Source: Podarcis pityusensis (taxonomy: Eukaryota). From it: 64,000 nt of DNA. The notes beneath the pieces were generated by a model that saw only the letters and a list, made by a program, of their open reading frames with translations, was not told the origin of the DNA and did not search any database. The position numbers and the translations under genes are program-made. Of this stretch, positions 1 through 64,000 are shown piece by piece (the stretch's first letter is position 1; every line of letters starts with the position of its first letter). The stretch lies in assembly GCA_964106645.2 (NCBI GenBank), contig OZ067044.1; one strand, written 5' to 3'.

Positions 1-659
1 AAGAGCAGAGAAGGCTGTGGTTGCAGTAGGAGTTTTGAGGTGGAGTTCTCAAGGGACATGATGTCCTTGGCCAGATTGATGCTGGCACCAAGGATTCTTT
101 CTGCAGAAGCACTTCCAGTTGGTTAGGTGCTTCTGAATCCACAAGCTCATCCTCTGAAAAAGGCTCAGGTCATGACAGTTACCACTATCTCCTGTTGAGT
201 GTTGTTGCATGGAGGAGGGGACCAGCATTCTTAACTGGAGGGGCTTATAACTCAGTCCTGTGTAGGTGTGTGGCTACTGAGTGTCGAGTTGCATCCACTA
301 TTGGTCTCCACATTACCTCAGGGCCTTAGGGTCTGACTCCCTCATGCAGTGGATCTCAGCAATGGATACCAGCAACCTCCAGCAAATTGTCTTTGTTCAT
401 CTGTAAAATAGAAAAAGCAATGATCTTTGTCAAAAAGGTAATTGCTTCTGTTTGTTTCTTTTCTCTTTCTTTCATTATGAACAAGATAAAGAAATGTTAG
501 TAGAGGCCCCAGGCTTAGGAATACATCAAGATAAAATAAATGCTATGTCCATCCTTGCCTTTGGGATTGTCAAATCTTTATTTTATCAGTTGTGTCTTTT
601 AATAATCATATTTAAAATGTAAATTTTAATAATGTTTTTGTTCTTTTTTACTGTTTCAG

Positions 660-1923
660 GGAACAGAATGTTTGTGGAATGAACCAGGATTTAACTGGAC
701 AAGCAATGGGAAAGCCATTGAACCCAATTAGCTCCAGCAGTCCTGCCCATCAGGCCATGTGCAGTGGGAATCCAGGTCAGGATATGACCATCAGTAGCAA
801 TATGAATTTTGCCATAAATGGCCCGAAGGAACAAATGGGCATGCCAGCAAGCAGGTTTGGTGGTTCAGGCGGGATGAACCATGTGTCAAGTATACAAGCA
901 TCCACTCCTCAGGGTAGTAACTATGCACTAAAAATGAATAGTCCCTCTCAAAACAGCCCTGGCATGACACCAGGTCAGCCAAACTCTATGCTATCCCCAC
1001 GGCACCGTATGAGTCCGGGAGTGGCAGGCAGTCCTCGGATCCCACCCAGTCAGTTTTCCCCTGCAGGAAGCTTGCATTCACCTGTTGGGGTTTGCAGCAG
1101 CACAGGAAATAGCCATAGTTATACCAACAGTTCCCTCAATGCACTTCAGGCTCTCAGCGAGGGGCATGGAGTCTCTCTGGGGTCATCCTTGGCTTCACCT
1201 GACGTAAAAATGGGTAATTTGCAAAATTCCCCTGTAAGTATGAATCCTCCTCAGCTAAGCAAAATGGGAAGCCTGGACTCTAAAGATGGCTTTGGACTTC
1301 ATGGGGAGCAATCGGAAGGTACAGCTGGACAAGCCGAGAGTGTCTGCCATTCAGGAGAACTGAAAGAAAGTAATGATGGCATGCCCCAGGTTGTTGGTGA
1401 GAGGCCTGATGGACAGAACAGACTTCACGATGGCAAAAGCCAGACAAAGCTCTTACAGCTGCTGACCACCAAATCTGATCAGATGGAGCCTTCACCTTTG
1501 TCTAACGCTATGGGAGATGCTAACAAGGACTCCGCGGGAGGTTTATCTGGTTCTGGTTCAACGCATGGAACCTCACTCAAGGAGAAGCATAAAATTTTGC
1601 ACAGGCTCTTGCAGGACAGCAGTTCTCCTGTAGACTTAGCCAAGCTCACAGCAGAGGCCACAGGGAAAGAACCGAGCCAGGAGACCAGTAGCACAGCTCC
1701 TGGTTCAGAGGTGACTACAAAACAGGAACCGGTGAGTCCCAAGAAGAAAGAAAATGCACTACTTCGCTACTTGCTAGATAAAGATGATACTAAAGATATT
1801 GGTTTACCGGACATTACCCCCAAGCTGGAACGGTCGGACAGTAAGACAGACCCTTCCAGTAGCACAAAGCCAGTAACTATAAAGACAGAAAAAGAAGAGA
1901 TGCGCTTTGAGCCGAATGAACAG
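660..1923 (+). CDS. NCOA2: NCOA2 large coding exon (1264 nt), nuclear-receptor interaction domain with three LxxLL NR boxes
   Basis: tttcAG acceptor at 658-659 and CAG|gtaaga donor. Translation [11 protein letters not shown]...EPNEQ matches recalled NCOA2. NR boxes LLQLL (1450-1464), LHRLL (1597-1611), LRYLL (1762-1776). The upstream bHLH-PAS exons lie outside the window. Confidence 0.97.
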
Positions 1924-4851
1924 GTAAGAGACTCTCTTTTTTTGTTGTTCATTCAGGAAATTTGTCGTGGAAATGATCCTTACTCATTTGCTTCAATGTC
2001 TTCCCTTTATACAGGGTTGTGGGTTGTTTTTTTGTTTTGTTTTGGCTAGGGTGGTTGATAATTATGTTTGTGACTGGAGGCAGTTGCCTTGCTTGTATTG
2101 CCAAGACCTGGCTGGCTGAAAGGTCCAATCTAGACCTTGCCAGTTAGTAGCAGTGTGGTTCTTGGTAGAACATCAACTGGGTGTTGGGGAGGAAATGTAG
2201 GCGTGAAGAAGCAACAATTTTTAGAGAAAGCCGGCAACATTCAGTGCCTGACATTGACTTTCTGTGAGGAGGGTGCCAAAAGGGAACTTCAGAGGTAGTG
2301 AGATGCAAATCTAGTACATTGAGCTGTTTGAAAAAAGCATCGCACAGAGGAAGGACGAAATGGTTCATTGTACAAACTGCACAAAAGTGTCCTAAAATGA
2401 CATAGATACTTCTGTGCAAAAAAAAAAAAAAAAACACACACAGCAAAAACTCACTCTAGAGTGAGAAAGTGAAAGAATCATAGCTGGTGCAGGATAAACT
2501 TACAGGAAGTATCATCTAAATATAGATCAAAGCTTAACCCATTTGTTGTAATGATAGAACAGAGAATATTATAAATTGTTGTGCTGTCCTCTTGAGTCTT
2601 CTTCTTATCCTTTTCTCCTTTCTAGAACAAAAGCGGTAATGTTTTTGCAATACCTACTGGATAGAATTGTTTATGTTTTACTTTTGAAGTGATATTTGTT
2701 TAAAATAATGTATGTATAGTTTTTATTGTAAATATGGCATGGTCATAGTAGAGTAAATATTTTATGAGGAGGAATTTGATGGAAAAAAGAATAACATTTT
2801 CCTTTCTAGTGTAACTTTTCCTGAACAGGAAATACCTTGAAGCATGTTATAACATCAAAAATAGCATTATTCCAGGTAGCTTATTTAAATAGTTATCTTC
2901 CTAGCATGCAGATTTGAGTATTTCAGAATTTTTTTTCTATCAAACTCATTTCTAAACAACTCCACTCCTTTTTATGTTTCTGAGTTTTATTACAGCTAGC
3001 TACTAGATTTTGGTCAAACATACATTCTAAAAGTACTTGTTTATTATATGTACACCATCAGTTTTGTATAGGAGGTAATAATGCTCATGTTATCTAAGCA
3101 TTTCTGGCCCCTGTAGCTCAGACCTGTTCTGGTGTCAAATTATAAATTTGTGTTGTGTTTACACAGCAGTCCTCTAACTTAGGTAAAAATTACTGTCCCC
3201 CAACTTTGTCAGTATGTGTCCCTTTTCTTCCAAAGTTATTAGCAGAGACTGTAGTAGATTTTCATGCTTAAATATCTTCTAAAAACAACAAAGCTTAAAT
3301 ACAAATGATAGTTCCAAAGAAATCATGAGAAAAACTTTTGGATAAACATGACTCTATAAATCGAGCTTTTTCCTCCTTCCCTCACCCAAGCTATGGAAGG
3401 ACAAAAGGCAGGTGGCAAGGATATTAGTTGGGGAATTCAATTTATGCTGCATGGAATAGGCAAAAGCCGCTGGAAGGAGCAGAAGGGTAGACCCAGTTTA
3501 CTGGTGCTGATGTCATTTCCCCCCTCAGTTTAAATATGGACGTTGAACCCTAACTCACATTCACCCTTGAAAAGCACAGAACACATGAAGTCCCTGCCAA
3601 ATTTGAACCACACATTCAACTATGTATAGGAATGGTCTTATATTGAAATGGTGGCTTTGGAAGCATTCACATTTTAGTTTGCTACATGGAAAGCTGCAGA
3701 GAAGCAGGTAGAGTGCTGGGGCAAATTTAAGTGTTGAATGCTTCTGGCATGTTTTATAGTTTAAATGTTTAATTTTTTTTATTAAATATGTCCCCCTACT
3801 TACAAGTCATGCGCCAGCAGATGTCTCTTAGAATGGTGACTACACTGTGCTGTCCCCCTAAATACAATTACAGAATAAAGAGGTAGAGGTGGTAGTCTAG
3901 ATGGTCTGTACTCATTGAAAGATCAGGCAGCTTCTCATTTATACGGGACAATTTTAGCCCAGGGTTCAGCTCTAAATCCTACCTTGAATGTCCTGGAGCT
4001 GATGCTCAAATTATGGGAGGAAAGATTAGGGGCCTTCGTGAAATCTAACAGCCCCAGACCTTAAATTGCCTAATTTTAGCCAAATCATGCCTCCCTCAGC
4101 CTTCAATAAAAAAGTAACTGGAATATGGGATCCCAAAGTAATGGGGCCTGAAAATGGCTGCCCTGGATCTAATCCTTCACATAACATTTAACCAGACTGT
4201 ATGTAGCATGTGGTTAATTGCCTTTGTTCCCCATCATTATCTGCTACTTGGAGTGGTGGTGGTGAAATGCAGAGAAACACATGAGTTTGCCCAAATATTG
4301 TAGAAGTGGTAGGGGACAACACAGGACTGCTGTATTTTGGTAGCAGTTCCAGACAGAGTGTTTCATCTAGTACTCCTCAATATTATTCAGGGTGGTAAAA
4401 TCCATAGCTGTCAGTGGGTTGTCTAGAATGAGCATGATTCATCTACCCAGTCTCATAAGGACAAGCCCTGCACATTTGGGAGAACCCTCCAGAACAGTGT
4501 GCGGGAGAAGAGAGGAGAGATTGTTCTGTCCGGCAAGCCGCAATGCTTGCGCTGATGGGACGGATGTTCACTATAGCATAATGTTGAATTTCACCCAGTC
4601 ATTCCAGAGTCTGAGTCACTAGGGCAAAGAATGGTAGGTGGGATTCAGTGCCTGCAAGTGCAAAGTGATGCACATTAGTTAGGAGAAATATGCTTATATT
4701 TACAGATAGACAGTTGTCCAAAATAGTTCAAGTTGCTTCTGTATATGCCTGTTGTATATTGAAATACTTATTTTTCAAGTAAATACTTGCACAAAACTTT
4801 TTAAAACATTGATACATCTTTTGTTAATTTTGTATAGTAACATATACATAA

Positions 4852-4990
4852 TTTATTTATTATTTATTAAATTTGTATACCGCCCTTCATCAGGGTCGTT
4901 CACAACATAAAATATACAAAATAAATGGTAAAAGTACAAATGATAAGGAACTGAACAAGAAAAGTTCATATAAAATACATAGTACTATCA
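4852..4990 (-). mobile_element. L2-type LINE 3' tail remnant
   Basis: (TTTA)n-AAATTTGTATACCGCCCTT, shared with the copy at 18620. Confidence 0.55.
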
Positions 4991-5013
4991 AAGTGAGCAC
5001 TCATTTAAATATA

Positions 5014-5268
5014 CCATATTTTTCGCTCTATAAGACGCACCAGACCACAAGACGCACTTAGTTTTTGGAGGAGGAAAACAAGGAAAAAAATATTCTGAAT
5101 CCCAGAAGCCAGAACAGCAAGAGGGATCGCTGCACAACGAAAGCAACGATCCCTCTTACTGTTCTGGCTTCTGGGATAGCTGCGCAGCCTGCATTCGCTC
5201 CATAAGAAGCACACACATTTCCCCCTTTTAGGAGGGAAAAAGTGAGTCTTACAGAGCAAAAAATACGG
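5014..5268. mobile_element. Non-autonomous Tc1/mariner-pogo-type MITE with internal hairpin
   Basis: About 27-bp imperfect TIRs (CCATATTTTTCGCTCTATAAGACGCAC / GTGAGTCTTACAGAGCAAAAAATACGG), TA on both flanks. Confidence 0.85.
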
Positions 5269-6547
5269 TAATTAATGGTGTAACAAATTCTGACCTCTGC
5301 AGTGTATAAGTATCTTGATTGAAAAAAGGAAATTTTAACAATCTTTAACACTTTGCTTTTCTTTGTCAGTCTGTTTAATTAAAAAATTAGCTTACAATTA
5401 ACTCAACACTTGGGCTTTAGCATTTTTTGTCTCACGTTCTATTATAGTAAATGAGTCTCAGTTACCAACAAAGTTAGGCATGGCATTCATTTTTGAATTT
5501 TGTGTCTGTGTTCTATAGTTGTCATGTTTCATAGAAAGATTTATCAGTGCTGCAAAGACTAAAATTGTATTTGTGGAGGGTGGGGATACACTCTTCATTT
5601 TGCAAGGCAGTGCTCCATGTACCATTTTAAGATAAATTCCCACAACTATCCAGAGGCAGTATGGAAGATTATAGAATAATCTGGAGTAGTTAACATGTTG
5701 CCAGTTTGTTGGATTGTTGCCTGTTCATTCTGTAGAGAGGATTTTATGGCTGTTCCATGTACAAAAATATTTGCATTCATTATAAGCTTTTTTGAGTTGT
5801 TCGTTAACCTGGTCAGCTTTAATTTTCTTAAGAATTTTTGAGTCAATTAAACTTTCCTCACCCCATAAGATTTTTTGCATCCTGCGGCATGTACGTTGGT
5901 AAATTTCCCTGATTCTCAAACCAGTAATTTCCTGTAAATTGGGAAATTTTACATTCCGTCAAACTAAGATTCCGGCTGTGTAGGCGATTTCTCACTACAT
6001 GGAGATAACCTGTGTATGTTTTTAAACTATGCTGTACTTTTCTGCCACCAATGAAAAGCCTATGCAAGATGTAAAGCATTTTTAGCCATGTGGAAGTAAC
6101 TGTTCTATAGAACGTTTTTTTAGCCCTGTCATAAACGAGCAGAATTACAATAGTGGCAGAATGCTGATTTTTGCTAAACAAAGATTCTTTGTTTCGTTCA
6201 TGGAAAGCTACAGCCCTTGGAGATATCTCTTTGCCAATTCATGGTTGGGCTCTGGGGAATGAATATTAGCAATTTGCTTTAAGGAGAGAACTTTAATTGG
6301 TCTGCTTTGTGCTAACAGAAAGCACAGTGGTGGGGAAGCTTGAGGCCTTTGGGTGCAGAAACACTGTCAGCCTTTTCTATATGTCAGCCCTAGACCACAC
6401 TAGACTTTGCTTTGTAGGAGTAAATATCAGACAACCCAACTGATAGAAGATACAAGCGCTCATATTCTTTATCTTGTACTTTCGACTGCCAGAGAGCTTG
6501 TCCAAACTATGAAAAATGAATGTTTTCTTGTTTCTGTTTCATCAAAG

Positions 6548-6758
6548 CCTGCCAGCGAGCTAGATAATTTGGAGGAGATTCTAGATGATCTGCAGAATAG
6601 CCAGTTGTCGCAGCTTTTCCCAGATACCCGGCCAGGTACTTCAGCAGGATCAGTTGACAAACAAGCCATCATCAATGACCTCATGCAGATCACAGGTGAA
6701 AACAGCCCCGGCACACCTGTTGGAGCCCAGAAACCCCAAATGCGGATCTCTCAAAGCA
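6548..6758 (+). CDS. NCOA2: NCOA2 coding exon ([15 protein letters not shown]...RISQS)
   Basis: aAG acceptor, A|gtgagt donor, phase 0 to 1, peptide continuous with flanking exons. Confidence 0.95.
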
Positions 6759-6872
6759 GTGAGTCTGAGTTGTTGCTGAAATCGTTGTGATAAGAAAAAT
6801 GTAGGCTTTGCAACAGTGCATCTGGGTCTTTCAGATTGTCTGCGCCTTTAAAAAACCCCTGCAGTAATCAAA

Positions 6873-6890
6873 CAGCACCACCTGCTGTTC
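6873..6890 (-). promoter_or_regulatory. Candidate intronic CTCF site
   Basis: Minus strand reads GAACAGCAGGTGGTGCTG. Confidence 0.45.
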
Positions 6891-7308
6891 TAATCCATAG
6901 GATCAACATTTTGAAATAGATGTAGCATCTCCTGAAACCATGATATTGCACTGCTTAGGAAGTCTAAGTCACTCTCGATTTAAAATATGTACTTCTTGCT
7001 GAGAATTTTTTTACTTTATTTCTATCATTAATGCATGAATTTCCACACATTATTGACATGAAATATTACACCGTGTAAAGGAGTTGATGTTTTACAGTAA
7101 AATAGACGTACTTCACAAAACCATGAGGTCACTAGGTAAGTGCACGCCTGTGATCATGGTTTTCACAGAGAGCACTTGATCGTGGAACGTAAAAGCTTTT
7201 CAGAGTCCTTCCTGTGAGCAATGTATGATGGGATGCATATAGGAGGTACTTCCCACCCCCAGACTTGAAATGAAGCCTCTCAAAATCTGTATGACTTATC
7301 ACCTAAGT

Positions 7309-7444
7309 CACGTGTGGGGAACCACTGGTCCTCCAGATGTTGCTGAACTACAGGTCCCATCAGCCCTACATGCATGGCTTATAGGCAGGGGTGATGGGAG
7401 CCATAGTTCAGCAATAACTAGAAGTCCGAAGGTCTCCCAAACCG
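7309..7444. mobile_element. hAT-type palindromic MITE
   Basis: Self-complementary arms ATGTTGCTGAACTAC..CCCATC / GATGGG..TAGTTCAGCAA; decayed 8-bp TSD ACCTAAGT/ACTTAAAT. Confidence 0.7.
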
Positions 7445-8399
7445 ACTTAAATGAATGAAAAAGTCAGCACCAGACAGTTTGGGCTTCTTCTTGCTTCACT
7501 TAACAGGCAAATGTTGCTGTGAGAACCTTTTCTCAGAAGTTTTTCATAGTGTGAGCTATTAGGACTTTTAACTGCCCACCCAGCTTTCCAAATCACTGAC
7601 TGTTCTCATGTTTCAACATAATGTGTGTGTGTTTTTCGGTTTCTGAACCACACAACCCCATCTGCATCTCCAGGTTTACTCACGGAGGATCCCCCCCCCC
7701 CAGTACACCTGCTACAACAGATCTGTGCATAGAAATCTACATCTGCCTGTAAATCACTGTTCCTAGTTGAATCCAAGCAAGTGAATGTGCTTTCAGCTAT
7801 ACAAAATAGGGAATGGGAGGACATGTGTTTCAAATGAATTTAATTGAATTACTTTTTTTAAAAAAAGCATTAGTTTTAAATGAAGTGAGTAAATTACAAG
7901 GTTAATATCCTGTTAGGCAAAGTTTTGTGCGTGAAAACCAATTTCTAAAAATAAGCAGGTCCCAAAAAGTTGCAGGGAAATCTTTCTTAAAATACTTTGT
8001 TTAAATATTTACCTTTCAGCTAGATGCCTCCAATATATAGGTGTTGATCTATTTCAGTAAAATAGTGTGTTAAGCAGAAGTATTTTTCATTTATTTTTTA
8101 AACTGAATATTGCCCTGTGTAAAAATATCCACATATGCAAAAAGAGTAATATATCTTTTGAAAGGGTGTGTGTGTGTGGAATATATATTTCTAACCATGA
8201 CATTCTTGTGTTAGTCTCTCAGAAATAAGACAAAATATTATGAGCCATTCATAAGCCATTCACTCTTCTACATTGGTGTGTGTTTCTGCAAGTTGCTTTT
8301 TGAAATATTGTATATACTGTTTCGAAACATCTCAATTTAAAATAAAATAAAATAAAATAAATTACACTTCCAGTCTTCAACTATTTTTCCTCTTTTTAG

Positions 8400-8606
8400 C
8401 TTTTACCAATGCAAGGCAAGCTCAGTTGGGAAGGATGTTACCAAACCAGAATTTACAACTTGACATCGCATTGCAAAACCCACCAGGTGCTGGAGCTTTC
8501 CCACCCATAAGAAACAACAGTCCATATTCAGTCATACCTCAGCCCGGAATGATGGGCAGTCAAGGAATGATGGGAAATCAAGGAAATCTTGGGAATAGTA
8601 GCCCAG
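8400..8606 (+). CDS. NCOA2: NCOA2 coding exon ([14 protein letters not shown]...GNSSP), 207 nt, symmetric phase 1-1
   Basis: ttttAG acceptor, G|gtaact donor, NCOA2-like peptide. Confidence 0.94.
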
Positions 8607-9681
8607 GTAACTTAAATACTCCCTTTTTGTGTGATGTTTCACATGGACTGGAATCTGCAGGAGTGACTAGTGGGGAGCAGCATTACTGGTCTCCCAGCAA
8701 TGGCATTATTGTCACTTACCAGAGAGGGGAGGCTGGAGTTATGTGACTGCACCACAGCAGGAGCACTGGATTGCCACAGGACTCACCTCCCCACCCCCTC
8801 TCCCTCCCAGTAAGCAGCAGCGATACTACTGCTGGGAGGCCAGAAGCTTGCCATGCCCCTTCTCACCAGTCCATCTTGAGAACTTTATTATTGGCTTGAT
8901 TATAGCAAACGGTTTCTACTTCTTGTGGGAAGCAAGATCATCCAAACGCATATAATCATTTGTTGGATGGATAGATCTCTACAGAAAAGAGCAGGAATAG
9001 TGATTGCACCTGGCTCTGATACCGGTCACCCCATCAGTAAATGAAATTTGGGACTGCTACAGTCATTGAGAGTTGGGGATTGAGAACCCAGTCCTGTGCA
9101 TATTTGTTTGGAAGAAAGTCCTACTGTGTTCAGAAGGATTTGTTCCATGTAAATTGTATATAGGATTGCTTTCTTAAAATGCAATCCTGTTTACTTGGAA
9201 ACAAGTTCCATTACCTTCTATGAGATTAAACCAGTATTTTTCTCCAAAAGATGTGAAAATTCTTTATGTCTCATAGATTTATTTTTATTATAGTGATCTC
9301 TGAAACATAATGTCTGCCATTAGACTTATGATGAAAGAACTATTGATTATTGGGAATAGTTTTGAAAGAGCATATTCTTTTGCCATCATAAACGGTTCAT
9401 GCAAATTACAGTTGTGTCAGTACAAGGACCTGTTACATGAAATCAGATAATGGGTGTGTCTACTCTTATCAGACTTAGCTCAGGCCAAAAATTTAACCTA
9501 CAGAGTTCCCATAATCAAAAGACTATGTTGGAGAGGAGGAGGTTTGGAGGAAGGCATTGCATTTGAAATGCTATCTGATTTAGTATGCTAATTTCTAAAA
9601 TAGTTTCCAAAGAACAATCAAAATTTAGTTTAGTACATCTCTCAATACTTGATTTAACCTTTTCTGTGTTTATTTTAGTAG

Positions 9682-9897
9682 GGATGATGGGTAGTAATGC
9701 TCCTCGGCCTACCATGCCATCAGGAGATTGGGGAACCCAAGGTGCTGCTGTGAGGGTGACCTGTGCTCCAACAACGAGTGCCATGAACAGGCCAATCCAA
9801 GGAGGCATGATACGTAACCCAACATCCAGCCTACCTATGAGACCTAATAGTCAACCTGGTCCAAGGCAGATGCTTCAGTCTCAAGTCATGAATATGG
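9682..9897 (+). CDS. NCOA2: NCOA2 coding exon ([11 protein letters not shown]...VMNM)
   Basis: Tandem TAGTAG acceptor (alternative start 9679), G|gtaagt donor. Confidence 0.93.
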
Positions 9898-10312
9898 GTA
9901 AGTTGGAATGTGGTCGTAGTCTGTTCCACTTTTAATAGGTTTTGCATGATGGCATCGTTAAGGACCACAGTAGCTAAGTGTAATTAGATGCTGTCTAGGA
10001 ATTGGGAACTTGAGAATACCTTGTGCTATGATTTTTTTTTTTATATACTTCTGTAAACACAGTGGAACAGATTTATATTTCCTTTAGGAGTTGTAGAGTT
10101 GTGCGTTATCTGAACTGCAATGTTGGGCTCCATCAAGTCCTGCCACGAGCACAGTGTCCACAGGCAAAAAGAGATCCCTTAAGGGTTTAAAGTGTAAATA
10201 GTGTTTTAAGAAAAAGATGGTATGCATGGTGAACTTTACAATGCTATTGTTCTTAAAAGAGTTATTACCAGTTCCAGTGAGATGTGATATATCATTGATT
10301 TCCTTTCTTCAG

Positions 10313-10442
10313 GGGCTTCTGAACTAGAGATGAATATGGGAGGACCCCAGTATACCCAGCAGCAGGCTCCTCCAAATCAGACTGCCCCATGGCCAGACAG
10401 TATCTTGCCCATAGATCAGACATCTTTTGGCAATCAGAACCG
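10313..10442 (+). CDS. NCOA2: NCOA2 coding exon ([14 protein letters not shown]...GNQNR)
   Basis: ttcttcAG acceptor, CG|gtaagt donor. Absent from the ORF track but reads in phase. Confidence 0.94.
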
Positions 10443-12466
10443 GTAAGTCTTTTATTTAATGGTTGTCTTTGGTACATCTTTCAATTTATATACTGTATCC
10501 AGGTGGAAAGTTTACAGTTTCACATTTGCAAGTGCATATTGAATACATTTGCCTATTGTGTCTTGGCCATCCTTGCCTAGCCTTACTTCACTGAATCAGA
10601 ATAGTGAAAGTGGATGGATGTAGGCACTGTCAGGTAGACATGTTTAGAGGAGGAAAGTGGTATACTGTACCCGACCTTGCTCCTTTTGGGAATAGCTGTA
10701 TGAATATTCCCCTTTCAGCTTAACTAGGAATTCCAGGTGGTGTTAAAAAGTTGAACTCTACCTGAAGCTGTAGTGGTGTTTTGTTTTGTTTTTAATTTAG
10801 CCAGTACCTGCACCCCCCCAAATGTTAAAAGTGTGGTACTTACTGTATGTAACAACTTCATGGTGAGTCCCGGCACCTTTTTCTCTAAAAAGAAAAGAGA
10901 GCAGTGTATTTATCTGTAGCAAACGTATAATAAACGTAAGCTTAATATATATTAATAACTGTTCAGAACTTCTAAAATTCTTATATTACCAGTTTAAAAG
11001 TAAAATGGAATTTTGATAATGAAATCAATATAAAATGGAACTTGAGTAAGGCAATATGTAACTAAAATTTTAATAGAGTAGAATAAGTAATGCGAGTCTG
11101 ATTAAGACATAAGATGTACCTTAAAATACCTTTTGTATAGCAAGAAAATAATACAAATAATCTGTAGTTTTGGTTGCAGTTGTGTGTATGCTCCCTAAAG
11201 AAGATTTTCTGAAGGGGACCATACAAGCTTCCTATCAAATTTAGTATCAAAACAATACCAAATTTTAATAATAAAATTCATCCATATAAACAACACAAAA
11301 ATAGCACCAGACTAATGAAAAAATTAAATGAAAGCCTTGGTGAACAGTGGACACTTAACTCGAGATTGAAAGTCAAAGACTCTGAGAACCCAAGTCCCTT
11401 CTGAATAGCTGCTGAGGGAGAGTGCAGTTTGCAACAGAAAAGTGGCAGGTGGGAGAAGGAATCTTCACTTTCCCTGTGCTTGCCACTTTTATCTTCCCTT
11501 CCTTCCTGCAGACCCGTTTGCTGCGTCATTGGAAGAAAAGCAGCTGAAGAGGGTTGCAAGGGAAAAACAGCAAGCAGGGGGAAATCTGTTTTTCTCTCTT
11601 GCCTTCCTTCTCTGCTCCAGATTGTGTTCTCATTCATATTGCTTTGTGGCTGCTTGGTCTGTTGCTGAATGTGTGATCCTGTTCCATAACATAAAAGGCC
11701 ACAACTGATACAGTTCTGCTTCGTGCCTTCATAAGTGAATGGAAAATAGGCATTTCACAATTACAGGGATACATTATACCAGTGAGCTTTATTGCTCCAT
11801 TTCATCATTATATAATACTAACTGAATTTTGCATCACATGTGTGATGCATTTAGTGCTGCTTGTTTCCTTTAATTTTGTTATTCTAATTAATTTTTTACA
11901 AAACCTAAATAATTATTCTGTTCATGGGATTACCGCATTGGCATTTATTATTTACCACTGTTTTCACACGGGTGGTTTGATTTCATCACCTTTGAGGACA
12001 AAGCATGTTAAATTTCACGATCTTTTGTGGGTATGTTATCGGGAACAAGCAGTGATCTGTATATGGTACAGAATAAGGAAAGAAACCATCAGCTTCTGTG
12101 TTGTCTGATTTAAATGATCTGATTAGGGTTATCATTAGTCATATAGCTTTTTACAAAATTAAGCTGTCAGAATAGAATAGATCGTCATGAATAAGAACAG
12201 AATGTATTGGTGTAAATCAGTATCGTGGCTTAGGCACTGCCGTTTCCCTGATTGATTGAGTTTGGCAAGTAGGCCAATCATGAGCTAAAGGCTGGAAAGG
12301 GGAAATGGCTTCTTCATCATATCTTTGGAATAAATCTGTAAAATCCTAGGTTTATGACTGAGGGAAACTTGGAAATACATGGTTTTGTTTTGTTCTTAAG
12401 GTTCTTAAGGTTGCTAAAAGTGATTACTACAGAAAATGGCATCCTGTTTCTAAGCAAGCTTTAGGA

Positions 12467-12600
12467 CAGGGGTAGGGACCCTGTGACCTGGCAGATGGCA
12501 TTAGATTCCTGCTCCCATTAGCCCTAGCCAACATGGTCAATTGCCCAGGATTATGGGACTTATAATGCAGCAACATTTGGGGATTCTTGGGTTCCCAAAA
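12467..12600. mobile_element. hAT-type palindromic MITE, decayed, same family as 7309
   Basis: CAGGGGTAGGGACC...CCAACATGGTCAA..GGATTATGGGA..CAACATTTGG..GTTCCC. Confidence 0.6.
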
Positions 12601-12767
12601 GATGCTTTCAAGCCTAAAATTTAGAAAGACTAAGTTGAGTCCAATTAGCATTGCAGAGCTGACACACATTAAAATGTGCGTATTAAATTCCCTAAATTAA
12701 TTTGGGCCTTCTGGGTGGTGAGAGTTCTTGCTTGAGTTGCTTTCAAGTTGCTTGTTTCTTTTTTCAG

Positions 12768-12933
12768 GCAACCATTTGGGAACTCTCCGGATGACTTGCT
12801 GTGTCAGCACCCCGCATCAGAGTCTCCAAATGATGAAGGGACCCTCCTTGACCAGCTTTACTTGGCACTAAGAAATTTTGACGGTCTGGAAGAAATTGAC
12901 AGAGCTCTTGGGATCCCAGAACTAGTCAGCCAG
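12768..12933 (+). CDS. NCOA2: NCOA2 coding exon, CBP/p300-interaction domain (AD1)
   Basis: [34 protein letters not shown] is the p160 AD1/CID signature; canonical splice sites. Confidence 0.96.
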
Positions 12934-13369
12934 GTATTGTGCTGCTGTTAAGCATTTCTCAAAATATATGTAGCTATGGTATTTCAGTAGTGAGATTTCT
13001 TTTTTCAAACTGACTTCAAATGCTGACCAGATGTAATAATTATAAATATCCCTCCACATATTAACATTATGGGAATTACAGTATTTCATTGATAATGCAA
13101 TGTTTCCCTTTAATTTGAGAAGCTTCTGCATGTAATCTCACTCCCACTCCCATCCCTAGGCAAACTGCCTCAGAGAGATAGAGGAGTTTGTTTAGGTCTT
13201 AATTGGCAGCTGGTCCTACCCTATATGTATGGGAACAGCATGCCTTTTGCTACACAGTGGAGGGAGCAGGAAGGAAGTTTGGACTCAAGAGCCTGCAAGC
13301 AAATACCACTTGAAGCAGTGGTAGAGTGTTAACTTGCGTCACTTACCTCCTGCTTTGTCAGGCTAAAGA

Positions 13370-13748
13370 TAGGATTTTCTGCGGTGTGTTTCAGTATAAT
13401 ACTGCTCCCAGGATCCCAAGTGACATTGGTAAAAGATGGCCCAGGAGTTCTTACCTTGAAACATAACCTGGGGTGGGTCAGCAGTGGTACAAGGTATTCC
13501 AGACCGTATTACTTTTGGAAGTCTTTTGTAAAGCAGCTGGTAAGCTGCCTGTTTGCCAAGCTGAAGCCTTGTCTGTCCATTCATGGGGGCAGCCTCTGAT
13601 CTACCACCCTCTTCAGTGTCGTTCCAATGACAAAAATATCATATATTAAAGTATGGATGAGGCGGTAAGGACTCCTGGGTCATCTTTTACCAATGTTACT
13701 TGGGATCCTGGGAGCAATATTATACTGCACCACACCCCAGAATGCCTC
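13370..13748. mobile_element. Long-TIR foldback element (MITE)
   Basis: About 80-bp inverted arms at 13376-13456 and 13664-13742; the ORF track shows LGSWEQYYT on both strands. Confidence 0.75.
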
Positions 13749-14723
13749 AGGTTATATTTCAACAGCTGCTACAAGTTCTTTTGTCATGTCCATCAACAGA
13801 GATGTTTTGGAGTATTATGGTCATGATGCTTTCTTCATTCTTAAAAATCCTCCAAATGCAATTTAGGAGATCTGACCTCCCAAAGATTTTATTTATATTT
13901 AAAAGCACCTGTGAGGTGAGAGGGACTCTTAAGTAACTTTCTTTTTAACCATTTCTTCTGTAATATTTTCCATCTAAATTCTTCCCCTCCAAAGCTGATT
14001 CTAGCCCTGCTGAGAACCATAGAAGAACTTATTTTCTTGTTTTACCTCCAGCAAAAGAAACTACTGATTCATTTAAACAGGGGAAATGGTTCTGGAGTGT
14101 GTGTGGAGAGGAGGGTGAGTTAAGCACTCCTCTCTCAGAGTACCATCACTCTGCTTGCTGGAATTCTTCACCAGCTTCTGATCAGAGTTGGAGCACTCCA
14201 CAACTTCCTTAAAATAGAAAAATGAAAATGTTTGTAGGGCTGATCAGGTATTTCTTGTAGCAGTTCAACCCTGGTTCACCACTGCAATCTGAGGCAAGAT
14301 TTTTTTTTTAATGGCAAAATTAAAAGAGAGAAAATATATGAATGGTTTAGGGCAGGGGCCTCCTGTATTGAACCAGCTCAAACATGACAGGAAATAGTAA
14401 TTTCCCACCATGTGAATGAGCAATGATGAACCTCAGCTTCACACAGTCTCCCCTGTCCTCGCACTTGCAAGGACGGTATCAGAAGCTTTGGCTTCAGTTT
14501 TTATACAAGCTGTGCTTTGCCGTGGGATCTGAACTTTGGAAACTGCTTACACTTGTGAGGAAATCCAGGATCAAACTGTGGTTTCTTCTGATCTCCATGA
14601 GCACAAAATGAAGAGAAGAGGGGAGTGTTCAAGCCCCCAGACTCATCAAGGTTCATCAAGAATAGTTTCCTGTTTGCATCTGAACCAGGACTCTGTTTAT
14701 CACGTAGTTTTTTTCCTCAATTA

Positions 14724-14974
14724 CAGTCATACCTTGGTTCTTGAATGCCTTGGTATGCGTACGGTTTGGCTCCCGAACACCACAAACCTAAAAGTACGTT
14801 TTCCGGTTTGCGAACGTTCTTTGGAAGCCGAATGTCCGACGTGGCTTCTGCGGCTTCCAATTGAATGCAGGAAGCTCCTGCAGCCAATTGGAAGCCACAC
14901 CTTGGTTTCCAAATGTTTTCAGAAGTCAAATGGACTTCTGGAACGGATTCCGTTTGAGAACCAAGGTACGACTG
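14724..14974. mobile_element. Tigger/mariner-type MITE
   Basis: TIRs CAGTCATACCTTGGTTCT / AGAACCAAGGTACGACTG, flanked by TA on both sides. Confidence 0.88.
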
Positions 14975-15155
14975 TAGTTCTGAATGAGTCACAAGTACTA
15001 ATAAATAGTAATAGAAGCATAGAATGAGTTAAAGCAAATGTAAGTTTACGCTGCTCAGCTTCATACCTGTCTATTCCGCTTTATAAAAACATATATTTCT
15101 CAATCAATGTTTAAGCATTCTGTGTTCGTGTACATCTTGATGTTTGTTTCAGCAG

Positions 15156-15434
15156 AGCCAAGCTGTGGAACCAGAGCCATTCTCAAGTCAGGAATCAAAC
15201 ATCATCCTTGAACAAAAGGCACCCATTTTCACACAGCAGTATGCATCTCAGGCTCAAATGGCCCAAGGCAACTACACACCAATGCAGGACCCAAACTTTC
15301 ACCCAATGGCGCAGCGACCAGGCTATGCATCACTGCGAATGCAGCCTAGGGCTGCCCTGAGGCCTGCTGGCATAGTGCAAAACCAGCCAAATCAGCTAAG
15401 GCTACAGCTGCAGCATAGACTTCAAGCACAGCAG
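15156..15434 (+). CDS. NCOA2: NCOA2 coding exon, Q-rich (SQAVEPEPF...LQHRLQAQQ)
   Basis: CAGCAG tandem acceptor (alternative start 15153), CAG|gtattt donor. Confidence 0.94.
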
Positions 15435-15478
15435 GTATTTCATGTTTTTGTGCTCTCTGTTGATGCTTTTACCAGCAT

Positions 15479-15680
15479 GCATAGAAATGTAGAGTTCAAG
15501 GGTTCCCCAAGGGTCATCTAGTCCAACCCCCTACAATGCAGGAATCTCAGCGTAAAGCATCCATGACAGATGGCCATCCAGCCTCTGCTTAAAAACCTCC
15601 AGTGAAGGGGAGTCCACCACTTTCGGGGGAGAACATTCAATCTCGGAACAGCTCTTAACCATAAGAAAGTTCTTCCTCAA
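15479..15680 (-). mobile_element. CR1 LINE 3' fragment
   Basis: Minus-strand peptide VVDSPSLEVFKQRLDGHL (CR1 ORF2 C-terminus) and GGGTTGGACTAGATGACC 3'UTR motif. Confidence 0.88.
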
Positions 15681-15782
15681 GAAGCACACTATCGTAAAAC
15701 TAAAGCTTGCCATCAAAGCAGAATTTTTCTTACACTGCCTTATATGACTGATTTCTTTATTCTGTTTTTCCCCTTGCCCTAG

Positions 15783-15860
15783 AATCGCCAGCCACTCATG
15801 AATCAGATCAGCAATGTTTCCAATATGAATCTGTCTCTGAGACCTGGAGTACCTACACAG
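15783..15860 (+). CDS. NCOA2: NCOA2 coding exon ([26 protein letters not shown])
   Basis: ccctAG acceptor, CAG|gtgagg donor, 78 nt, phase 0-0. Confidence 0.94.
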
Positions 15861-15956
15861 GTGAGGGAACAGGTATTGAAAATGTTTCTATTCTGACGTA
15901 CCCAATTGATCCCTGTACTTCTCATCTTCTCAGCAGGTCCCTTCTGTACAACATTG

Positions 15957-15957
<1 letters not shown>

Positions 15958-15993
<36 letters not shown>

Positions 15994-16013
15994 TACTACT
16001 ACTACTACTACTA
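15958..16013. repeat. Compound (TAT)n(TAC)n microsatellite
   Basis: Direct reading. Confidence 0.95.
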
Positions 16014-17147
16014 AGGCCTTTGGATTCCCTCCCATGAAACATTAGGCACCATCTCTTTTGTCTTTTTGGTGCAACAAGCCTTTTAAAGACGAGATCTTTC
16101 ACAGTCTGCCTCTTTGTTTAGCTACTTTCATTGTTCTGTCACTTGTGTGCTCCTTTTAAGAGGAAGGGTAGGAAATGAATTTAATTAATAAATAAAATGT
16201 TCTATAAAACTTAGTAGTTCATTTTTTTACTATATTATACTGATGTTACCGATGTTGCAGTCTCTGTCACTGTATACGTTGCTGTTGTGCAGCTGTTTCC
16301 TTGCTTTTGGTGAAATGACTAATCCATCTCGAAGAATATTATAGTCACAGTTTAATCTGTGGAGCAGGAAATTGTGAAGCTCTTTCATGCTGTACCAGAA
16401 GCTGTATGTGTATGCTTTTGGAGAGGCAGAGGATTTCTCTATGTTCCCTAAGCAGGCCATACGCAAACTGACCACAGACCATGCAATGAAACCTGCAACT
16501 TTGTTGCATATTGATTTATCCTGAAGAATAAGAGGTGGCCAATGTGGTTCCCTCCAGGTATTGTTGGGCTAGACATCTTTAAATGAATCCAAATATTCTA
16601 AGCAGGGATGACATCATTTTCTCTGAGTTTTAAAACTTGTTTCATGATATATGAAACAGCTTGAAATGGTGGAAAGCTTTCAGGATCTTGCAAGAGGTTT
16701 TATGCTTTTTGTCAGAAAGGCGCCGCTTATGAATATTTTTAACCTGAGAAAGAAAGCGTGAGAGCTATTTTAAATTTTATTCAAATCAGCATAGCTTGCT
16801 TTATTCAATTTACTGATGTGAGAAGTGCACATTCTGATTTTAGGCTGTGGTGTGGATGAGTAAATTTAGATTCTGGACTTAATTGTATTACAGGGTTCAC
16901 AATTTTTTGATGGTAATATGTTTACTTCCCGTACTACAAAATGTAGCTATCCTGCCCTGCTGTTTCAGGGGCTCTCCTGCTCTCTCTGCTGTGTACAAGC
17001 TGGACTTCTGCTCAAAATTCGGTCCTTCGGCAACACCAAATTTAGACATCACTTAGAAAAATTGCCTTATTCTAGGAATTCATATCAGTCACCTATGGTA
17101 ATCTGTGTATCTGTTTTAGAATTTATCACCCCAGAATGAGACATCAT

Positions 17148-17310
17148 AGGCCAGCTGAAGAGCACATTTGTATGCCGCATGCAAAAGTTGCCGCTTCAGT
17201 CCTTGGCATTTCTAGTTAAAACTGTGCCTGAGTCCTAATCCAAGTAGACAGTAGTGAGCTAGGTAGATAAATAATCTGTCTGGCCTGGTATTAAACAGCT
17301 TCATATGTTA
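17148..17310 (+). mobile_element. Decayed tRNA-derived SINE
   Basis: 3' part GTAGACAGTAGTGAGCTAG...CAGCTTCATATGTT is the reverse complement of the copies at 25882 and 51813. Confidence 0.55.
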
Positions 17311-17439
17311 CATGCCAGAAAGGTAGCTCTTCACCTGATTATTGTAAAGTTGCCAGGGTTTTGTTTTTTTTAGTAGCCAGGCTGATGGAAATGCCTTGCT
17401 AACCATATGTGTTGATGCAGTTTTTTGCTTACCCTGCAG

Positions 17440-17668
17440 GGACCCATCAATTCCCAGATGCTAGCCCAGAGGCAGAGGGAGATACTGAGCCAGCACCTGA
17501 GGCATAGGCAGATGCAGCAGCAAGTGCAGCAGCGAACGCTGATGATGCGAGGACAGAGTATGAATATGACGCCGAGTATGGTGGCCTCTGGTGGCATACC
17601 AGCAACAATGAGCAACCCGCGGATTCCCCAGGCAAATGCCCAGCAATTTCCATTTCCTCCAAACTATG
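17440..17668 (+). CDS. NCOA2: NCOA2 coding exon ([16 protein letters not shown]...FPFPPNY); possible alternative donor at 17935
   Basis: ctgcAG acceptor. Proximal donor G|gtattg gives the canonical PPNYG-I junction. Confidence 0.92.
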
Positions 17669-18172
17669 GTATTGCACTTATTTCAACACCTTTCATCCAT
17701 CACAATAGTCTCAACTCCTGGATCACAGCTCCTTTCCTACAGTTCTTTATATGGCTCCCAGATGAGACACACCATCTGGAATCTGGAGATACTGGGAATT
17801 GGGTTGGGGGGGTGATGGTAGCATTTAAACTTGTTGGGATTCTCAAAATGCAAAACAGTATGTTTCTGGTTTATTACAAAACTACAAAAAAAAACCCCAT
17901 TAGTTTTGCTAAAAAGTCATATATCACAAAACAAAGTAAGCCGTGAACTTTATCCCATTTCTTTGGTACCTCAAAAAAAGATGATATTAGTCTTCAGCAG
18001 GATTTTTTTCACTGTAGTTTATGGTAGCCTTGTTTTGTCCTTGTCCAAAAAAGTCCCCTCAAAATAGATTCCATGACTGCTGTACTCCTAGTGAAGGCCA
18101 TTCCAAGCCATTACATACTTCTGGCTGAATTGTTGTGTGCAGCATGAGTAAGAATCCTGTTGTGTTTTCCAG

Positions 18173-18350
18173 GAATAAATCAGCAGGCCGATCCAGGCTT
18201 CACTGGAGCTACCACTCCCCAAAGTCCGCTGATGTCCCCAAGAATGGCTCATACCCAGAGTCCCATGATCCAGCAGTCTCAGGCCAATCCTGCCTACCAA
18301 TCCTCTACGGAGATGAATGGATGGGCACAAGGGAATATGGGTGGAAACAG
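18173..18350 (+). CDS. NCOA2: NCOA2 coding exon ([24 protein letters not shown]...MGGN)
   Basis: ttccAG acceptor, AG|gtaggt donor. Confidence 0.95.
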
Positions 18351-18619
18351 GTAGGTTTGCAACTGGGCTATGACTCACAGTACGTCAGTTTTGGCCGTTG
18401 TCACATAGCTCATTCATGCATTTTTTTCAGCAATCATCCTGTTGAATCTGGGCATTCACAGAACACAGCAGTGCTGCAGACTGACACCAGAATCATTATT
18501 GGGAAAAGAGAGTGAAATATAACATGTGACTTCTATACATGAGGCCATGTCATATGAATTGTACATTCTCTTATGGAGCTATAGGGACATATCCAGCACT
18601 GCATAGTTGTAGTAGCAGT

Positions 18620-18928
18620 AGTTGTTATTAAATTTGTATACTGTCCTTCACCCGCAGATCTCATGGCAGTTCACAACATAAAATTACAATATAAAAACCA
18701 CAAAATACATAGTAAAAATAAGGACAACAAACCAATAATCCTCCTTCCCACAACACATTTAAAAGGGCATCAGATGTCAGTCAGCCAAAGGCCTGGTTGG
18801 AGAGAAACATTGCCTGGCGCCTAAAGGTATATCATGAAGACATCAGCCAGAACTCCCTGGGGAGAGCATTCTACCAACAGGGAGCCATTGCAGAAAAGGC
18901 CCGTTCTTGCATTGGCACCCTCTAGACC
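18620..18928 (-). mobile_element. L2 LINE 3' fragment
   Basis: Tail motif plus GGGGAGAGCATTC...GGAGCCATTGCAGAAAAGGCCC, typical of the L2 ORF2 end. Confidence 0.75.
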
Positions 18929-19973
18929 ACTTATGCAATGGGATTTCCCCTTTCTGTCCACTCTCTGCATTCCCCCTACTTCTGGTTAGGGTGGGGGTGG
19001 TCTTCCTGAAGCAGATTTTGATGGCGCATGGTTGGTCTGCAGTGGGGAAGAAGAGGAATTTCTGTTACACAAGTGGAAGTCCGTTGCTCAAACAGAACTA
19101 CTATGACTAGTTTACACTTTTTTCTTATGGGGCCTCTCATTACTAAGTAGGAATTTCCATGTCACCCAGTTTTCAAAAAGATCAAGTAACTACAAAAACA
19201 TGTGAATTTCTGATTAGAGTTTTATTCTGCATGTTCATAAAACCAATCCATAATAAAATATATGTGATGTGTATTTATCAGCCATGGGCTAAAAATATAA
19301 ATCACAGTTCAATCCTTGTATATCCAATCAGAAGTCAGTCCTATTAAATTCATTGGGACTTATTTCCAGGTAGTTGTGAATAGGAGTGAAGCAAATTTTT
19401 TGAAATGATAATTATTTATTTGTAAATTATGACTTGAAATCATCCCAAACTGCTTTTTCTTCAGTTTTCTAGGATCTTGTCTGTTACAAAGACAGTGGAC
19501 TCACTAAACTACTTAGTCGTGCAGGGCTTTAAATTTTCTGCCTACTGACAGATAATTAGATAGATATATACACACACATCTAGATCACTGCATTGGTTTC
19601 TCTTGAATGAGCACGACAACTATGTTTAGATGGCCCTAAGGTTTAGCTCAGAATATTTTAAGTGTCTTTGCATCTTGATGTTAAAAGATAAGCAGGAAAA
19701 GTTTCTTTTCCAATTTATTACTCTTTTAAAGATGCTGTAGGTCTATTTAACGCATATATTATTTTGGCAAATTGTGGGGAGAATTTTTGCAGACCTAATC
19801 ATCACATTACTTACAAGCTGAGAAAGAAATGCATGCTTTGTGCACTGATAATCAGACTCCATTTATTGAAGGCGTCCCCAGATGCACTAACCCTCTGAGG
19901 TGTTCAGGAATGTTCAAGGCCCGAAGGATGAACATCTTGATTCTGACGTGCTGGTGTGTATTTCATCCTGCAG

Positions 19974-20172
19974 CATGTTTTCACAACAATCTCCTCCACA
20001 CTTCGGGCAGCAAGCTAACACCAGCATGTACAATAACAACATGAACATCAATGTATCCATGGTGACCAACACAAGCGGTATGAACAACATGAACCAGATG
20101 ACAGGACAGATCAGCATGACCTCAGCAACCTCTGTGCCTACATCAGGGCTGTCCTCCATGGGTCCTGAGCAG
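19974..20172 (+). CDS. NCOA2: NCOA2 coding exon, AD2 region ([12 protein letters not shown]...MGPEQ)
   Basis: ctgcAG acceptor, CAG|gtgaga donor. Confidence 0.95.
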
Positions 20173-20536
20173 GTGAGAATTCTCTGCCTGGTGAAATTTG
20201 TAACCAGTAGTTGATTTAATACAGCTTTTCCCAACATAAATTACCAATTTTAACATTTGCTTGGAGACACTCCCCCTCTCACAGTAACCAACTCAAAATA
20301 GGGCAAGAGCAAAATGTGCATAAGAATGACAGTGTAAAGAAGGGAGAGAAGTGGAGGTGAGCACATAGCACAACACCTTGTATGACATGTGCCTCCTCAT
20401 TCAGTCTGCTCTCTTATTTTGTTATATTTTTGGCTAGAAAGGTGTGTGTGCATGTATGCATGCAGTGTTGTGGTTTATTCAAAGATGCTTTCTATTTCCC
20501 CCAGTGACTTACAAACGAGTCTTCTCCTTGCCGTAG

Positions 20537-20626
20537 GTTAATGATCCTGCTATGAGAGGAGGCAATCTTTTTCCAAACCAGCTACCTGGAATGGATATGA
20601 TAAAGCAGGAGGGAGATGCATCACGG
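20537..20626 (+). CDS. NCOA2: NCOA2 penultimate coding exon ([30 protein letters not shown])
   Basis: ccgtAG acceptor, CGG|gtaaga donor, 90 nt. Confidence 0.95.
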
Positions 20627-20786
20627 GTAAGAAACTGTTCACATTTTGCCTTGAATCTTTTAAGGAATAGATGCAATTTTATCCAGTTGCAAGTAATATG
20701 ATTCTTCCTAAGTGGACTTCTTAGAAAAATATTCTGGCAAATTCATTCTCAAAACTAGTCAAACACTTTGAATTGTGCTCGGAAAC

Positions 20787-21185
20787 GTACTGGGAGCCAA
20801 TGTAGGTCTTTCAGGACCGGTGTTATGTGGTGTCAGCGGCCACTCCCAGTCACCAGTCTAGCTGCCGCATTCTGGATTAGTTGTAGTTTCCGGGTCACCT
20901 TCAAAGGTAGCCCCACATAGAGCGCATTGCAGTAGTCCAAGCGGAAGATAACCAGAGCGTGCACCACTCTGGTGAGACAGTCCACGGACAGGTAGGGTCT
21001 TAGCCTGCGTACCAGGTGGAGCTGGTAGACAGCTGCCCTGGAGACAGAATTGATCTGTGCCTCCATGGACAGCTGTGAGTCCAAAATGACTCCCAGGCTG
21101 CGCACCTGGTCTTTCAGAGGCACAGTTACCCCATTCAGGACCAGGGAGTCCTCCACACCTGCCCGCCCCTTGTCCCCCAAGTACA
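20787..21185 (-). mobile_element. Internal L2 LINE ORF2 fragment (post-RT region)
   Basis: ORF 20833-21186(-): LGVILDSQLSMEAQI...LVHALVIFRLDYCNALYVGLP...LQLIQNAAARLVTG. Confidence 0.92.
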
Positions 21186-21237
21186 TGCTCAGTTAAGCAT
21201 TGCTATTAATGCTTCTTTTTCCTTTTTGGTCTTCTAG

Positions 21238-21249
21238 AAATATTGCTGA
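21238..21249 (+). CDS. NCOA2: NCOA2 terminal coding segment KYC-stop
   Basis: cttctAG|AAA TAT TGC TGA gives the known ...RKYC C-terminus. Confidence 0.93.
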   Translation, partial: KYC

Positions 21250-23759
21250 CCCTGAAGATTGCTAATTTCTTCAACTGACTGGGTTCCCCAGCCCAGACTT
21301 CTTACCAGTTTGAAGAGCTGCATATGTTTGGTTTTGCCCCAACTGTTCTGCCAGTCGGTTCTGCTGGAGAAAGTAGAGTTTAGTGCTGCAAACGGAACAA
21401 CGCCACTTGAGTGGAATCAAAACCATTGTTGGTGGAGGAGCAGCCTCTTCTTTGACAGTCTGAAGCTAGCGTACAGACAGTTGCTCAGTCTGTTCACTGC
21501 ATTCACCTTAGTGCAACTTAGATCTCTCCTGCAAAGTAAATGTTGATAGCCAGTTTTCATAAACCGTGTCAGATTGAATGTATTTAAATGTATGTATTTA
21601 AGGAAAACCAACCATGCTCTCATTCTGTTCTGTTTGTAGATTTAGATCTTTATCTCTTTCTGTTTTCCTTCGCTACACAGTCTGGTGCAAAGGATTCAGT
21701 TCCATCTGGAAATAAGTGGGTTAATATTAAAACCTCCACTTTAGGAGGTGGGGCGTTAGCTGGATTACGACTCTCATAGTGCTAAATGACAAAATGTGGA
21801 GAACAGACATCTAACTGTTTTGGGGGAAAGGTATCTAGTTGACTAGACATCCCATGCTAGAAAACAAAACCAGTCCGTTTTGAATAGGTTTACATTTGTA
21901 AACAGGTTAAAATATCCTGTGAGAGGGCTGTTTTTAAAGTTCTTTTGGTTACTTTGAACGAAATCATGAGTCAAACCAATTTAAGTTCCCATTCAATTGA
22001 TTTCAGCATCCTAAAAAATTAACTAAAGTTAGCATCCCTTTTCTCATGCCTTCAGTTGCCCTTTCTCTGTTTCTTTTCTTACAGGATGGAGAAATGAATA
22101 ACCCTCATTGTATCCCTAGGTTTGTTACCTGAGTTCTAGGTTGCAGGTAACTAGTTGCTGAATAATCATTTTAAATAAGGGTGCATCTTTTGGTGATGGA
22201 AGTGGCAGGATTGAGGCATAAAAAAATCAGAACTTAAAGGCATCTGATGTAAATGATAAAACTTAATTTTTCCCCCATCTCCACAACTGGGGAAAATAAT
22301 GACTTAAGCTATGGCAGATATCACTACAGAGTTAAGCATCATGTGTTCTAATTATTTTGAAGCAGCGGGGACTGAGGACATTTTGTAAGGTACATAAAAA
22401 CCAGTTTCTATGTAAACAAGCAATAATTTAAGTTGAAGACTTTAGTGTTTTAATTGTATAATTTTGTGAGGTATACATGTTGTGGAGTTGATTTCCAAAT
22501 GAGGTACTTCAGTATTAAATTAGATATCTTCATAGCTATGTGTGTCTCCTGGGGAAAAAAGTGTTTTGTAAAGGATCACAATGCCTTGATTAGACCTAAT
22601 TTGTAGGCTTGAAACTTCATTTTCTAAACCTTGCGATTCTGCTCATAAAGTCATTTATCTAACCTTATATTATATGCAGCCACTGTAGGAGCCAATTCTT
22701 GACTTTTTTGTATGTTTATATTCTTTCTTAATGAATCTTAGAAAAACTGTTGTTTGGCAGGCCACTGCTTAAGGTGGTTTTACTCTTACCTGCTGTGGTT
22801 CCAGTAATGTTTTAGTATAAGCTGGCATCAGTTTCTGTGGACTTAAAATACCAGGAAGCTGGTTCTTTTCGACCTCCTGTTTCTCTCTTCCCCACAATCC
22901 ACACACTTTCATACCTGGACTCAAAATTTTGGATGTTACTTAAAATGCAATGCATTTTATATTATCTCAATCATCATTCATGTATTTGGGAGAAGGTTTG
23001 TTAACCTTGAAATCTTGTTTGCTTGTGATGAGGGTTAAAATATACAAAGAATCTGACTTTCATAGAGTGCTAAGACAAAAAATAAGTTAAGGAATATATA
23101 GAATTCATTTCAAACCATTTGTTTCCTGTTGAGTGGCTCTCCTGTTACACTGGGAGAAACTGCACTTCTGAGCAGTCACCCACCACTTTGTCGGTTAAAC
23201 TCAAAAGTAGCTATTCAGACAACTGAGCCATCTGGTGGAAATCTATGATATGTCAGCCCTGAGCTCCATAACATTAAGAAAAGTTTTTTAATATTAATAG
23301 TAAAATTATGTCTGGATTAAAATTTTATCATTTTTAACCTCTAGGTTTTGGATTAAATATTTTACCTTTGAAATAGTATCTCTCAAAACATTTTTAATTT
23401 TAAAAAGTAGGCAAATAAGTAATTTTTAACTTGAGCCAGTTCAGAATATTTCTTCGTTTGCCCATATTTAGTTGAATTTTAAAATAAGTGGTTATATCCA
23501 TCAGAAAATTTATTGGGGTCAATGAACTGAAAACAATGGGTAGGCATTTTCTGGTTATGTTAATCATGCTAGAGACAAAGGTAACCATGCCAAATTAATT
23601 TCTTTTTTATAATCAGTGTTTCTAATTCCATACACAGTAAAATTGATAGAGATAGCAATTGGATTTTATGCTGGAACATAATCAATGTTCTCTTATAAAA
23701 AGTGTGAAGGACTTAAGAGGTCTTAATTTTTTTTTTAAAATACACATATATAACCACAT

Positions 23760-23829
23760 GGCATAGGGGGTTGGACTAGATGTCCCTTGATGATCCCCCC
23801 CCCAACTCTACAATTATACAATTATATGA
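23760..23829 (+). mobile_element. CR1 extreme 3' end inside the putative NCOA2 3'UTR
   Basis: GGGGGTTGGACTAGATG...CCAACTCTACAATTATACAATTATATGA, a decayed octamer tail. Confidence 0.7.
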
Positions 23830-24295
23830 AAGCTCCATTCAACGAAATTCAGGTAAAGTGCTATCAGTGAAGTTGATATTTTTCAACATCTAACAGTCAA
23901 TCAAAGATTTTTTAAAAATGGGTGCCCCACCAGTCCATTAGTCTATATTAACTGAAAGCAATGTTTTTGCCATTTATATAAAGCATTTTTAATCTATGTG
24001 GGTTTTCTTTCTTTCTTTTTTTACAAAAAGGAGTTCATATGGGCTTAACACATGAAAAAGGTGGTTCAGCTCTACTTGCAAAACCCAAAGATACACAATC
24101 AGTTTTGAAATGCAACTTAAGCCATTAATTGTTGGTGTGAATTTAAAGTTTTCTAGTATTTGTATGGTAGTATTGCTACCTAAGAGCAAAAGCATTCTCT
24201 GCACAAAAGAAAATTACTGTAGTGGCTTTGGTTTTTAATTAGAATTTTCTCCCTGGTGTTTCTTTGTAGACTAAAACAAAATCTTTTTAGTTTCT

Positions 24296-24443
24296 NNNNN
24301 NNNNNNNNNNNNNNNNNNNNNNNNNNNNNNNNNNNNNNNNNNNNNNNNNNNNNNNNNNNNNNNNNNNNNNNNNNNNNNNNNNNNNNNNNNNNNNNNNNNN
24401 NNNNNNNNNNNNNNNNNNNNNNNNNNNNNNNNNNNNNNNNNNN
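24296..24443. other. Assembly gap (148 N)
   Basis: Run of N. Confidence 0.99.
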
Positions 24444-24681
24444 CATCATCACTTAGCTTTCAGTCGTTGAATAGAGATGATGGACACATTTCTTCAAGCA
24501 TTGATTCTTATTTTTTTTCTTTTGTCATTTGTGGGTTTTATTTGTACAGTTCCTCATGAAGTTGCATCTGAGATGTGTATGAGTGTGTGTAAATGAAAAG
24601 ATTATACGAGGGTAAAACTAAGCAATATATAAACTATGGTTCTTCAGGAGAAAGCTTACAGTGTTTTCAGGTTGTGATTTA

Positions 24682-24938
24682 NNNNNNNNNNNNNNNNNNN
24701 NNNNNNNNNNNNNNNNNNNNNNNNNNNNNNNNNNNNNNNNNNNNNNNNNNNNNNNNNNNNNNNNNNNNNNNNNNNNNNNNNNNNNNNNNNNNNNNNNNNN
24801 NNNNNNNNNNNNNNNNNNNNNNNNNNNNNNNNNNNNNNNNNNNNNNNNNNNNNNNNNNNNNNNNNNNNNNNNNNNNNNNNNNNNNNNNNNNNNNNNNNNN
24901 NNNNNNNNNNNNNNNNNNNNNNNNNNNNNNNNNNNNNN
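24682..24938. other. Assembly gap (257 N)
   Basis: Run of N. Confidence 0.99.
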
Positions 24939-24998
24939 TTTCTTCTGTTGTGCCATTTGTGCGTGCAAAAAGTTGTGCCAGGAGAGTCACAGCATCCC

Positions 24999-25017
24999 AG
25001 TTGGTAGATGGCGCTGA
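24999..25017 (+). promoter_or_regulatory. Candidate CTCF site near the NCOA2 3' end
   Basis: TTGGTAGATGGCGCTG; 3' half is a perfect match, 5' half degenerate. Confidence 0.35.
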
Positions 25018-25881
25018 GTTGAATTAAGACAGCAGGCTTCTTCATTGGTCCTCTCAATGTACTGTCTCTAGAGCTGGCGTGCTTAAGTCATTCCAGTAAT
25101 GGACTCTTTAATGCCTGGGTTCAAGAGCAATTAGCACACCCAGCCATACTAAATGTGTATACCTTGGAAACCTGTGGGCAAAATCTGACCGTTTGCTTGA
25201 TAAATGATCCTACTAACCAGTGTTCCCTCTCACCTGTGGTCTCATGCAGTACAGGATGAGCAGCAAAAACTGAGGGGAATGTGTATGTGTGATAGCCTAT
25301 CACTTCTGGGCTATTAAAAAGCAGTGAGGGGGTGAGCCCGTGCATTCCCCCCACTATTCCTTTGAGGACAACTACAGCTAAGAGGATTGCACTGGCTTTG
25401 AGTGCTGCATTGGAGTAGGGTGGGTGGGTGGTGGAAGAGAGACACAACTTTCAAGAAATGCAGGGCTTACAAAAAAGAGGCTATAGAAGAACTTGACCCA
25501 CTATGCAAGCCCTTTTTCTATTACTATTTTAACATTAGTTTCTCAGTTGCTACCTGAGCCATCTTAAAGAGCCTGTATAATGTAAACTGGTTGCAAGAAA
25601 CACTTGGAAAACCCCAACAACTTCTATGGATTATAGCATAGCATTATAGCACCGTAAGAACCACTCCTACACACAAGCCCAGCATATCAGGGCCCCCAAT
25701 GGTACTATATATTTTGCTGAGGAAAACTATGACACAGAAAGGATTGTTAAGTGGTGGGAAATAACTCTTCTGTGTGGCATACAAACACAGATACACATTT
25801 CTGGGGAGGTACTGCAGCCAAATAGTGCTGCTTAAACTTTGTTGCAGAATAGACTCTATTCTCATTTGCTTTTTCTTTGAG

Positions 25882-26220
25882 ACACAGGAAGTTGCTTTAT
25901 ACCAAGTCAGACCTCTGCTTCATTTAGCTCAGCATTGTCTACACTGACTGTAGCTCTCCAGATTTCTAGAAGAGAAGGGTTCCCAGAATCATAGAATCAT
26001 AAAGGTTGGAAGGGACTCTTAGGATCCTCTAGTCCAACCCTCTGCAATACAGGAATATGCAGCTGTCCCTTATGGGGATCATGGCTGCAACTTTGGCATA
26101 ACCAACACCATACTCTGACCAACGGAGCTATCTAGCTGCCAACTAGATAGCAGGAGATGCCAGGGATTGAACCTGGAAACTCCTGCATACAAAGCCAGGT
26201 GCTGGGCTACTGCGCACAGG
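25882..26220 (-). mobile_element. tRNA-derived SINE interrupted by a second SINE with a CR1-type tail (25985-26140)
   Basis: Outer halves join into the family seen intact at 51813-51966. The insert has an (AGAATCAT)2 tail, CTAGTCCAACCC and a tRNA-like head. Confidence 0.7.
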
Positions 26221-27776
26221 ATCCTTTTCTAAATAAAGACCTCCCCATCTTTTCAGCACCACCACACCTTACTACATTTCTTTGTGTCACCCAGTGAAAT
26301 TGACGGACAGATTTAAGTGCAAGGGTTGACATTTCGATTTTTGGCAGATTGAAAATAATTATATTCTGGGTTTCATTAGCTATATGCTTATTGAAGAATA
26401 TACTGAATTTTCTGGGTTATCTGCTGTGCTGCTACATAGACCTGAGTTACATGCTGCCTATCATTCTGAACAGTGGAGCATATCAGGAGAGACCACCACC
26501 ACCTTTGACTGATTCTCCCACTTGTTCTGTAACTCAGTAGCAAGTTGGTTTTTCTTTGGCAGGTGCTTTTACCTCTCAGTCAACTACATTTGGGGGCTAA
26601 TGGAAGTTATTTCTAATATCCTTTTGAAGCCTCCTCTTAAGTGGTCACTGGTGTCATTGGGGCAGGCAGCCTGAGCCCCCTTCAGCAAAAATTGCAGGAG
26701 GGCCTCCAAATTCAAAAGGACTAGTTTTCCATATCTTGAAGTAAGTAGAGTAAACACATTGATATCTAACAGGGCATTGCTCCTGTTTTCAAAATTGATT
26801 CCAAACTGTTCCCAACTATGATTGCTCTGAAAGGAAACTTACCAGACACTGATCACTATGCACGGGAGGCACTTCAGGCTATAATATATCTATAGCCTCA
26901 TTCTTTGGCAATGCACAGTCATTTTGTTGACCTGCTTTCAGCTTTGTACTTATCCTAGGTTTCAAGCCAAATGGAAAGAACCAAAATGGCAAGTCCAAGT
27001 ATTACTAGTCTGGCAACTATTCTAAGTACCACCTGCACCAGAAAGCCAAGGCTACATCATCAAACCCCACTGGAAAGGAATGAAGCTCCCTACCTGATGA
27101 CAAGTCAATTTTAAAAATTCTGAGGAAAACTGCTACTTAACCCCAAGAGGTGGGACTAACCACACAAAGCAAAATTGGGGGTAAGGAGCAGAGAAACCAC
27201 TGCAGAACAAAACCGCAAAGACAAAGGTGGTGTCAGAGAGCAGCTTCAGATGACCCACTGAGCACTTTCAGCCTTTCGCTTTCTCCGTCAGTGGGAATGG
27301 AAAGTAAGCCACAGGAATGGCATTCACATCTATCACTGTCTAGATGGCATTCTGTAGCAGGTGTGTCTGAAAGTACAAATAACACCAAATAAGCTCACAC
27401 TAATGTTTTATTGCCAACTGGAAAAAAGACTTGGGTGCAGGTTATCTAGCATCTAGATTCAGTTTTTTACTTGACATTCTTACTTTCTGACAGAGTGATT
27501 AAAGTGGTTGTCCATCAATAGGAACTACTCAGCATGGTCAGAATTGAAACCTTGCACAACCTTTGGAGCTCAGTGGTCTCATATACTGAAAGGATGGTTT
27601 GGCCTGCAAAGTCAACCTTCTGGGTGCTAAACAGACTGTGCTTGAAAGGGGAACTGCTGTTTCTTGGGCAGGGGTTTTTTTTCTCCATTGGTGAAGGATG
27701 TGAATAATGGGAAGATCCCCTTTGTGGTCTCCACCAGGAGCTGATCTTAGTTCTGCATATGCAATGCACTTTTATC

Positions 27777-27827
27777 CATGCATGCATGCATGCGCGTGCA
27801 TATATATATATATATCTATATATATAT
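27777..27827. repeat. (CATG)n/(TA)n simple repeat
   Basis: Direct reading. Confidence 0.85.
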
Positions 27828-27874
27828 CGCCTTCCCACTTTGTCCAGTGGGGCTTACTCCTTTGTAAACCACTT

Positions 27875-28020
27875 CCCATGAAACACTGGTAATTGTAGCT
27901 CTGAGATGAATAGGAATCCCCCTTAAAATTCAGCCCCATTAAATTACAGTTCCCAGGATTCTTTGAGGAAAGCCATGCTAGTTTAAAGTGCTGTGTTGCT
28001 GCTTTAAATGTATAGTGCCT
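27875..28020. mobile_element. Decayed palindromic MITE
   Basis: ACAGTTCCCAGGATTCTTTG..AAGCCATG..GTTTAAAGTG..TGCTTTAAATGTATAGTG arm with partial self-complementarity. Confidence 0.5.
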
Positions 28021-28142
28021 AAGGAAATCAAAGTAAAGAAGGGCGCATCTTCCTCCCAGGCTTTGTTGTCGGGGAAAACATTGCCAATTATCAAGAACTA
28101 ACGGAGGAGGCCACGTCCATCCTAAAGACATGCAGCTGCAAA

Positions 28143-28160
28143 TAGCTCCCTCTAGTGTCA
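28143..28160 (-). promoter_or_regulatory. Candidate CTCF site
   Basis: Minus strand reads TGACACTAGAGGGAGCTA, close to the CTCF core CCACYAGRGGGCGC. Confidence 0.5.
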
Positions 28161-28229
28161 GTGGAATATATTTGCACGCAAGGCAATATTTCAGACAAAG
28201 TTAAGTCAACCGTCTCCTGACTATAAGAA

Positions 28230-29510
28230 ACAACTATCGCTGCTGAGGCACCCTAAGAGCGTTGCAGCAGCACCAGGTACCGCCTTGACCACAGTTCTTG
28301 TCCTATTAAACATTTCGCACTTACCTGAAGACCCGAGGGATCCGATACTGATTCTGGCATGATGAGTAAAGCACGTATGTGGGGGAAGAATCTGCCCCCA
28401 GCGCATCCTTGGGCGAACCTGGGTTGCAGCCTGCCGCCAGCTCACGACCAACATCCACTTCTGGACTATCTTTGCACTCTGTTCCACCTTGCTTTGGGCA
28501 GCAAGTCCCTTTTCCTTTGTTTCCCCTTCTTTCTGTCCCTTTCACTCTCCCTCGATAACTTTGTTGAGATCTGCCGGAGAGATAGCTTTGGAGAGGGCTG
28601 CATGAAGAAACCGAACAGGCGTCGCGGCGAAGAAAAAACTAGGAGACCAGAATTTTCGCAGCTCCGGAAGTTCAGCAGGGAATGTGGGAGCGCAGGCAAG
28701 CTGTGCGCCTTCGCTTGCTCCCCTGCGTTTCTCTTTGCCGCTGGAGCCCTGGCTGCATCCTGCACGGGGGTCCTTTTTCCAGAGCGAAACCCAAAGCGCC
28801 AGTCTCTTTTCTCTGCCGAATTGCAAGCTACTAGCAGGCATACACAGCCGGGCACACGCAGCCGACGCTTACACCCCTTCCGTTGATCTCTTTGAAACCA
28901 AAGTCAGATTGGCTATAGGACTCTGGTAGCCCTTGCCCATTCCTTGACCGCAGTGCAGACTTTAAAGCACGTTTAAAGGGTTGCTGCCCTTTCAGGGTCG
29001 TATAAATCGTTGCGGTGAGTTGGAAGCGATGCTCCGCCTCCGCGGATGCTGGCTGGCTTTCTTTCTTTCTTCTCTCCGGTTTGTCTTATCCCGGAGACCA
29101 AGCCTTCCTTAAAAGATCTTACATAGAAGATCCCCTGAACGGAGGAGCTGTGCTCTTCGCTTCCTCCTCCCCACTTAAAAAAAAAAGTTGTATTTATTAT
29201 ATTGCACGTCGAAGGTGCGAAGCGCAATGCTTGGAGCAGGGTGGCCAGCTGCAAAAGAGGACCAGGCACCCGCACTTTTGAGAATTGCGTAGAATAAGAG
29301 GGAGGCTTCCGTGGAGACAGCTTGGTGCGCGAGCTGCTCCTGCAGAAATTAATCTAAGTTGACGATTCTGCAGGAGTCCTGGCAGCGCTAGCTGGATGTC
29401 CCTTGGACATTCATTGGGGCCCTGCCTTTCCTTCAGTTTCTCCCCCCCCCCCTCCGTTTGTAATAATGTTATCACAGGTGAACGTGTCGCTACGATATAG
29501 CCTACCGGCA
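28230..29510. promoter_or_regulatory. Distal CpG-rich island, candidate promoter or enhancer
   Basis: Dense CpG, CCAAT box (ATTGG 28908-28912), TATAAAT 29001, consensus splice donors on both strands. Confidence 0.55.
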
Positions 29511-32500
29511 AGAGAATAATTCATTGTTGATAGCAAGCATTGTGCATGTGTGTTGTTTTTTTAAAATTAAATTCATTCTAGCTATTAAAATGCATGTAAT
29601 TGGCTCCCTCCAAGTAAGCGTACATGGAAACGGGCGGTGCATAGTATACCATGGATAGTAATAAATATTTCAGCGACTTGGTAGTGTACAGAAATCTCTT
29701 CTCCACAGAGAGATCTCCAGGATACATTAAAAAAAAATTATTCAAACAACTACATTTCCAAAAGCAGAGCAGCCTGATCAAAGTTTTTGACTGCATGATT
29801 TGGGAGTACTATGAAAAGAAGTTGAATAGGGGATCTAAACAGTTCTTAAAAGGACGGGTTTCAACAGAAAAACAACATTTAAAAAATCTCAGTGCATCTC
29901 ATGGGGTGCTGCTCTAAAGGGCAGTGGGAAAATGGGGGTAAGAAATTGACATTGGCTTTCAAAACACCCAAAGTTTATAACAAACATTTCGGGGGTGCCA
30001 CTAATAGCTCTTTGGAAACTCTTTCCCGCTGTTGGTGTGCCCTTGTGAAAGTAACGTAGGCCGGGTTGTAGCTGACATCATACTCAGAGTAAACCTACTG
30101 GATTCAATGGATTTTAGTCCACATTTATTTCTACTCTTAATATGACCTAAATACAACTCCTTAGTCTTTAAATGCTCTTGTATCACATCTTTGTTTGATT
30201 GATGGCAATGCGAGGGGGGGGGGGCCGTTGATTTTTTGATGCCAACCTTCCTGCGTCTTTGTCTCATTGTGAAAAAGTGGCTGGCCTCCCTAGTCCAAAG
30301 TTTCTGAGCCGCATTTTGAGACTTTCACACGCCATTGCTCACAGCTGCCGCCCTAACACATTTGTATGTGTAGAAGAGTTTCTGTTCTTAACGGGCAACG
30401 CTCCCTAACGTGATTTCTCCTAATTTTTCCATGACTGTGAACACACCCAAAGCTGATGGGCATTGCCATTAAAATGATGCACGTGCGCCACATCTTGTGA
30501 TCAGTTATGTGTGGTGCGGCTTATCTGCACCCCGCCCCAATGTTTTATTAAAGTTGACACCCCGGGGGGTGAAAATTACAATGCAAAATAAAACCTTTTC
30601 GCTTTATCTCCCTTGTCCCTTATTTTCATTCAAGTTATAACCGACATCAGTTACATTATCAAAAGTTCCCTTACCTTTGCAAGTTTCACCAGAGGGCTAC
30701 GAAATTTGGAGGCTGTTGGTGTTTTTTATTAAATTGATAGGGCTTCCTGTCGCTCTGTCATTTTCGGTTGAAACCAGAGATGAGCCAAGATGAAATGGAC
30801 AAAGACTTCCTGGACCCTTTAAGGAACAATAGGGAAAACGTAGGCTGTAAATGGTCGCAAAGCACATTAAAAGTCGGGGAATTCTCTTGACAGTTCGTAA
30901 AACGCTTAAAAATGCGCGCGTGTTCTTTCTCTTTAAGAAAAAAGCCCCCAATATTTTATTCTGGGCAAACTGATCTATGATTCCAGCCTACCCTCCAGTT
31001 ATATAATTCTGAAAGGGAGGGATGTAAATTGGGGGGGGGGGTGTTCCTATTACCTCAACCTGATTCACACGTGAGTGCTTGTGCTACCGGGAGGAAGGCT
31101 AAGGAAAATGGGGAGGAACACAATTAACAGTTGTGTTAATTTCAGCAGGTGTAGTAGGTCACGTGGCAAACTATCTCTAATAAAATCCCGTCTTCTTCAG
31201 CTCCGCCTCCTTTCTTCCATCTGGCTACACTAGCAGCTGCTGGTAGGTATCTGTGCGTTTTCTCAAACTCAAATGTTCGTAGGGAGAAAAGGGAGAAAAC
31301 AAGAAGCGCTTCCACGGCCACCTTCCTTTGGAGAATCTCTCGGCAGCTCCTCCTATTCAGTAAACCCCCTTTTGCAACATTAAAAGTAGATCAGACAAGT
31401 TGGAGGCGGGTGCGGGGGAATTAAGGGGGACAGAACGCGCTTGGGACTTACAGTCAAGTAGTTATCTCTTCCTCTGTTCCAAATATGTATTATTATTTTT
31501 ATTTATTTTGGCCGCCGTCTTTATTCCCAGGCAATGCCTTTGTCCTTCGCCTCCCCTTTGGGAGGTTCTACTCTTAGGAAACAATGTTTGCCCAGAAAAC
31601 GCCTCATGCGGCACAATCTTATACAAAACTGCTCAATAAGGGGCCCCACCGTGTTTAATTGGTTTATTCCCAGGAATATGTTCGCAGAGGATCCACTGGG
31701 AAGTGTGCTGGGCGAAACTGGATGCGATCATGTCGCACGGTTTCTTGCATTTCCCAATAAGATTACCGTATTAGTTTATTTTATGGGGGGGGGGGGGATA
31801 TGCATAATCCTGAGGCACTTTGAAGGCTATCAGATTTATTCCGGCATAAGATATCGTGGACCATTCAGATGCATGAAATGTTTTCCTGTGTTGAAAGTAT
31901 AATATGCTTCCATATGCTGTTGCGGGGAGGGGGTGTAAACGGTGAAGTCAGAAGGATACTATGCGGAAAGTACGAACGAGCAAGTGACAGTCGCACAAGT
32001 AACATATCTCCTGACATGTCACATAAACGGAATGCGGCACACTGTACTGTAATTTACAGCTGGTTGATCGTTCTTTACCATCGCTGACGCGATTCCCGCT
32101 TCTCCCATCAGCCTCCAGATAAGGCTTATTAAGCTGTGATTCCGAATTTCAGGATCGCCCCTCCCCCAACTAATGCCAAAGTTTTGTGCTGCGAACCCCG
32201 CGTTTTGTGCGACTCCCCAAACCGAGTAATTGACAAAACAAATCGGAGTCACAAGTTAATGTCAAAAATCCATCCTTGTCCCATTGACTCCAAACCAGTG
32301 CCAAAGTTTGGTGCCATTTTGTGCCGCAACGACCCCGCTTTCCCAGCCCCCCCCCAGCTATTGATGAGTGGTCCTTGGCTGAGAGAATAGGTTGGGTAGA
32401 ATTGGATGCTAAGGAACTCCTCATCTTTGAGCGATCTCGGAGGAACGCTCCTTTTCCTTTGGTTTATTTTAACCTTCCCTGGTGAAGGTAGGACTATGGA

Positions 32501-33027
32501 TGTTTTCACAGTACTGTAATGTTGACAAGACCTCATTTTTTATTTCTCTTTTTGAGCACTTCATGTAGTAAACGCTGTTAAGGTAGGGAGAGCGGAAGAG
32601 AGTTGGAAACAAAACTGACCGCCAGTGCCGATTGCATCTTGAGCAGTCATTGCTGAGATGTGATGCGGAGCAATCCTCCCCTCTAAGCAAGCCGGTCTTT
32701 GACCAATAGCTGGTGCCGTCTAAGGAGGCGGGCGAAGGTGGTGGTCGGAGAGAGACTTGCATCTCTCCGCCCGCCTCCTCTCGGCAAGCATCCTTGGAGC
32801 ACCATCTGCCCGCAAGGCACACGTGGGTCTTCCTTAAGAGGCCGCTTCTGGTAGGCGCAGCGTCGAGGGGCGGCCAGAAGAACCGTCGGGGCCCTGCGAG
32901 GAGCGCAGAGCAAGTTGAGCAACTCCGGAGTGAGTAGCAGCTGCGGGCAGCAAACTTCCCTTCCTTGCCTGGCTGCCTTCCATCCCGGGAGCCTCTGACG
33001 TTGCCGGGGAGCGGGAGCGTCCAACAC

Positions 33028-33118
33028 CATAGCTGTCAACGTTTCTCCCTTTTTTAAGGGAAATTCCCTTATTCCGAATAGGATTCCTCGCAACAAAAGG
33101 GAAAAGTTGACAGCTATG
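33028..33118. mobile_element. 91-bp hAT-like mini-MITE
   Basis: Perfect 13-bp TIRs CATAGCTGTCAAC/GTTGACAGCTATG; imperfect TSD (T)CCAACAC/CCAAACAC. Confidence 0.85.
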
Positions 33119-34031
33119 CCAAACACCTGCTAGTGTAGATGCCTCCCAAAGAAAACCGGAGTGACTCCAGTTCTAGAGCGGGCGCCAGATCACTTTTGCC
33201 AGCAGAATTACCAGGAGAGAAAGGGATGCTGCTTTCTGCAGGTGTTTGGGAAGAGTATTTCGACTTTAGCTGCGGCGCTAGGACTGATCCTTAGTCCAAG
33301 GCGTCTCGCCTGCCTCCCACTCGAGCCCGCCGGCCAGCCGGGGCAGATCTGCCCTGCGAGGGCCCGCCTCTGCCCTCGGGAGGTGCCCGTTGCTTAAGCG
33401 GAGGGGAACTCTCCGAAGTAGGAAGCGCTCGGCCCCCTCTGTCCCTTGCCAGCGATGGAGAGCCAGATCTGACTGGTAGGACTGGTTCTGGTGCCCTCAC
33501 TCCGGAAGAGGAGGTGGCTGGCCTGGCCACGCGAGCCTCCCCGAGGCGACACTGGTCCTGGGTCTCTAGGGCAAGAAAGCAGGGAGGTTCTGGGACGACA
33601 GCAAGCCCTGCTACCGCAGCGGGCCAGATCCCAGACGTGGACCACAAGTCCCTGTCAAGATCTGGCTGATGGTTAAGTAGGGAGCATCAAGGAGTCTTTA
33701 ACCCACCGCTGGTCCCTGGAGTCATTTTTATTTCATAGGCAGAGATAACTTTCCCCGCATGGATTCTGAATAGCATCCCTCGCTTTTTAGTGTCTCTGTT
33801 TGGCTTATTCATTCCCAGAAGGGCGCCCCTGCCGCGGAGCTCAATGGGACTTATCTCCCAGAGAAGAAAGGGTTTTCAGGATCGCAGCGCAGGAGGGCCT
33901 CCTCTGTGCGCCATCCGACGTCTTTCAGGAGGTTGGGCGGCTGCATCTCTTTTGGGTCCGCTGCAGAAGGGGGCATTTCAGCTGGTCCTGGCCAGCCATG
34001 GAAGGTGCAGGAGGAGCCCCCGAGTGGGGAG

Positions 34032-34081
34032 CATAGCTGTCAACGTTTCCCTTTTCTTGCGAGGAATCCTTGACAGCTATG
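34032..34081. mobile_element. 50-bp internally deleted copy of the same mini-MITE, opposite orientation
   Basis: TIRs CATAGCTGTCAA/TTGACAGCTATG; perfect 8-bp TSD GTGGGGAG at 34024-34031 and 34082-34089. Confidence 0.9.
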
Positions 34082-34849
34082 GTGGGGAGCGCCGCCTCTG
34101 CGAGAGCTGCTTGCGGAGGTGCTCCTCGAGGTTTGGCGGAAAGGGAGCACCGTCAGGGCGACGAGACCCGCGGGAGCAGCACCACGAAGCGCCGCTTCCC
34201 TGGACCAGAGCTTTCCCAAAGTCACAGATCCCTTCCAGTGCAGTCCCTAGGAGTGTTTGCTCACGAGTAGCTCCATCCGAGTTCAAAGGAGCTTATCCTT
34301 CCAAGATGCGTTTACAGCCTCATCTTAGGCAGCTTTATCCAGAAATAAACCTAAAAAATGAACGCTGACAGGCGTTTCCTCCCCTTACTTATTCTACCCC
34401 ATGAAAAGCAGCATGGGGAGATTTTTTATACATCCCCTCCCCCCAGTGATTTATTTTGAATGTTTCCGGCTCCCAAGCACTGTAAATGGTGAAGGGCTGG
34501 AATTTAGGAAAGGAGTTTAAAACCACCCTGCAGATGGCAATCATTAAGAGGACGGTGTGGCGGGTCTGTTTTTGTGGATGATGAAAGGTGTCCCGGGATG
34601 GATTTCAAGCCCGTTTTTCGCACGAAGGTTAATATTGCTCTCTGGTCCCCTCGGAAGAAAGTCTCCCTAATCCATGGGGATGGGGCTCCCCCCCAAGCAC
34701 CCCACATTCTCATGTAGAATCGGTAGGTTCACGAATCCACTTGGACACCTGAGGAAAGATTCAAGCTGCGAGCAAAGAGAGTGACAGTCCAGAAGAAGCC
34801 CGCCAAAAAAGGAAGCTCGAGGGGAGATGGCGGGAAGAAGGTCGCGACC

Positions 34850-34940
34850 CCGATACAAGCTGACCTGGGAGTAAGGGCCATTGAACTCGGCGAGGCTTAC
34901 TTCTAAGCAGACTTTTTGAGAAGCCATGCTTAGGATTAAG
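34850..34940. mobile_element. Short palindromic MITE family copy (GCAATCCTA..AGTAAG.CCCATTGA..CTTACT..TAGGATTGC); other copies near 9085, 19305, 37325, 39820, 41246, 60650, 63226
   Basis: Recurrent 80-90-bp imperfect palindrome seen at least eight times in the window. Confidence 0.6.
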
Positions 34941-35084
34941 ATATAGTCGTTTATCTGTATTCTGTCGATAACTGGCGCTCCCTTCCTCGGTGCAGGAAGC
35001 GTTCCTGGACTTGTCACAGCTGGGGCTCCTGTTGTTTCGTGTCCATTTGCCTCGCATTAGCCCCTCGTGTTCGCTTTGGGTGTT

Positions 35085-35275
35085 CCCGCCACACCCCACA
35101 GATGAAGACCCTCCGGGAGAGTCCTCGGTGGGTGGGAACTTATGAAAGGGTCTCGGGACAATAGGGCGGAGAGCGTTTCCCTGACGGGGAAGTGATCCGG
35201 TGGCCTTATATAAGCCTCCGGGGACGGAAAGTGACAGTAGCTGAGGTAACCTCAGCTCCACTGCGCCTGAGGAAA
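35085..35275 (+). promoter_or_regulatory. PRDM14: PRDM14 proximal promoter
   Basis: CCACACCC 35089-35096, GGGCGG 35164-35169, TGACG 35182, GGAAGTG 35188-35194 and TATATAA 35207-35213, all within a CpG island just upstream of the first ATGs. Confidence 0.65.
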
Positions 35276-35313
35276 AGTTGCCCTTCCTCCGTTCCCTCAG
35301 CTCTCTGGCCACA

Positions 35314-35358
35314 ATGCACCCCATGACGAGTCTCCATGAGCACCTTTTCCTCCAGCAG
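35314..35358 (+). CDS. PRDM14: PRDM14 putative exon 1 coding part (MHPMTSLHEHLFLQQ); may instead be 5'UTR
   Basis: ccACAATG about 100 nt downstream of a TATA box, CAG|gtagcc donor, in frame with the next exon. Confidence 0.45.
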
Positions 35359-35430
35359 GTAGCCCCCTCCCCCTCCCTGCCCTCCCCGAGGCGCGCGCTG
35401 CCTCTCACACCTTATTATTTCTCCCCACAG

Positions 35431-36016
35431 GTTCCCGCGCTTTCCGCCGCGCCGCGCTCCTCAATGGCCTCCTCCTCCTCCTCCTTCTCCGCCGAGCCTA
35501 GCCGAGGCGAAGGCAGCAACGAGTCTTTGCTGATGCTCCTGAGGGGCTGCCAGCCCGGGCCCGGCGTCGCCTCCCCCTTCGGCCCGGTCCTGCCAGCGCC
35601 GCGCTTCCTCGAGGCGCAGCCTTCCGCCTGCCCCTTCCAGGCGCCCCTGGGAGCAGGACTGAGTCCCGGTTCGCCTCGCCTGGCGCCCTTCCCCTTCTCG
35701 CGCCTGCCCGCCGCCGCCTTCCTGCCTCCTCAGCTGCTGCCGCCGCCGCCGCCCGGTCCTCCTCTGCCCAGGCCCCAGCCGCTGCCGGTGGTCTTCCCCT
35801 CGCCCTTGGCTCGGAAGGGCGAGTCGCCTCGCCGGCGCGTCTCCGAGGGAGCGTCGCCCAAGAAGAAGAGCCCCGACGGAGCTCCGGACGCCGAGCAGCG
35901 CGCGCCCACCTACCGCTTCACCGCCCAGGAGCTGCACGCCGTCCTCTACGGGGCCGGGCCGGGAGGGAGGCAGCAGGGCGCCATGGCGGGAGCCGGGCAC
36001 CCTCCTCGCAGCCCGG
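35431..36016 (+). CDS. PRDM14: PRDM14 exon with Pro-rich N-terminus and pre-SET motif YRFTAQELHAVLYG; internal ATG at 35464
   Basis: ctccccacAG acceptor, G|gtaagg donor; the motif matches recalled PRDM14 FQFTEEDLHFVLYG. Confidence 0.88.
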
Positions 36017-37464
36017 GTAAGGAAGGCACCCGCGCGGGGTTTCCCCACAGCCTAGAGGGCGGAGGGTGGAGGGCAGGAAGAAGGCGGGCTTGGGGTGAGA
36101 GGGTGGCTGCTTCATAGGAAGAAACTTTTCGACCAGGACGACCAAGTTTGCACAAAAGCTTTTTTTGCCGGGACGTCTCACTGCCCCAACGCGAGGCTCC
36201 TTGGATAGGAACGTTTCCTCAAATAAAAGTAAAGCGTGGCGTCAAATGAAAACGGCACTTTTCCCCACCCCATTAAATCTGCTCCCAGATTTAAGATCGT
36301 TAGGAAACTTTTGCCCCCGGGATTAAATAACAGGGGCAAAAAGAACCCTTCTAATACTTTGAATTCTGGGGTTTTGGTGCACACACAGAAAGAAAAGTGG
36401 CTGGAATTTGCGGGCTGATTTTATTGGGCAGATGGCAATATCGTAGAAGGAGTCTGGTGCAGCCGTGGTCAACTTCTGTCCAAATTTTGCAAAGAAAAGT
36501 ACACCCCCCCCTTTTATATAAAAACCCCCCAATGACTGGAATAGGATGGGGGTGGGAGGAGAGAGTGAAGTAGAAGTTCACCATTAATTGCAGGCAAAAT
36601 TAAACTGGGTTTTAAGAAATCGGAGCAGTTCTGTGGAAAAACTAGATAATGGCACAGCTGGAGTCAATTTCTCTATTTTATTTTAACCCAACAGTTTATT
36701 GCTTAAACTGATGAAAACTATTGTATCTATCAGTGATTTTTAAAAAGCATTGGGTGAGGAACTGGTGTAATTATTTTACTATCTTCCATGTATTGGTTAA
36801 ATACGTTTTCAAAGCAAAAATGTTTCTGTGGAAGGAGAAACTCTGAATGCTTCTGGAGAGTCTCTCTTGACTCCCCTTTTTGTTACCTTTAATCCACCCC
36901 CAAATAAGAGAATCTAAATTTTTCTCAGAAGGGCTCCTCTTGCGAAAGAAGACCCTGATCATGCTGATCATGCTCCAACGCCTTTGCCAGATAAGAGTCA
37001 GGAAATCCTGCACTTTAACAGCAGGGCTATGGAATAAATTACCCGCTCACTCCTACTGTAACCATCCATCCCATATGCTTCAGAGAAGTGGTTAAACTGG
37101 GGACAGATTGGGGACCTTTAGATGTGTCTGTGCCCACGCGCAGTACTTTCCTAACCTTATCTTGTTGGCACTGAAGGGTGGGGTAGTTTATTTCGGATGT
37201 ATTACTCCGGTGTAACAGGGTTTAAGTTTTGTAAAGGCACGAATCCTATGCATTTCTATTCAAATTCCAATGAGGCAAATATTGATTCCAGCCTGTTTTA
37301 TTGCAGGGTCCGTAGACCCGGTGTAACTGCAATCCTCGCTCTACTTTCATGGGAATCGCCTATTTAATTCGGTGGGATTTACTTCTGAGTAGGCATGGTT
37401 GGGATTGCGCTGTTACTCCCAATTGTCTGAGTGCAGTACTAGTTCTCCTTTGCTTTCCCGTTAG

Positions 37465-37521
37465 GCGCAGTTGATGGTCAGCCGCCGCTCCTAGACAGAT
37501 CTTCTCTGCAACTCCCGGAAG
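37465..37521 (+). CDS. PRDM14: PRDM14 small exon (GAVDGQPPLLDRSSLQLPE)
   Basis: cgttAG acceptor, G|gtagct donor, phase 1-1; matches recalled LDKDSLQLPEG. Confidence 0.88.
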
Positions 37522-37676
37522 GTAGCTGCGTTTGTTTGGTTTGGCTTTTGTCAAGGGGGTGGTTGGGGAAGAGGGATCAAGGCTGAACCTTTTGAGTTCT
37601 CGTTTTCTTCAACCCAAAGACTAATCCTTCTCCCTTCTTCCTCTCTCTCCCCCCCCCTCCCGTTTCCTCTCTGTAG

Positions 37677-37834
37677 GGCTGACGGTGTTGCAGACCGTCT
37701 ACGAGGACAGTCCGCAGCTGGGAGTCTTCTGCACCGAGACCATCCCCGTCGGCGTCCGCTTCGGCCCTTTCCAGGGCAAAGTTGTCAACATCAGCGAGAT
37801 CAAGACTTACGATGACAATTCCCTGATGTGGGAG
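37677..37834 (+). CDS. PRDM14: PRDM14 PR/SET domain exon (GLTVLQTV...GVRFGPFQGKVVN...MWE)
   Basis: Long pyrimidine tract plus tAG, GAG|gtacaa donor; PR-domain FGPF motif. Confidence 0.96.
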
Positions 37835-38052
37835 GTACAATTCGCTGATGTACTGTCGCTTTCTTTTCTCCGAGGGGAGGTGGGGGGGCTGGAGGCCTCA
37901 AGCCACGCCTCTGCATAACTGATCACCGCACTTACAGTACTTGGGAAACCAGTTTCTCTGGTTCCAAGGGGTCTTACTCCCAGTAAATGCGCACGCGCTT
38001 CCAGCTTTCTAAGGGAGATAGCGCATTTCGCTCCTCAGCTGGGTGTTTTAGG

Positions 38053-38256
38053 AAGAAAGCAGTGTGGAGTAATGGTAGAGTGTTGGACTAGGGTTCAAAT
38101 TTCCGCTGAGCCATGAAACCCGTAGGTCAATCAGTCTCTCAGCCTAACCTACCTCACAGGGTTGTTCTGAAGATAAAATGGGGAGGAAGAGGGCCGTGAA
38201 TGCCGCCTTGAGCTTCCTTGTAGGGAAGGTGGAATATAAATGCAAAAAAATAAACA
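38053..38256 (+). mobile_element. MIR-like CORE-SINE in a PRDM14 intron
   Basis: tRNA-like head (GTAATGGTAGAGTG..GGGTTCAAAT), CTCAGCCTAACCTACCTCACAGGGTTGTT..GATAAAATG core, A-rich tail. Confidence 0.8.
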
Positions 38257-38647
38257 AAGGGCATATGATGCTGGACTCGCATCAACCTCAGGCTGCACGG
38301 CCAGTGGTTATGTAAGATGAGTGTTTTAGTCCCATCTGGAAGTCCAGAAGTTCCTCCACCGCTGTCTAGAGGAATAGGTGGCTTGGCTATGAAAAGATCC
38401 TGCGCGGATTGATTTAGAAGCAATCCCCATTGCTAACTCCTAACTAAGCGTGTCCATGAGGATTGCAGTTTAGCTGAACGCCAAACCCCTTGCTTTCAAC
38501 GTGAGTGGGGCGAGGGAACAGGAAGGGGCGTTTAGATTCCCACCCACCCCTCTCCTTGCCAGAAGCGGCGTTGTCTTCCTGGGTTGCTGCTCTCGCTATA
38601 AGCGGGGTGAGCAACCGTGTGTAAAGTTTGTGTGTCCATCCCAACAG

Positions 38648-38918
38648 ATTTTCGAGAACGGCCGTTTGAGCCACTTCATCGACGGCAGGGGCTCCTCCGG
38701 CAACTGGATGTCCTTAGTGAACTGCGCCCGCTTCCCCGAGGAGCAGAACTTGACGGCCCTGCAGTGCCAGGGGCAGATATTCTACGAGAGCTGCAAAGAG
38801 GTCACGCCCGGCCAGGAACTGTTGGTCTGGTACGGGGATTGCTACTTGCAGTTCTTGGGCATCCCTATCAGCCTGAAGGGAACGGCGGAAGGGAAGCCTG
38901 TCCAGGCGCACAGTGAAG
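38648..38918 (+). CDS. PRDM14: PRDM14 PR/SET domain exon ([13 protein letters not shown]...[10 protein letters not shown]...ELLVWYG)
   Basis: PR-domain motifs NWMxxVNCAR, EQNL, ELLVWYG; canonical splice sites. Confidence 0.97.
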
Positions 38919-39234
38919 GTCAGTTGGCAACCTTCCAAGGCTCCGTAAGAGTCGCGCTCAGAGCTGTTGCAGCCGGGAATCTGAATTGTCTGCTCTGTTT
39001 GCACAATGGCTCTCTCCCCCCAACCCCCAAATACCGCTTGTAAGTTCAAAATAAGTTAAATGCTTCACTTTGTAAGTCTGTTTGTCCACTTATAAAACTC
39101 CCTGTTCATTGCATTTATTCCTCGTCCCTCTTTCACTTTTTGTGCGCGCGCCTTTTAAACTTCTGAAACTAGGTGGCTGTAAAACAACCAACCACCCCTG
39201 ACGGTGGCTTTTTCCTTCCCTTTCTCACCCTCAG

Positions 39235-39437
39235 AGTCTCTGGAGGGCTATAAGTGCGAACGCTGCGGCAAGGTGTTCGCCTACAAATACTACCGCGACA
39301 AGCACCTGAAGTACACCCGGTGCGTGGACCAAGGGGACAGGAAATTCCCGTGCCAGCTTTGCAAGCGATCTTTTGAGAAAAGGGATCGGCTGAGGATCCA
39401 CGTCCTGCACGTGCACGAGAAGCACAGGCCTCACAAA
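39235..39437 (+). CDS. PRDM14: PRDM14 zinc-finger exon (ZF1-2)
   Basis: YKCERCGKVFAYKYYRDKHLKYT..C and FPCQLCKRSFEKRDRLRIHVLHVH are diagnostic of PRDM14; AAA|gtaagg donor. Confidence 0.97.
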
Positions 39438-40122
39438 GTAAGGGATCGCCAACTGGCGCCGCAGCTGGAGCAGCAGGAAATAAGTGTTTCAAAGAGTACA
39501 GAGTGCCACCCGCCCCCAACACGCTTCTCAGGAATGGAAGCAAGCCTCGGGGAATGTGGGGGAATGTGTGCGGAGGGGGGGGGGGCATTGTTGGGCAGGG
39601 ACATCTCAGGCGGTAGATTCAGGATTGCCAAAGGGAATCGTCCTCAATAGGACGATTCAATTAGCCTTGAATCGTGGGCAAGTTGAACGGTCTGTGTATC
39701 TCTCTCTGTGTGTTCTGTGACTTGCTTTTGCGTGATTGTGGTTTCATCCAACGGGCACTTTACTATCCTGTTTTTAATTTTAAAAAGGTCTTTTGGTCGT
39801 TTTCATAAAGGGCTCCGTGCGTGTAGCCTTACTTGGGAGTAAGTCCCATGGAAAGCAATGGAATTTGACTTCCGAGTAAGCATTGCTTTGTATGGCATCG
39901 GGCTTAAATACGGTGTGTCACAAAGGATGCCCTTGAAAGTCTCTGCAGCTGTTACGTGTTGCATTTCTGTGTGTGAATGCGGAGGAGTCTAATGGACTGT
40001 GATAGGTTGTTCTCCGTTGGCACTTGCCGATTTCGTTTAAGCTCCGCATAAGTAGGCTGAGGCAGAGACTCAATGCAGTAGTTATCTATTAAGAGTACGT
40101 TTTCTTTGCGGTCTAGTTAAAA

Positions 40123-40398
40123 CAGTGGTTCTCAAAGGGTGTGGCAGGAGACGGTGGCGGGAGGATTCAAATACAATCAATATTATGTGTTATTATGTGG
40201 CTGCATTTTTTCCCCTGGGTGTCCCATGATCATATTATAAAGCAGCTGTGTTCTGAGTTACAAGTCACGCACTGCTAGGAGTTGCTTCTTTTTCTTTTCC
40301 AATGTATTTCTTACCGATTAAAAAAAAAAAATCGGTGTGGCGCCTGCAAATTTTACTTCTGAAAGCGTGGCCCAAATAAAACAGTCTGAGAACCACTG
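40123..40398. mobile_element. hAT-Charlie-type MITE
   Basis: Perfect 12-bp TIRs CAGTGGTTCTCA/TGAGAACCACTG; partial TSD AGTTAAAA/AGTTAGGG. Confidence 0.8.
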
Positions 40399-41412
40399 AG
40401 TTAGGGGGTGAAGGAAAACCATGGTGACACTTCCGGGAAGGGGTCCTGATTGTGCCCCCTCCCCCCTCTCGGGAAAAAACAACGCAGAGAGTTCAAGTTA
40501 CTCTCCTGCTTCACTGCAGGGAGTGATTGCAGCTCCAGGAAACCACCATTGCAAAACGCACCGCCTCTGCTGATTCTCTGCCCTGAAATCTTTTTTTCCT
40601 CTTGTTTTGTTGCTGCCCCCCCCCCTTTTCTTCCTTTTTTAAAACTATGATTACTTGCGGTTTATTGGAGCAAATGTTCGGCCTCAACCCTGGAGCGCAC
40701 TTGTCTGAAAGCAGACCCAGTTCATTCAAAGCCAATGAGGTTTGCTTGTGACGGTAGTGATCTTCACACAAAACCCCTAGCAATGAAATCGGGTGGAGCG
40801 AATTCCTGAGTTCCTCAAGGTAATGGTTCTGGATAGTTCATCTGTTGTGAAATTTAGAAGCGTGGTGTTGCATTTAGTTGCAATTGCACTACACTTTTGG
40901 AAACAGAATTACAAAATGGAAAGGTTATGGAACTTTTAAATATAGATAAGTGTGCTTTCTGTCTCTCCTCTCCCCTCCTATACCCAAGGATTCCACGGCA
41001 CTGAAATGTCTTTTAGCCTCTCCAGTATCTTCGGTTGGCTGGAATAATTAAAGATGAACTAGGCAAAGGGGAATTCCCATAAGTGCCATATTTTAAAGAG
41101 CAGCTCCTTATTTGAATTGTGTTAGAGCTCCTGGCAGGGAGAGGGGAAAGAACTCTCATTTCATAGTGAGAAACTGATCTCACCCACTTTTACTTAGAAG
41201 TAACTGACAGCCCAGCCTTTATGTATCTATAGAACTACAGCCTGAGGCTGCAATCCTATACTTACCTAGGCGTATGTCTGATTAAATTAACTGGGGCTTA
41301 CTTCTAAGTAGATAGTCTTGGGAATGTGCTCTGAAAAGGTGTCACTTGACTTGATTGCTATTCCAGACAATAGCTGAGTACTATCTTCCATTTAATAATA
41401 TACATTCACATC

Positions 41413-41851
41413 TTTTTTTTTTTTTTTAAAGCAATTTATTAGGTTTTACAATAAAAATAAACATAATAAGCAATATAACATTGATCTTAACATATTTTCA
41501 CATTTTCTTTGGACTTCCTCACATCTCCCGCTCCCACTTTCATCGTTGTAACGTTTTGTCAGCAATTTATCATCTTATTTAGATTCTTATATCCCTTCTA
41601 TATTTCATAATCTTATAATTCTCAGAAAGGAGCTAAATTTCACAATCTTACTTATTTTCTTAAAAATTTCTAAATTTAGTGGTGCTCAGTTATTTTGATC
41701 TAGCATCTTATTTAGCATTCACTCAAATTACAATACTTTTGTAAATAATTCTTAAATTTCTTCCAGTCCTCCTCAATCCTCTCTTCTCCCAGGTCACGGA
41801 TTCTGCCGGTCATTTCAGCCAGTTCCATGTAGTCTATCAGTTGTATCTGCC
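41413..41851 (-). mobile_element. Young 5'-truncated L1-clade LINE with poly(A) tail and 13-bp TSD
   Basis: Poly-T from 41413; TSD ATACATTCACATC at 41400-41412 and 41852-41864; minus-strand peptide WQIQLIDYMELAEMTGRIRDLGEERIEEDWKKFK. Confidence 0.88.
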
Positions 41852-41864
41852 ATACATTCACATC

Positions 41865-42372
41865 ATTATTATCCACTTTACCACCCTGGCTCTTTAGAGG
41901 CTATCAACTTCCTTACCTCCCACCTCATGGCTTTCAAAATTAACCTTTATATCATTACATTTCGTATGTTTCCCACTTCTAATCACACTCATTACAAAAT
42001 AGCTCAAAATGTAAATAAATAAACTTCTCATTACAAGTCTTCAGATAACCCTGCTAGTGATGTTAATTGCCTACAATAATCTTTCAGATATTGAATAAAT
42101 TCACTCCAGTCCTTTTGGAATACTTGATGGTGCTTGTTTCGGATTTTTCCTGTCAGCTTCACCAATTCTGCAAAGTCCATCATCTTCATCTGCCACTCTT
42201 CTTTCATTGGTACTTCTTGTTGTTTCCATTTTTGAGCTAAAAGAATTTTTGCCACAGTTGTTGCATACATACAGTTTTTTTATCTTCCCTTCGTATCTCT
42301 TCACCCACTATATCCAATAAAAAAGCTTCTGGTTTTTTAAACAAAAGTATTTTTAAATACTTTCTTTAACTT
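41865..42372 (-). mobile_element. Older L1-clade LINE 3' fragment, host of the 41413 insertion
   Basis: ORF 42031-42270(-): YATTVAKILLAQKWK..EEWQMKMMDFAELVKLTGKIR..DWSEFIQYL, homologous to the nested copy. Confidence 0.82.
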
Positions 42373-42883
42373 CAGTCCAACAGACTTAGGACAGCTTTAC
42401 AACATTTTAGTTTTTTTCTTGATTTGTGCCACTCTGCCGTAAAACCTGCAGAGAACACCCCAGATGTAGAACCTCTCTCGGGTGCTTTGTTCTCCACACA
42501 GGGTGACAGGAATGGGGAGGAGGGAGGAGCTAGCACATTAACTTAGCATCCAACCATGACTTCTGAACTGAGGGCTGTTCACTAACAACCTCTCACGAAC
42601 TAGCATTACACTTTCTTCAAGCCCAGCTGGCCATATAAACACAACTTCAACTCAGTTGTCTCATTCCCTATCCTTGAAATCTGATTAAGCGGGAGGAAAA
42701 AGTGAGACATCTTCCTTCATTTTCATCCCTTGTTACAGGGACAGAAAGAGCCTCAGCTTGGTAGCAATTAAGTAGAAGCAATTAAGAAGTCTCAGGCAAT
42801 AAACAATGTTAAAATAGTTTTGTAAAATAGTTACAAACTACAAGTGCACCTCCCCTTACATGCATCCCACTCGGAGACCTCAT

Positions 42884-42931
<48 letters not shown>
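42884..42931. repeat. (GATA)12 microsatellite
   Basis: Direct reading. Confidence 0.97.
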
Positions 42932-43707
42932 TCTTCTCCTTGTTTGGGGCTGCTGCCCAGAAGTTGCTGCCTCAGGGAGGGAAGGTGGCCTTTGATTGAC
43001 TAGCGGCTTCTCCTCACCTCCATTGCATGTCCATGAACCCATCCTGGTACCAGTTACGTTGGGCGCCCTTCTCTGCCCCTGCCCTCTGTGGCCAGCCAGC
43101 CACTGCTGCTGCACCCACTGGCCCCCCTCAGGTAGGCAGGCTCAGTTCAGGCTAGGCAGCTGCCCCAGATAATGAGTCTCTCCCTCCCTCCCCTCCCTCC
43201 CTGCATGCCCTCCTTATTAAAGTTAGCTGCTTTCCACTTTACACAATTTCACTTATGCCCTCGAGGGCCCAGAACACCTGTATATATGTGTGTGTGTGTA
43301 ATCAGCCTCTGTTTTAACATATCAATGCTTGGAAAATGCGCGAAGCTATATAGTAGACACTGATACTCCAGTACTGGACAAGACTACAGGCTTATGCCAG
43401 AGTGTTTTGTGGGGGACAGGGGGAATCAGACTCTCAGGCCTTGTTATCACTGTGCACCCAAGTGCCCACAAATCGATCAGAGCATCTTTACAGGGCAATC
43501 TGCAAATCAGTGTGTAGGCTTCAAGCCTACACAGCGAAGGCACGTAGTACAGGCAGGGGCTGTGGCTAAAATAATCTTCTTGGCATGATTCATACATATA
43601 GGTTGAAACCTTGTATATTTCTACATTCTACATACATTATTTTTTATATAAAAAAGCACATTATCAGTTATGTTTGCCTTGTCTGTCTTGTCTGTATTCC
43701 TATCTAA

Positions 43708-43959
<252 letters not shown>

Positions 43960-44829
43960 TAGTTGCTTGTAGGACTTTATGTTCTCTGGCATGCTCAGTT
44001 TAATCTGTTTTAATTCTGAATTTAACGCTGAGCCCCAACTATGTTAGATGTAATGCAGAAGACACACGGCAGGTCTCCCAACATATGCATTTGTTATTAC
44101 TGCATCTGGGAAGGCATGGAAATACAATGTTTTCTATTTGCAATGAACTGGAGTCTCAGCCTCCTTAGGTGAATGTAAGGCTATCTGAGCCAAGCTTTTA
44201 TTCCTGGGTCCCACACCTGAACAGACTGTTATAAAACAGTGGTGTAGTTGATGGAATTTTAGGCTCTGGATTTAACCTTCTTGCAACCCTCTTCCACTTA
44301 GATGATAAATAAAGTGGCAAGGCAGCCCTGCTAGGTTCCTCCCCACTGGCAGCGGGGGGTGGGGTGGGTGTTTGCTGAGTGGGACCTTGGATTTCTTCCT
44401 CAAAGTCCTCCCTTAACAGCATCACAGACTGCAAAACAAAATATCACCTTTTGATAGTTGCCGTGACTGACTTGTAAGTTGATTTGTCACATGTGTTGCC
44501 TGCCGGCCCTTTAGGGGAGCTTGTGGAAATGTATATGGAGCGAGTCCCCTTTTTATTTCCACTACAATCTTGTGAACTAGGCTTGTCTGAGAGATAATGA
44601 TGACTTGCTCAAGGCTATTTACAGAATGCCATAGCTTGGCTGTGATTTGCACATAGTTTCCCACATCCCTCCTTCACTGGCTGTGAACATGTGAGGCTGG
44701 GATTTATAAGACCCAGCAAAAGCCCAATTGGTTCTCCTGCTGTAGAAACAAGCATTGTAACTTAATTACAATTTTGTGAGCATGTAATTCCTTTCATCTT
44801 GTTTGTCACTTGTAGCTTTGTGTCTGAAT

Positions 44830-44830
<1 letters not shown>

Positions 44831-44879
<49 letters not shown>

Positions 44880-44894
44880 TGTGTGTTTGTGTGT
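44831..44894. repeat. Compound (CT)16(GT)n microsatellite
   Basis: Direct reading. Confidence 0.97.
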
Positions 44895-44942
44895 AAAAGC
44901 TTTTTATGCCACCTGAAATCATTTTGTTCACCATCTCCATAG

Positions 44943-45173
44943 GCATTCACCGCCTCCAGCATCCTGCGCACCCACATCCGCCAGCATTCAGGAGAGAAGC
45001 CTTTTAAATGCAGACATTGTGGCAGAGCATTTGCTTCCCATGCTGCCCATGACAGCCATGTGCGGCGCACACACGGTGCTAAAGACAACTGCCGCACCTG
45101 TACTTTGTGTGGCAAGACCTTTTCAGAGGTAGAAGAATTCCGCTTCCATATGAAGTTTCACACAGGCCATTAG
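44943..45173 (+). CDS. PRDM14: PRDM14 last coding exon (ZF4-6, ends ...HMKFHTGH-stop)
   Basis: catAG|GCA TTC ACC; AFTASSILRTHIRQH...ASHAAHDSHVRRTH...CTLCGKTF...HMKFH; TAG at 45171-45173. Confidence 0.96.
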   Translation, partial: AFTASSILRTHIRQHSGEKPFKCRHCGRAFASHAAHDSHVRRTHGAKDNCRTCTLCGKTFSEVEEFRFHMKFHTGH

Positions 45174-48100
45174 CCAGAAAGCTAACGAATAGGATGCAAA
45201 CCATTTGGACATCTGTGTGGCATTTTCTGTAATGTGTTGGTTTTAATGTAGCACTACCCACCCAATAGAGATAATGAGAGATACAACTACATACAACTGC
45301 TCAGGATGTGATCTTCACCCATTAGTACAGGCGTGAGGAACCTATCCCCATGCTCTGAGGGCCAAAGTGGTGCCACACTATTTTCTGCCCTGCTCAAAAC
45401 ACACACACCAATCACTCCCCCATTCTCAGCCCCCACCCTTTCAGCTGATTTGTGAAAAACAGCTGAACAGTGCTAAGTCATTCATTCCCCTAGTGCAAAA
45501 TTTCTGCTTGTGCAACAGAATTCTCGCCTCTTCCCTACGCATGCCCCCCAATCTTTTATGGGGGTTCTCCTAATTCTTGAACAAATTGTGGAGGAGGAGA
45601 AGGGGAAAGTTCCATTGTGCAAGCATAAATCATTGAGTAAATGGAATGAGGGCTTTAGACAACACTCTTAACATTGCAGTGGGGATGAAAACCAGCCATT
45701 CCTTGACTGATCCCACTGTAATCAGCTCAGGAAGCAGCAGTTTTCAACCCCATCACAGTGTGTTAGGAAGGGAGGTTTATCAACACACTTGCACACCCTT
45801 CCCAACACATTGCAATGGGAGATGGCTCATCAGTTGATTGGATCCTATAAGATGTGGTGGTGTGAAAATGACCTTCCACTCCCTTTGGCTAAGGGGTGGG
45901 GAGAACTTTGTTTTTACCTGCATTGTGAAAGGTGGAAATGAAAACCATGTTCTCCTGATCACCTGAGGAGAGGGCCTTGTTTCGGGGAGTGCCAGGGCAA
46001 ACAACTACTGAGATGGAGATTACCCAGAAGAATCCAGAAAATTTGATCCTGAGATGCCAAAGACATTTTAATAACCACCTATGCCAAATTAAAACACAAT
46101 GTTTAATTATGGCAAATATTTCTGCACTTCCAATACATTGTATTTGTTGTCAATTTTAAAAAAGAGAGAATGTATGTAATTTTTGCTGGCTCATTTCTGT
46201 TTTTGTGTGGCTAGAATTTGTTGAAAGATTTATCAATGTGAATGTGTTTCTAGGGGTATTGGGTTGTATTCAGTGGTGTTGCTCAGTGGATGTTAAGCCT
46301 TCTGTCAGCGGAACAGGGAAGGAAGCAGTTTTCAGCAATTTCTCCTGCTCTCTGCACCCCCCCCCCCAAATCTTCACTGGAGCAAATGGGGTGGTGGCAA
46401 GGGGAGGGAGAATTGCTAAAATTACTTACAACCCTGTTCTATTCTTATTACAGTTACCCACAAAAAGGCTAGTTGTGGTGTTACTAGCTGCCAGCCATTC
46501 ACTCATCTGTTAACTTGCTGCCCCTTACCTGTCTGCTTGGACACTTGTTGGCTCTATGTCAAGGACGCTCTCCTTTGGGCTCTAAGCTATTGCCCACCTC
46601 CCTTCCTGTCCAGTGTGCCAGCCCATTTGTCACCTAGGGCATTCACCAGCTCATTGCTGGAGAACAGAGTGGAAACACATCAGCAGGTATATTTCTTTTT
46701 AAAATTACACTATTTAATTTTTGAAAATGTGCGCAATTTTCTTTAACAAAACTCAAAATTCATCCCGTGCTTAATACTGAGGCAACACTTTTAAAGAATA
46801 GCTTATTGGCACGCTTGAAGTGGGGAAGGAAATACAAAGTTTATGAAGTATTGTTCAAACATAATCTACAGCAAATTGTACTTTATATAGGCTTTGCGCA
46901 TAAGTATAAGAAATATGGGCTGGAATGTTTGTGATTATGGTTTGAGAGTTGCCTTACTCTTTAAATATGGTGTGACTGTGTTGCTGTTGGAAGTTAAATG
47001 TAATTTTACATTTGGGTATACAAATGTTAGTGACTTGCACTGATCTATTTATTATTGCTGCTCAAAATTATGTCTGTCTCGTTTTGGTGGGTAAAATGAA
47101 ATCCTGTAAGCTTAAAATATACATAAAAATTCTTTACATGAATGTTAAGATTTGTAGAGTATGTGGAAGACTGAATGGCTAGAGTTGTGTTTTAGCTTTG
47201 TTTCTTTCCTTTTGCATGTTTGTCTATGTTTTGTAATATTTGAACAGATGTGATGTAAGCTGTGGCATTAAGATCCTTGGGGACCTCAGATGTAATGAAC
47301 TGCTGTATGTGGTGCAGCCCTTGGAAAAGGTTTTGAATTTTGATACTGTAGTTAGTTCAGAGCACAGTTGCTGGGCTGCTGATTGGGACCTGGCATTGGG
47401 GGTCATAGCTTGCTAGTGCTCAAATGTTTCCAACTGAGCTCAATTTGTACTTTCCTTTCAACTTCCCCTACATGGTTTGGTGTAAGCTGAAGATAGTTCT
47501 GGATCATCTGATAGATGCTTTTCAGTAGATCTGCAAGGATTTCTGACTCCCAATTTGTTTGAACATTGGCACCACTAACAAAATGACTTTCCCCACCTGA
47601 ATTAGGCTGCCAAATAAAGAGAGCTACACAGAAATAATGTGAAGACGATGAATAAAGTTAAGTTCTGGTACTGAAAAAAATTCCTAGGCTCAGAAGTACT
47701 CATAGGCACCCTCCCTAAGGTTTAGTCTGACTCTTGCTAGTAAATTTTGGGGTTCTACTAAAAAACAAAGTAGTTCCAACAAACCTGAAGTCAGCCCAAT
47801 CCTAGATTGTGACCTATGTACTACTTGTTCTGTCTCCTTTCCAACCAGTCTGCATGATCACTGAATCTGTCTTGGGCGTCTCCACATTCTGGCATATAGC
47901 CCATCTGTTCAATGTTTTGTTCTGACACTATTCTGTTCTAGTTTTTGTGTGTTGCTTCTGTTCTAATTTTTATGTTTGATTTCTGTTTTTTACTTGTGAA
48001 ATGTCCTGAATGCTTGATGTAGAAGAGTGGGATAAAAATAAATTTTATTTAAAAACTAATTAGCTACCTAGTCTTTTATTTGCTATCAATAGGCCCAGAG

Positions 48101-49396
48101 TCATGACATACATTTTCCCTAGAACCAGACTGCAGAAATAACTTGAAAACCCTAAAACACATTGACCAGTTATGCATCATGAACAATTATGACATTAGTT
48201 CAGGACTGAAACAAGTACCCTGGACAGCTCCATGGACCGATCAGGCAGAAACTTTGTAGAAGCAAGTTTTAATTGCTCCTGGGAAGAAGCAACAGCTCTC
48301 TCAGTATTCTTCAGTGTGAGAAGTCTCTTCAGTTAAAGAGGCCTCTTCCAACAATGTTTTTGATTTAAGCAGAATTTAAAATAGAAGAATGTGTGTACTC
48401 TATTGAAATGAGGAGACTGGGAAGGAAAAAATGACAATCGTAGTCAACTCCCCATGTATAAACTTTAATTACTGTTTGTACAAGATAGATGTGTGTTGCA
48501 TGCATTCTTACTGTTTTTGCTTTAAACTGGCTTGATCTCTAAGGGTCACTGTAAATTACCATTTTAAGGCTTTACTATTAGGAAATGCTGCTTGTTCTAT
48601 TGGAGACAGAATATTCATAACAGGAAAAAGAGTAACTTATGGTAAGCCCATTCCTCTTGTATTTTCCTCAAAGGATTGGGATTCTACTTTGAATTTAACA
48701 GCTTATAGTTAAATTTATCACTAGCTAATTCAGAAGCACCTGAAGTATTCTGTCTGTCCTTTCACAGCCCAGGGGACTTGCTCCAAGTGTGTGTTTTAGA
48801 TGTTCCTCCTTAAATAAATTTTCTTACCGTACTTTTTGACAGAAACACATTAACCTTTTAAAAAGGTAGCTTTTGATTCATGCCCATTCAGTACCCATCT
48901 TGTACAGTATACTGAAACTAAGGTGCGTATGTATAAACTCTTGTAAAGTGTGTATATGTGAGCTATATCTAGCTGTATTAGACAAGATGGGTTTCAATTT
49001 TTCTTTTGTTCAAGCAGTATCCAAACAACCCTAAAACAGAGCAGGGAATTGCGTTGGGTCAAATGGAAAGAAGCAGCTGCAGAAATGGACACTATATAAG
49101 GAAGCAGGAGGGGACCCTGTCTATTTTATTTATTTCATAGAATTTATACTGTTCGATTGTTAAAAAACAACAGCCTCAGAGTGGTGATGGCCTCTTTAGC
49201 TACATCTTTAAAGGAGGAGTGTTTGTGTGTGCAATTAGTTGAATTAAATTGGGACATATCAGAGTTACACTTAATTAATTTTTAAATTTAATAGATTTAT
49301 ATCCCTCCTTTTTCCCAAACTGGGATTCAGTGTGGCTTATAATATTTAAAAACAGCACAATAAAGTAATAAAACAAACTACTTGCAAACAATAATT

Positions 49397-49501
49397 TGTT
49401 GTTGTTTAGTCGTTTAGTCGTGTCCGACTCTTCGTGACCCCATGGACCAGAGCACGCCAGGCACTCCTGTCTTCCACTGCCTCCCGCAGTTTGGTCAGAC
49501 T
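49397..49501 (-). mobile_element. RTE/BovB LINE 3' end, 105 bp, with TSD
   Basis: (TTG)n-TTTAGTCGTTTAGTCGTGTCCGACTCTTCGTGACCCCATGGAC; CpGs intact; TSD CAATAATT at 49389-49396 and 49502-49509. Confidence 0.85.
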
Positions 49502-51812
49502 CAATAATTAAAATACCTCAAAATACATTTAAAACCAGTTTGCCCTGACATCAGCCCAGTGAACAGCACATTGTGTAAACCTTAATTATCAAACTCATGT
49601 CTAAGAAAGATTTCATAAAGGGCCTGTTTACCACTTCCTCCATAATTCAAAGAACATTCTATGGGAAAGTCAGGAGGGGACCAAAAATTAAGTGTAATAA
49701 TAATGGCTGAATCTGTAGTTAGCTCAGATGTCTGTCCTCACTTTTCTGCTTTCATTTTTAGTGGGAATGTTAGTGCACAAGTATCCTTGCAGCTGATTCT
49801 CCTCCCCCCCCAACAGATGTTGGTCAGTCACCCATTAGTGTACAGTTCAGCACTGACTCAGAGGTAGCTCAAATTTGAAGCCACTCTTTTTGTTTGCCAG
49901 CTTGCAAATATTAGATGCTCCAAAGGCCAAGAGGAGAATAGATTGTATTAAATGGTGGATAATACACATTTATCATTGATTTATCTCTGGAAAACCTGAA
50001 TGTAGGCATATTTCCACATCGTTCTCAATCTGAGGTGTTGAATATCTTTCTTCGATCTGTTGATCCATTGAAGAAAAGTACTGCACAAGTTCCAGGAGAA
50101 AGTCATCACAGTGAAACTATTCCAATTATCATTATCATTATACAAATTTATAGACTACTTCCTGGTATATAAAGACCACTGAAGCAGTTTACAGTTTACA
50201 GGTAAAAACAAAACAAAACTCTTTAAGAATAATAAAATGAATTCAACAAGCTTTATAAAGAAATAACGCCATCCATGCAAACTCCCAAAACCATGAAACA
50301 TGTCATCAGATATAAGATTGATATCCTATAAATGGTTGGGTTACACAGCAAGGGAAGCTTCCTAAACAAACCTGTAGAAAAAGAACTTATTTTCACTGTT
50401 TTGCATTCTGCCCACAAGAATAAATGTTTTAAATGTAAAACAAGAAGTGATCTAAGCACAAGCCGCAGAGGCTTCTGGCAATCTCAGATGTTTTGTTGGG
50501 ATCTTAAACAGGGATGGGATGGGGATTGTCTCCCTGAAACATGAATGACAATAGAGTAGCTAAAACAGTAATATGGCCCTTAAAGCTCAGGCTGGTCACT
50601 TGCAGCACAACAAAAGCCACCCCAGTGACATCTGCTGCCCTTTAGCTGAGTCCAGCATGACACCAAATGTTCAGATGTTTTCATCCTCTTTCCCTGCCCC
50701 TCCCCCCCGCCAATAGCTCTTGTTCTACTGTACTAAATGGGGTGGGGTGGAGAAGAGAATAAAAGGAGGAGAGTTGCTTCTCCCCATGGAATAGCAGAAA
50801 GCAGCCAAGAGATTAGTGAGCTACAGATAATGCAGCAAGCAAATATTGATTAAACCAAACTGTTCATTAAACCAGGAAAATCATTCTACCCAGTGTGCCT
50901 CCCAACTCTGGTGTTGGAAGAGACCAGTATTCTCAGATGGTGGATGCTGAAGGGCTGGTTGGACATAGGGAGAGGAGTCATTCTCTTCCCTGCCCCCATT
51001 TATGGGGCTGTTTGAGGAAATACTAATTTGAATGAGGCACAAGAAGGTGCAGACATTTCCATGAACGCGGCAAATGGAGAAAAAAGTGTGGTCTAAACTG
51101 TGGGACTATGTGCCACAGTCTCTGCATAATCCTCCTAGTCCCCAGGGTTACCGTGTGTCTCCTTTTGAAGGGCTGTAGCAAACCTGCCTCATGTTACATA
51201 AAAAAGATACCAACTTTAGAGGGCAGTCCTGTGCTTGAAAGATCCTGAGAGGTCTAGCCCAAGGTTTAAAGATAAAACACAGATGGGCCACTTATGGTTC
51301 TTTCATCAGCTGGGCAGCAGACTGAGCAGGCATGCAGGTCACCAGGTTTTGGTCTTCTCCACTATGGCAGGATGCATTGCGTTTCTGTTGAAATTATAAT
51401 AAATTATTCCTGAATTTGCACCTATGCACTTATTTAGAAGATTTATAAATGGGTTAATCAAAGAAATTAACATATGCAAATCTGTCTTTTATTATTACAA
51501 TTAGTTAGATCCTGCCTTTCATGATGTAAACTCTACCAAGGGAGCTTACAAGTAACATTCAATTACATAGTTTGTAAGCATAATAAACAATATTACGGTA
51601 ACCTCTTAAAAACTCATTGGAATCATTCCCACAGGACAGCTGGTGGAAGATCACCCTGTGGGAAGGAGAGTGCAGCTGGACCAGTCCCTGAGAGGTGGTC
51701 TTCACCTCCAGCCCTCTCTTTCAGAATTCTTCCCACAGGGCAGTTTTTGTCCTCTTTTCTGTGTATGTCTTTTGGTGATGCATAACTGGCCACCTTGCAG
51801 TTTATGCTAACT

Positions 51813-51966
51813 CATAGAAAGCTGTCTTAGGCTGAGTTGGACCATTAGTCTCTACGTTGACTGGCCATTGCTCTTTCTTAAAGGGGTCTTTCCCAGTCCT
51901 ACCTGCAGATGCCAGGAATTGAACCTGCAACCTTCTTCATGCAAAGCTTTCCTACTGAGTTATGGC
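51813..51966 (-). mobile_element. tRNA-derived SINE
   Basis: Reverse B-box GGAATTGAACCTG and A-box-like CTACTGAGTTATGGC. Confidence 0.7.
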
Positions 51967-54083
51967 TAGAGCCTATTAGAAAAGAAAAGGAAGGACAACC
52001 CACAGGCTTCTATTGATGCCTGGTGAGCCCAAGGCTTTCACATTAGGAGCACTATGCTCCAAGCATAACACTGAACTGCGAGGTAGCAATGGAGAAGTTT
52101 GGAGGTGAATTTTATTTTTTAGAATAAATGACTGATAAGTGACCGATGGTCACTGTATCTACAATGTATACCGATGGTGGCTTTTTTTACTGTTGATATT
52201 AGTATTCTTTGCGTATCATTTTTTTCTCTTTCTTTTTTCCTTTCCTTTAATCCCCCCATGTTTTTTCCTTTCTCTCCTTTTCCTTGTTAAATTTGCAAAA
52301 AAAAAAAACCAACCAAAAAAAAATTAATCAACTACTAATGCAAGTAGTACAATGGCAAATACAAATTCCACTTACTAGGCACAGCTATTTCCCCCTTAGG
52401 ATGGACGCTTCTCACAGTCCATTATTCTGAAAAATGATTCCTTGGTGGCTGTTTTTAAGTCGCAAGTCCCTGCTCTGCTGGCATAAAGTTGAAAGCCAGG
52501 TTCTTAGCAGTCTTCTTGCCAGAAAGCCAATAGCTAGAGTTTTACTTCGGAGTAGGCGGCTCCATTTCTATTGCCTGCTTAGCTATGGAGCTCTCCTTGT
52601 GCTGGGATGGAGTTTGGCCTTTCAGCAGCACCCTGTGTGAGGCAATAATCTGGCGCCCCTCCACTTCTTGCCTTTTGTTCTGCTCAATTCACTATGTCAT
52701 AGTAGCAATGCCCTGCGGCGCCCCCTAGGCTCAGCGATGAGTGCAGAGGAACTGGTTGCACTGCCCTAAATCTGCCTCTGCCTCATGCAAGTCATTCTTT
52801 GTACCTCTTATTAACTTAAGTGGGGTTATGAGGACGAAATGACCTGTGCTGCTTGGAGGAAGAGCAGGATTTCATATGTAGCAGGCAAACATCTCCCAGG
52901 TGCTATGCATATGTGTTACTAAGGCTGTGTTCTAGTCTCTTATTATACTTTAGCATTGAATATAAAAGCTCCCCAGCAGCTTTGGATTGCACCACATGGA
53001 AGTGACTCCCCCACACACTGTGTTTGTGAAGGGGGCTTTAGCTTGGATGCTGATGGAGCTGCTCAACTTGAATCTGGAAGATCTAAGTTTGAGTCCTACC
53101 TTAGCCATGGCTCCATCACTTTGCTAAGTCTCCTATCCCTGACTGTTAAGTGGGGATAATAAGTGGCCTACCCTGTGTGATAGCAAAGCAGCTAATCAAA
53201 AGTGATAGCAAATGTATAGCCAGAAGCAGCAACCTCAAAAGATCATGGGCTAAGATTAAAATTAAGTAACAAGACACAGGATAATTTCCCCAACTATTTC
53301 AGATTATGTCTCTTGAACTGGAATTGGCCCAGATCCATTCTAAAAACCCTTCTAAAATCCATGTTACATGAGGAGTCCCCAGTAGCTCCTTGGACTTAAG
53401 GCCATTCCCCTCCACTGCCCCCAGGGTTCAAGGGGAAAATACAGTGGGGTTTTATAGGTGTCTGGCCTTTGTGCCATCTATCCAATCCTGGGGCAGGCTG
53501 CTGCTGGTGCTCCCTCGAGGAGCTTCACTTTTCAACGTGTTTGACCCACAGACTCTCTCTAAGTGGCTACCTGTCAGTTTCCATTTCAGCCTTACCTTAC
53601 TGTTTACATGAGTGCTGACCACTGCCTGATATATTACCTGTATTGATTCTCTAATAGCTGTCAAGGTGGAGAGAGAGAGACTATTCTAAGACAGGGCTTG
53701 GAGCTCTTAGCCGAGTAGGATCATAAACGCCTCCCATTAAAGGGTCCATTCAATAACAATCTTTACCAAAGTAAATGGACATCAGTGGGCTCCCCAGCAG
53801 GCTGCCTAATGCAAAGGCCATTATAAAGCACCGAGGCAGAGCTGGAGGAAGGTTATGGCTGTGGTATCAGTTTCAGCAATGTTTTTTCAAGTGATTCCTT
53901 TAATGAAAAGCACGTTCTTTTTTATCTCAGGGCTGTAATAGAGTTGCTCAGAGTTGTCCTGTTTACCTAAGGCCATATCCGCTAAGAAAAAATAATCAAG
54001 TTGTTTTAGCCAGCGTTTACTTGCAGCTAACAGTAACAAGGCAGGTGCATATATGTCTCCTGGAAACAACAACAACAACAACA

Positions 54084-54598
54084 TGCTGAAGGATACTAGG
54101 ATGTAAAAGGGACCTTGTGAAGACTACACCCTTGGCAGTTATGGGGAAAGAACAGGGAGGGGTTGAGAGTGAAGGAGGAAACAAGTTATGCAAGTATGTT
54201 GCATGAGTCAAGCTTAAGGATGAGTCGTGCTTAAGCATGAGTCGAGCTTAAGGATGAGTCATGCTTAAGGGAGCATGCGTGGAAGAGGAAGAAGCAGGAA
54301 CCAATGAGAAAATGCCAACAGAACATTGAGCGAGCCATATAAGGGAATAAATGAAAAGGCGTTATGTGACTGGATGAAGGAGGTGGGATGACACGAGGGA
54401 TGGGATAATGAGAAGGGTATAAAAGTGCTTGCCTGTTTGCTGTAAAGGCCGCCAGCCTTTGGAAGCGATTCCGCTGGCCGCCTCTGCGCAGAACTGAATA
54501 AACTCTTTCTCCGTGAACCACATCCTGGTGTTTTTTGACTCCTCTATCTTCCCCCGTGGGGGTACGTGCTCCAGTGGACAGGGTAAAAGGCTTCAACG
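54084..54598 (+). mobile_element. Solo LTR, about 515 bp
   Basis: Inverted termini TGCTGAAG...CTTCAACG, flanks CAACA/CAACC, four 17-bp U3 repeats, CCAAT 54301, TATAAAA 54418, AATAAA 54497. Confidence 0.8.
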
Positions 54599-54817
54599 CA
54601 ACCTTAAAATAATCATTTTTCTGGTGGTCAGAAATGATGCAAGTACAATGCCCTGTACAAATATTAATAAAATGATCCCATTCTCATTGCAGTGTTGGGA
54701 AGCAATACTAAGTCATCTCAACTATCAGATTCTGGATTAGTAACACACCCATTTAACTTTTTATATTTTTTATTATCCAAGCCGTGCAGGCTAGACATTA
54801 TATCTCTATCTATATAT

Positions 54818-55439
54818 ATATATATATTTTTTTTTTTAAAAAAAATAATTTTTATTAAGGTTTTAAACAACAAAGAAAGAGGAAAAAAAACATACACAAT
54901 ACATATAACAACAACACACACAAAAAAACAACACAAAATTCAACAATAAAGAAAAAAATACAAAAAACATAACAATTAAAAACAATATCTCTTTTCCAAT
55001 TCCATTTTTAAGTTACTTATTTTCTGGACTTCCTCATACCTCCCTCTTTTGTATTCCAAACCAAATTGTTTGTCCAGCAGTTTCTTTTCCACTTTTTTAA
55101 TCCCAATCTTTAATTTGATAAAATATTAAAATATATAACTTCAACTTCTTTAAACCTAATCCTTGGTCTTAGTATCATATAACATTAAAATTTTCCCTCT
55201 TAATATCAAATTTCCATTTCTTTAAACATCTTTAATCTTAATCTTTAATCTTAGTCTATCCTTAACTTTAACCTGTACAGCTGGAAACCACTTGTTTTCA
55301 GTCCAACATCACTCTAACATTCCTTAATTTTGCAGTGTTTCTGAAGATAGTCTTTGAATTTCTTCCAATCTTCCTCCATCGACTCTTCTCCCCGGTCACG
55401 GATTCTACCAGTCATTTCCGCCAATTCCATATAGTCCAT
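54818..55439 (-). mobile_element. 5'-truncated L1-clade LINE with 18-bp TSD
   Basis: TSD ATATCTCTATCTATATAT at 54800-54817 and 55440-55457; poly-T; minus-strand peptide DYMELAEMTGRIRDRGEESMEEDWKKFKDYLQKHC. Confidence 0.88.
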
Positions 55440-55809
55440 ATATCTCTATCTATATATGGCATCTTTTCTAAAAATTAAAATTCAATTTTCAGGATGTCGG
55501 TGGGAACTACCAGATTTAATGTAAGACTATGGAGTTCAGTGTCACACACTATGTTGAATGTTCCATCTGCCAAACGTATCAGCTTGCCAGATGAAATGAT
55601 CCACCTTTCCTCCCCCACTTTTATAGGGGTTCTCTCAAACCCCCAAGCCAATTTTTGGGTGTGTGCAGGAGGAGGAGGAAAGATCCTTTGCACAAGTGGA
55701 AGCCCTTGCACAGGACTTCTGCTGATCACGTTTATTAGGCACTGCCCGCCCACCATGTTTAGAAATGTATTGTGCACAAACAGATTCCTGGACCTCCAGA
55801 TTCCTGGAC

Positions 55810-55962
55810 AACTGAAGGCGGCCCTGTTTAGGGAAGTTTTTTATGTTTTATGCTTACTGTTTTTAATATTCGGCTGGAAGCCGCCCAGAGTGGCTGGGGA
55901 AACCCAGCCAGATGGGCGGGGTATAAATAATAAATTATTATTATATTATATTATTATTATCA
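55810..55962 (+). mobile_element. L2 LINE 3' end
   Basis: CTGAAGGCGGCCCTGTTTAGGGAAG...GCCGCCCAGAGTGGCTGGGG...GGGCGGGGTATAAATAATAAA followed by (TTA)n. Confidence 0.8.
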
Positions 55963-56964
55963 TCACATGTGTGTCTCTAAATGCTGTAAAATCTAAACTG
56001 AGTGCCAAACTAGGCACAACACTTTTGGGAGCCACATCAGAGGGGTTTTTGGGTTGGGGGTGGGGATATTAATAGGCATAGGGGGTTATTGTTCATCAAG
56101 ACTGCCTACTATGGCCCTGAGAAAAATCATCCCCAGCCTCAATGCCTACTCTTACTCCAGAAGGGTAACTCCCAGGATTACCAATGGAGGCTAATAACAG
56201 GCACCAGAGGATAATCATTATCTGGGCTCCAGTGCCGAGAAAAGGTTAAACCTATCTCTGTGTAGTTATTCTCCACCCTGCCCCACCCGTGCCGTCTTAT
56301 CCTTCCTTTTCTTTCCAGCTGATGTGTTTTCCAGTGACATGATCAGCATTAGGCCTAGTTTGGCTTTGAGGTTCTCTTTGTTCCAGCAGATCTCCTTTGA
56401 GGACAGCCATGGACAATTTGCGTTGTGGACAATGACCTTGACTGGAGCAAATGAAAGCTGCAAGGCTCTGTTGTGTAGTATCTGAGCTCATTTTGGTAGT
56501 TAGGAACCCAACACCCACCCAGACGCGACATCTGCTGTACTGGAGGGCGTTTGGGTGGGGTGGAGAGGTCTCTCCACTCACCTCTGCTGTTGCAGAACAG
56601 CTGTGCCCACCTAAACTATGAATTGACAGTAGCTAACCCCCCCCCCCCGCCCGGGGTGTTTTCAGGGATGGGAGTGGGAAGGGAGGAGGTGGAGCTTGGC
56701 TGGCTAAGGACAGTCTGGATTCAAATATGGTTCAGCTTCTGGCAAGTTGCCACTCAGGGCATGATCTGGGCCCCACTGCTGCATGAGTCTGGAGTTGATG
56801 CAGCAAAGATATTGAGGGCTCCTTTCCCCTGCCAATCATCCACCTTGGCCAGCATGAGTGGCAGCGCTTTGCATATGCCCATGGCTCTGCTGCTCCATTA
56901 AGCCCCAGTGCTGCCTGCCAGAAGATTAGCTTGCTCTATGTACCACAACCATAACAGTCTAGCC

Positions 56965-57231
56965 CAGAGGTCAGCAAACTTTTTCAGCAGGGGGCCGGTC
57001 CACTGTCCCTCAGACCTTGTGGGGGGCCGGACTATATTTTGAAGGGGGGAGGAATGAACGAATAATAATGAACAAATTCCTATGTCCCACAAATAACCAA
57101 GAGATGCATTTTAAATAAAAGGACACATTCTACTCATGTAAAAACATGCTGATTCCCATACCATCTGCGGGCCGGATTGAGAAGGCGATTGGGCCGGATC
57201 TGGCCCCCGGGCCTTAGTTTGCCTACCCATG
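56965..57231. mobile_element. hAT MITE with perfect 8-bp TSD
   Basis: TSD GTCTAGCC at 56957-56964 and 57232-57239; imperfect TIRs CAGAGGTCAGCAAACT/AGTTTGCCTACCCATG; subterminal GGGCCG repeats. Confidence 0.9.
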
Positions 57232-59189
57232 GTCTAGCCAATCCAAGGCACAAGGGAGGGAAGAATTATGGAGTTATTAAAGCAAAGCGAAGTTTCTTGG
57301 AATTTGAATAGGCTGGTGCTTCAGTGGTCACAGCCAAAGTTTCTGATTGTGTCCTGGCCCAATAGCAAAAACAACAGCATTGGATGGAGCTGTGAATTAA
57401 AAAGTGAGTGCAGTCTTGTTGCCTTGACGTTTCACTTTTACTGTTTGCTGCAGAGTGGGAAACAGGTGCTTTAGTGCCTTCGCTTTATTTACATACCAGG
57501 CTTGAAAGGCTGCAGAGCAGATGACTTTACAACAATGGCAGATGGTGAGCATCCTTCTTGGGGGGACTGCTGATTAGGGCAGTCTTCTTCTTGATCACCA
57601 AGGAGTTGTGGCTTAAAGTGAAACCCCCTTGAAAGCTGTTGCCTGACATGGACTAAGCTTCTATTGCTGTCTTTGTGAAATAATGTCCATGCTATAGCGA
57701 AATGTTGAATGGAAGGGTCTCCCTGAATTACTGTATTCCTGTCTTGTAGGGCTGATTGCAAGAACAGAGTAAAATAATTGGTGGTCTATAAGGAAGACTC
57801 ATTAATGCATTAGTTTAACATATTAGTATTGATCACACAAAGACTTTCAGCTGTAGTTTCAGAGATTTCTACAAGGAGACAAGACAAAGGTCAATGGGTA
57901 AATAGCGCTAAACTTGAGGTCAAAGGTGAATGTGTACAGTCATTAAAAACAAATCACAGTAGAGTAAATGACGGATTAAATCGGCGGGATATGACAATTC
58001 TCCTGAAATAGTTTCAAGTCAACATGGCCAATAACAAAGTGAGTCCTGCATTCCACTCTGTTCTTTCAACCTGATTTTAATTGCTGGTGGAATAAATTTA
58101 TTATTCCTCTCAAATTCAAACTTGGCAGCTTTCTTCTTTAAGAAGTAGCGCAGGAAAGGATCTGGCCTGTTTTTGAATTGTACAGTGAAACAACTCAGAT
58201 TACTTTCTTCTCTGCCAATCTTTTATGTGACTTATAAGGATAATTGAATGAATACTAACAATGTGATAAGTAGGTAAGAGGAAATGAGAGAGACAGAGAG
58301 AATATATCTCCAGGAATTTCACATTATAAACCCAAACAAAAAACTTCAACAAATCTTATTTTTGTCCTGTGTATGTAGATTTTAAAAATGCAAATACTTC
58401 ATCTAGCTCAAGGCAATCTTCATGGGATTAAACTAGGGTTGCCACAGCATTATTTTCCTGAATGAGGCTCTATGCATTTCACAGCTGCATGGCAGACAAA
58501 AATCCAACAGGGAGCCTCTTTTCCTATTGCTAAATGTCAATGCTAGAAATGCTGCTCTTGTTGAACTTTGTCATGCAGATGTTAATGCATAGGGCTTCTA
58601 CTGGAGGGTGGGGGGTGGTGGCGGCGAGGTTGTAACCTTAGATTAAGCAAATGATTTAAGAAAATTTATCTTAAAGTCAACATTTTCCAGAATCCTTTGA
58701 AATGTATTTGGACCCTTCTGATTTCCTGAATCTAGGAGAAGATCCTGCCAAAGTAGATACTGTTAGTTTCAATATAGAAGAGCAAACTTGTTTATTTTCT
58801 TCTCAGAGCAGTTTTCCTTCTGTGAAATGGGTTTGGTTTGTTGTTGTTGATCTTTGTGAGGTTTGGTATTTGGGGCTCAGCCTCAATCTTTGTCTTGAAC
58901 TCAGTTTCTTTGGAAGTTATTTGACTTTTGTGACAAGGAAGGTCCCCTTGGCAGCCATTATTAAACATGGCTGCCCATTTTATGGTGTTCACAGCACTTA
59001 CATTTCCAGATGTGGCCCAGGGCTCTAAAAGGCTGATGACCCCTGAATTAGTTTGTGGCTAATAAAGGCAGCCATGAAGGTCACTGGCTGACTTTGAGCC
59101 AGTCATCCCAGCTGTAACTTTCTCTGTTCCTCCTACCTGTCTTGATTGGCTACAACTTCCATCCTCAAAATCTTGTCAAGTCTTTAAGG

Positions 59190-59335
59190 CAGGGATGGAA
59201 AACTTGTGGCCTTCCAGATGTTGTTGGATTCCAGTTCCCATCCTTCCTGACCATTGCTCATGCTGTCTGGGGGTGTGTGTGTGTGTGAGTTGGAGTCTAA
59301 CAGTGTTTGGATGATCACATGTTTCCCCACCCCTG
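59190..59335. mobile_element. hAT-type palindromic MITE (family of 7309)
   Basis: CAGGGATGGAAAAC...GTTTCCCCACCCCTG termini. Confidence 0.75.
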
Positions 59336-59992
59336 TTTTGTTTTGTTTTTAAATCCCAATCTAGAATATTTATGGAACAGATCATTTTAGTTATAGAACT
59401 TTTGTTTCCTGATGTTTTGCAATATGATTCACACAGATAAGGAAATTGTTATTTCTTTTCTTAACATCTTGGCCACAACTGAGGATACTTCTGTCATGCT
59501 TTAATCTCATTGATTTCAGTGAGATTTAAATGTGTGGGATTTAAGTGTTTGAATATGTACATTTTTAAAAGAGAATGTTTATTTCCTTTCCTTTAGATGC
59601 ATTTTACCTGAGGCCATTGCACTACTTTTTTGACCAGTTATCTTGGATTGATGCATTACTGTGAAATTCCTATAAGGGAATCTGGTGTCACAACAATATA
59701 AGTTCACATCAAATGCCAACAAAATGTCATAAAACTGAAGAACCATATTGGTTTTTGATGGTGTTTGAGTTTCTGAAACAGCAGGACAGAACTAGCCTAA
59801 CCCTCAAAATCCCATGGGCATGGGAGGTGATAGGGGCTTGATGTTTTGTGCTGACTAGGACTGGTGAGTGTTGTAATCCAAAACATCTGAAGGACACCAG
59901 GTTGGCAAAGGTTCTTATAGCCCAGTTTTGGCCATGCAGTAAAGGTCTGGCAGGGGAGTGCTTGTTTGATTGACAACGGGGTGATAAACTGT

Positions 59993-60300
59993 ACGGGAGC
60001 TCACCCCGTCCCTTCTGATGGGCAAACCCAAGGGGCTAAGTGGTTTAGACCACAGCACCACCCGCGTCCCCCATTGCTCTGTCCCATCTTCTGCCAACCT
60101 AGCAGTTCGAAAGCATACCAGTGCAAGTAGATAAATAGTGTCCCGTTGCGCCAGAAGCAGTTTAGTCATGCTGGCCACATGACCCGGAAAGCTGTCTGTG
60201 GATAAATGCAGGCTTCCTTGACCTGAAAGCGAGATGAGCATAGCACCCCATAGACACCTTTGGCTGAATGCAACCACCATGGGTCCTTTACCTTGACCTT
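59993..60300 (+). mobile_element. Sauria-type SINE with inverted 5' head
   Basis: Body (+) 60071-60300 ends in a TTTACC-type tail; head 59993-60070 is on the minus strand (compare 62534-62884). Confidence 0.85.
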
Positions 60301-62436
60301 ATCAATAAATGTCACTCAGAATTAACCAAGCTGGTAGGAGTACTGCATCTTTTTTCAGCTGATCGTTGCCTGGAAGGAGGAGCGCTACATTTTCCTGATA
60401 ATCATGACAATGACTGTGATCAGGGTTGGCTCCTGGAAGATGAGTGGAGCAAAGGGCAAAGGATGCCACTTCCCTCCCCACCTGCAGTGATATTATCTCC
60501 AACTTCAGGAGTTTAACTTTCCTTGACAAATCGACCCTCTTTGACCCTAATCCATTCTGGGTAGAAGAATTGATATGCAAATGCATCTTAATTGTTCTCT
60601 ATTGCATTGGTAGGCAGACTTGGCAGAAAGCCTAATGCAGGCAGGGTTTTAATCCTGAAGTCTTAAGAATGTTTACTTTAGAAGTAAGATTGGTTGATTT
60701 CAATTAGATTTATTATCTAGTAAGTATGCTATGGGGCTAAAGTCGATACACACACAGTTAGGGGGAAAGACTGTACTGGAAATCTAGCAGAAATGAATGA
60801 GGAGGATTCCCATTCACCATCCATTACTTGGTTTTGGCTAGGTTCTTACAGATACATCACAATATTTGCTTCAATTTGTAGATTTCTCTTCCTCCTGCAA
60901 GCTCCATGTGATAGATCTGTAGTACTTGCTGGATTATTTATCTCTGTTTTCATTGGTGGGCACTCCTTTTTTGTCTGCTTCTGAATTGTGCTGATATTGT
61001 TAACTTAAAATCCTCTTTCACTGGGCAGCTCTCTGGAATTCATCTTGGTGTTAGCTTCCAAGAATACAGATGTCCTTGGCCAGTTTTCATCAATAACCTG
61101 GTGCAAATCTCCTTCTGCATTCCTGCAATGTCTGTAAGACAAAAAAAGGGGGAGAGAGATGGGAAGAACATTTGCTGTTCTTTATACTGAATGCTTCTTA
61201 CTAGAAATTGATTTCTTGATTTGGTTAATGCCTTTTAGCATAAATGCCCCCATTAAATTTCAGATTTGAAGAAGTAGCAACAAATCTGATTGACATCTTC
61301 AAGTATGTCTGTGTGCTGTATCTGTGCCTTTTCCACCTATGATATTGAACATGTTTCATTTTTAAGAGGGATGACCTTGAGTTGTCATTGTCTTAGAAAA
61401 CTCACACTGGTTAGGAAGCTTCCATTAATGTCCTCAAGTGAAAGCTACAGCCAAGTTCCCATGGGGTATGTGAGGGATAAAGGAATTTTACTGTCCTCTG
61501 GACACAAAAATCCATTTGTTAAAACATATGCTAAGTGTAATGGAAAATAGCATGCAGTTATTGAATTCCTTTGTGGGGTGAAATAGTCCGTATAGGATAG
61601 CTTTGCTTTCATACTTATCTGTTTGATTCTCCGGTTCCATGGATTTTGAGGGCAGCCTTTATTATTAAAGAAATGACTTAATTGGAACATAAAAGATAGC
61701 TAGCAGAAAGCAAGGATCAGTTTGTAAAGCAAAGTGGTACATTGGGTTTGATTCACACTGAAGTGTTTTCTGATGTTCTCAGCATCTCTACTTCCCCCTC
61801 TGTTGTATCTTAGAAGAATTTATAATAGACCCAAACTATCTCTAACCCACATGCATGGAAATTTAACTGGGCTGTAAGGACTTTTGTGTTACCTTAAACC
61901 AGGGGGCGTCAACCCAGTGCTTGAGGGGGCCACGCTGGCAGCATAGGCTTTCATTGGTTTTCCTGGGCAGGTGCCTTACACTGACTTCATCTTTAAATGA
62001 AAACTCAGAGTCTCTAGCCAGCCCAGAAATAAGGTTATGGGACAAAATGTGAAGGTGCCTTCTAAGTGATTTCTGCAAAACAAGAGTGAGTGTGGTGAGG
62101 CCACTTTGCATATTTTTCCTGCTACTGAATAATGTTTCATGTTGTTATCAGACAGCCTCAGTGTGTGCAGTCTGTTTTGTGTGCTCTACACAACCAGGAT
62201 ATGTCTGGATTCCTATGGCAGAACTAAGGGTCTCAAATCTCAGTGGCACCCTGTGTGACTGCAAAATTTGATGCCCCTGCCTCTTGCGCTCCATTCTAAA
62301 GCATAGTTTTGGCATCCCCCAAGGCTCCGCACTCACTGCAACCAAATCAGTCAGGTTCTCCTAAATCCACCTCTGCTGTCAGGGGTGATTCTCTCTCTAA
62401 ATTTTTGTAATACCACACTCTCCATGGCAGTCATTT

Positions 62437-63135
62437 CAGACCCTCCAAGAGTCCCTATTTTACAAGGGCATCCCTGATTTAGAGAAGACATCTCAGTTTC
62501 TGATTTGATCCCAGAATGTCCCGCTTTTCCTTAAAGGTAAAGGTAAAGGGACCCCTGACCATTAGGTCCAGTCGTGGCTGACTCTGGGGTTGCGGCGCTC
62601 ATCTCGCTTTATTGGCCGAGGGAGCTGGTGTACAGCTTCCGGGTCATGTGGCCAGCATGACTAAGCTGCTTCTGGTGAACCAGAGCAGCACACGGAAACG
62701 CTGTTTACCTTCCCACCAGAGCGGTACCTATTTATCTACTTGCACTTCGTGCTTTCGAACTGCTAGGTTGGCAGGAGCAGGGACCGAGCAACGGGAGCTC
62801 ACCCCGTCGTGGGGATTCGAACCGCCGACCTTCTGATCGGCAAGTCCTAGGCTCTGTGGTTTAACCCACAGCGCCACCCGTGTCCCTTAGACGTCCCTAT
62901 TTTCATTGGAGAAATGTTGGTGGGTATGGAGTTATCCGACCCCCAAGCTGTCTGAAGGCAATCCTGTATAGGGAAGTTTTTAAAAATGTTTACTGTTTTA
63001 TTATGTTTTGATATATGTTGGAAGTTGCCCACAGTAGCTTGGGCAACCCAGTAAGATGTGTGGGGTATAAATAGTAAAATTATCATTATGGAGTGGGATG
63101 TCCCTATTTTCATGGGATAAATGTTGGAGAGTATG
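62437..63135. mobile_element. Composite DNA-transposon-like element with duplicated right end enclosing an L2 3' fragment
   Basis: Left end CAGACCCTCCAA; right end TTGG(T/A)G(G/A)GTATG occurs twice (62890-62928, 63097-63135); L2 tail at about 62950-63090. Confidence 0.65.
62534..62884 (-). mobile_element. Full-length Sauria-type SINE
   Basis: A box GTGGCGCTGTGG, B box GGTTCGAATCC, (TTTACC)n tail, short flanking repeat CCTTA. Confidence 0.92.
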
Positions 63136-63549
63136 CCATTTATGTGACTCATGCCCCCAGCATTCCTTCAAAATGTGCCCACTGGTCCAAAAAGTTGGTG
63201 ACTAACCCCTGCCTTTAAACACTAAGGCTGTAATCCTATACACAGTTAATTGGGAGCAAGGCCTATTGAACCCTATGCACTTTCTGAGTAGACATGTCCA
63301 GGCCTACATTGTCAGGCTGTAATCCTGATACTTATGTGGGAGTAAGCTCACTGAGGGCTGCTTGCTTGGTGTTGACTCATGACAGGGCCTTCTCAGGGGT
63401 GGTTCCATATTTGTGAAATTCCGTCCTGGTGAGGTGCATCTGTCTCCCCCATTATTGGCTTTCAGGAAGGATTTTAAAGCATTCCTGTTTACCCAGACAT
63501 TTTGATGGCTGAAAGATACTGTTCCTGGCAACCCTGAAACCACTGGTCA

Positions 63550-63681
63550 AGAGAAAGTTATTTTTTAAAGTGTTTTAGAGTGTTGTCTGTGAGATTGTTT
63601 TAATGATGTGTTTGCTGCCCTGGGCTGCTTTGGAAAGAAGGGCAGGATAGAAATGGAATGAATGAATGAATGAATGAATGA
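63550..63681 (+). repeat. L2-like tail ending in (GAAT)n
   Basis: GCTGCCCTGGGCT..GAAGGGCAGGATAGAAAT followed by GAAT repeats. Confidence 0.6.
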
Positions 63682-64000
63682 ACCTGTTAGCAATAAGATT
63701 ACCAAAAAAACCTCACTGCCTGGCCAAAAAGAGTGAGTTTGACCAGTATAACTAGATTACTGAATTGGCCAGCTGCTGACCCAGCAATCATTCACCAGCA
63801 CCATTCAGTAGTATAATAAGTGTGATGAGTCAAGTGAAGTGGGGCAGAGAAACAGCTTGTGCTTTGAGAGCATGGGCAATAGACCCATACCATAAGAGCA
63901 CTAATCCTTTTTTTTGTTATTATACTGATGTACTGGGGAGGAGAAGGGCATAACTAGACTGGGTGCAGATGAACCCTTTTCTGTCTCTTTCACCTGAGAC

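Follow-up and report, generated by a model that had tools for sequence, protein, structure and literature searches.

The DNA that follows the canonical donor of a 3' coding exon of NCOA2 in Podarcis pityusensis is very probably a pseudoexonized alternative exon segment, with the reading frame that stays open through it to a donor-like motif at position 17935 as a by-product (the window is the whole 64,000-nt stretch of DNA analyzed, and all positions refer to it). This stretch is homologous to a coding segment that remains intact in outgroups, the splice site that includes the segment has been lost, and frame-breaking lesions are accompanied by relaxed protein constraint; the in-phase distal donor at +207 and the intact ancestral frame of a functional long isoform are both missing from the window. 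A sequence-only reading of the same DNA had offered two outcomes, a lineage-specific coactivator isoform or a decaying exon. The dead donor, the frameshifts, and a pN/pS ratio of ~1 speak for the second, and the first is opposed by close relatives, in which the frame to 17935 is broken and no junction from that position was found among probable RNA contigs. The window provides a clear case of an alternative exon segment becoming intron, and no new coactivator isoform follows from the finding.

As annotated isoforms show, the NCOA2 exon of the vertebrate ancestor carried two donors 207 nt apart, so that the protein either included or lacked an insert of 69 residues, rich in Ser, Pro, and Gly, that divides a DUF1518 repeat midway. 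In the lineage of the window, the distal donor was destroyed, and the segment gained indels and amino-acid-changing substitutions; splicing at the proximal donor yields the short protein, as is evident in one relative and is likely for this species. The open frame would then reflect two frameshifts that cancel and bring the 3' block back into its old stop-free frame, together with a slippery A/C run whose current length places a nearby cryptic donor in phase, which to judge from the relatives is probably a passing accident. Any rare use of the donor at 17935 in those relatives would be expected to lead to removal of the transcript by nonsense-mediated decay, an established pathway. The coordinates of the features concerned are collected in Table 1, in which, as in the text, a slash within a motif marks the donor boundary.

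Table 1. Features of the NCOA2 exon, the relic segment, and the downstream donor-like motifs in the window
Feature	Positions	Strand	Remarks
Canonical NCOA2 coding exon	17440..17668	+	Gln-rich region and first half of DUF1518 repeat; ends at weak proximal donor ATG/gtattg
Relic of ancestral 207-nt (69-codon) alternative 5' splice-site extension	17669..17881	+	Now 213 nt, intronic
Deletion zone, net -11 nt	17680..17716	+	Shifts ancestral text into +1 frame; breakpoints approximate; relatives without indel in this zone
Best-kept block, 16 ancestral codons in +1 frame	17717..17764	+	14/16 identical to marsupial isoform
Insertion of ~15 nt, frame-neutral	17765..17779	+	Ancestral N-L..G text resumes in +1 afterwards; placement inferred from alignment
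G-rich tract with net +2 nt	17801..17823	+	Returns 3' block to frame 0; further +2 here in relative B
Second phase-1 donor-like motif, ACA/gtatgt at 17857	17855..17863	+	Not in frame in relative B or in one allele of G; no junction in contigs
Destroyed ancestral distal donor	17879..17887	+	CAG/GTACCA (L003, L006) maps to AAA/CTACAA; GT gone at 17881/17882
A9-C4 homopolymer run	17886..17898	+	Length varies among close relatives; sets frame of 17935 motif
Donor-like motif AAA/gtaagc at 17935	17933..17941	+	In frame in window but not in B, F, or either allele of G; B without its +5 G; no junction in contigs
TGA terminating read-through frame	17944..17946	+	
Next NCOA2 exon	18173..18350	+	Second half of DUF1518 repeat

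The ancestral insert in other vertebrates

The 3' coding exons of NCOA2 were placed on the + strand of the window by tblastn with a marsupial protein and were compared one by one, by reference; protein comparisons left out P0144 (human), P0018 (possibly human), P0020, and P0139, and the taxon labels given to genomic loci (L001, L002, L003, and L005-L009) were inferred from exon sequence. The intron between the canonical exon and the next measures 504 nt and contains no intronic polyadenylation signal of the form A(A/T)TAAA. An AATAAA is present at 18174-18179, where the next coding exon begins, and is probably just Gly-Ile-Asn codons.

The sequence-only reading had pointed to a longer alternative form of this NCOA2 exon in other vertebrates, and it was right: a 69-codon insert is annotated in NCOA2 of chimaera, sharks, frogs, marsupials, and placentals, with 70 or more codons in ray-finned fish (annotated in bichir and gar), and the start of the intron in the window is homologous to it. 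Short NCOA2 forms that lack the insert are annotated too; because the insert is annotated in the long forms and absent from the short ones, it is an alternative 5' splice-site extension. It splits the DUF1518 repeat, the halves of which sit in the two flanking exons, and in both intact DNA loci that were fetched, the frog-like L003 and the placental-like L006, the distal donor reads CAG/GTACCA at +207. Between the chimaera Callorhinchus and the marsupial, 64 of the 69 residues of the insert are identical (93%), compared with only 17 of 25 at the end of the adjacent constitutive exon. The long (+69 aa) NCOA2/TIF2/GRIP1 isoforms in RefSeq and UniRef (for example, those of Antechinus, X1 of 1533 aa, Callorhinchus, Lepisosteus, and Mantella) share with the window the same exon, the same proximal donor, and the same position of the insert in DUF1518; however, they are database predictions with an intact insert, whereas the window has lost the distal donor and holds the segment in frameshifted, intronic form. 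Among the papers searched, there was no study describing the 69-aa NCOA2 insert; skipping of exon 12-13 is a different NCOA2 event (PMC4307332).

A further claim, that NCOA1 also continues coding past PPNYG, is borne out by the NCOA1 proteins of peafowl and Xenopus, which carry a homologous segment at the same place, so that the segment probably predates the split of NCOA1 and NCOA2. No homologous segment was present in the duck and frog NCOA3 proteins examined. In birds, the two paralogs appear to have gone separate ways, with the segment kept in NCOA1 (SRC-1) but lost in bird-like NCOA2 loci. By score, the end of the ancestral insert resembles the first half of a DUF1518 repeat, as does the end of the canonical exon (marsupial long isoform P0107, approximately residues 1320-1376; window, 17594-17668 and 17824-17881), and each of the two donors may follow a copy of an old internal duplication.

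Decay of the segment in the window

At the DNA level, positions 17669-17875 align with the placental-like locus with a local score of 82, compared with a shuffle maximum of 38. The earlier suggestion that the +1 frame at 17717-17764 holds ancestral coding text is strongly supported: 14 of 16 residues match the marsupial long isoform, the local scores of 63-74 lie above shuffle maxima of 39-47, and none of 500 shuffles reaches them. The ancestral frame continues in +1 until ~17800. Compensating frameshifts, which had also been proposed, are evident in the alignments, although their breakpoints are approximate: net changes of -11, +15, and +2 sum to +6 at the site of the ancestral donor. Restoration of the frame by any set of indels has one chance in three.

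Beyond the last of these lesions, the 3' block is recognizably homologous as DNA at 17822 (32 of 66 ungapped matches; P = 0.004-0.011 in an ungapped scan), and only 5 of 19 amino acids are identical to those of the marsupial. Its pN/pS ratio is ~1, a value somewhat inflated by reference-side changes, compared with 0.12-0.14 for the canonical exon. The likeness of frame 0 to ancestral text on either side of the shifted middle (GIALISTPF before it and GNWVGG..KMQNSMF after it), on which the sequence-only reading had relied, was not significant when scored as protein matches (P = 0.34-0.74); because the ancestral frame runs in +1 to ~17800, the GNWVGG likeness is probably a coincidence.

The hydrophobic peptide that was said to have been created by frameshifting of the middle segment fared better in one part than in the other. 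The shift of frame is real, but the peptide is not specially new: translated in that frame, L003 and L006 give WVT....LFAWL.DES, and this text recurs in mammal loci that are frameshifted. As judged from these loci, the peptide is an ordinary out-of-frame reading of ancestral Ser/Pro codons, found in frog and mammal loci as well, and it needs no special cause, since the same-frame reading of the two intact loci gives like text. A reading of the peptide as a membrane helix was rejected, the best 19-residue hydropathy being 1.35, below the usual threshold. No carrier of the frame-0 read-through peptide was found in a protein word search or among 1.84 billion representatives, and a metagenome scan with a donor-spanning pattern gave 0 matches. 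No stable RNA fold was predicted for the relic or its intact homologues (z scores of -0.3 to +1.4).

An AG is present at 17707-17708 after a pyrimidine-rich stretch, and removal of a 40-nt intron at 17669-17708 would place the +1 block in frame until a stop at 17814. Such a mini-intron was discounted, as it is below the normal size of vertebrate introns and no such joint was seen in the contigs.

The open frame and the motif at 17935

As had been reported, frame 0 is open past 17668 and through 17935, the first stop being the TGA immediately beyond the donor-like motif. That motif lies 267 nt past the canonical donor, in phase 1, and scores 4.0, compared with -1.1 for the canonical donor, the weakness of which is thereby confirmed; both scores derive from a rough consensus matrix typed in from textbook frequencies. 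A second phase-1 donor motif, at 17857 and 189 nt past the canonical donor, had been overlooked. The motif at 17935 is situated 54 nt past the dead donor site (17881) and is not the ancestral donor.

Sequence contigs of relatives from four runs were compared over 17300-18500. Four relatives have no indel with respect to the window wherever they cover 17669-17800, and the old indels are confirmed rather than being assembly errors. The homopolymer runs in the region could be taken to suggest that the indels arose in assembly and that the ancestral extension is in truth intact, but the old indels and the dead donor are common to relatives, and the run of organism E (possibly the source data) contains all sampled words; we regard such an error as exceedingly improbable.

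Farther downstream, the relatives diverge from the window and from each other. In relative B, there is +2 at 17805, the read-through frame stops at codon 50, and the 17935 motif has lost its +5 G; relative F has -1 at 17895; and relative G has two alleles, with -1 and -5. The distance from the canonical donor to the 17935 motif is consequently 269, 266, 266, and 262 nt in the four fully read haplotypes (B, F, and the two of G), none a multiple of three, with frame offsets of +2, -1, -1, and -5 in these three close relatives; all five indels of relatives within the 267-nt stretch are likewise not multiples of three. Thus, the frame has been restored by indels in the window but is not kept in close relatives, including species ~99% identical. 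Relative A has no indel in the part covered (17687-17896). Relative G is heterozygous at 17824-17991, where 9 substitutions and 4 small deletions separate its two alleles and the window, and the area appears to be a local indel hotspot.

Contigs of two relatives that are probably derived from RNA bear on the junctions, for which the sequence-only reading had proposed a count of reads; they are Logan contigs, from which rare forms are dropped, their RNA label is a guess by the tool, and they represent two relatives' species only. In X2, from relative B, the sole joint runs from 17668 to 18173, at a depth of 87, and the sole other contig, with a depth of 5.8, spans the whole intron unbranched, through 17857 and 17935, which is what unspliced or retained intron (or DNA) would give. 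In X1, from relative A, an intron contig is unbranched past 17857 and ends at 17896. Junctions from 17935 or 17857 were absent from the X1 and X2 contigs, the intact 17935 motif lying outside their coverage and the motif of relative B being a weakened one. The canonical junction has therefore been seen in one relative's probable RNA, and the extended one has not.

These data bear directly on the reading that compensating frameshifts have created a translated 89-residue insert, spliced from 17935 and specific to this species or to a small clade. In its favor, the frame is open for 89 codons, for which base composition alone gives an expectation of ~0.4%, the motif is in phase and stronger than the canonical donor, and relative A shows no indel over the part that it covers. 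However, the figure of ~0.4% takes no account of the old ORF that, in part of the stretch, has returned to its own frame, the peptide equals what the ancestral codons of frog and mammal give when read out of frame, the relatives' contigs contain no junction from 17935, and every fully read haplotype of a close relative is out of frame. We consider such an isoform very unlikely.

The origin of the motif itself invites another explanation. In the placental-like locus L006 (position ~1310, at +257 from the proximal donor), a strong donor motif, GAA/GTAAGT, follows the distal donor by 50 nt and is out of frame; several mammal-like ORFs read ..EVSV there, so that placentals may have conserved it as a poison or decoy. 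The motif at 17935 could descend from such an out-of-frame donor and serve as a poison or decoy itself, its use sending a share of transcripts to nonsense-mediated decay and its in-frame length in the window being incidental; the spacing from the distal donor is similar (50 and 54 nt), and B, F, and one G allele fall in the same frame class as the L006 motif. Against this descent, the similarity of the surrounding DNA is not significant (score of 14, compared with a shuffle mean of 16), the motif is absent from frog and bird-like loci and broken in L005, the +5 G is lost in relative B, and the contigs show no junction; we hold it to be very unlikely.

Possible residual constraint and repeated loss

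The pseudoexon explanation leaves room for constraint on the 5' part of the relic. Among relatives, only 1 change event falls in the 132 nt of 17669-17800, compared with 19 in 17801-17935 and 14 in 17936-18172 (P = 0.0004-0.018, depending on the control, post hoc); in terms of changes, the first 132 nt show 1 and the distal 237 nt show 13 (P = 0.018). The block at 17717-17764 differs from the intact loci at 7 of 48 nt and the 3' block at 20 of 45 (P = 0.003), and 5 of the 7 changes in the former are synonymous when read in the ancestral frame (P = 0.045; likewise post hoc). Since this block is better kept and the first 132 nt change slowly, part of the relic may still be constrained. In the intact insert, synonymous sites are unusually conserved between frog and mammal (pS of 0.18, compared with 0.61 in the exon), which, as a property of sequence, points to an older RNA-level constraint. 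The simplest reading, which we offer tentatively, is that a splicing signal near the weak donor outlived its coding role or that the 5' part had a longer-lasting coding role in an ancestor.

A more specific form of this idea, that the first ~130 nt no longer code but have survived, or been co-opted, in a noncoding capacity, most likely as an intronic splicing enhancer for the weak proximal donor or for the tuning of how far this short intron is retained, is possible but doubtful. The scarcity of changes among relatives, the low pS of the intact extension, and the weakness of the proximal donor are in keeping with it, and it is compatible with the pseudoexon explanation; however, the boundary was drawn post hoc from four related species only, the middle segment with which it is contrasted is a homopolymer-rich hotspot, no stable fold is predicted (z scores of +0.5 to +1.0), and this block shows heavy erosion in L001, the other squamate-like locus. 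A combination in which the first ~130 nt are kept as the clade's splicing-control element and a minor in-frame transcript is spliced from 17935 in this species alone is a long shot; if true, a new hydrophobic insert would have been caught at birth beside a co-opted splicing-control element.

Loss of the segment is not peculiar to the window. A word search with the read-through ORF returned vertebrate genomic ORFs, some with an intact 69-codon segment and many with broken versions; the best 120 full-length matches included no NCOA2 named as that of a lizard, snake, turtle, crocodilian, or bird. The bird-like loci L002, L007, L008, and L009, the mammal-like L005, and the squamate-like L001 are all disrupted, each in a different way, by indels, stops, or changes to the donor. 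L001 has the gtattg donor and exon residues of the window, but its central block stays in frame 0 and contains two stops; these are Gln-to-stop changes (L001:1098-1250), a route of decay unlike that of the window. Several amniote loci have thus lost, through different lesions, an insert with 93% identity between chimaera and marsupial, whereas bird NCOA1 has kept its copy, and these loci form a natural series of losses for asking what the 69-residue insert does.

Repeated pseudoexonization has been described for TNNI3 exon 3 in shrews and moles (bioRxiv 10.1101/2023.05.19.541292), and the likeness is that of a conserved coding segment, alternatively spliced in some lineages and lost several times elsewhere. 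TNNI3 exon 3, however, is a cassette exon for which phosphosites and a physiological link are known, whereas the NCOA2 segment extends an exon through an alternative donor, and no trait has been tied to its loss.

Elsewhere in the window, N runs occupy 24296-24443 and 24682-24938. An ORF fragment on the - strand at 20836-21192, just past the last NCOA2 coding exon, resembles what we take to be the C-terminal part of an L2-type LINE reverse transcriptase. Farther downstream, at ~35200-44000, PR/SET-like and zinc-finger exons are found on the + strand.
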